Below are positions 1 through 30,187 of a DNA stretch of 30,187 bases, one piece after another. The position numbers and the translations under genes were made by a program. This DNA is from a virus (Duplodnaviria; Caudoviricetes). The notes beneath the pieces are model-generated. The model was not told the origin of the DNA, did no database searches, and saw only the letters and a list, made by a program, of their open reading frames with translations. Positions within the stretch are counted from its first letter, which is position 1, and every line of letters begins with the position of its first letter. The DNA is taken from IMG/VR virus record IMGVR_UViG_3300046786_000471, positions 1 through 30,187 of that record; one strand, given 5' to 3'.

Positions 1-588
1 TGGTTGGTATATTTTGTACAAACTTCCGTCGTTTTTAAAATAACCATAAACAAGAGAGTTAGTAATCTCTATTGTTTCCAATTCACCGTTCTCATCTGTT
101 CTTGTCATTTGATATGACTTTAACGGTCTAATGTTATATTTCTCTAATATTCTAGAATGTATTCCGTATTGTTGCCAATAAGAAGCATCTTTAGTTGTCC
201 AGGATCTAACATCATAAGAAGAAACCTGATACTTTGATTTTACTTTTACATTCTCTCCTTCATTAGTATGTTTCCCGTTGTGCTGTATGTAATGATTGTA
301 ATCTTTAAGTATTCTTGAACAAGCTTTAGGAAAATCCTCTCTATAAATCTCTTGTACAAGTTTAGTAGCATTACCACCCTTACCGGTAGAAAAATCTTTA
401 AAGAAGTAACCATTATCTCTTTTAGACATATAAACATACATGCTAGGGGTCTTATCATTATTATTAAACATAGACTTTATACGAATATCTTGACCAACAA
501 GAGGTTCGCTTATCTTACAATAATGTTGAAACACCCATGTATCAGGAACATCCTTTCGAGAAGTAGTAAGATGTTTTGTAGATAGCAT
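1..588 (-). CDS. dnaG: DNA primase (DnaG family, crAss-like type), N-terminal part; runs off the window edge
   Basis: Missing from the ORF track because it is truncated. Manual translation from ATG 588: MLSTKHLTTSRKDVPDTWVFQHY...KSMFNNNDKTPS...FKDFSTGKGGN...RSWTTKDASYWQQYGI...KIYQP. This is a degenerate CHC2-like region followed by motifs typical of crAss-like primases, and it sits in the replication block. Confidence 0.85.
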   Translation of the reverse strand, partial: MLSTKHLTTSRKDVPDTWVFQHYCKISEPLVGQDIRIKSMFNNNDKTPSMYVYMSKRDNGYFFKDFSTGKGGNATKLVQEIYREDFPKACSRILKDYNHYIQHNGKHTNEGENVKVKSKYQVSSYDVRSWTTKDASYWQQYGIHSRILEKYNIRPLKSYQMTRTDENGELETIEITNSLVYGYFKNDGSLYKIYQP

Positions 589-591
589 GAT

Positions 592-620
592 AAAAAGAGG
601 GGGTAGTTTCCTACCCCCTT
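592..620 (-). terminator. Intrinsic terminator-like hairpin between the putative SSB and primase
   Basis: Minus strand AAGGGGGTAG-GAAA-CTACCCCCTC-TTTTT, ending 3 nt before the primase ATG. Confidence 0.7.
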
Positions 621-643
621 AATTTTAGATGTTAATATGGACA

Positions 644-1357
644 CTAAATTTCAAATCCTGTAGGAGTCCAAGAACCACCACTACTGCTAGATGTACCATT
701 AGTTTTAGCAGTAGGTTCTGAACCTTTACCCCAACTATCTACAACTTTTTCTGCTTCTGTTGTAGAATCTTCAACGTGAATACTTGGATTAAACGTAGTG
801 ATTACAGATTCTAGTGATCCGAAATTAGGAGTAGTGATTGCTTTGTTATACTTAGGAAGATGCAAACTATAATCTTTCATACCATTTTCCTTCATGTACG
901 CATTACCAGCAATACACCATCTCAAGAATACTCCGTTTGAAAGAATACGAGATGCTTGTCTCACAAATCCTTGAATATCAGACGCTTGTATATCATCCAA
1001 ATCATTTCTTACACCCAAATTATCAGCAAGTGTAGCAATATCTCTCAAGATTTGACGGTCACGAGGAATATCATATCCTGTTTTTGTTGTCATATCCTTG
1101 TAAGAATACTGAGAAAACTTAACTCTACCCACTTGACCTTTAGCTCTACCGAGTTCAGGTTTATTATTGTCATACATAAATCCTTCAAACTCAGGTCCCA
1201 TATCTTCACCTTCAAGATTCATGACAAGAAAATAAGCGTCGGGGTTTGACTTCTGTTCTTGCAATACTATACTTGTAATTTTTGCTACTACATTACCAGG
1301 AGATAATGTTTTGGATGACTTACCTTTTGATGATTGGATGTCTTTTGTACTAAGCAT
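644..1357 (-). CDS. Putative single-stranded DNA-binding protein
   Basis: 237 aa with a beta-rich core and a flexible low-complexity C-tail ending FEI. It lies between the Sak4-like ATPase and primase, the usual SSB slot. Function is inferred from context. Confidence 0.5.
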   Translation of the reverse strand: MLSTKDIQSSKGKSSKTLSPGNVVAKITSIVLQEQKSNPDAYFLVMNLEGEDMGPEFEGFMYDNNKPELGRAKGQVGRVKFSQYSYKDMTTKTGYDIPRDRQILRDIATLADNLGVRNDLDDIQASDIQGFVRQASRILSNGVFLRWCIAGNAYMKENGMKDYSLHLPKYNKAITTPNFGSLESVITTFNPSIHVEDSTTEAEKVVDSWGKGSEPTAKTNGTSSSSGGSWTPTGFEI

Positions 1358-1382
1358 GGTTTAAACATTTAAATATTAATAA

Positions 1383-1598
1383 CTAGTTTTCATATGCAAT
1401 AATCGCATCTCTTACAAACTGAAGATTGTTTGGTATCTCATATGTACTAAACATTTCTTTCGGAGACTTACATGTATTCTCACTATTATTTTGAGTTTCA
1501 AACACATATCTAAGGTCACCGTCTTTGTTCTTCTTTACTTTACCAAACAAAACTATGGAATAAAGTCCTTCCAACGTCAACTTATCATCTACTAATTT
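1383..1598 (-). CDS. AAA_24/Sak4-like ATPase, exon 2 (71 aa, KLVDDKLTLEGLYSIVLFGK...KSPKEMF)
   Basis: In frame with exon 1 after removing 1599-2562, giving ...KAKTIG|KLVDDKLTLEG... Confidence 0.9.
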   Translation of the reverse strand, partial: KLVDDKLTLEGLYSIVLFGKVKKNKDGDLRYVFETQNNSENTCKSPKEMFSTYEIPNNLQFVRDAIIAYEN

Positions 1599-1640
1599 CT
1601 TTACTACCTTCCAATTTCTCAGAGGAATAGACTATATCTT

Positions 1641-2306
1641 CTATATTTTGTATTTCCATATCAGACCGCATGCAGATTTGGTTTTTCCTCTACATACATT
1701 TGCAATCTGACCTCTTCCACAATTATGCGCATTAGCAGCATGTTGTAAAGAAGGATATTCTTTAACAATTTCACCATTAGAATTAACTAAATAAACAGCT
1801 TTGTACCTTTTAGCTTTAGTTTCTTCTGATTGTTTCTTTCCTAGATTACACAATTTTATTTTTTCTTTAGTCTTTTCACTTAGTTTTTTCCCCAAGTGAG
1901 CTTTACTTATTTTATTTCTTGTTTCTTTACTTACCAATCTTCCTTTTAAAGAATCTGATGTTTTGATTCGAGATTCTAAAGACATAATTTGATTTTGATT
2001 ACCATCTCCACCATCTGTCATATTTGTAAGATTAAATCCCCAAGATTTAAGTTGTGCTATCCAATATTGTTCACTTTGTTTCCAACAATTGTGATTTAAA
2101 ACTATTTCTAGTTCTTCAATAATAGGTAGCATTCCTTTTAAAATAAGTCCTTTTATCCAAGCTTTTTTATAACTATTTGTACCATTGTATAAACTATCAC
2201 GAATGTGTTGATACATTCTAGTCGTTAAAGAATTTTTGGTTTTTCCTACATATCTAATTTCATTAGTTATAGGATCCGATAGAGTATATATTGTTATTTG
2301 TTTCAT
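1641..2306 (-). CDS. GIY-YIG homing endonuclease with NUMOD3-like repeats and a C-terminal NUMOD1-like HTH
   Basis: Motifs IYTL...RYVGKT...R..QH, EQYWI and NMTDGGDG, then repeats SKETRNKIS/SEKTKEKIK/SEETKAKR, then YPSLQHAA...IANVCRG...GLIWKY. ATG 2306 is preferred over TTG 2339. Confidence 0.92.
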   Translation of the reverse strand: MKQITIYTLSDPITNEIRYVGKTKNSLTTRMYQHIRDSLYNGTNSYKKAWIKGLILKGMLPIIEELEIVLNHNCWKQSEQYWIAQLKSWGFNLTNMTDGGDGNQNQIMSLESRIKTSDSLKGRLVSKETRNKISKAHLGKKLSEKTKEKIKLCNLGKKQSEETKAKRYKAVYLVNSNGEIVKEYPSLQHAANAHNCGRGQIANVCRGKTKSACGLIWKYKI

Positions 2307-2310
2307 AATA

Positions 2311-2325
2311 TAATATACAAAACTA
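2311..2325 (-). promoter_or_regulatory. Putative internal promoter for the intron endonuclease
   Basis: TAGTTTTG (TAnnTTTG, Bacteroidota -7 consensus) overlaps GTATATTA just upstream of ATG 2306. Confidence 0.4.
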
Positions 2326-2562
2326 TCGGTTAAATACAAAATCTAGTTCACCATTTCCCCTAAAGTTTTATTAACTTTAGAGTACTCCCCATCACAGGGA
2401 TAGTCGTTGAACTTTTTTCCTCAGCACCACCTGTAGGAAACTTAGCTGCTGATTACCCAATCTTCATTTCTTTTACTATACTACAATCATTACTGTTGTA
2501 GGGAGTGTATGAAGCTCTAAGGGTTTTCCAGTCAGTTAGATGAATACAGGCAAATTTTCTTT

Positions 2563-3030
2563 ACCAATTGTTTTAGCTTTCACCTTTCTCCTACCCTCTA
2601 AATCAGTCGCTTCTTCAGCGTGTGTAAGATAGAAAACCATTAAATCATCTCTCATCAGAATAGGAAGCTTTGCAATGTGAGCAAGAGCAGCACCCATCTG
2701 TGTAAACTTATCAAAACCCTTCTCAGTAGCGCGATTGAAGTATTCAAATGCACTCATGTATTGAAAATCATCTATAACAATGTTCTTAATCTCTTTGCGT
2801 TCATTGTTAATAATCTTTAGCACAGCTTCTATATCCTGTGGTTTGGATACACTAGCAAGATTACCCTTCTTAGTAGAAAGATCAAATGTTGGATAGAGCT
2901 TTTTCCAACCTTTAAACGGAAGTGGTTTGTTTGCTACGTTAATAATAAATGTTTCTTGTGGATTCAAACTTTCTATGGATGTGGATTTACCACAACCTGA
3001 TTCTGCAATAATTAATACACTTTGCGCCAT
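2563..3030 (-). CDS. AAA_24/Sak4-like ATPase, exon 1 (156 codons; spliced product 227 aa)
   Basis: Walker A AESGCGKS, Walker B IVIDD and LTH motif. The exon ends at the intron 5' splice site ATT GGT. Confidence 0.9.
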
Positions 3031-3031
3031 C

Positions 3032-3580
3032 TTAACTTTTTTTAATTAGTTCGTTTAACCATTTTTTGTTGCTCTGAGGTGTTTTCAAATGAATACACGC
3101 CCAGTCTCTAGCGGTGAGTTCTGATTCATGACAATCTTCTAGTTCTTTCTCTACTCTCTTTTCAGGAAGTAAGAAATCTTTTGTCATTACAGGTTTTACC
3201 ACCTCAATAAGTTCCGATAAAGGTACAAAATACGCTAATGTACTTGGGTCAGAAGGATTAGAATAATGTTCTTCATATTCTTCCTTGTAATGAGGATTGT
3301 TTGGAAGTTTGTAAAGTTTGTGTTCTGGACTAATCGGTATGTTATTACCGTCTGTTATTTCAATAAAAATGTCTTCGTTCCTCTTAAGTTCTGATGGAAA
3401 CATCCTAACCACTTTGTAATCTTTACCTTCTGGTTTCCAAGCAAATTTGATAGTAAAATAAGGAGAAAGATAACCATAATGTTTAAATGTAGATTCATGA
3501 GCTGGTTTTAACAGTGAAATAGCGCTGTTTCTTTCCATTTTTTCTTGTGTTTTTTGACCAATTTTTGCTGTACTGTACAT
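3032..3580 (-). CDS. Hypothetical replication-block protein
   Basis: 182-aa ORF packed tightly between the helicase and the ATPase. Confidence 0.75.
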   Translation of the reverse strand: MYSTAKIGQKTQEKMERNSAISLLKPAHESTFKHYGYLSPYFTIKFAWKPEGKDYKVVRMFPSELKRNEDIFIEITDGNNIPISPEHKLYKLPNNPHYKEEYEEHYSNPSDPSTLAYFVPLSELIEVVKPVMTKDFLLPEKRVEKELEDCHESELTARDWACIHLKTPQSNKKWLNELIKKS

Positions 3581-3590
3581 TGTTTAAGTT

Positions 3591-4526
3591 TTAACGTTCT
3601 GTAGGTGGTGCTTCAATTTCCTGAAGAATCAGTCTATTAAAATCACCTTTCATAAAACTAACAAGATTGCTTTCACCATGTCTGTTCTTCAAATGATGTA
3701 TAGCAATTATGTCAGGATCTGATATTACATATTTTTTCGGTCCGTAAAGTCTCAAGTTGTGTTTAGAAGGTCTGTTAATCCCTAATACAAGATCTGCGTG
3801 CTGGAGTAACGCATCACCACCATAGATATCAGAATCTATAAGGTAGTTACCAAATGTACCGGGTTTCAGACGGTCAACACTCTCACATTCTCTGTTAAGC
3901 TGTGTAAGTACAATGAATATGATCTTGAACCTTTTCATTTCCGTCATCATCTTTGAAAGATTGTGTAATGTTTCAAACACGTCTTTCTCTGATGCATCTT
4001 TCCTCACCAAAATAGAGTGGTCAATGGTTACAATCAAGGGTTTGTTAAACTCAATAAGAGCATCCTCTATGTCTTTCCTTAGTTGCTTTACAGAACCAGG
4101 TTGTTCATAGATGTAAATGTCCTTGTTTTTGTTATTCTTGATGTAATCCTTAACCAAATTGATTTCTTCTTCTGTGATTTCATCAAATACACTAGCTAAT
4201 TGCTTGGGTTTTAATCCCGTACTCTGTGAGAATTCACGTAAAGCAGTGTGTTTTGCTAACATCTCAAATTGAAAATCAAGAACAACAAAGTCTTGTTCAG
4301 GATTTAGACGGTGTGCATCACGTGTTATAAGATTAGACAACAGAGTTTTCCCCGACCCTGGTCTACCTCCTATAACAATGATGTTATTCCATTCTAACCC
4401 GTTCATGGTGCTTTCATTAAGCTTTTTCCAAGGGGTTTTAATAGAAAGTTCTTCACCCATCTTTCTCCTGTAGATGTACTCTAGAGCTTTGTTGTAAGCC
4501 TCACTTATATGTATTTTCCTGGACAT
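3591..4526 (-). CDS. dnaB: DnaB-like (SF4) replicative helicase, RecA-fold domain only
   Basis: Walker A GRPGSGKT plus FEM, IDH, LTQLNR, GDALLQHADLV and KNRHG. Confidence 0.92.
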   Translation of the reverse strand: MSRKIHISEAYNKALEYIYRRKMGEELSIKTPWKKLNESTMNGLEWNNIIVIGGRPGSGKTLLSNLITRDAHRLNPEQDFVVLDFQFEMLAKHTALREFSQSTGLKPKQLASVFDEITEEEINLVKDYIKNNKNKDIYIYEQPGSVKQLRKDIEDALIEFNKPLIVTIDHSILVRKDASEKDVFETLHNLSKMMTEMKRFKIIFIVLTQLNRECESVDRLKPGTFGNYLIDSDIYGGDALLQHADLVLGINRPSKHNLRLYGPKKYVISDPDIIAIHHLKNRHGESNLVSFMKGDFNRLILQEIEAPPTER

Positions 4527-4583
4527 ACTAGTCTGTAAAGATAAAACAAATCGTTGTTTAAAACACGTTTTTTCATCTTATAA

Positions 4584-4871
4584 TCATAAATAATCTTCAT
4601 TGAATTTATGCAGAAGATTCATCTCTTCTTCACTCAATTCTTCGTCTGTAATAGACGGTAATTTCTCATTATCAATTGATTCTGAACTAGTTATCGTTAT
4701 TTCATAAGCTTCATTATTAATGTTTCTACAGTAAAACGATCCTGTAGAAAATTCATGTTGTAATAATCCATTTACTAATTTTTGAAGTTTAGTTAACCCT
4801 TCTCTATTAGCATAAATATGTAACCCGTCTTCAAAGATTTTAGGGGTGTAAACTTGGACAATAGGAGTCAT
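4584..4871 (-). CDS. Hypothetical protein
   Basis: 95-aa acidic ORF within the operon. Confidence 0.65.
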   Translation of the reverse strand: MTPIVQVYTPKIFEDGLHIYANREGLTKLQKLVNGLLQHEFSTGSFYCRNINNEAYEITITSSESIDNEKLPSITDEELSEEEMNLLHKFNEDYL

Positions 4872-4873
4872 TG

Positions 4874-5446
4874 TTATAAAGTTTTATGAAAGTCATAATC
4901 ATTTTCAGAACTATCAGCACCATCTAGTATCATATCACAATAAGAAGCTAGCGCAGATGCGTTTACTCCTTTCTCATTCTTTAATATGAAATATCCAGAT
5001 GTCTTCATGTACATGTAAGCGTTTAAACTATACTCATTTACATATTTGTTAGTTGCTTTTAGTATAGTTTCCCAGTCATAATCGTAATTGTTAAAAAACC
5101 ATATGAACTTCTTTTCAAGTTCTTTTACTGGTGCTCTAGCAGGTTGATTTGATGGGAGAACACCTTTAGGAAATATCTCTCTATATTCTGCAACTCGTTC
5201 AAGATCAATGAGTTTGTTGTTTTTCTTAGATTTTTTATTATCAACAATATCAAAGTACTTGTCTATTATGTTATGTGCTTTATCCGATAGTTCATCGTTT
5301 ACCAAATAACCATGCTTTTCCAAAAAATCTACTTCTCTTGGAAAAGACATGTTCTGTGGAATAACGTTAAACTTCATGCACATTATGACATATAACCCAT
5401 TAGGAGTTATATTTTCATCACTCAAATCTTTAAACGTTTGTAGCAT
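4874..5446 (-). CDS. Hypothetical protein, possible replication initiator or helicase loader
   Basis: 190 aa with a possible N-terminal winged helix (LEKHGYL) and a C-terminal YREIFPKG...YMKTSGYFI helical domain, upstream of the helicase. Function inferred. Confidence 0.55.
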   Translation of the reverse strand: MLQTFKDLSDENITPNGLYVIMCMKFNVIPQNMSFPREVDFLEKHGYLVNDELSDKAHNIIDKYFDIVDNKKSKKNNKLIDLERVAEYREIFPKGVLPSNQPARAPVKELEKKFIWFFNNYDYDWETILKATNKYVNEYSLNAYMYMKTSGYFILKNEKGVNASALASYCDMILDGADSSENDYDFHKTL

Positions 5447-5903
5447 AATCTGTGTTTACTTGATTTATAATTTTAGTGTAATGATGAATAAATATTTCAT
5501 CAGTTTCAAGAAGTTCTTCAGCTTTTTTAGACAAATGTATGATTGTACTATGGTCTTTCTTTCCCATATAGTAAGCTATATCGGTTAATCGAAATCCTAA
5601 ATTACGAGCAATATGAGAGAATATACAACGAACATCACTATATTCTCTTATCCTACTTTTTACATGTAACGGATTAGGTGAACCTTCTTTAAACAAATGA
5701 GGTAGAGATTTTACAAAACATTCTTCTAAAGATGATAAGTCAGGAAGAATTACCACAGTATTTTCAAGTTTTAACTCTTCAAGGTCTCCTTCAACATGCA
5801 CCTTGATTTTCATACCAGTTTTTCTAAAAAACTCGTTAGTAAACGTCTGAATGAGGACAAACGCTTTATTATTGCGTTTATTTGGGGTTAAGCTATTTTT
5901 CAT
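5430..5903 (-). CDS. DnaA C-terminal (domain IV) HTH-like DNA-binding protein
   Basis: KSRIREYSDVR...LTDIAYYMGKKDHSTIIH matches the DnaA domain IV signature (SR...R...IG..FG.RDHSTV.H). Confidence 0.8.
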   Translation of the reverse strand: MKNSLTPNKRNNKAFVLIQTFTNEFFRKTGMKIKVHVEGDLEELKLENTVVILPDLSSLEECFVKSLPHLFKEGSPNPLHVKSRIREYSDVRCIFSHIARNLGFRLTDIAYYMGKKDHSTIIHLSKKAEELLETDEIFIHHYTKIINQVNTDYATNV

Positions 5904-5986
5904 AACAATTCTAAATAGGTTTTTTGATTATTAATCAGTATATTAATACTGTAGGAAACTGTTTTTAACTATATACCCTTTTAAAA

Positions 5987-6346
5987 ATGACTACAAAATC
6001 TCCAGATGTAGTGTCAAAAATAAAAGCATGGTTGTTCCCAACCGTTGTTACTGTGTTAACAAGCATGATACTTAAGGATTTAAGTGAGCTTAAAAATGAC
6101 GTAAAACAGTTGTTGGCGCAATCGAATATAGATAAAACAAAGATAGAATCTCTTGAGAAACAGATAGATATGCTGAATCAAAAGATGATGCTTTCTTCTA
6201 ACGAAACTGTAGGTACTCATCCATTTATACCACCAGTACCTAAAGATAATAAAGACGCATCATTATCATCTAGAGTGTACATAAATGATGATAAAAAGAA
6301 AAAACCAGTTTCTTACACTAAAAAAAGACCAAATGTCCAAGCTTAA
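5987..6346 (+). CDS. Putative holin-like membrane protein
   Basis: One N-terminal hydrophobic segment (AWLFPTVVTVLTSMIL) followed by a coiled coil. First gene of the lysis cassette. Confidence 0.5.
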   Translation: MTTKSPDVVSKIKAWLFPTVVTVLTSMILKDLSELKNDVKQLLAQSNIDKTKIESLEKQIDMLNQKMMLSSNETVGTHPFIPPVPKDNKDASLSSRVYINDDKKKKPVSYTKKRPNVQA

Positions 6347-6932
6347 TACAATAGTATTACTACTAATTTTAGTGATAGTTGGAGTTATTTTGTTTAATCT
6401 TAGTAAACTAAAACTTCAACAAAATCCTACAACTGTCAAATCAGACACTGTATGGATGCATAAAGACTCTACGATTTACAGTAAACCCCAGATTATAGAA
6501 TCTATCCCTATAATCATAGAATCTAAAGACACGCAGTATCTCCCAGATACAAACTACAATCGTCTAGTAGAACAATACAACCAACTGGTTAGATTACATC
6601 TAGATAAAAAAGTGTTTATAGACACACTAAAGATTGATAGTATAGGATATGTAAACGTAATTGATACAATTTCTTCTAATATGTTTTCTGGAAGAAGTTT
6701 TAATTACAATCTAAAATACCCTGTTGTTACCAAAACAGTAGTGCTACCTAATGTAACACAATTTTACATAGGTGGTGGTCTAACCGGTTTAGGTGCTACA
6801 ACTCAACTCAATGCTGGTTTTCTCTTAAAAGATAAAAAAGAAAGAATATACGGAGTTACAGCGGGTATTAACACAAGTGGTAAACTCTTGTATGGTGTTT
6901 CTTCTTATTGGAAAATCTCATTTAAAAAATAA
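6333..6932 (+). CDS. Putative spanin-like lysis protein
   Basis: N-terminal TM anchor (IVLLLILVIVGVILF), a beta/coil stalk and C-terminal amphipathic beta strands ending YWKISFKK, directly before the endolysin. Start at MSKLN (6333) preferred. Confidence 0.5.
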   Translation: MSKLNTIVLLLILVIVGVILFNLSKLKLQQNPTTVKSDTVWMHKDSTIYSKPQIIESIPIIIESKDTQYLPDTNYNRLVEQYNQLVRLHLDKKVFIDTLKIDSIGYVNVIDTISSNMFSGRSFNYNLKYPVVTKTVVLPNVTQFYIGGGLTGLGATTQLNAGFLLKDKKERIYGVTAGINTSGKLLYGVSSYWKISFKK

Positions 6933-6940
6933 ACTAGCAT

Positions 6941-7468
6941 ATGAAATTACCAAAAGCATACTCATGGTTGCAACTTGAAACTGGACCACGTCATCTTTTA
7001 AAAGCAGTAGAACTTTTCGGTATTGCTGAAGTAGTGGGTACAAAACACAACCCTGTCATACTAGGATGGGCAAAAGAAGTAGGTCTAGAGAAGACATATG
7101 TTTCTGATGAGATTCCTTGGTGTGGTTTGTTTGTAGCTACTTGTCTTAAGCGTGCAGATCGTGAACCTGTAGCAACTCCATTATGGGCACTTAGTTGGAA
7201 TAAGTGGGGTGTAGAAACTAAAGAACCTATGCTTGGAGACATCTTGACATTTACACGTCAAGGTGGAGGTCATGTAGGATTCTACGTTGGTGAAGATGCT
7301 ACAGCATATCATGTCCTGGGTGGTAACCAGGGTAATCAAGTAAGCATTGTGAGAATCGCTAAATTTAGATTATCACAAGCTAGGAGACCGCAATATAATT
7401 TACAACCTGTTAATGTACGCAAGGTTATTCTTGCTTCAACAGGAGTAGTTTCTACAAATGAAGCTTAA
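6941..7468 (+). CDS. Endolysin, TIGR02594/NlpC-P60(CHAP)-like peptidoglycan hydrolase
   Basis: DEIPWCGLFV (catalytic Cys), GGHVGF (His) and VLGGNQ. Confidence 0.88.
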   Translation: MKLPKAYSWLQLETGPRHLLKAVELFGIAEVVGTKHNPVILGWAKEVGLEKTYVSDEIPWCGLFVATCLKRADREPVATPLWALSWNKWGVETKEPMLGDILTFTRQGGGHVGFYVGEDATAYHVLGGNQGNQVSIVRIAKFRLSQARRPQYNLQPVNVRKVILASTGVVSTNEA

Positions 7469-7896
7469 TGAAAAAAAATAGAGCTTTTGTATTATACACA
7501 AATAATGGAAAAATCGTTCCAGGTAGTCTCGTTGTTGGAAACAGTTTTCCAAAAATAAAGGGTATCTGGTATGAAATTGACCCTACATCATGTTGTGTAA
7601 TTACTCCTTTCTCTTCCTTTTCATTAAAGAAAGCGTTTGTAAAATACGACAATAATGGTGAAATTGTTTCGGGTAGCCTTGTTTTAACTAGTAGACTTCC
7701 GAAATATGGAAAATGGTTACAAATACCAACAGATTTGTGTTGCATTTCCAATGCAGATAATTTTTATTATTTGAATGATGGTGCTGGTGATTTTATAGAA
7801 GATGGTCAATCTAATTATATAAACATAGGAGATCAACCTACTGCTTCAACTATTGATTTTCAACTTTTGGATTTTGTAAATGATGACTTTATTTAA
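7468..7896 (+). CDS. Putative virion protein with two tandem ~48-aa repeats
   Basis: Two copies of AFV.Y.NNG.IV.GSLV....PK..G.W..I....CC. Confidence 0.65.
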   Translation: MKKNRAFVLYTNNGKIVPGSLVVGNSFPKIKGIWYEIDPTSCCVITPFSSFSLKKAFVKYDNNGEIVSGSLVLTSRLPKYGKWLQIPTDLCCISNADNFYYLNDGAGDFIEDGQSNYINIGDQPTASTIDFQLLDFVNDDFI

Positions 7897-7905
7897 TTTT
7901 GAATT

Positions 7906-9609
7906 ATGTCAAAGAAAATAACAGAATTAACAACAGCTTCAGGTACCGATTTAACATGGTATGCTGTAGTTTCAGATGTTAGTGGAAATGCTAGAAAAAT
8001 AACTCTTAATGATTTAAAAAGTCTTGTTGGTATTTCTGCACAACAACTAGCTACTCCCACTTTAACAGCAACACCTGCTAGTCCAACACAAATTAATTTG
8101 TCTTGGATTAATGTAGATAACGAGGTGAGCTATCGATTAGAACGTTCTCTAGATAACTTAAACTGGACTCAAATTGGAGGTACTATAGCTCCTAATGTCA
8201 CTTCTTATAGTGATACAACTTTAAGTTCTTTAACTCTATATTATTATAGAATCAAAGCTATAGGAAATAATACTATTTACGTAGATTCAAATTGGGGTAC
8301 GTCTTACGCTACTACTAATCCTAGTACAGCTTATACAACTTGGTACAGCATACTTACGACTCAATATGAACAATACAACTCTAATCAAGGTGTACGTAAA
8401 CCAGCGACACCTAACACTTCTCTTACTGACAGAGTTTATACAATGGAGTCAATACAAGAAGGATATGCGTTTGAGTTTACAATTGATAATGTAGTGAATA
8501 ATGTATTTACTTCTTGGTTGTCCACTACACAAACAGATTTAAGAACAAATTCTCTTTTTCAAGCTAACCTTAATACTACTATTAGGTTTCAACAACTTGC
8601 TAATGCTTCAGGAATACTAGACGCAGCTTCACCTTATACAGCTGCTATAGGAGATAGGATTATTTTCATGTATAAAGACAGTAAAATAAGTGTAGGGTAT
8701 TCTAAAGATAATGGATCCACTTATACAATTGCTTACACTTATAGCAATGTTCCTGATTCTGCTTATTATTGGGTATACGGAACAAGTCAAGCGGGTTATG
8801 GTTGTTCTCAAGTAATTTATAGACAAGCTTTACCTTTACCACCCACTTATTTTAAAGCTAGTGCTGTCGCAGGTAACTCTTCTATAGCTTTATCATGGGT
8901 AGCTAAAGCTGGAGTTTTTGGTTATGTTGTTCAAAGAGCAACAGATGTAAACTTTACTACAGGTCTTACCACAATTTATAGTGGTACAAATACATCATAC
9001 ACTGACACCGGATTAAGTGGTGGTAGTACTTATTATTATCGCTTAAAAGCAACCGCAGGATTAGATAGCACTTGGACTGTAAAATCTGCTACTACTTCTG
9101 TAGCAGGAGATCAAGCGTTTTTAACTTGGGAAACATCTGGAACTAGAAATGAGTATACTAGTGATTTAAAAGGTATAAGAAGAATGAATGGTTTCAATGC
9201 AGCAGATTTAAACTATTCTTATACTACAGAAACTATAGCAAACGGACAAGCTTTTGTATACAGTATTGATGATATCTCTTCCAATATTTTTAGCGTAGCA
9301 ATTAACACAACCAAAACTGTTGACCCTGGAGGTACAACTAACTTTTTAAGAGTTTTCTTAAATGGTACTTTAAGTGTTTTACAAGGAGCATCTACAGTTA
9401 GTTCTGGAAATGCAGTAGCAGTGGGTAACTATATAAGAATATCTATTATTAGCAATGTACTAAAGGTTGAGAAATCTACAGATACCGGAGCTACTTGGTC
9501 TACTGTATATACATCAGGTCTTACTCCTTCTGGTACTTATTACTTAGGTTTTGCTAGTGTTACTACAGCATACCCAGCTTCTAGAACCTATAAAATGACT
9601 GGTTTATAA
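7906..9609 (+). CDS. FN3-domain tail fibre / receptor-binding-like protein
   Basis: N-terminal SKKITELTTA adaptor-like motif and two FN3 units (INLSW...YRLERS...YYYRIKA; IALSW...YVVQRA...YYYRLKA), each followed by a related beta domain. Ser/Thr rich. Confidence 0.8.
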   Translation: MSKKITELTTASGTDLTWYAVVSDVSGNARKITLNDLKSLVGISAQQLATPTLTATPASPTQINLSWINVDNEVSYRLERSLDNLNWTQIGGTIAPNVTSYSDTTLSSLTLYYYRIKAIGNNTIYVDSNWGTSYATTNPSTAYTTWYSILTTQYEQYNSNQGVRKPATPNTSLTDRVYTMESIQEGYAFEFTIDNVVNNVFTSWLSTTQTDLRTNSLFQANLNTTIRFQQLANASGILDAASPYTAAIGDRIIFMYKDSKISVGYSKDNGSTYTIAYTYSNVPDSAYYWVYGTSQAGYGCSQVIYRQALPLPPTYFKASAVAGNSSIALSWVAKAGVFGYVVQRATDVNFTTGLTTIYSGTNTSYTDTGLSGGSTYYYRLKATAGLDSTWTVKSATTSVAGDQAFLTWETSGTRNEYTSDLKGIRRMNGFNAADLNYSYTTETIANGQAFVYSIDDISSNIFSVAINTTKTVDPGGTTNFLRVFLNGTLSVLQGASTVSSGNAVAVGNYIRISIISNVLKVEKSTDTGATWSTVYTSGLTPSGTYYLGFASVTTAYPASRTYKMTGL

Positions 9610-10415
9610 TGAGATTTTTCAATTCTAATAATATAAATGTCTCTAAAGGAACTGTTCCGTTATATATTATAGCGGGACAATCCAATTGTGGGAGATCTAG
9701 ATGGAGTGAAGCTTCTCCTGCACAAGTAACATTGTACGGAGGTGCTAAAACAGGTATAAAGATTTATAATTATCAGTATAATGCTACTGATTTTACAACA
9801 CTTGTACCTGGAACAAACACAATGCTTGAGAATTATACGTCATTAGATGAGATGGGACCTGAAGTGTCGTTAAGTAAAAGTCTTATAGATAACGGTGTTA
9901 CAGATGCTTATATAATAAAAGTTGGTGTCGGTAATAGTGATTTATACAACATGTGGTCTCCTGGTGGAATAAATGAGGTAAAACTAAAAGATAGATTAGA
10001 TAGAGCGTTTCTTTGGTTAAAGAATAACAATGTGGATTTTTCTGTTAAAGCGTTCATTTGGATGCAAGGAGAAAATGATGCTACAGATTTGACATGGGCA
10101 AACGCGTATTTAACCAAACTCCAAAACTTTTTTAATGACTTTTCTATATACCTGTCTAATAAACAAGCAGTTTATAACTTCAAGCGTTATTTAAACTATA
10201 AAAAAGTAATAGGAAGAATTAACGGTGTAAACGATTTCACAGAAATCTATAGAAACACAGTTAGACAATTCCAAGCTGATTATTGTAACAACAGTTATAA
10301 CAATGGTGTTTTAATAGATACGGATAGTTACCCTCTTAAAGACTATGTCCACTATTCTGTAACTGGTCAGATAACATTTGGTAATGATATTTACAATCAA
10401 ATTAAAAACTTATGA
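9609..10415 (+). CDS. SASA/CE6-like SGNH carbohydrate O-acetylesterase, probably virion-associated
   Basis: AGQSN, GPE, WMQGEND and DYVHY motifs. Confidence 0.88.
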   Translation: MRFFNSNNINVSKGTVPLYIIAGQSNCGRSRWSEASPAQVTLYGGAKTGIKIYNYQYNATDFTTLVPGTNTMLENYTSLDEMGPEVSLSKSLIDNGVTDAYIIKVGVGNSDLYNMWSPGGINEVKLKDRLDRAFLWLKNNNVDFSVKAFIWMQGENDATDLTWANAYLTKLQNFFNDFSIYLSNKQAVYNFKRYLNYKKVIGRINGVNDFTEIYRNTVRQFQADYCNNSYNNGVLIDTDSYPLKDYVHYSVTGQITFGNDIYNQIKNL

Positions 10416-10813
10416 GTTATAAAAGCAAGCAAGTGTTTAAAAACAATAACACTTCATATTTTCAAGCTAATGTTACAAAATGGACTGGTAGTCGAGTTCA
10501 AGAACAACTAGAAAGTATTTCAGATTCTGCTATTTGGATAGATCAAAAGATTCAGATGTCAGGTCTCACCTATGATTGTTCTTTAGGTTCGTTACAAGAA
10601 AAGACATTAACTCAGAATTCAAGTTTAGCTATAACAAATCCTGTAGCAGGATCTTATTATACGTTTATAAAGAAAGGAAACTTCACCATCACTTTACCGT
10701 CAAGTCATTACAGCTCTAGTGGAGCTACTGTACCAGCAGGAACTGTAATTGTTACTTTCTTTTATGATGGTACTAACTACTTTTTTAATTTTTCTGTTTA
10801 CACATTAATATAA
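10412..10813 (+). CDS. Putative tail-associated protein
   Basis: Beta-rich C-terminus (GNFTITLP...FFYDGTNY) of the kind seen in phage fibre tips. Confidence 0.6.
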   Translation: MSYKSKQVFKNNNTSYFQANVTKWTGSRVQEQLESISDSAIWIDQKIQMSGLTYDCSLGSLQEKTLTQNSSLAITNPVAGSYYTFIKKGNFTITLPSSHYSSSGATVPAGTVIVTFFYDGTNYFFNFSVYTLI

Positions 10814-10821
10814 AACTTAAA

Positions 10822-10950
10822 ATGGCAAAAACTAAATCAAGCTCAGAAAGTAGAAAAATTACTTTCGGTAAACGCAAAGGAAGGAGAGCTGCTAAAACAC
10901 GTGGTCCAAAAGACAAACCAGTTAGTAAATACCAAGGTCAAGGAAGATAA
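10822..10950 (+). CDS. Small basic protein (42 aa) ending YQGQGR
   Basis: Manual translation MAKTKSSSESRKITFGKRKGRRAAKTRGPKDKPVSKYQGQGR*; below the ORF-track cutoff. Confidence 0.75.
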   Translation: MAKTKSSSESRKITFGKRKGRRAAKTRGPKDKPVSKYQGQGR

Positions 10951-11023
10951 TACGTACATTCATGATGGATTAAATTCTCCACTATGTTCATTACATACTA
11001 CCGATGAACACCATCAGTGAAAA

Positions 11024-11057
11024 AGAAAAGGGGGACTCTTTCTAGAGTCCCTTCTTT
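11024..11057. terminator. Bidirectional terminator between convergent operons
   Basis: GGGACTCT-TTCT-AGAGTCCC flanked by an A-rich and a T-rich tract. Confidence 0.75.
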
Positions 11058-11059
11058 CA

Positions 11060-11785
11060 TTACCACATTATAGGTGACCACTCACGCTTTTCTATCTCTT
11101 TGTTTATTTCAACAAACACATGACCACCTTCCCACTCTTTGCTTTTTGTATAAGCAGCGTGTGCTGGATGTGATGTACATAACACTGTTTTTACAGGTAG
11201 GTTAGGTAACAAACCTTGTGCTTGTTTACCTAACAAAACATACACTGCTTCAGGTTTTTTATGTGCAAGAACATCCATCAAATAAGTCATAAAATCTTTC
11301 CATAAGTCTACATGTGTACCTGGTTTACCTATTTGAACAGTAAGAGCACTGTTTAGAAGTAAAACACCTTGTTTTGACCATCTGGTTAAATCAGGATCAT
11401 GATAAACTGTCTTACCCTCATGAACGTGTATATCTAATGCTTTGAATACATATTCAAGACTTGGTTGAGGTTTACCTGTTAAACTACAAGAAAAAGCAAG
11501 ACCGTCTGCTACACCTGGAGTAAAATAAGGATCTTGTCCTACTATTACCAATTTAACATCTTTAAAAGGACATTTTTCAAACGCTCTAAAAACGTATTTT
11601 AAAGAAGGAGTAAAATGTTTCTCTTCCTCAGATAACGTCTTTAGTTTAGATAGTAGTTGCATAAAGTCATCACTCATGATGAATAAACGCAATACTTCTC
11701 CCCATCCTGACGGTTTAAGTTTTTCATAAAGCTTTTCTCTTGTCTGTAAAAGAAATTCGGAGTATTCCGTTGCTGTTACATTCAT
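11060..11785 (-). CDS. ung: Uracil-DNA glycosylase, family 1
   Basis: VIVGQDPY, GLAFS, PSL, QGVLLLN and SHP motifs. Confidence 0.95.
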   Translation of the reverse strand: MNVTATEYSEFLLQTREKLYEKLKPSGWGEVLRLFIMSDDFMQLLSKLKTLSEEEKHFTPSLKYVFRAFEKCPFKDVKLVIVGQDPYFTPGVADGLAFSCSLTGKPQPSLEYVFKALDIHVHEGKTVYHDPDLTRWSKQGVLLLNSALTVQIGKPGTHVDLWKDFMTYLMDVLAHKKPEAVYVLLGKQAQGLLPNLPVKTVLCTSHPAHAAYTKSKEWEGGHVFVEINKEIEKREWSPIMW

Positions 11786-11791
11786 AATAGT

Positions 11792-11799
11792 TACATTTG
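11792..11799 (+). promoter_or_regulatory. Putative Bacteroidota -7 promoter box
   Basis: TACATTTG, 14 nt before ATG 11814 of an isolated plus-strand gene. Confidence 0.45.
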
Positions 11800-11813
11800 T
11801 TTAAACATTTGTT

Positions 11814-12098
11814 ATGAGTACTACCAAAATACAGTCTATAAAATCATCGTCAATCATTGATATTCAAGTGAGTGGATCATTTTATAGAGATGTACAAGCA
11901 GTGTTATTTCATCTTACAGAGTCAAAGACTCCAGAAGAATTAAACGAACTTGTAAAGAAAATAAACGACGATGTTAGTGTTGGAAATATGCTTCCTTGGG
12001 AGAAATCAGTATTAACATTAATGATACTGTCTTCAGAAATTGAAGAGAAAGCTAAGACACAGAACGCTGTAGAAGAGATAGAGATACCTATTGAATAG
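11814..12098 (+). CDS. Hypothetical protein
   Basis: 94-aa ORF that fills the gap between two minus-strand genes and has its own promoter box. Confidence 0.7.
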   Translation: MSTTKIQSIKSSSIIDIQVSGSFYRDVQAVLFHLTESKTPEELNELVKKINDDVSVGNMLPWEKSVLTLMILSSEIEEKAKTQNAVEEIEIPIE

Positions 12099-12480
12099 GA
12101 TAGTCTATATCATCACCTATCTTTTTTATTGCTTCTACGCAGAGTGATAGTTCTTGTTTGCTGCACTTACCAAGACTTTTGCAATACATAAAGCGTTCTC
12201 CTTCTATTTCTTTCTCTATACACAAACCTGCTCTCTTTTTAATGATGAGTTTCATGTCTTCAAAATTCTCACCAATATGTAAAGCGAGTTGTCGTATCAT
12301 CGCATGTACCTTTGCAAGTTGAGCTAACGTACCGTCATCACTCATGTATTCCATATACATCTCTACAAGATCACCTTCTTGAAACTTGTTTACAAACATG
12401 TCTATTTTCTTAGCGTCTTTAGGAGATGAAGGAACAAATCTACCATTCTCTTTTACTAGTATACCAGTTACACTTTTCAT
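12088..12480 (-). CDS. Hypothetical protein, NinB/Orf-like
   Basis: The QLAKVHAMIRQLA...KSLGKCSKQELS pattern resembles NinB-like recombination proteins. Confidence 0.5.
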   Translation of the reverse strand: MKSVTGILVKENGRFVPSSPKDAKKIDMFVNKFQEGDLVEMYMEYMSDDGTLAQLAKVHAMIRQLALHIGENFEDMKLIIKKRAGLCIEKEIEGERFMYCKSLGKCSKQELSLCVEAIKKIGDDIDYPIQ

Positions 12481-13589
12481 AAACTCATTTGATTGATGTA
12501 TGTGACTTTTTCAGTGTCATAATCAGCTAATGCGTCTCTCACCCAACGTTCATCTGCTGTACCAACATAACATAATATGTGAATAGTAGATTTTTCTTTA
12601 GGATTTAACCTCATCAATCTACCGATTCTTTGTGAACTCTTACGTTCATTACCATAAGCATGCATGATGATACCTTCTTTGAGATTTGGTATGTTAATAC
12701 CCTCGCTTAACTGAAGAACACATCCTAACTGATTAATTTTACCATTACTAAACATCTCTAGATTTGCTACACTATCTGGATTTTTAGAATCATACGTATA
12801 CTCACATATACTTCTAGCTTGTTCAATAGTATTTGCAAACAGGATACACTTCTCAGTTGTGTTTTGTAACAGTTTATTAGCGTACTCTTCTTTACTTTTA
12901 AAACCCATTAACATTTTCATTCGCATAATGTTAGACATCATTTTCTGTTTAGGAGTTGATGCTTCTGTTATACGTCTAGACCAATAATCATAAACTGCTG
13001 TTTCTGATGAAAACCATGATTTACCACCTACAGACATAGGAATGTTCTTTCTGTTATCCATGTATAACATATGAACATAGATATGATAATCATTCAATAT
13101 TTTATCTTCTACAGCGCTGTCAGTTACATATTTATACTTTACAGGACAATATGTATTTACCATCTCACCTTTTTCAGATTTTTGAAATCTTGGAGGTGTA
13201 CCAGTTAAACCCAATATTCTATTAGCATATACAGCTAAGAATATATGGTGAGAATACAACAGACTATGACATTCATCCAAAACAATAAGGTCATAGTTGT
13301 TTGGATTGTGTTTGTTAAGTGATAGATACGTTGTAAACTCTACATTATTTAAGGAAATATTAAACTTTTCAGCATCATTTTTCCAACTTTCAAATATACT
13401 CAGCTTTGGTGCTACAACAAGAACGTTTAGTTTGTTCATGTTTTTATCCTGGAAGTGTTCTATATACTTCAATCCTATTAGAGTTTTACCAACACCTACA
13501 GATACAGCTAATGTACATCTTGAGTTGTTCACTGCTATGTCTAATGCTTCCTTTTGAATTTCATCTCTTACATTAATCGTCTTCTTCAT
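12477..13589 (-). CDS. Superfamily 2 (DExH, ResIII/UvsW-like) helicase
   Basis: GVGKT, DECH, LTGT, EGINIPNL and QRIGRLMR. Confidence 0.92.
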   Translation of the reverse strand: MKKTINVRDEIQKEALDIAVNNSRCTLAVSVGVGKTLIGLKYIEHFQDKNMNKLNVLVVAPKLSIFESWKNDAEKFNISLNNVEFTTYLSLNKHNPNNYDLIVLDECHSLLYSHHIFLAVYANRILGLTGTPPRFQKSEKGEMVNTYCPVKYKYVTDSAVEDKILNDYHIYVHMLYMDNRKNIPMSVGGKSWFSSETAVYDYWSRRITEASTPKQKMMSNIMRMKMLMGFKSKEEYANKLLQNTTEKCILFANTIEQARSICEYTYDSKNPDSVANLEMFSNGKINQLGCVLQLSEGINIPNLKEGIIMHAYGNERKSSQRIGRLMRLNPKEKSTIHILCYVGTADERWVRDALADYDTEKVTYINQMSL

Positions 13590-13632
13590 CTTCTTCTGTA
13601 AATGATTTAATAAAAGATAATGAGTAGAATTG

Positions 13633-13863
13633 TCATATTACGATTTTATCGACGTTATCTAATATGTATTGACGTATGAGCTTTTTAGGGTATTCATCAA
13701 TCAATGCGTTGATCAATGTATCATTATCATATTCTTCACCTCCGTCTCTTTCATCATAGACGATAGATTTTATTACAGAAACAATTTCTTGTTCTGTAAG
13801 ATCAGTAAGTAACAAAAAATCTTCTTCTTGAAACGCTGTAGTGCTAATGTTGAACAGATTCAT
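13633..13863 (-). CDS. Hypothetical protein
   Basis: 76-aa ORF whose start overlaps the upstream stop. Confidence 0.65.
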   Translation of the reverse strand: MNLFNISTTAFQEEDFLLLTDLTEQEIVSVIKSIVYDERDGGEEYDNDTLINALIDEYPKKLIRQYILDNVDKIVI

Positions 13864-14069
13864 AATTCTTCTATTTCTTGTTTAACGGCATACCAATAAT
13901 AAGCATCTTCTTGTGTTTGCCAATTTAATGATAGTATTTCATCCACTGCAATAACAGCTAGATGTTTTGTGATGTCTTTCTCGTGTGGAGAATACTCCTC
14001 CGATAGGGTGTGTTCTATCCTACTATAGTATTTCCACCATAAATCAATAGCTTTTTCTTTTGGTGTCAT
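13860..14069 (-). CDS. Hypothetical phage protein (MTPKEKA...AVDEIL...VKQEI type)
   Basis: 69-aa ORF within the operon. Confidence 0.7.
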   Translation of the reverse strand: MTPKEKAIDLWWKYYSRIEHTLSEEYSPHEKDITKHLAVIAVDEILSLNWQTQEDAYYWYAVKQEIEEL

Positions 14070-14083
14070 AAGTTTTTCAATCT

Positions 14084-14164
14084 TTAATAGTGTATACCGT
14101 CATTACCCAGAAATCTTAGTATCATCTTTATAGGATAAATGAAGACGTGCCAAAGAGTTTTCAT
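14084..14164 (-). CDS. Small ORF (26 aa, MKTLWHVFIYPIKMILRFLGNDGIHY)
   Basis: ATGA overlap with the stop of 14161..14586; fills the gap. Confidence 0.45.
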   Translation of the reverse strand: MKTLWHVFIYPIKMILRFLGNDGIHY

Positions 14165-14586
14165 TCTGCACACCATTTGTTTTCTACTTTTTCTACACTG
14201 TATGTGTATTTAGAACTAAAAAGATCTCCTAAAAGAAAATAGTAATGACCTCCGCTTTGAGTAACCTGATGTTTCATCATCCAGAACTGTGTCTTTTTCA
14301 GTTCCTCAATGATTTCTTCATTACCGGACCAACCTAAAGTGTGGATTTCTACAAGTCCGTCTTCTTGATTGATAGCATCATCATAATACCATATAGATTT
14401 TACATAGTAAATGAGAGCTTGGTAGTCATTACGTAAATGACCCATTTTAGTTTCATTACTATCATGGTCCCAGATGATCTGCCAGTTCTTTATATACTCT
14501 AAAGCTTCAGTAGTAGGATAACCGTGTTCATCTAAAAGGTTTCCTTTTGGATAAGGAATAACTAGTTCTTCAATAGTGTCTTTCAT
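14161..14586 (-). CDS. Hypothetical phage protein
   Basis: 141 aa with HTLGWSGNEEII and GGHYYF motifs. Confidence 0.75.
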   Translation of the reverse strand: MKDTIEELVIPYPKGNLLDEHGYPTTEALEYIKNWQIIWDHDSNETKMGHLRNDYQALIYYVKSIWYYDDAINQEDGLVEIHTLGWSGNEEIIEELKKTQFWMMKHQVTQSGGHYYFLLGDLFSSKYTYSVEKVENKWCAE

Positions 14587-14588
14587 AA

Positions 14589-14813
14589 TTAATTGTTTGA
14601 AATAAGAATTTCATGAGCATATACATCAGTGGCTGCACCATCTATGTATACACGAGCATGGTTTTTGTCTAACAGTTTTACAGAGTCACAGATTATATGG
14701 GTTGATAATCTGTCCCAACCTTTGTCATAACTTGTATACACTATATATGGTCGGTGTTTACGAGGCTGACAACTGGTAAAAGCTATTAGGACAAATAATA
14801 GTAGTTTTTTCAT
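14589..14813 (-). CDS. Putative lipoprotein
   Basis: Signal peptide II-like N-terminus MKKLLLFVLIAFTS-C. Confidence 0.65.
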   Translation of the reverse strand: MKKLLLFVLIAFTSCQPRKHRPYIVYTSYDKGWDRLSTHIICDSVKLLDKNHARVYIDGAATDVYAHEILISNN

Positions 14814-14816
14814 AAC

Positions 14817-15419
14817 TTACAAGTATTTACCCACCCATTGGATTCCTTGGGCGGTGGTGATTGTTTTGGGTTTCTGATTAACTGTACCACGTGGCATCTC
14901 ACTCATCTCTCCAACTGTATATGGTTCCATCTCGCATTCAAACTCACTTTGGTATTGTGATAGATAATATTTAAGTCTATTTAACCCATACAATGCTGCT
15001 TCAAAGGGTTGGTGTTGAGAAGAAGTCTTATTAAGGTCATGAGTAAAATCTAATATTTGCTTATCAATCTCTAAAAGAAACTTCTCTTTGGCTTTGTTGT
15101 AGCCAATAATAAAACCACTTCTTGTATAATTTGTAATAATAAAATTCATACCATCGTAATTAATTATTTCTTTTGCTAATTCTTCGGCATCATCCTTAAT
15201 AGGTGGCAGGAGCGGTACACCTTCTAAGATAGGTGAGCCGTTGAGTGGGAGATGAGCGATGATTTTTTTATATGGTTCTTTAAAATCAAACCAAAATCCT
15301 TTCTGGCAATAAAGGACACCAACATCACCTCTATACATATAAACCCCTTCTGTTGCTTGTGTTAAATCATCTGATACTACCAATAGATAGTTTTCTGTTT
15401 TAATTAGTTTGTGTGTCAT
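14817..15419 (-). CDS. Hypothetical protein
   Basis: 200-aa ORF within the operon. Confidence 0.7.
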   Translation of the reverse strand: MTHKLIKTENYLLVVSDDLTQATEGVYMYRGDVGVLYCQKGFWFDFKEPYKKIIAHLPLNGSPILEGVPLLPPIKDDAEELAKEIINYDGMNFIITNYTRSGFIIGYNKAKEKFLLEIDKQILDFTHDLNKTSSQHQPFEAALYGLNRLKYYLSQYQSEFECEMEPYTVGEMSEMPRGTVNQKPKTITTAQGIQWVGKYL

Positions 15420-15428
15420 AACTTATTT

Positions 15429-16124
15429 TTAAATATTAATAATGTTACCATAAGATGTAAGACCTAAATCAAATTTACCATCATATACACAAGCAGCATT
15501 AGAGAATACAGTTTCTGGAAGATGGGAATAATAAGAAACACCTTGGTTAGTATCTACTCCATCCATGTTATGTATATGTCCAAATGCTACTAACTTGAGA
15601 GAATGTTTAAGTTTGATACATCTTTTCATTAAAGCAGAACACCCACACATTTCAAGTTCTCCATATCTATCAAAACTAAGATCTCTTATACCTTTGGGTG
15701 GACCGTGTACAATAAGAACATTAGTATCTTCAGGTATAGTATCCCACAATATCCCAATTTTTTCACGTTTCTTCATAAACGCCCAGTTACCAAATGTAGG
15801 AGTGATGGGAGAACCCCAAAACTTAATACCATCTATAACAACTTCTTCATTTTCTAAATAGATGATACCATTATTAACGAAATCTTCTTTAGTAACCATA
15901 CGTCTTTCTATAGATGTATCGTGATTACCCGCGACATAGATTTTATATGGAACAGGTATGTCTTTATACCAGTTTATAAAGTCTCTCACTTCTGATTCGT
16001 TCTTATATGGATCCATCCAGTTAGAACAATCACCAGAGTGTACTACTACATCAATTTTATCAAATCTTTCAGGAGAAAACATACTGTGAAATCCGTGTGT
16101 GTCGGATATGTGCAAAATATTCAT
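15429..16124 (-). CDS. Calcineurin-like metallophosphoesterase
   Basis: SDTHG, HSGD, AGNHD, VHGPP and FGHIH motifs; start at MNILHIS (16124). Confidence 0.92.
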   Translation of the reverse strand: MNILHISDTHGFHSMFSPERFDKIDVVVHSGDCSNWMDPYKNESEVRDFINWYKDIPVPYKIYVAGNHDTSIERRMVTKEDFVNNGIIYLENEEVVIDGIKFWGSPITPTFGNWAFMKKREKIGILWDTIPEDTNVLIVHGPPKGIRDLSFDRYGELEMCGCSALMKRCIKLKHSLKLVAFGHIHNMDGVDTNQGVSYYSHLPETVFSNAACVYDGKFDLGLTSYGNIINI

Positions 16125-16128
16125 AGCA

Positions 16129-16980
16129 TTAAAATATATACCGTATACCACTCGGATCAAAGAATTCTGAATACAAGTTGGTAAAGTCTTGTATCATTTG
16201 TTTTTTAAGTTGCCATTGATATCTGATATTATCAGGAGCATATTGAGAGTCTTTTGCTTCTTGAATATCAGGTTTCCATAATAATTCTCTTACAGGTTCT
16301 GAGTTACGCTCGTGTTGAAACTTATTGTGGGTGAGAAATATACACTCACATTTAGTATCTACACCTGCATCTTTGATCTCTTGGAAGAGCTTTCTGTACT
16401 CATCTAACCAACCATCTTCATAGATAATAGGAGAGAAATTGATATGCACCTCCATATATTTCTTCAATTCTGGTATAGATTGTATGCGTTCAGATATAAG
16501 ATCAGTATCTGGTTCTAAAACATTAGAATACACTTGAGGCATTAAACTCACTCTGATTCTATGTCTGTCACAATCAAGATCATAACTCTGTGCATCAAAC
16601 CTAGTAGGGTACTTAGTAGCAAACGTTGTCTTTAAGTTTTCAGACTCATTAAACCACGTAAATACCTCACCCCAATTGTAATGTTTCTGCATCAGTGGTA
16701 CATCTGTACTGCAACCAATATCTATGGTGTAATACTTGGGATCCACCTGGTTAGGTGTTTTGTTAAAAGGTTTATCATCAACCCAATTTTGTATAGACGC
16801 TAATATATCTTTAGTGTTCTCATTGACATACACTTTGTCATGGTTATATCTACCTACATAACAATAAGAAGACATACAACCTCCTAAACACCCATACACA
16901 AAGTTTGGACTAATAGCATCAGAACTACGTCCATTATCTCGTGTAATGAGTGTTTTTGTACGTTGTTTAATGATTTTCAT
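16129..16980 (-). CDS. Spore photoproduct lyase (SplB)-like radical SAM protein
   Basis: GCLGGCMSSYCY cluster motif plus IGCSTD, FATKY, RIRVSLMPQ and HINFSPII. Confidence 0.8.
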   Translation of the reverse strand: MKIIKQRTKTLITRDNGRSSDAISPNFVYGCLGGCMSSYCYVGRYNHDKVYVNENTKDILASIQNWVDDKPFNKTPNQVDPKYYTIDIGCSTDVPLMQKHYNWGEVFTWFNESENLKTTFATKYPTRFDAQSYDLDCDRHRIRVSLMPQVYSNVLEPDTDLISERIQSIPELKKYMEVHINFSPIIYEDGWLDEYRKLFQEIKDAGVDTKCECIFLTHNKFQHERNSEPVRELLWKPDIQEAKDSQYAPDNIRYQWQLKKQMIQDFTNLYSEFFDPSGIRYIF

Positions 16981-17399
16981 TAATCTTGTTTATTTAATCG
17001 TGATTCTGACAATCCTAATCTTTTAGCATCTTCAGGATGTAATTCAATGTATGAATGACATGACCTACACACAGCTAACCATTTAGATATATTTAAGTAA
17101 TCATCTCCCACTCTACCAGCTTTATGGTGAATGTCTGTTGCTTTACTAGAGCAACCATCAAGCATTGCTTGACAGTTACTGTGTAAAGCAAGAAATGCCA
17201 ACCTACGTTTATCATAGATTGACATTTCCTTTTTTCTCTTCTCACTTACTCTGTTAATAGGTGAGCGTTGCTTCGGTAATGTTTTTGGTGGAACTTTTTG
17301 ATACCAACATTCTTTACAGTATTTCTCTTTACCGTGCGATTTCCATATTGGTTTATCAAGATTACACCCGTTACATTTCTTTAACTTCGGGGGTATCAT
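16980..17399 (-). CDS. Zn-finger / HNH-family nuclease-like protein
   Basis: CNGC...CKEC, then C...C...DIHHKAGR...LAVCRSCH. Confidence 0.75.
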   Translation of the reverse strand: MIPPKLKKCNGCNLDKPIWKSHGKEKYCKECWYQKVPPKTLPKQRSPINRVSEKRKKEMSIYDKRRLAFLALHSNCQAMLDGCSSKATDIHHKAGRVGDDYLNISKWLAVCRSCHSYIELHPEDAKRLGLSESRLNKQD

Positions 17400-17601
17400 C
17401 TGTATCTTTTACAATTGTAAATTCAGGTTGAATTATCACTCCACCTTGAGCAGGTTTACCTAATACATCAACAGGACCCCTTACAAAATCCACTTGAATT
17501 TTTCCTTGCTTCATAAGTTCGTCTAAAAGTACTCTTTCTGTTTCGCGTTCCGGTATCAAAACCAGTTTTGTTTCACCGTTTGTGATGAACAATGTTTCCA
17601 T
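17371..17601 (-). CDS. Hypothetical protein
   Basis: 76-aa ORF within the operon. Confidence 0.65.
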   Translation of the reverse strand: METLFITNGETKLVLIPERETERVLLDELMKQGKIQVDFVRGPVDVLGKPAQGGVIIQPEFTIVKDTDDTPEVKEM

Positions 17602-17602
17602 G

Positions 17603-17914
17603 TTATTCTTTTTTAGTTGTAAAATTTTTTTCTATCTCCTCGACAATTTCAGGTTCGCTTTCTGCTATCAGTTCATAAATAGACTTAAGTTTGCTACTAA
17701 TTGATTTAAGATATTTGTAATGACAACCTTCCTTGATTTGTTCTAAAAACTCAGCAGGAAGTTCTGTTTGAACCTTGAACGAAGTTTCTGTACCGTTAAG
17801 AATAACTTGTTCAAGATACTCTTTTTCAATTACTGATTCGTATTGTTCTTTCATCACATTGGTAATCTGATAAAGAAAAGCAATCTCATCATTTGTCAAG
17901 TTGTTGTAACTCAT
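17603..17914 (-). CDS. Hypothetical protein
   Basis: 103-aa ORF within the operon. Confidence 0.7.
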   Translation of the reverse strand: MSYNNLTNDEIAFLYQITNVMKEQYESVIEKEYLEQVILNGTETSFKVQTELPAEFLEQIKEGCHYKYLKSISSKLKSIYELIAESEPEIVEEIEKNFTTKKE

Positions 17915-18366
17915 ACTTTTACTTTCGGGAATATACCCTTTTTTTGTAAATGTAAAACAATGTCTTTTTCAGACACTAAGGTATGAATATTTATCTTTGT
18001 AACATCCATACCAACTTGGTTTTCTTTACACTTATCAACTAACTGCTTGACAATCTTAGATTTATGAAACATAGAAAGTAATAAATTATCAACCATTTCG
18101 TTAATTAACTGTCTTTTCCAATTATACAATATCTTGTCTGTTTTTTCAGCAAGCACGTTTATTCTGTATTGTCGCATAACGGGCATTCTTGTAATCTCTT
18201 CTTTAGAATACCTTTCTTTAGAATAAATAAGGTCATCTAAAAACTCTCGATGATAAGCATCTAAGAAGTCATTACTTTTTACACTGCTAGCTTTTACAGA
18301 TTTAAAGCTCTTACCAAACAAGATTATTTGCTTGTTTGTCTCGTTAATCCTGGAGTTTTTTTCCAT
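17911..18366 (-). CDS. Hypothetical protein
   Basis: Start MEKNS (18366) preferred because the upstream in-frame part overlaps a terminator hairpin. Confidence 0.7.
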   Translation of the reverse strand: MEKNSRINETNKQIILFGKSFKSVKASSVKSNDFLDAYHREFLDDLIYSKERYSKEEITRMPVMRQYRINVLAEKTDKILYNWKRQLINEMVDNLLLSMFHKSKIVKQLVDKCKENQVGMDVTKINIHTLVSEKDIVLHLQKKGIFPKVKV

Positions 18367-18395
18367 TTTGGATTTTTTATAGGTGGGTGGTGCAA

Positions 18396-18434
18396 TAAAA
18401 AATGGAGACAAGGGTATTTCACCTCATCTCCATT
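18396..18434 (-). terminator. Intrinsic terminator-like hairpin
   Basis: AATGGAGATGAGGT-GAAAT-ACCCTTGTCTCCATT followed by a T run. Confidence 0.6.
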
Positions 18435-18468
18435 CAGGATATGATTTCTCTATAAATTTTAATAAAGA

Positions 18469-18714
18469 CTATTCTTCTTCGGGAGTAAAATCTATATCAG
18501 GTTCTATCACCTTATCTACAGGGGTTGGTGCTTCTTCCTCTACATCTATAAGAGGATTAACACTTTTCTGTAGGATTGAACCAAAGAAAGGATTCTCTAT
18601 ATTTTCTCCAAAATTGATTGAAAGAAGATATTCAAATTCTTCATCTGTCATGTCAAGGTACTGTTCTACTGATATTTCTATCACCTTACCGTTAGGTAGA
18701 TTGTATAGCATCAA
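18469..18714 (-). CDS. Hypothetical acidic protein (LPNGKVIEISVEQYL)
   Basis: 81-aa ORF with a TAGATTTG -7 box at 18729-18736 upstream. Confidence 0.75.
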   Translation of the reverse strand: MMLYNLPNGKVIEISVEQYLDMTDEEFEYLLSINFGENIENPFFGSILQKSVNPLIDVEEEAPTPVDKVIEPDIDFTPEEE

Positions 18715-18789
18715 TCGAGTTTTCTATACAAATCTATGTATATCAACGATATATACAATAATCTTTATTAGAATTTAAATAGTATACAG

Positions 18790-18963
18790 CTATGCTACAT
18801 TCTTATTGTTAGATTTCATTTTATAAATGACTCCTTTCCAATAAGCGTTGGTTTTGTTTATAGCTTTCTGTTTTTCCTCAAGTTTCACTTTAAGCATTTC
18901 GTTTTCTTGCTTAAGTTTTTCTACGGTGTCGATTTGTAACCATCGTTTAAATGTTCTCCACAT
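18790..18963 (-). CDS. Small coiled-coil protein
   Basis: Start MWRTF (18963) avoids overlap with the upstream gene. Confidence 0.6.
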   Translation of the reverse strand: MWRTFKRWLQIDTVEKLKQENEMLKVKLEEKQKAINKTNAYWKGVIYKMKSNNKNVA

Positions 18964-18973
18964 ACTTATTTGT

Positions 18974-19504
18974 TTAAAAGTGTTTATCAAATTGTTTGTA
19001 AAGATCGGAAAAGTTAGTAGACACAGTAGATAAATCTTTGTTGTCACCGTCAATCATCTTTTCAAAACTTATGTTTTGAGTCATTTCTCCTTCAGAATTA
19101 ACACTGAAATCAGAATAGATAGGTCTGTAAACACAGATGTTATCTCCATCCTTTTCACTAATCAATACAATACATACATCCTCTTTTTCTTTCTTTTCCA
19201 TTGTTTGAGTATTCAGTGAACTCATCCATGCTTCAGTGATCATAGAAACAAAAACAAGTCTTCTGTTCTTTATCTTCCGTAAGATTTCCTTACAAATCAT
19301 AGGAATACCTTCTTTAGAAAACATCTCTTTGTCTTCTTCGTCTTGGAAATTAGTCTTCACTTGTATTACAGAAACCTTTTCTTCGTCTTCTACTAAACCA
19401 ATATAAAAAGAGGTACTCACATGACCGTCTTCTTTCAACTCTTCGGTCATATTCTTTATGTAATCTTCCTTAAACAATTCAACAATCTCTTTGTCCGACT
19501 TCAT
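18974..19504 (-). CDS. Hypothetical protein
   Basis: Start MKSDK (19504) preferred; contains an ITEAW motif. Confidence 0.7.
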   Translation of the reverse strand: MKSDKEIVELFKEDYIKNMTEELKEDGHVSTSFYIGLVEDEEKVSVIQVKTNFQDEEDKEMFSKEGIPMICKEILRKIKNRRLVFVSMITEAWMSSLNTQTMEKKEKEDVCIVLISEKDGDNICVYRPIYSDFSVNSEGEMTQNISFEKMIDGDNKDLSTVSTNFSDLYKQFDKHF

Positions 19505-19511
19505 AATGTTA

Positions 19512-19742
19512 TCATATTTTAATGTTGTTATCAAAATTGTTTTCAATGTAACTAGTGATTTCTTCTGTATCCTTAGTGTTTTCCATTAACATCTTAATGA
19601 ATTCATGTCTTTCAAGTTCAAGTAACTTGTCTACACCCAGTTTATAAAGTTCTTTCAAACTTGGTGACATTGCTTGATGATCTTCCATTAAAGAATTAAT
19701 TAAATCGGAAGCGAGTCCCACTGGCGTTTTTCTTTTTTGCAT
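19512..19742 (-). CDS. Hypothetical protein
   Basis: 76-aa ORF within the operon. Confidence 0.65.
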   Translation of the reverse strand: MQKRKTPVGLASDLINSLMEDHQAMSPSLKELYKLGVDKLLELERHEFIKMLMENTKDTEEITSYIENNFDNNIKI

Positions 19743-19743
19743 T

Positions 19744-20067
19744 TTAGAAGTTTATTATTGTTTCTATACTAACTATCTTACCACCGTCTAATCCAAGATT
19801 TTTATCATGATTAAACACAACACTTAAAAGCATTTTAAACTCACATATTTGAGAGTAGTCCATGCGTTTTTTAAACCCACTTTTAATACTGTAACCATTT
19901 CCGTCATCTAACAGACTCATTATAAATTCTCCTCTAGCTAATTCTGACCAAATCTCTGATTGACTTCTAACAATTTCATAGAGTTTTCCTTCGTCAGTTT
20001 CAGATACCATGATATTATATTCATGGTTTCCTTTTTCATTGATGAATGCATAAGTTTTGTTCATCAT
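19744..20067 (-). CDS. Hypothetical protein
   Basis: Start MMNKT (20067); the longer frame overlaps the terminator. Confidence 0.7.
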   Translation of the reverse strand: MMNKTYAFINEKGNHEYNIMVSETDEGKLYEIVRSQSEIWSELARGEFIMSLLDDGNGYSIKSGFKKRMDYSQICEFKMLLSVVFNHDKNLGLDGGKIVSIETIINF

Positions 20068-20085
20068 TGTTAATTTTTGTTTGTT

Positions 20086-20123
20086 AAAAAATAAGAGGAT
20101 GCATATAATAATACACATCCTCT
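20086..20123 (-). terminator. Terminator of the ncRNA cluster
   Basis: AGAGGATG...CATCCTCT stem followed by TATTTTTT, 7 nt after the tmRNA CCA. Confidence 0.7.
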
Positions 20124-20130
20124 CGATTAA

Positions 20131-20569
20131 TGGTGGAGAAGGGGGGATTCAAACCCCCGTCTCCGAAAGTACACAATAGTACAACATCTCACATGCTTAG
20201 TACTAACTACTACTTGTTTACTACCAGTAAAGAGTAGCACAAGGTTCATCTGCACCGTAGTTTGGGGATGTCTGGTTAAAGACAACCTACCACCATCTGG
20301 TTTTCGGAACTACCAGGAAAACCTTGACAGCACTCAGAAGGGAGTGTCCACCTATTTGTCAGTTTCTGTTGCCAGGTATGACTACCCCGTTCCTTATGCA
20401 GCTACTGCTACACGAGAGAAGAGAGAAGCAAGAATAGCTTCACCTTCAGAAACACGCTGAGACTTAGTCTTTGCGTTTATTGATGAATCATTGATTAAAG
20501 AGGAATAGACCCTTACCTCTGCATGTATACTACCATATATCATCCGGATCAAATGTCAATCACTTCCCC
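20131..20569 (-). ncRNA. ssrA: tmRNA (439 nt); tag reading frame 20394-20474
   Basis: Acceptor GGGGAAG/CUUCUCC-ACCA with G3.U70 (Ala identity) and T arm GGGGG-UUUGAAU-CCCCC. AUAAAC precedes the resume codon GCA, and the tag reads AKTKSQRVSEGEAILASLFSRVAVAA*. Confidence 0.93.
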
Positions 20570-20578
20570 AGATTTCAG

Positions 20579-20686
20579 TGGTCAGAACGGGAGTCGAACC
20601 CGTAAGTAGTTTTCGAATTAGGCGTTCATCTCTTTCACATCAAGGTTTGGAGACGGCTTACTTTAGCTACCATATGCTATCTGACC
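20579..20686 (-). ncRNA. tRNA-like RNA 1 (108 nt, no canonical anticodon arm)
   Basis: Acceptor GGTCAGA/TCTGACC, D-like TAGC-ATATGGTA-GCTA and T arm ACGGG-TTCGACT-CCCGT. The insert is closed by AAGTA/TACTT. Confidence 0.75.
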
Positions 20687-20824
20687 ATGTCCACAGCTTC
20701 ACTTTATACGTCTATAAAGGAGAGGCTGTGTAATCCACCATAACTTATACCTTGGGTTATTCGTTTACGTGGAAACAAGACCACAGAAGTGTGCATCAAT
20801 ATGAGAGGCAACGTGGTACTGTTG

Positions 20825-20936
20825 TAGTCAGGACAGGATTCGAACCTGTATTTGTAATAACGACCCTCAAGCATCACTCCTAGTTGTGAGTTATTACCGT
20901 TGCTCCCTCGTGCGTCTACCATTTCGCCACCTGACT
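20825..20936 (-). ncRNA. tRNA-like RNA 2 (112 nt)
   Basis: Acceptor AGTCAGG/CCTGACT, D arm GCGAAATGGTAGACGC and T arm ACAGG-TTCGAAT-CCTGT. The ~60-nt insert contains a GTAATAAC/GTTATTAC stem. Confidence 0.8.
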
Positions 20937-21031
20937 ATGTTTTAACAGCGTCACTACTATATGCTGTTACCTACCATAACCTTCCTTATCGTAAGTAAGT
21001 AGGAGATTTAAAAATCTCTATGGTATGTTTT

Positions 21032-21128
21032 GAGGATGAGAACTCCTCTGTGTTGTAGAGAACTTATACTCTAATTTTTAGTACCCCTCATCTCTTAACG
21101 GTTTGCGTACCGTATCGGGAACAACACA
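21032..21128 (-). ncRNA. Putative pseudoknotted RNA module
   Basis: A TGTGTTGT/ACAACACA stem encloses an ACGGT/ACCGT hairpin. Internal GATGAGGG can pair with downstream TTCTCATC. Confidence 0.5.
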
Positions 21129-21131
21129 TAA

Positions 21132-21262
21132 TAAGAGAAGTTGTGGGTTTTACAGGGTTTCTGATTAGCATGATTTCACCTATACCTACTATAAACCCTT
21201 ATTCAGTATAGTCACCCTTATCAGTGGTGTGCTAATTAACAGCTTCAACCACTTCTCTTAAT
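21132..21262 (-). ncRNA. Unidentified pseudoknot RNA motif, copy A
   Basis: Closing stem TAAGAGAAGT/ACTTCTCTTA and pseudoknot AGGGTTT/AAACCCT; homologous to 21583-21685. Confidence 0.7.
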
Positions 21263-21310
21263 ATTCTCAGCCTGCAACTACTATCTTGCACTACATCGTA
21301 CTGAGAATAG

Positions 21311-21448
21311 CAGTCAGGGGAGGATTTGAACCTCCAAGGGCTGTCATTATAGTGACCACACGCAGTGTGCTTTTTTACCCATAGTGCTATAACCATCTAT
21401 TGCGTCTACCGCGACCGGGAGACACCCCGATCCTTCCGCCACCTGACT
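21311..21448 (-). ncRNA. tRNA-like RNA 3 (138 nt)
   Basis: Acceptor AGTCAGG/CCTGACT, a D loop with an inserted hairpin GATCGGG/CCCGGTC, T arm GGAGG-TTCAAAT-CCTCC and a branched insert. Confidence 0.78.
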
Positions 21449-21506
21449 GTTCAACTATTGTTTAAGGAAGTTGACAACCTTCTGTAATTGAGATATTACA
21501 GAACCG

Positions 21507-21578
21507 AAATCAGGACAGGATTTAAACCTGTATCTCTCACCTACTATGATGAGGCGTTATCAATTACGCTACCTGATT
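21507..21578 (-). ncRNA. tRNA-like RNA 4 (72 nt, cloverleaf with a non-canonical anticodon loop)
   Basis: Acceptor AATCAGG/CCTGATT, D arm GCGT-AATTGATA-ACGC, middle arm CTCAT-CATAGTAG-GTGAG and T arm ACAGG-TTTAAAT-CCTGT. Confidence 0.75.
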
Positions 21579-21582
21579 ATAA

Positions 21583-21685
21583 AAGAGAAGCTGTGGGTCT
21601 TTCAAGTCTACTGGTTTGTGGATACTACTATTAGACTTTGTTCATATGATAACACCACCTAACAGCTTCAACCGCTTCTCTTAAT
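21583..21685 (-). ncRNA. Unidentified pseudoknot RNA motif, copy B
   Basis: Closing stem AAGAGAAGC/GCTTCTCTT and pseudoknot AAGTCTA/TAGACTT; 25/26 nt identical to copy A at the 5' end. Confidence 0.7.
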
Positions 21686-21870
21686 AAGTTTAGGAAAGTA
21701 GAAGATGGGTGAGTGGACATCTACTTTTACAACTAGCGTTACTATCCAATCAGGTCAGACATTTCTGTCTGCAACCCAGTCCTAGTTAACCTATAATCAA
21801 AGACCTGTGTTGTTCACGGTGTTACCCGTCCAGGTATTACGCACTGCTACTTTGATTAATAACTTATTAT

Positions 21871-21878
21871 CAAAATTA
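21871..21878 (-). promoter_or_regulatory. Putative -7 promoter box driving the ncRNA cluster
   Basis: TAATTTTG (TAnnTTTG), 12 nt upstream of the first stem-closed module (21794-21858). Confidence 0.5.
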
Positions 21879-21882
21879 CAAA

Positions 21883-21990
21883 TTATCCTTGAAAATCATC
21901 TTTGTTTTTATCTGCTCTATAAAACAAAATAATAACAGTGATTGTCATGACAGCACACCATACGTATCCAAATGTAGATAAGTTATCCAT
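21883..21990 (-). CDS. Small membrane peptide (35 aa, MDNLSTFGYVWCAVMTITVIILFYRADKNKDDFQG)
   Basis: Manual translation; a single hydrophobic helix followed by a charged tail. Confidence 0.55.
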   Translation of the reverse strand: MDNLSTFGYVWCAVMTITVIILFYRADKNKDDFQG

Positions 21991-22010
21991 ATTACAGATT
22001 TAAAATTGTT

Positions 22011-22048
22011 AAAAAAATCCCGTATGATGTAGAAACATCTATCGGGAT
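22011..22048 (-). terminator. Terminator-like hairpin with a UGU-UUCU-ACA apex
   Basis: ATCCCGATAGATGT-TTCT-ACATCATACGGGAT-TTTTTT. Confidence 0.65.
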
Positions 22049-22063
22049 CAGTCATTGCTTATG

Positions 22064-22555
22064 TTAGCCCAAAAAACTAAAGAATTCAAGATCTTTTTTA
22101 GAAGGAATCCAATCATCTGGTAAATGTTCTTCTTCTGAAGGTATGTATAGTTTTATACTATTAATCATTATATCACAAATGTTGCAAGAAACAGGAGTAT
22201 ATTCTAGTAAAGAACATCCTACGACATATTTTGTATCTTTTGATTCTATTTCACCATAATTATTATGATCATCTTTATCAGAATTTACAGATACATACCA
22301 AGAATACTCATAACCAAATTTATCTTTTTCATCTATATCTTTACCACAATATTCATTTTGACATATATAAAATACATTACTTCTTGCACCAGATTCTTTG
22401 TTTTCTTTATCTACACTTTCTGGTATAGAAATAATACATTCACATTCTACACCTTCTTCTTCTTCATCTTGTAGCATCATAGCTAAAGTTTTAAAACCAT
22501 GATACACCCATTCACCGTTTCCTACATAGACACGTCTTGATTTATCTTCTTCCAT
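22064..22555 (-). CDS. Hypothetical acidic protein
   Basis: 163 aa with a YICQN...G......KFGYEYSW motif. Confidence 0.7.
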   Translation of the reverse strand: MEEDKSRRVYVGNGEWVYHGFKTLAMMLQDEEEEGVECECIISIPESVDKENKESGARSNVFYICQNEYCGKDIDEKDKFGYEYSWYVSVNSDKDDHNNYGEIESKDTKYVVGCSLLEYTPVSCNICDIMINSIKLYIPSEEEHLPDDWIPSKKDLEFFSFLG

Positions 22556-22566
22556 AGATTTGTTTT

Positions 22567-22595
22567 AAAAGAGGGAGCTTTTACACCCCCTCTTT
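22567..22595 (-). terminator. Intrinsic terminator-like hairpin
   Basis: AAAGAGGGGGT-GTAAA-AGCTCCCTCTTTT. Confidence 0.65.
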
Positions 22596-22601
22596 GTTTG
22601 A

Positions 22602-22997
22602 TTAATCATTTTCAGCGTCAAAATCCTTCTTTCTTTGTAAGAATGTTGTTATGAATTTATCATAATCCATATCAGACATCATAAACAGAAGATGAATCGC
22701 CATCATTGCTTTTTCACCTTCACCATTGCTGTTGTTAAGAGTATCAATCTTAGCAAACTCATACACACAATACAGTTCTTCTGTTTGGTTCTTTGTGTAT
22801 GTCATCACCTTCTCCAAAACACCTGTCTTGGTAATCATGTTTCTAGGAGCTTGTTCAGGTTTATCATAGAGTTTTTTAACCAAATACGCTTGGTTAATCA
22901 TCTCAAATAAAATTGTTCCTGACAACGTGAGCGCTCTGGTTTCATTGATACCCAATGATTCATAAAAGGTTTGCACCTCATGATTGAATTTTACCAT
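22602..22997 (-). CDS. Hypothetical protein
   Basis: 131-aa ORF coupled to the vWA-like gene. Confidence 0.7.
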   Translation of the reverse strand: MVKFNHEVQTFYESLGINETRALTLSGTILFEMINQAYLVKKLYDKPEQAPRNMITKTGVLEKVMTYTKNQTEELYCVYEFAKIDTLNNSNGEGEKAMMAIHLLFMMSDMDYDKFITTFLQRKKDFDAEND

Positions 22998-22998
22998 T

Positions 22999-23853
22999 TT
23001 AATTGGTTTTTAGTTTGATTTTATCGAAAATTGTTGACACTTCAGATACTGGTCCTACAGCGTTAAATCCTATTACAGAAGAATAACCATAGTTATTTCC
23101 TTGTTTTATATCGCTGTCAGTCATTGGTCTACCAAGACCACAACTTGTTTTGTGAGAGCTATATAGCCATGAAAGAAATATAGATTCTCTATACGAACCT
23201 AGACAAAACACAGGAGCAAACGTAGTCCAATTAAAACGCTGTTGAGCAGATTTCAATAAGACTTCAGTGAGTGTGTGTTTAATGTTTGAAGAAGTATGAG
23301 TTCCACTAGAAAACGAAGTGTACCACACCTCAGTGGATATACCTGCTTGTTCTAAAGCATATATTGTAGGAATAGCGGTAGCAGCAAGTTTTGCAAAAGA
23401 CTTCTGATTTACACACGCAGAACCACAAATGTTTATAGCAATTTTTACAACAGGTTTATTAGCATTTTTATAAACACCAAAATACCTGTCTTCACCACTA
23501 ATAGCTTTAGCAACATTCAATCTAAAACCATGATCTTCATACTTAATACGCTTACGATAAGTGAGCGCTTGTTTGATAAGATCTTTATACTCCTTACTGG
23601 ACATGGTTTTCTTCACTTCTTCTTGACACATTCTTTTACCCTTTTCAGAGTCAAATCTTACAGTGTGAAACTTTTCCATAGTTTTCTCATCACCATATCT
23701 CCAATCTTTATTACCCTTCATTTCAGAGTAATTTGATTTATTTTCAGAACTCATTTCAGGAGAAGGACTTTTTATATCGGTGAGTGTAAAGAACTCATGG
23801 AGATTCTCATACCGTATATGGTATGTACCATTTTCATCTATATACCTTTTCAT
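22999..23853 (-). CDS. vWA-like partner of the MoxR/CobS-like AAA+ ATPase
   Basis: G..LNVAKAISGE followed by VKIAINICGSA (degenerate MIDAS) and ALEQAGISTEV; adjacent to the ATPase. Confidence 0.65.
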   Translation of the reverse strand: MKRYIDENGTYHIRYENLHEFFTLTDIKSPSPEMSSENKSNYSEMKGNKDWRYGDEKTMEKFHTVRFDSEKGKRMCQEEVKKTMSSKEYKDLIKQALTYRKRIKYEDHGFRLNVAKAISGEDRYFGVYKNANKPVVKIAINICGSACVNQKSFAKLAATAIPTIYALEQAGISTEVWYTSFSSGTHTSSNIKHTLTEVLLKSAQQRFNWTTFAPVFCLGSYRESIFLSWLYSSHKTSCGLGRPMTDSDIKQGNNYGYSSVIGFNAVGPVSEVSTIFDKIKLKTN

Positions 23854-23883
23854 TTGTATAGATTGTTTAAAACGTTTAAAAAT

Positions 23884-23913
23884 AAAAAGGAACGTGTAGA
23901 AACACGCTCCTTT
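23884..23913 (-). terminator. Terminator-like hairpin with a UGU-UUCU-ACA apex
   Basis: AAAGGAGCGTGT-TTCT-ACACGTTCCTTTTT. Confidence 0.6.
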
Positions 23914-23940
23914 CCTTTATAACACACGAAACGCACAAAC

Positions 23941-25227
23941 TTACGCAACCCCAACTTCTTCGATCAGTTTCTTTCTCAAAGCTTCATCCCAATGATGAGT
24001 TGCCATTTCAAGAATGTGTTGTTTGCTGAAGTTGTTAAACAACAACAAACTTGCATCATGAATAGACCTCGTTGAGAATTTCTCGCTGTCTACATTCTTA
24101 TCAAGAAACTTACGAATCTTTAAGAACCAGGGATAATGACTACCAGCAATAGCTTTCTCGATGTTCTTGTCATAATCGATGAATATACGACACAACTTGA
24201 AACGATCTAAGAACGCCATGTCTTGCATTTCACGACCCTGATACTCCACAGAACCAGAACCCCAAGTATTACCCGCAAGGATACAATAGAAATCCTTATG
24301 CTTTTTAGCAATAGGATTCTCTTGACGATTGGGTACACTTATTTGACCAGTACGGTCAAACGCAGCATTTAGAACCACTGCAATACTAGGAGACATAGCA
24401 TCATACTCGTCTACTAAGAACAAACCACCGTTCTCATAAAAATCCAAAAACTGACTGGTTACATACCCTTGTAGATTAGCAAAACCCACCAATTCTGATT
24501 TGGAAGCTTCCATATTACAGGAAAAACTACCATATCTCATCTGAAGGGATTCAGCAGCTTGTTTAGCAAGGGTAGATTTACCGGAACCAGTGGGTCCGAC
24601 AATCATTGCTTGTTTAAACAACTGCAAATAACTAATCAACTTTGGAAGTTCCACATGCGCTGTAGGATTATCAATTACAGCTTTCAACTTATCATCCAAG
24701 AAAATAGATGTTCTCTTTGATTCAATAAAAGAATCAATGATTTTGTCTTTCTTGTCTTCAAAATCTGCTTTTACTTTCGCAAGCAGTTCCTTCTTGAGTT
24801 CAATCTCAAGTTTAGTTCTTTCAGAGGATATAACCTCTGTTAATACACCCTGGATTTTCTCATGACGCAATTTGTACATCACGAGTTTGTCTACTCTTTC
24901 CTGAATTGCCGCTTCAGGAATGTTTACTTGGAAACCAAGTCCTGTGGAAGTGTTACTCATCTTCTCTTCTGTTTTTGTTTTAGTGAATGATTGTTCTTTT
25001 TCTTTATAATAATACAGGTCATGATCATGTGGTCCAACTCTATAACCATTTTTTCTAAGTGGGTTTAGATTTTCATCAATCCATTCAACACTACACCATC
25101 CGATATTCCCATCAATACTTACGATTATACCGTAAATACTTCCCCCATCTTGATCACCCCACTGCCAATCTTTACCTCTAACTACTTTTTGACCCACTTT
25201 GGGTTCTTTTACTATTTCTAGTTCCAT
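23941..25227 (-). CDS. MoxR/CobS-like AAA+ ATPase with an N-terminal MIB/HERC2 domain
   Basis: N-terminus VGQKVVRGKDWQWGDQDGG...G.....WCSVEW...NGYRVG..DL, then a coiled coil, then GPTGSGKS, FLVDEYD, AGNT and DMAFLDRF. Confidence 0.88.
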   Translation of the reverse strand: MELEIVKEPKVGQKVVRGKDWQWGDQDGGSIYGIIVSIDGNIGWCSVEWIDENLNPLRKNGYRVGPHDHDLYYYKEKEQSFTKTKTEEKMSNTSTGLGFQVNIPEAAIQERVDKLVMYKLRHEKIQGVLTEVISSERTKLEIELKKELLAKVKADFEDKKDKIIDSFIESKRTSIFLDDKLKAVIDNPTAHVELPKLISYLQLFKQAMIVGPTGSGKSTLAKQAAESLQMRYGSFSCNMEASKSELVGFANLQGYVTSQFLDFYENGGLFLVDEYDAMSPSIAVVLNAAFDRTGQISVPNRQENPIAKKHKDFYCILAGNTWGSGSVEYQGREMQDMAFLDRFKLCRIFIDYDKNIEKAIAGSHYPWFLKIRKFLDKNVDSEKFSTRSIHDASLLLFNNFSKQHILEMATHHWDEALRKKLIEEVGVA

Positions 25228-25511
25228 ACAATGGTTTTTTGTTTTATGTTCATAATCTCGTTTAGAAACTCTACAAGCATCATTTTCTTTACGTTAAATA
25301 AATACTTATACTTAGCGTAATTCTTGAGATGACGTAGTTTATTAGATATACCAGCATCATAGGGATGTTGATCCCAGATGAGTGCAAGTTCTTCTAGATA
25401 TTGAATCCTCAATTCAGGAAAGTCATCAATACTACCTGATAGATTCAACAATGTTTTTACTGTTGATTGTGCAGAGGATTTCATTAAATTTTCAAGTGAC
25501 AAATTTTTCAT
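25218..25511 (-). CDS. Hypothetical protein
   Basis: 97-aa ORF overlapping the ATPase start. Confidence 0.65.
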   Translation of the reverse strand: MKNLSLENLMKSSAQSTVKTLLNLSGSIDDFPELRIQYLEELALIWDQHPYDAGISNKLRHLKNYAKYKYLFNVKKMMLVEFLNEIMNIKQKTIVWN

Positions 25512-25533
25512 GATTTTTAGGTGTGTGATGAAT

Positions 25534-25566
25534 AAAATGAAGGGAGAGCTGCCACACTCTCCCCTC
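25534..25566 (-). terminator. Intrinsic terminator-like hairpin
   Basis: GAGGGGAGAGT-GTGGCA-GCTCTCCCTTC-ATTTT. Confidence 0.6.
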
Positions 25567-25571
25567 TAGCA

Positions 25572-25871
25572 TTAAAACGAAAACCTCACATAAGCTTTTC
25601 CGTCTTTTACCTCCACTTGAAAATTCTTCAAAGGAAGAACCACAGTTTCATCCTTCTTAAGTTTTGACACGTTAAGAAGTTTTTGAGTCTTGATTGTTCT
25701 CCTTTGTCTGTAAACATAAGACATTGCTCCCGCAGGACGACGATTGAACTTTGTGCAGAATTCCTGCAACACGTCTTTGTTCATTACTTCATTGCTGTGA
25801 ACAAACACAGCTAACGCGTTTTTTTCTCTCTGAGAGAATGCGTTTCCTCTACCGGTTTTTTGTTTAGCCAT
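25572..25871 (-). CDS. Basic hypothetical protein, possible Myb/HTH-like DNA binder
   Basis: FSQREKNAL...FCTKFNRRPAGAM pattern. Confidence 0.6.
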   Translation of the reverse strand: MAKQKTGRGNAFSQREKNALAVFVHSNEVMNKDVLQEFCTKFNRRPAGAMSYVYRQRRTIKTQKLLNVSKLKKDETVVLPLKNFQVEVKDGKAYVRFSF

Positions 25872-26231
25872 TTTTAATGGATTTATAAATGATGAAAATA
25901 AGAGACTAAAGAAATGTGTCCCAATGTAGAAACATCAGGACACCAGAAAAGACTACGATCACAAATTGTCTTTGTTTGCTTTTTCACCTCTATAATGAAA
26001 GAAAGCAACGATTGCTGATAATATCATCAGCGCTACTACATGTGTTATCATAGGAAAATCCTGTTTAAATATATAATTATGTGAGAAGCAACCCCTTTGA
26101 AGTGATCTCCAGGGTTGTTTCACCACCTATAACTCTCAATGTAAAACTCCCCCATTCGTATTAGGAATGAGGGAGCGTTTTTGTCTCCGATTTCACGTGA
26201 AGTCTGAAATCGGGAAAGATCCTATACACTC

Positions 26232-26414
26232 TTATAAATCAATGAATTTTACTCCGTCTATCTCTTTGACGGGTAACTCATAGAATAAATTAATTCCTTC
26301 TTTCTTTTTTGTAGCGTCTTTGCTGGTGATGTTCAAGTTGATAATCGCTTTTGTCTGCACATTGACAATCTTAACACCAGATAAAGATTTTTTCTGGTTA
26401 AGCTGGATTTTCAT
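26232..26414 (-). CDS. Hypothetical protein
   Basis: 60-aa ORF within the operon. Confidence 0.6.
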   Translation of the reverse strand: MKIQLNQKKSLSGVKIVNVQTKAIINLNITSKDATKKKEGINLFYELPVKEIDGVKFIDL

Positions 26415-26613
26415 GATTGTTGTTTATATAGTTGTACAATTCTTGTATTTCCTCTCTTTGTTCATTGATAATTGCTATACAAAAGAACACAACGGAGAAA
26501 GAAAACAAACATATCCCCAATAACACTTGATTAGCGTTATACGCATCAATCAAGATGATTAAGGAAGCAAGTGCTGTTAAAACACTTACTACAAACAGTG
26601 CTTTTTTAATCAT
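26398..26613 (-). CDS. Two-TM membrane protein
   Basis: Two hydrophobic helices. Confidence 0.65.
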   Translation of the reverse strand: MIKKALFVVSVLTALASLIILIDAYNANQVLLGICLFSFSVVFFCIAIINEQREEIQELYNYINNNHENPA

Positions 26614-26920
26614 TAGTAAACAATTTTAAGAATTTATCGGTTCTGCGCTGATTCATCTCAGCGCTGTCTGTAGATAACCTTGCAGAGTAATACCCCCAAC
26701 GCTCAAAATCCAATCCTGCGTTCTGACAAACGCTATAATAATGTTCGTCATCATGCAACAAGTGGATTATAAAGCTATTTTTACCATCGTACACGTTTTC
26801 CATATCCATGTACGTTTTTCCTTTACACACTTCATTCCATTTTTGCTCATCTATATCATAGATGAACTCGATTTCTGGTACTTTTTTTACCAGGAACATT
26901 GTTGTTTGTGCTTGGTTCAT
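26606..26920 (-). CDS. Hypothetical protein
   Basis: 104-aa ORF. Confidence 0.7.
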   Translation of the reverse strand: MNQAQTTMFLVKKVPEIEFIYDIDEQKWNEVCKGKTYMDMENVYDGKNSFIIHLLHDDEHYYSVCQNAGLDFERWGYYSARLSTDSAEMNQRRTDKFLKLFTND

Positions 26921-27142
26921 TTTTTATTATTGTATGGTGAAAAAACATTTGTTGACACAAGAAAAACCCCTACTGCAAATCAGTATTGACTATACTGATT
27001 TTAGGGATCTTCCTTGTGCTAGAATACCTTTTTTTCTCATCAAGTAGTATCCACGAGAAGCTAACCTGCTCGATTGCTTTTATTCAACTTGGTTGTTCGT
27101 GAGCAATGCAACTCCAACAACAGACACTCTACTATTGCATTT

Positions 27143-27469
27143 TCAAGCGTCGGGTTTCTTTGTTACAGAATCCTTTACCTTCTGTAACATAATGTTATGA
27201 TTTACGAGTGCATCCTCGTAGGTGGTGTATCTCTTTTGAAATTGATTGTATTCACCACCGAATATCATTGTCTCAAATAACACGGGTTTGGTGTCTTCTT
27301 CATCTGAGAAGAACCTATGGTCAAACCCTAAAAATACCGTTGATACGAAGATGTCTCCAACATAATCCTGTTGGATAATCTTCATTTCGGGATTATCGTA
27401 TAACTTTAATCCCTCTTCCATACCCACTGGATATGGATTTTTGTTTTCATCTAGCAAGTAACACTGCAT
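27143..27469 (-). CDS. Conserved-looking hypothetical phage protein (VSTVFLG.DH...FETMIFGG)
   Basis: Start MQCYL (27469) follows the upstream stop. Confidence 0.75.
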   Translation of the reverse strand: MQCYLLDENKNPYPVGMEEGLKLYDNPEMKIIQQDYVGDIFVSTVFLGFDHRFFSDEEDTKPVLFETMIFGGEYNQFQKRYTTYEDALVNHNIMLQKVKDSVTKKPDA

Positions 27470-27470
27470 A

Positions 27471-27659
27471 TTATACTTTTTGTAATGTTTGAGTATAAAT
27501 TTCATATGCTGTCTCATGATCTTCCTTTATGGTGAACAGCAACACTTTCGCGTTGTTTAGTACACCATAAACGATTGTTTCATTTTCTTCTATGTCTGCA
27601 TAGAAGAATCCTTGTGGGTTTTCTGTTATGAATTCCCTACAGATGGTTACATTGTCCAT
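27471..27659 (-). CDS. Hypothetical protein
   Basis: 62-aa ORF within the operon. Confidence 0.6.
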   Translation of the reverse strand: MDNVTICREFITENPQGFFYADIEENETIVYGVLNNAKVLLFTIKEDHETAYEIYTQTLQKV

Positions 27660-27668
27660 TTTTTGGTT

Positions 27669-27953
27669 TTAGAAAGGTGATGGTATACTGATACTGAATA
27701 AATCCGTTGCAGGATCAATCTTCACCTCTATTTGAGGTATAGACTGTCTTGTATACATCTTACATCTTTGATAGATGAAGATGATTCTTTGGATCTTTGT
27801 GAAACTCCTGTTTTTCTTGGAATACTCCAATAAAGCATACAATATAGCTTCATTAGAGAAATCTTCAAAACCTGTTCCACCGTCTCTGAACTCATTTACG
27901 TATTCTCCTATGGTGAAACCAAGTTCCCCCTCTAGAATAGTTATTGTTCTCAT
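27669..27953 (-). CDS. Hypothetical protein
   Basis: 94-aa ORF within the operon. Confidence 0.65.
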   Translation of the reverse strand: MRTITILEGELGFTIGEYVNEFRDGGTGFEDFSNEAILYALLEYSKKNRSFTKIQRIIFIYQRCKMYTRQSIPQIEVKIDPATDLFSISIPSPF

Positions 27954-27965
27954 GAAATGTGATTT

Positions 27966-27994
27966 AAAGGAGGGAGATTATTATCCCCCTCCTT
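27966..27994 (-). terminator. Intrinsic terminator-like hairpin
   Basis: AAGGAGGGGGAT-AATA-ATCTCCCTCCTTT. Confidence 0.65.
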
Positions 27995-27999
27995 GTTAA

Positions 28000-28734
28000 T
28001 TAATTAGTTGATGCGACAGCGCAATCGATAGCGTCATTCTTGTCAACAAACACTGCTATGAACCTACCTTGATGTAGGAATTCATGTTTACCAATGTTCT
28101 TGATTGGGTAGACACTACTATCAATCGACAACAATGTCCATTTACCGTCGTTTGGGTAAATCAAAAATTGTTTCATATTGTAACGTTTCCAGTGGATAGG
28201 AAAAGCGTCACAAATTTTGATGTTATCGTTGATATTTACACCACGCTGCCATATCTCTAGAGATTCTTTACTAACCTCAATCACAGCTTTACACGATCTC
28301 ACGTAATTCCTGCACATTTCGAGTGCAAACTCGAAACCTCCAGGAATATTATTCATTCTTTTTATGAATGAATTCACCTGGAATCCGTTGTACTCACCGT
28401 ACCCATCACAATCAATGTTAGATACGATGAGCATCTCATCAATCATCTCATCATAAAGCTCTTCGCTTATGATGTTTGTTCTAAACATGTGTTTTAATAT
28501 CAACACACATGAAGCATGTAATGCTTTGTCGTGGTGGTGGTCAAACACGTTTATGTACGTGGAGTGTTTTCCTCCTACATCAATAATCCATATATTAGGA
28601 TTATCCATGTCTTCTGCTGTAATCGTTCTTGTTCTTACAACAGGACACTCTTGTACAAACTCATGTACAAGAGCAATAGCAAACAATTCGTCTGCGTGGA
28701 ACACCCCGTTATGGGTGATGATTTTTTCAATCAT
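28000..28734 (-). CDS. MYG1/UPF0160-family (DHH-like) exonuclease/phosphoesterase
   Basis: THNGVFHADE, VRTR, IDVGG, FDHH, IDCDG and FLHQGRFIA motifs. Confidence 0.88.
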   Translation of the reverse strand: MIEKIITHNGVFHADELFAIALVHEFVQECPVVRTRTITAEDMDNPNIWIIDVGGKHSTYINVFDHHHDKALHASCVLILKHMFRTNIISEELYDEMIDEMLIVSNIDCDGYGEYNGFQVNSFIKRMNNIPGGFEFALEMCRNYVRSCKAVIEVSKESLEIWQRGVNINDNIKICDAFPIHWKRYNMKQFLIYPNDGKWTLLSIDSSVYPIKNIGKHEFLHQGRFIAVFVDKNDAIDCAVASTN

Positions 28735-28765
28735 TTCTTTAGTTTTAGGTGGTGGTGAAAATAAA

Positions 28766-28793
28766 TAAGCAGTTTAATGTCATGCTCAGGACA
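28766..28793 (-). other. Compact H-type RNA pseudoknot
   Basis: UGUC-C-UGAGCA-U-GACA-UUAAAC-UGCUUA. Confidence 0.55.
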
Positions 28794-28799
28794 AAGAGA

Positions 28800-29363
28800 T
28801 TATACAGCATATCTGCTATCTAGGATAGCATCTGGGTTGTATTTCTGGTATGCATCCTGTGCATCACCAGTAAACCCTGACGCTTGCTCTCTCTCAGCAA
28901 GCTCAAGATTTAACGCACCTATACCGTATTTGTCTAGGTCTACTCTTTGTGGGTGAAATCCTTTAAGTGCGCTGGTTTTTTCTGTAGCAGCACTTACATG
29001 CCATCCTCTCATCCCTTTATGGATTTCGAATACCACACTTGTCTCTATTTCTTCATCTATCTTTATGGAAGTTAGTTCTTTATCTTCCATAAAGAAGTTA
29101 AAGAGAATCTCTTTAGGAAATTCTGTTTTGAATCCGAACTGTTCGTGTTCGTACTCGTCTTCTTTTACCTGTTTGTATATAGATATATACTTGTTGACGT
29201 GTCTCTCGTCAACAGTTAATCTATAAAGAGATACGTCGGTGTGGGAGAATACAAATTCTTTTTGAGTAGATTTGCTCTCCATATCTTTTTCATTGTAGGA
29301 GTATGACGTACTCTCTACAACGTTAAACTTTGGCTTGTAACGTAATAAGAAAAACTCTTTCAT
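28800..29363 (-). CDS. Hypothetical protein
   Basis: 187-aa ORF. Confidence 0.7.
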   Translation of the reverse strand: MKEFFLLRYKPKFNVVESTSYSYNEKDMESKSTQKEFVFSHTDVSLYRLTVDERHVNKYISIYKQVKEDEYEHEQFGFKTEFPKEILFNFFMEDKELTSIKIDEEIETSVVFEIHKGMRGWHVSAATEKTSALKGFHPQRVDLDKYGIGALNLELAEREQASGFTGDAQDAYQKYNPDAILDSRYAV

Positions 29364-29597
29364 TTAGTTTATTTTAATGCTTTTGTAATAATCTTCTCTA
29401 TTATCTTTATTATGCGAGCGGTATGCTTGGTACATAAGTACTACTTCTACTGTACCTAATACATTACATATACCCACAAAGAGGAACTTACCTCCATCCC
29501 ATACTATATGGTTATCTATGTATAGAAGTATATCAAGGGACAACACAATAAACCCTATGAAGAATGCAAATATTAAAGCTACGTGTTTACGTTTCAT
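29364..29597 (-). CDS. Two-TM membrane protein
   Basis: Two hydrophobic helices. Confidence 0.65.
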   Translation of the reverse strand: MKRKHVALIFAFFIGFIVLSLDILLYIDNHIVWDGGKFLFVGICNVLGTVEVVLMYQAYRSHNKDNREDYYKSIKIN

Positions 29598-29716
29598 AAT
29601 TAGCTATTTACTGGTTTGACAATATCGTTAAGAGCGGATTTGAGTGGTTGACAATGAAGGGGATGGGGACAACTGGTGTCCACCCCCTTCATAAGTCATT
29701 GATAATCAATCAGTTA

Positions 29717-30112
29717 TCACACAGTTCCCACTGTTTCACCACCATCTTCATCCCATGTGATTGTAGCAATGGTCTCTGATGAGTTATTTATAAAAATGAC
29801 CCATCTCTGTTCAGAGACGGGTATCTTTACACCCTTTCTGTCTACTAAGAGTAGACCTAAAGAAAAGGTATGAGCGTTGTCTCTAAGAAATTTAGCGAAG
29901 TCTATGTCGGTCATAGTCTTCATAATTTTCTTAACGCTCTCACCGAACCATATTGCACTCTCTGAAGAAGTCTCCAAGTATGGTAACTTCTGCTTCAATG
30001 AGCGTTTTAAATCTAATCTACCCTCCATTCTAAGGAAGGTAGAGAATTTGGTTCTGTTACCGAAAATGTCGCTACTGCGACTTGTTGCAATGGAGTTAGT
30101 CGTTAGTTCCAT
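29717..30112 (-). CDS. Hypothetical protein
   Basis: 131-aa ORF followed by a GC-rich hairpin at about 29654-29692. Confidence 0.7.
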   Translation of the reverse strand: MELTTNSIATSRSSDIFGNRTKFSTFLRMEGRLDLKRSLKQKLPYLETSSESAIWFGESVKKIMKTMTDIDFAKFLRDNAHTFSLGLLLVDRKGVKIPVSEQRWVIFINNSSETIATITWDEDGGETVGTV

Positions 30113-30187
30113 TTTTTCTAAGAATTAAACGTTAATTAAATAAAATACCGCAATTAAGGGGGGTACGGGAGTTTTACAGGGAGGGTG

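What the first reader, a model, noticed from the sequence alone, without database searches (positions are those of the whole stretch)
20086..21878. A ~1.75-kb polycistronic ncRNA operon: structured modules punctuated by tRNA mimics and ending in tmRNA
Seen: no credible ORF, a TAnnTTTG box at 21871-21878 and a terminator at 20086-20123. In between, stem-closed modules abut almost without spacers: 21794-21858, 21731-21787 (GAAA tetraloop), 21695-21727, motif B, tRNA-like 4, two hairpins, tRNA-like 3, hairpin 21262-21309, motif A, pseudoknot 21032-21128, two hairpins, tRNA-like 2, three hairpins, tRNA-like 1 and tmRNA. Inference: one precursor cut by RNase P and 3'-processing nucleases at the tRNA-like elbows (tRNA punctuation), releasing a set of small RNAs that act as decoys or sponges against host defence or regulation. 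This is my best candidate for an undescribed system. Overlap with known large phage RNAs such as GOLLD or ROOL needs to be excluded.
Basis: partly seen in the sequence, partly recalled or inferred. Interest (0 to 1): 0.88.

Follow-up and report, generated by a model that had tools for sequence, protein, structure and literature searches.

The report
Phage array of swappable-cargo small RNAs
An uncultured phage carries a gene-free row of about a dozen small RNA units ending in a tmRNA; most are fixed frames (tRNA shells without an anticodon and three other predicted folds) holding exchangeable inserts that recur reshuffled in other phages, and they are likely cut from one transcript and likely serve as decoys against host defences.

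Summary
The feature is real. Minus-strand 20086-21878 has no credible gene. It holds a tmRNA, four tRNA shells without a canonical anticodon arm, and stem-closed units spaced 0-9 nt apart. It is not GOLLD and shows no match to ROOL. It is an accreted array, not one RNA: units recur in other phages in other orders, and two relatives carry tmRNA alone at this locus. Added result: the non-tRNA units are also fixed frames with variable cargo. F3 (21692-21792) has 88 distinct copies and strong covariation; PK has 76; motif A/B has 9. Cargo and D-loop inserts reassort between shells. The shells keep the U-1 and C74 of genuine phage tRNA genes, so tRNA-type maturation is likely. Punctuation alone cannot free most units, and about half of PK and three-quarters of F3 copies have no tRNA directly downstream. 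Public RNA runs gave contigs only, so transcription and processing are unproven. Decoy function is inferred. Closest known: T5 'tRNA-like stable RNAs' and the phi14:2 intergenic RNA, which contains a PK-frame match. This scan has already reported the tRNA shells and PK on other DNA.

The parts
21871..21878 (-). Bacteroidota-type promoter box TAnnTTTG (consensus recalled); a second box lies at 21969-21976
   Evidence: same box ahead of tmRNA in L028/L029; motif not enriched in the window
21794..21858 (-). M1: stem-closed unit whose inner hairpin differs in its one homologue
   Evidence: one other contig (L230 = L477)
21692..21792 (-).
   Evidence: about 230 IMG/VR stretches estimated; 88 distinct copies of 73-159 nt; 99.4% of cells paired, 8 of 18 pairs changed on both sides, 0/500 shuffles
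21583..21682 (-). Motif B (A/B frame, short cargo)
   Evidence: alignment A1, 9 sequences: 98.4% paired, 5 of 21 pairs changed on both sides
21507..21578 (-). tRNA shell T4: 6-nt loop in place of an anticodon loop; U-1, U73, C74
   Evidence: Rfam tRNA 44.3 bits; ARAGORN tRNA-???; no homologue of the arm found
21449..21502 (-). Two small hairpins
   Evidence: folding only; no homologue found
21311..21448 (-). tRNA shell T3: Leu-type frame, hairpin inserted in the D loop, cargo in place of anticodon and variable arms; C-1, G73, C74
   Evidence: 92.7% identical in L022; insert and cargo reassort independently in L294, L367, L099, L265, L163, L329
21262..21309 (-). Bulged hairpin
   Evidence: folding z -3.0 at chosen boundaries; no homologue found
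21133..21259 (-). Motif A (A/B frame, long cargo)
   Evidence: 92% identical in L022, 84% in L196/L205/L209; covariation
21032..21127 (-). PK frame: closing stem, cargo and 3' hairpin, with a predicted kissing-loop pseudoknot in the family; the window copy has an altered 5' hairpin shared with L096
   Evidence: about 140 stretches estimated; 76 distinct copies of 71-162 nt; 97.8% paired but only 2 pairs changed on both sides; model match in phi14:2, E 1.2e-6
20942..21027 (-). M8: multi-hairpin unit
   Evidence: 98.9% in L022/L032, 84% in L305, part in L202
20825..20936 (-). tRNA shell T2: canonical family frame (Leu-type D arm, A73, C74) with about 60-nt cargo
   Evidence: Rfam 41.4 bits; frame family about 1600 stretches estimated; cargo had no homologue
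20692..20820 (-). M9/10: three-hairpin unit
   Evidence: 87% over 77 nt in L060/L061; partial hits in L459
20579..20686 (-). tRNA shell T1; its cargo occurs in L060 inside the canonical frame
   Evidence: Rfam 29.0 bits; cargo 90% over 60 nt
20131..20569 (-). tmRNA with G3-U70, encoded CCA and a 26-codon tag frame (20474-20394) ending VAVAA
   Evidence: tmRNA at the same locus in L028/L029 with a different tag
20086..20124 (-). Intrinsic terminator

Best explanation
This is an accreted array of independent small-RNA cassettes, each a conserved frame (an anticodon-less tRNA shell or one of three other predicted folds) around an exchangeable cargo, likely transcribed as one precursor with tmRNA, likely matured by host tRNA-processing and trimming enzymes, and likely acting as stable decoys for host factors that read tRNA or structured RNA. 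Shown: the units, their families, covariation in F3 and A/B, reassortment of cargo between shells, and reshuffled order between phages. Inferred: (1) host RNA polymerase starts near 21864 and stops at 20090; (2) RNase P cuts at the 5' end of each shell and of tmRNA, and 3' trimming to C74 with CA addition completes the shells, as for the CCA-less tRNA genes of these phages; (3) the other units are freed by cuts in the short A/U-rich spacers and trimmed back to their closing stems; (4) recombination at the near-identical frame sequences swaps cargo and cassettes; (5) the mature RNAs compete with host tRNA for nucleases or binding proteins that read the elbow, acceptor end or variable arm, and cargo diversity samples such targets. 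Steps 1-4 I put at about 0.7, step 5 at about 0.45.
For: Shell family: 137 loci fetched, about 1600 stretches estimated. Of 164 distinct shells with both acceptor strands: U-1 138, A14-A15 128, U48 137, A73 145, C74 160, canonical-looking anticodon arm 6, cargo 18-159 nt in 126 clusters; CCA encoded in 5. Ordinary tRNA genes in the same loci: C74 in 312 of 313, CCA in 19. All four window shells have C74; three of four, and tmRNA, have U-1. F3 and PK 3' halves are joined to their 5' halves at variable distance (88 and 76 distinct copies; 3 and 2 matches lacked the 5' half). Covariation. Reassortment: T3's D-loop hairpin occurs with three cargos, T3's cargo occurs without it and in another tRNA frame, and one cargo also stands free as a stem-closed unit in L042. 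Order differs among L031, L032, L060, L090, L192, L202. L028/L029 have the same upstream gene context followed by tmRNA with none of these units between. The exact shell end is in only 24 stretches of 185,579 species genomes, all metagenome-assembled, many Bacteroidota, so it is not a common host tRNA. Candidate targets in print: Ba1Cas12a3, from a Bacteroidetes bacterium, grips T-arm, acceptor stem and CCA tail, and tolerates loss of tRNA loops (PMC12851939, passages); Septu cuts the tRNA-Tyr variable arm and phage tRNA may be decoy or supplement (PMC13096335, passages).
Against: No direct evidence of function. Cargo folds only modestly better than shuffles (mean z -0.60, 143 shells; -0.75, 74 PK copies), so much of it may drift. 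Only 2 shared 12-mers link shell and PK cargo, and none link F3 cargo to either: swapping between different frame families is not shown. Only two of four window shells keep A73. PK covariation is thin. The patterns used fixed one half of each frame, which inflates its invariance. Four units have no homologue: T2 cargo, T4 arm, 21262-21309, 21449-21502. Fixed-window folding does not exceed coding flanks.
Confidence: 0.45

Rival explanations
1. The shells are mainly processing signals (tRNA punctuation) that free and stabilise neighbouring RNAs and tmRNA; their cargo is incidental.
For: 30 of 84 PK copies are followed within 15 nt by a shell, and 11 more by a likely tRNA. U-1 and C74 are kept.
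Against: 71 of 94 F3 and 43 of 84 PK copies lack a downstream tRNA end. tmRNA is itself an RNase P substrate (established knowledge) and stands without shells in L028/L029. Several cargos are conserved between phages with compensatory changes (T3 cargo; L045/L086 against L089, seen).
Confidence: 0.2
2. The frames are recombination handles or selfish RNA cassettes that pile up downstream of a strong promoter with little benefit to the phage.
For: Near-invariant frame sequence across many phages, up to 10 copies per 6 kb; shuffled order; weakly structured cargo.
Against: Compensatory changes on both sides of helices and kept tRNA maturation bases imply selection on the RNA. No mobility enzyme was found beside the array.
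Confidence: 0.12
3. The RNAs act on translation itself: leucylated shells, tmRNA with a phage-specific tag and the other units tune ribosome rescue, aminoacyl-tRNA supply or N-end-rule tagging during infection.
For: A73 and A15-U48, recalled as LeuRS identity elements, are kept in most shells; bacterial LeuRS does not read the anticodon (recalled); the array is co-located with an intact tmRNA.
Against: T3 and T4 have G73 and U73. In 20 shell-rich loci Rfam at gathering score found no complete tmRNA, although blastn found tmRNA parts in L031 and L080. No SmpB-like gene among the window proteins scanned, but the contig is about 25% complete.
Confidence: 0.15
4. The stretch is one large structured RNA of the GOLLD/ROOL kind.
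For: Large phage ncRNA beside tRNA-like elements; spacers are very short.
Against: No GOLLD or ROOL hit at E<=10 (the ROOL control rang nowhere, so that search alone is weak). Each unit closes on itself and travels alone.
Confidence: 0.03
5. The cargos are guides or spacers captured from genes, used in an RNA-guided process.
For: Constant frame plus variable insert resembles repeat-spacer arrays.
Against: 12 of 211 cargos hit 542 kb of unmasked phage flanks at E<=0.01; the strong hits were other copies of RNA units and the rest were short. Window cargos have no match elsewhere in the contig. Cargo length ranges 18-159 nt. Host genomes were not searched.
Confidence: 0.05

Closest known systems
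Phage T5 stable RNAs (AY543070: RNA1, RNA2, RNA3 'tRNA-like'; RNAI, III, IV, 2H, X 'stable RNA with unknown functions')
   Same: Abutting stem-closed small RNAs in a phage tRNA region. RNA1 has a Leu-type D arm with a large insert instead of an anticodon arm; RNA2 shares 17 of 17 T-arm bases with T2.
   Different: No sequence homology beyond the T arm. The PK and F3 models find nothing in T5 or T4. The window array has no ordinary tRNA and ends in tmRNA. The frame-plus-cargo organisation is not in the T5 annotation.
Phage T4 species 1 and 2 RNAs (rnaC, rnaD; AF158101)
   Same: Small stable RNAs of unknown role encoded in the tRNA cluster.
   Different: Only a 14.6-bit, E 0.9 PK-model match on rnaD; not evidence of kinship.
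Cellulophaga phage phi14:2 intergenic long non-coding RNAs (bioRxiv 10.1101/2020.03.07.982082; passages read)
   Same: A PK-frame match lies at KC821624 3132-3205 (44.2 bits, E 1.2e-6), with the 5' hairpin stem changed on both sides. The paper reports two early intergenic regions transcribed rightwards, above most genes, persisting late, function unknown.
   Different: The 3' hairpin differs, and F3 is absent. That this match lies in the paper's g004-g005 junction is likely but not verified: numbering differs and the preprint's supplements are closed.
Polycistrons of irregular and allo-tRNAs (Mukai et al., PMC5389517; passages read)
   Same: Polycistronic irregular tRNA-like RNAs, some charged but not used in translation.
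   Different: Those are 8/4, 9/3 or E-loop tRNAs with anticodons, from Acidobacteria, near toxin-antitoxin genes. These are 7/5 shells without an anticodon arm, in phages.
Bacterial Y RNAs (YrlA; PMC4201824; passages read)
   Same: tRNA-mimic module cut by RNase P and CCA-tailed.
   Different: Defined by the GNCGAAN0-1G motif and a Ro60 gene within 4 kb; neither was found here. The YrlA model scores 15.6 bits against 69.
Engineered tRNA scaffold for RNA expression (PMC3753655; search listing only, design recalled)
   Same: Foreign RNA placed in the anticodon arm of a tRNA is matured and protected by host enzymes.
   Different: Man-made; here it would be the natural counterpart.

Membership tests
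tmRNA (RF00023) | Covariance-model score above gathering | tested here: met
   61.5 against 47 bits; ARAGORN did not call it
tmRNA (RF00023) | G3-U70 acceptor, CCA end, tag frame ending in small hydrophobic residues | tested here: met
   sequence; 26-codon frame ending VAVAA
tmRNA (RF00023) | Trans-translation activity | not testable with these tools
   needs a tagging assay
Canonical tRNA | 5-bp anticodon stem with 7-nt loop at the canonical place | tested here: not met
   T4 has a 6-nt loop; T1-T3 carry about 50-90 nt inserts; 6 of 164 family shells pass
T5-type tRNA-like stable RNAs | Acceptor, D and T arms kept; anticodon arm replaced by an insert | tested here: met
T5-type tRNA-like stable RNAs | Accumulates as a discrete stable RNA in infected cells | tested here: inconclusive
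   only assembled contigs of public runs were available; no ends or strand
GOLLD (RF02032) | Match to the covariance model | tested here: not met
   no match at E<=10
ROOL (RF03087) | Match to the covariance model | tested here: inconclusive
   no match at E<=10, but the control rang nowhere
GOLLD/ROOL-type single large RNA | Domains inherited together in fixed order | tested here: not met
   units recur singly and in other orders
Y RNA (YrlA) | GNCGAAN0-1G motif and model score | tested here: not met
   motif A/B has invariant GGUUGAAG; 15.6 bits against 69, on a different unit
Y RNA (YrlA) | Ro60/TROVE gene within 4 kb on the same strand | tested here: not met
   no TROVE hit among 27 proteins scanned in Pfam, flanking ones included
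tRNA punctuation | Every released RNA is bounded by a tRNA | tested here: not met
   blocks of 3-4 units lie between shells in the window; 43 of 84 PK and 71 of 94 F3 copies have no downstream tRNA end
tRNA punctuation | Cleavage by RNase P and a 3' nuclease at the tRNA ends | not testable with these tools
   U-1 and C74 signatures are consistent with it

The most novel reading that the evidence does not exclude
Bacteroidota phages run a natural combinatorial RNA display library: at least four conserved frames, among them a natural tRNA scaffold, present recombining cargo as stable decoys, and the anticodon-less shells are the missing phage answer to defences that read the tRNA elbow and CCA tail, such as Cas12a3.
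Probability: 0.25. Interest if true: 0.88.

Novelty: new variant of a known kind. Interest (0 to 1): 0.62.

Why it matters
Stable RNAs of unknown function have long been annotated in the tRNA regions of T4 and T5, and phi14:2 makes abundant unexplained intergenic RNA. These families put that open question on a footing of hundreds of sequences, with defined frames, covarying stems and natural cargo swaps, so single cassettes can be tested. The Cas12a3 paper says tail cleavage would need 'yet unknown means of resistance'; anticodon-less shells from Bacteroidota-type phages are a direct candidate. F3, PK and A/B have no Rfam family and could be curated as new ones.

Tried and rejected
Blastn of the array against INPHARED phages: no match. 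First motif scan: 25 of 27 loci were chance matches. Metagenome scan for motif A/B: 6 of 40 loci were real (L180, L192, L196, L202, L205, L209); the rest were mostly GC-rich sequence without the closing stem and were dropped. Pair counts used mis-registered structure strings and were redone. Public RNA runs: 4 of 6 listed were laid, all as contigs. Near-exact pieces cover tmRNA (X1, X3, X4), F3 to motif B (X1, probably DNA), and motif A (depth 12) and T3 (3.9) in X2, but X2 also covers six flanking pieces outside the array at depth 2-3. The runs were picked with this stretch, so this shows neither transcription nor processing. One X2 piece runs across T3's predicted 5' cut, which fits precursor or DNA. 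F3 against cultured phages: only 28-nt chance hits. Ribozymes: no self-cleaving family in the window or in 20 array-rich loci at gathering score. Sigma-70 box at 21605-21576 set aside as a coincidence inside conserved units. Length modulo 3 does not point to coding for shells or F3; PK is skewed, 41 of 76 in one class. Literature: searches (listings only unless named) found no description of these frames. In PMC10690425 (10,006 viral candidate RNAs; passages read), 4 of 6 held supplements were searched for frame words with no hit. Two zip files and three large files, which likely hold the alignments, could not be read, so overlap with its candidates is open. PMC8375218: a passage search found nothing relevant.
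Full report
Setting. The window is a 30-kb linear virus record, about 25% complete. It encodes DnaB-like and SNF2-type helicases, a Sak4-like protein, a baseplate hub, an AAA ATPase and a DUF7192 protein. The best helicase hits among catalogued phages are uncultured human-faecal 'cr' phage records at about 33% identity; that these are crAss-like is recalled. A Bacteroidota host is inferred from TAnnTTTG boxes (consensus recalled) and from the Chitinophagia/Bacteroidota bins that carry the same RNA shell.

Observation. The gap 20068-22063 is by far the largest non-coding stretch. Rfam finds tmRNA (61.5 bits) and three tRNA-model hits. A fourth shell is evident from shared acceptor and T-arm repeats. 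Units abut with 0-9 nt spacers, and a 14-pair terminator closes the row. Two cautions: the promoter box is not enriched in the window (32 against 41 expected), and fixed 120-nt windows in the array fold no better than coding flanks. Structure is therefore supported by comparison, not by energy.

The tRNA shells. A 21-base T-arm/acceptor pattern hit about 1600 IMG/VR stretches (estimate); 137 loci were fetched, some with up to 10 copies. Of 173 distinct elements, 164 had a recognisable 5' acceptor strand. They keep a Leu-type D arm and replace the anticodon and variable arms with 18-159 nt of cargo in 126 clusters; 6 of 164 have a canonical-looking anticodon arm. Positions not fixed by the pattern are kept: U-1 138, A14-A15 128, U48 137, A73 145, C74 160; CCA is encoded in 5. 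Ordinary tRNA genes in the same loci have C74 in 312 of 313 and CCA in 19 (ARAGORN's scoring may favour such ends). The shells thus carry the same 3' signature as working tRNA genes, which argues that they enter the same maturation path. In 185,579 species genomes the exact shell end occurs in 24 stretches, all metagenome-assembled, so it is not a common host tRNA.

The other units are frames with cargo too. On 48 of the 88, chosen for diversity, 99.4% of cells pair, 8 of 18 pairs change on both sides, and no shuffle or slid register comes near. PK (21032-21127) has 76 distinct copies of 71-162 nt, 2 matches lacking the 5' half. On 50 of the 76, four helices including a 6-pair kissing helix are 97.8% paired, but only 2 pairs change on both sides, and the 3' half was fixed by the search. 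The window's PK copy has an altered 5' hairpin, so its own pseudoknot register is uncertain. Motifs A and B are one frame with two variable regions: 9 sequences, 98.4% paired, 5 of 21 pairs changed on both sides. M1, M8 and M9/10 have one to three homologues; the T2 cargo, T4 arm and three small hairpins have none. None of these units has an Rfam family.

An array, not one RNA. L022/L032 carries T3, an unrelated unit, motif A and M8, without PK; L016/L031 carries F3, the A/B motif and two shells; L060 carries T1's cargo in the canonical shell and M9/10 elsewhere. Two of three relatives found with the upstream DUF7192 gene have tmRNA at this locus with none of these units between; their tag differs and the tmRNAs align well only at the 3' end. 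Within shells, parts reassort: T3's D-loop hairpin appears with three cargos, T3's cargo appears without it (L294) and in a different tRNA frame (L265, L163, L329), and one cargo stands free in L042. Cargo sharing between different frame families is not shown (2 shared 12-mers between shells and PK, none with F3). GOLLD gives no match and ROOL none, the latter with a weak control.

Punctuation. Cuts at four shells and tmRNA would leave blocks such as M1-F3-motif B and hairpin-motif A-PK-M8. In loci fetched without regard to tRNAs, 30 of 84 PK copies are followed by a shell and 11 by a likely tRNA, but 43 by neither; for F3 the figures are 4, 19 and 71 of 94 (crude pattern test). Punctuation is thus a partial route. 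Spacer cleavage and trimming to each unit's closing stem is the inferred remainder.

Expression. Four public runs were laid, all as contigs. They hold near-exact pieces of tmRNA, F3-motif B, motif A and T3, but cannot show strand, ends or level, and one run also covers flanks outside the array. Indirect support comes from phi14:2: the PK model matches 3132-3205 (E 1.2e-6), and the preprint (passages read) reports abundant, persistent intergenic RNA in this early region. The gene numbering was not reconciled.

Mechanism. I commit to a decoy library: one precursor, host maturation, stable small RNAs that compete for host tRNA- or RNA-reading factors. The shells keep exactly the half that Ba1Cas12a3 grips (T arm, acceptor stem, CCA tail), and that enzyme comes from a Bacteroidetes bacterium (PMC12851939, passages). 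Septu reads the variable arm (PMC13096335, passages). This step is inference: no host defence was linked to this phage, cargo is only modestly structured (mean z -0.6), and two window shells lack A73. Rivals are punctuation only, a role in translation, selfish accretion, guides, and a single large RNA.

Known and new. T5 has annotated tRNA-like and other stable RNAs of unknown function, abutting in its tRNA region; RNA1 has the same shell design and RNA2 the same T arm. I owe that lead, and the phi14:2 lead, to earlier notes of this scan, which reported the shells in 8 notes shown of 11 matching findings and PK-like units in others. What this window adds is F3 with strong covariation, the general frame-plus-cargo rule across four folds, direct reassortment of T3's parts, and accretion ahead of a tmRNA. 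Nine literature searches found no account of these frames; unread supplements of PMC10690425 may contain some. Verdict: real, a new variant of a known but unexplained kind; interest 0.62.

Noticed in passing
window 1358-2535, minus strand: The Sak4-like gene (2536-3030) is followed by non-coding flanks around a homing endonuclease (1641-2339) that carry words I recall from phage group I introns; Rfam at gathering score did not call it. Likely an intron with an endonuclease inside the gene.
   Followed up: no
L031 475-743: A tmRNA 3' part is followed directly by a group I intron (97.3 bits), apparently inside the T loop.
   Followed up: no
L028 10022-10493; L029 10120-10635: These phage tmRNAs have tag frames ending ELELA and ELEVA rather than an AA-type end, while the window's ends VAVAA: the tag differs at the same locus.
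   Followed up: partly
ordinary tRNA genes in L031-L451: 312 of 313 encode C74 but only 19 encode CCA, suggesting a fixed rule of 3' maturation in these phages or hosts.
   Followed up: partly
window 21880-22050, minus strand: A terminator-like hairpin ends the upstream genes; a second TAnnTTTG box at 21969-21976 precedes about 90 nt with short inverted repeats, a possible extra small RNA or operator.
   Followed up: no
L043/L044, L060/L061: Very dense clusters with 8-10 shells interleaved with ordinary tRNAs within 6-8 kb.
   Followed up: partly
window 26921-27142, minus strand: 222-nt intergenic stretch opening with an inverted repeat; not examined.
   Followed up: no
window 16129-16980, 28000-28734, 11060-11785: Spore-photoproduct-lyase-like, MYG1 exonuclease-like and uracil-DNA-glycosylase-family genes.
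   Followed up: no
L028 13996-14080: A PK-frame copy with a compensatory change in its closing stem, 3.5 kb downstream of the tmRNA in a relative.
   Followed up: no

What the first reader, a model, noticed from the sequence alone, without database searches (positions are those of the whole stretch)
20579..21578. Four tRNA-scaffold RNAs with a constant RRTCAGR acceptor stem and variable cargo replacing the anticodon arm
Seen: elements at 20579-20686, 20825-20936, 21311-21448 and 21507-21578 have perfect 7-bp acceptor stems (GGTCAGA, AGTCAGG, AGTCAGG, AATCAGG) and perfect 5-bp T stems that differ in sequence (ACGGG, ACAGG, GGAGG). They have D-like arms but no 7-nt anticodon loop and no encoded CCA, and lengths run from 72 to 138 nt. 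The inserts are unrelated but each is folded. Element 3 has an extra hairpin in the D loop and a possible TTATAG/CTATAA loop-loop pair. Intact, compensated stems argue against decaying pseudo-tRNAs. Inference: natural tRNA-scaffolded RNAs serving as processing signals, decoys for tRNA-targeting toxins or nucleases, or ligands of one acceptor-stem-specific protein.
Basis: partly seen in the sequence, partly recalled or inferred. Interest (0 to 1): 0.85.

Follow-up and report, generated by a model that had tools for sequence, protein, structure and literature searches.

The report
Phage tRNA frames carrying swappable cargo
A freshwater phage carries four tRNA-shaped RNA genes with no normal codon-reading arm, each holding a different insert, and related phages carry hundreds of other inserts in the same frame, even different ones at the same genome spot, so they are likely stable carriers for a swappable set of small folded RNAs, possibly decoys against host defences.

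Summary
The four elements are real: 4 in the window, 0 in 200 shuffles. They lie in a non-coding cluster just upstream of a tmRNA in a probable Bacteroidota phage. They belong to a large family (about 1,700 IMG/VR stretches estimated; 240 insert clusters among 292 elements) built on a tRNA-Leu frame. Introns and decay are rejected. What stays constant is the Leu-type D/T elbow (G19-C56 switches to A19-U56), a purine at 73 and C74. Lack of CCA is normal for these phages. The E2 and E3 inserts show compensatory changes. One orthologous locus holds four unrelated inserts in five contigs, so inserts are exchanged like cassettes. Best reading: host enzymes mature stable RNAs whose frame also serves as recombination arms, and the inserts act in trans, possibly as anti-defence decoys (inferred). 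The architecture matches T5 RNA1, a 'tRNA-like stable RNA with unknown functions'. This scan noted the family before on other DNA (e1-5995905).

The parts
20579..20686 (-). E1: anticodon-less tRNA-Leu-type frame (A73, C74) with a 60-nt insert at 20605-20664
   Evidence: same insert in 6 other viral contigs, always inside a frame
20825..20936 (-). E2: closest to the family consensus, full Leu identity set (A73, A15:U48, G18G19, A20a); 61-nt insert at 20851-20911 with an 8-bp stem, a hairpin and a possible pseudoknot
   Evidence: the insert also sits on two other acceptor stems (L504, L510)
21311..21448 (-). E3: frame with G73; extra D-loop hairpin at 21413-21433; 65-nt insert at 21337-21401 with predicted kissing loops at 21387-21392 and 21347-21352
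   Evidence: the D-loop hairpin is absent from most homologues of this insert
21507..21578 (-). E4: short frame, 6-bp stem with 6-nt loop in place of the anticodon arm, U73, compensated A19-U56 elbow pair
   Evidence: z -4.3
20131..20569 (-). tmRNA 10 nt downstream of E1; likely tag peptide of 26 aa ending in AA
   Evidence: RF00023, 61.5 bits; reading frame chosen by me
21133..21259 (-). R1: separate multi-helix RNA motif with paired ends
   Evidence: z -2.8; 92% homologue in L016
21583..21682 (-). R2: second copy of the R motif with a different interior, 4 nt upstream of E4
   Evidence: 3 of 5 R copies found lie directly upstream of a frame
21871..21878 (-). candidate Bacteroidota-type promoter box TAnnTTTG upstream of the cluster (second at 21969-21976); consensus recalled, motif not enriched in the window
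   Evidence: 32 matches against 41 expected
20093..20124 (-). terminator-like hairpin closing the cluster after the tmRNA
2536..3030 (-). Sak4-like single-strand annealing protein, candidate catalyst of cassette exchange (link inferred)
   Evidence: phrog_2872, E 2e-36

Best explanation
These are phage RNA genes built on a tRNA-Leu frame with an exchangeable insert in place of the anticodon and variable arms; host tRNA-processing enzymes likely cut them out as stable RNAs, the constant arms likely act as recombination points for swapping inserts, and the inserts likely work in trans as small folded ligands, possibly decoys for host defence proteins. Shown: the frame, its compensated elbow, the tRNA-type end signature, covarying inserts (E2, E3), hundreds of insert types, and different inserts at one orthologous locus. 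Inferred: RNase P cleavage, 3' trimming and CCA addition; exchange by short-homology recombination (Sak4 type); a protein target. Leucine charging is possible for A73 members but not required, since E3 has G73 and E4 has U73.
For: Frame under selection: all 5 parsed elements with U56 have A19, E4 among them; at T-stem pairs 49-51, 83 of 89 double changes keep pairing (the scan filters favour paired stems). Same end signature as real tRNAs of these phages: C74 in 106 of 113 elements found by their 5' half against 181 of 184 canonical tRNAs; same strand as neighbouring tRNAs in 100 of 100 cases. Origin: Chitinophagaceae tRNA-Leu(CAA) has the same D arm, GCAGG T stem, acceptor positions 4-7 and AC end. 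Inserts under selection: E2 and E3 covary; helices of 6 bp or more in 94 of 172 inserts against 47 +/- 6 shuffled, crossing helices of 5 bp or more in 46 against 29 +/- 3. Exchange: five contigs share both flanks and carry four unrelated inserts, and a second locus carries two; 90 of 99 pairs sharing an insert differ in both flanks. Diversity: 240 clusters among 292 elements, 2-9 copies in each of 5 large phage genomes. Expression hint: identical 150-nt pieces over R1 and over the 5' part of E3 in a metatranscriptome. Precedent: T5 RNA1/RNA2 and T4 rnaC are annotated stable RNAs with this layout.
Against: No target is known. No insert matches an Rfam family in the window or the 50 loci scanned, and no protein family lies near more than 6 of 105 loci. 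Insert folding energy is barely better than controls (mean z -0.71 against -0.45 and -0.57), and E1 shows no double change. The RNA evidence is assembled contigs, which show neither ends, strand nor CCA and may hold DNA. The in-place swaps come from only two independent loci. 108 of 292 elements have a start codon within 45 nt downstream against 36 of 165 canonical tRNAs, and the BS-TP2 copy sits inside a gene run, which also fits a cis role. The anti-defence step rests on diversity and analogy only.
Confidence: 0.5

Rival explanations
1. The frames are cis-acting punctuation marks: RNase P and 3' trimming at them release or stabilise neighbouring RNAs (tmRNA, R motifs, downstream mRNAs), and the insert is filler or a cis-regulatory fold.
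For: E1 abuts the tmRNA; R motifs abut frames in 3 of 5 cases and start codons cluster 13-24 nt downstream in many elements; the BS-TP2 copy lies between two genes.
Against: Inserts covary and travel intact between unrelated neighbourhoods; a 70-nt frame would suffice for processing.
Confidence: 0.15
2. They are leucine-accepting RNAs that LeuRS charges and that stay off the ribosome, acting as leucine donors or as sponges for LeuRS or EF-Tu.
For: A73 in 274 of 322, A15:U48 in 261 of 322, full Leu set in 185 of 322. E. coli tRNA-Leu lacking anticodon and variable arms is still charged (PMC9976931, passages). A49-U65 plus A51-U63 in 102 of 132 against 12 of 183 canonical tRNAs, like weak EF-Tu binders (PMC7826273, passages).
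Against: E3 has G73, a LeuRS antideterminant, and E4 has U73. Host tRNA-Leu(CAA) already has A51-U63, so the T stem may just be inherited. It does not explain insert diversity.
Confidence: 0.12
3. The elements are selfish or nearly neutral cassettes: repeated tRNA arms are recombination hot spots that spread, and inserts are kept folded only to avoid harm.
For: Frequent exchange; one frame sequence dominates freshwater phages (11 of 35); no partner protein.
Against: Loop and linker bases of E1, E2 and E3 inserts are invariant across phages. T5 RNA1 is kept in 487 phage records.
Confidence: 0.1
4. All copies are ligands of one protein that reads the RRTCAGR acceptor stem.
For: The AGTCAGG subfamily is nearly invariant, and positions 3-6 are the same in all four window copies.
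Against: 24 of 35 elements have other acceptors, and the same inserts sit on different acceptors. Positions 4-7 match host tRNA-Leu. Exchange through homologous arms explains the invariance.
Confidence: 0.05
5. They are decoys that soak up anticodon nucleases by looking like tRNA.
For: They sit among phage tRNA clusters; two members carry a normal Lys(UUU) or Ile(UAU) arm on this frame.
Against: Only 7 of 246 have a canonical anticodon arm, the part such enzymes read (established knowledge).
Confidence: 0.05
6. The inserts are introns, or the elements are decaying pseudo-tRNAs.
For: A group I intron interrupts a host tRNA-Leu(UAA) in one MAG (L534, recognised by eye); 16 of 129 5' halves lacked a clean 3' half.
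Against: Excision test at chance level, none for E1-E4; median insert 62 nt; compensatory changes in frame and insert.
Confidence: 0.03

Closest known systems
Phage T5 RNA1 and RNA2 (AY543070, 'tRNA-like stable RNA with unknown functions') and T4 rnaC (species 1 RNA)
   Same: Acceptor stem, D arm and T arm around a long non-anticodon insert, in a phage tRNA region. T5 RNA1 has a Leu-type D arm and U48; RNA2 has the same GCAGG T stem. Function still unknown (PMC9697503 and PMC3014915, passages on T4 RNAC/RNAD).
   Different: T5 RNA1 keeps one insert lineage across 487 records (two homologues read). Here hundreds of unrelated inserts share one frame and are exchanged in place, in Bacteroidota phages. 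No sequence match to T5 or T4 appeared, so common ancestry is not shown.
Bacterial tRNA-Leu(CAA) of Chitinophagaceae
   Same: D arm, A15:U48, T stem, acceptor positions 4-7, A73-C74 end.
   Different: Anticodon and variable arms are replaced; no decoding loop.
YrlA Y RNAs (PMC4201824, passages)
   Same: tRNA D/T/acceptor module fused to a protein-binding module; occurs in phages.
   Different: YrlA is circularly permuted and sits next to Ro60. Here the true ends form the acceptor stem, RF02553 scores at most 15.6 bits in the window, and TROVE is in 1 of 5 phages.
Polycistrons of irregular tRNAs and allo-tRNAs (PMC5389517, passages)
   Same: Arrays of non-decoding tRNA-like RNAs, some chargeable.
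   Different: Those keep anticodon arms, often have 8/4 or 9/3 stems and come from Acidobacteria; these are 7/5 and lack the arm.
Engineered tRNA scaffolds, and phage antitoxin-mimic RNAs such as pseudo-ToxI (both recalled, no call)
   Same: A tRNA frame stabilising a cargo RNA; pseudoknotted small RNAs used by phages to block defence.
   Different: No Rfam match to ToxI-type RNAs in the loci scanned; analogy only.

Membership tests
T5 RNA1/RNA2-type tRNA-like stable RNAs | tRNA acceptor, D and T arms with a non-anticodon insert | tested here: met
T5 RNA1/RNA2-type tRNA-like stable RNAs | Located in a phage tRNA or stable-RNA region | tested here: met
   next to tmRNA; homologues among tRNA clusters
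T5 RNA1/RNA2-type tRNA-like stable RNAs | Accumulates as a discrete stable RNA | tested here: inconclusive
   only RNA-library contigs, no ends or strand
T5 RNA1/RNA2-type tRNA-like stable RNAs | Sequence homology with T5 or T4 RNAs | tested here: not met
   no T5/T4 hit among listed matches; membership is by architecture only
Decoding tRNA | 5-bp anticodon stem with 7-nt Y32-U33/R37 loop after the D arm | tested here: not met
   none of E1-E4; 7 of 246 family-wide
Intron-containing tRNA | Removing one segment restores a canonical arm | tested here: not met
   6 of 148 against 5.6 shuffled; none for E1-E4
LeuRS substrate | A73, A15:U48, G18G19, A20a | tested here: inconclusive
   met by E2 and 185 of 322 elements; not by E3 (G73) or E4 (U73)
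LeuRS substrate | Is leucylated | not testable with these tools
   needs biochemistry
YrlA Y RNA | Permuted tRNA module with ends forming the Ro60 stem | tested here: not met
   ends form the acceptor stem; 15.6 bits against cut-off 69
YrlA Y RNA | Ro60 gene adjacent | tested here: not met
   none among 50 window ORFs; 1 of 5 related phages, about 9 kb from the nearest element
Allo-tRNA | 8/4 or 9/3 acceptor/T configuration | tested here: not met
   7/5 in all four
Phage antitoxin-mimic or decoy RNAs | Binds and blocks a host defence protein | not testable with these tools
   no target identified

The most novel reading that the evidence does not exclude
Bacteroidota phages keep a shared, recombining library of hundreds of structured RNA cassettes, each displayed on a tRNA frame that is both maturation signal and crossover arm, and each neutralising a different host defence or RNA-binding protein: an RNA counterpart of anti-defence gene hot spots.
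Probability: 0.25. Interest if true: 0.92.

Novelty: new variant of a known kind. Interest (0 to 1): 0.7.

Why it matters
T4 RNA C and T5 RNA1/RNA2 are annotated phage RNAs whose role is still given as unknown. This family shows the design is widespread, that the insert is the variable and selected part, and that inserts are exchanged as cassettes. That turns an old curiosity into a testable system, with a cultured carrier (Bacteroides phage BS-TP2) and hundreds of natural compact RNA folds. It also warns annotators: ARAGORN gave an amino-acid or undetermined tRNA call to 50 of 237 such elements.

Tried and rejected
Acceptor stem as the universal invariant: rejected; my first two scans fixed that sequence and were circular on this point. 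Missing CCA and conserved C74 as special features: rejected, ordinary tRNAs do the same. Introns: rejected. Folding energy as proof of insert structure: uninformative. EF-Tu avoidance: weakened, host tRNA-Leu(CAA) shares A51-U63. Known RNA families as inserts: none in the window or 50 loci (50 of about 300 loci scanned). Free-standing sources of inserts: all extended matches to E1-E3 inserts lay inside frames (exact-word searches only). Partner protein: none recurrent; RtcB 0 of 5, reverse transcriptase 0 of 5, TROVE 1 of 5. Host-chromosome family: 1 of 401 Bacteroidota genomes matched a strict pattern. Cultured relatives of the window cluster: none; a Streptococcus phage hit looks like an ordinary tRNA. 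k-mer enrichment gave no shared insert motif. 16 of 18 R-motif pattern hits did not extend beyond the motif. Strain-level variation from DNA runs was not obtained and stays open.

Full report
Setting. The window is a 30-kb virus record, about 33% GC, with DnaB, a Sak4-like annealing protein, UDG and a CHAP protein. Its best sequencing matches are freshwater metagenomes, two of them possibly its source. Between 20130 and 22060 there is no protein gene of note. On the minus strand the order is: candidate promoter, R2, E4, E3, R1, E2, E1, tmRNA, terminator-like hairpin. That this is one transcript is inferred.

Observation. Coordinates and stems are as reported. A scan for a perfect 7-bp acceptor plus T arm finds 4 in the window and 0 in each of 200 shuffles.

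Family. The 3' half matches an estimated 1,700 IMG/VR stretches (139 listed from 5 of 64 parts) and the 5' half about 1,800. From 127 loci found by the 5' half alone, 113 of 129 distinct starts have a T arm and a complementary acceptor strand; 16 do not. The 292 distinct elements fall into 240 insert clusters, 206 of them singletons. Five large phage genomes carry 2-9 copies each. In GTDB, 24 stretches on 21 contigs match, all from MAGs, 11 contigs labelled Bacteroidota. Only 1 of 401 sampled Bacteroidota genomes matches a strict pattern, so this is a phage trait. A TAnnTTTG box (Bacteroidota promoter consensus, recalled) lies 3-6 nt upstream in 13 of 305 elements; overall 58 against 26 shuffled, but 44 on the opposite strand. 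The cultured Bacteroides phage BS-TP2 carries an unannotated member. The host is therefore probably Bacteroidota (inference).

What is constant. My first scans fixed the acceptor, so I searched by the D arm alone. Of 111 distinct hits, 59 had a canonical arm, 17 lacked a 3' half, and 35 were complete and anticodon-less. Of those 35, 11 had AGTCAGG and 24 had other paired acceptors. The E2 insert occurs on three acceptor stems and the E3 insert on three. So the acceptor is a subfamily mark, not a recognition site shared by all. Constant features are the Leu-type D arm, A15:U48 (261 of 322), a purine at 73 (306 of 322; A in 274), C74, and the elbow: all 5 parsed elements with U56 have A19, while 12 A19/C56 rows are mostly mis-parsed loops with at least one real mismatch, and 72 of 322 were unparsed. 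Chitinophagaceae tRNA-Leu(CAA) has the same D arm, T stem, acceptor positions 4-7 and AC end, the likely ancestor. Canonical tRNAs in the same loci also end in C74 without CCA (181 and 13 of 184) and favour U at -1, so the elements carry the normal maturation signature.

Charging. Bacterial leucine identity is A73, A15:U48, G18G19 and A20a, and anticodon and variable arms are dispensable (PMC9976931, passages; PMC2377443, abstract, which adds that variable-arm orientation matters in Aquifex). E2 and 185 of 322 elements meet a sequence version of this set; E3 and E4 do not. The T stem resembles weak EF-Tu binders (102 of 132 against 12 of 183; PMC7826273, passages), but host tRNA-Leu(CAA) shares A51-U63. 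Charging is plausible, unproven and not universal.

Inserts. They are not introns (6 of 148 against 5.6 +/- 2.1 shuffled; none for E1-E4). Folding energy does not separate them from controls, but long and crossing helices are enriched. E2 has 4 double changes in 3 sequences (8 of 500 shuffles). E3 has 4 in 10 sequences (0 of 500), all from one divergent copy, L160; its kissing helix has one wobble change only. E1 has none among 5 close homologues. These shuffle tests ignore relatedness. No Rfam family matches an insert in the window or 50 loci.

Exchange. Among 311 elements with full flanks, 10 pairs share both flanks but carry unrelated inserts, against 5 pairs with the same insert. The 10 come from two loci: five contigs with four inserts and one pair. 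Conversely, 90 of 99 pairs sharing an insert differ in both flanks. The E3 D-loop hairpin is a separate module, absent from most E3 homologues. The constant 5' and 3' arms of about 25 nt are the obvious crossover points, and both this phage and BS-TP2 encode Sak4-like proteins; that link is inference. No neighbouring protein family recurs in more than 6 of 105 loci.

Expression. One metatranscriptome holds identical pieces at 21100-21253 and 21344-21493, another at 20386-20560, and both hold relatives of the frame (4 of 21 listed runs laid). These are contigs: no ends, no strand, DNA not excluded.

Mechanism. The frame likely gives maturation and stability in RNA and homology in DNA, while the insert carries the function. 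Many conserved folds, several per genome, exchanged at fixed sites is the pattern expected of a phage-host arms race, so I favour protein decoys. That last step has no direct evidence, hence confidence 0.5. A cis processing role and leucine charging are the main rivals.

Comparison. I checked this: T5 RNA1 and RNA2 are annotated 'tRNA-like stable RNA with unknown functions', RNA1 has a Leu-type D arm, insert and T arm, and T4 rnaC has paired ends, a long interior and a T arm. Two papers state that T4 RNAC/RNAD have no known role (PMC9697503, PMC3014915, passages). I did not see the primary T5 papers. YrlA (PMC4201824, passages) and allo-tRNA polycistrons (PMC5389517, passages; PMC7609411, one passage) fail membership tests. 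Five full-text searches found no description of this family or of insert exchange. The library lacks most subscription papers, and I read no supplements, where large RNA-motif screens could list members.

Verdict. Real, non-decoding and under selection. It works like the T5/T4 tRNA-like stable RNAs by architecture, and is a new variant because of the scale and the cassette exchange. Interest 0.7.

Noticed in passing
window 21133-21259 and 21583-21682 (-); L010, L016, L295: R motif: multi-helix RNA with paired ends and a variable interior, no Rfam match; 3 of 5 copies sit within about 8 nt upstream of a tRNA frame.
   Followed up: partly
window 20131-20569 (-): Phage tmRNA with an unusually long likely tag (26 aa ending in AA); ARAGORN missed it.
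   Followed up: partly
window 21690-21750 (-); L010 2943-2995: Conserved non-coding stretch just upstream of an R motif in both phages, with relatives in two RNA libraries.
   Followed up: no
window 20940-21065 (-); L016 3131-3217: Spacer between R1 and E2 is 99% identical over 87 nt to L016, and relatives appear in RNA libraries; probably another small RNA.
   Followed up: no
window 20690-20740: Long hairpin upstream of E1 whose arm is complementary (14 of 15) to the 3' end of R2.
   Followed up: no
L117 378-449; L077 3991-4060: Canonical-looking tRNA-Ile(UAU) and tRNA-Lys(UUU) arms on the AGTCAGG frame: possible recombinants, perhaps mischarged.
   Followed up: no
L429 144-326: An insert that itself contains tRNA-like D and T arms (nested frame).
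   Followed up: no
   Followed up: partly
L534 from 1501: Chitinophagaceae tRNA-Leu(UAA) apparently interrupted by a group I intron (recognised by eye).
   Followed up: no
L254, L283, L346: A second short (67-68 nt) tRNA-like RNA with a reduced D arm directly follows some frames.
   Followed up: no
window 4584-4871 (-): 95-aa ORF with a weak tRNA_bind_4 hit (E 7e-5, below cut-off).
   Followed up: no
G409:C1:122228-122440: TROVE (Ro60-like) match in a complete 197-kb phage with 8 frames.
   Followed up: no
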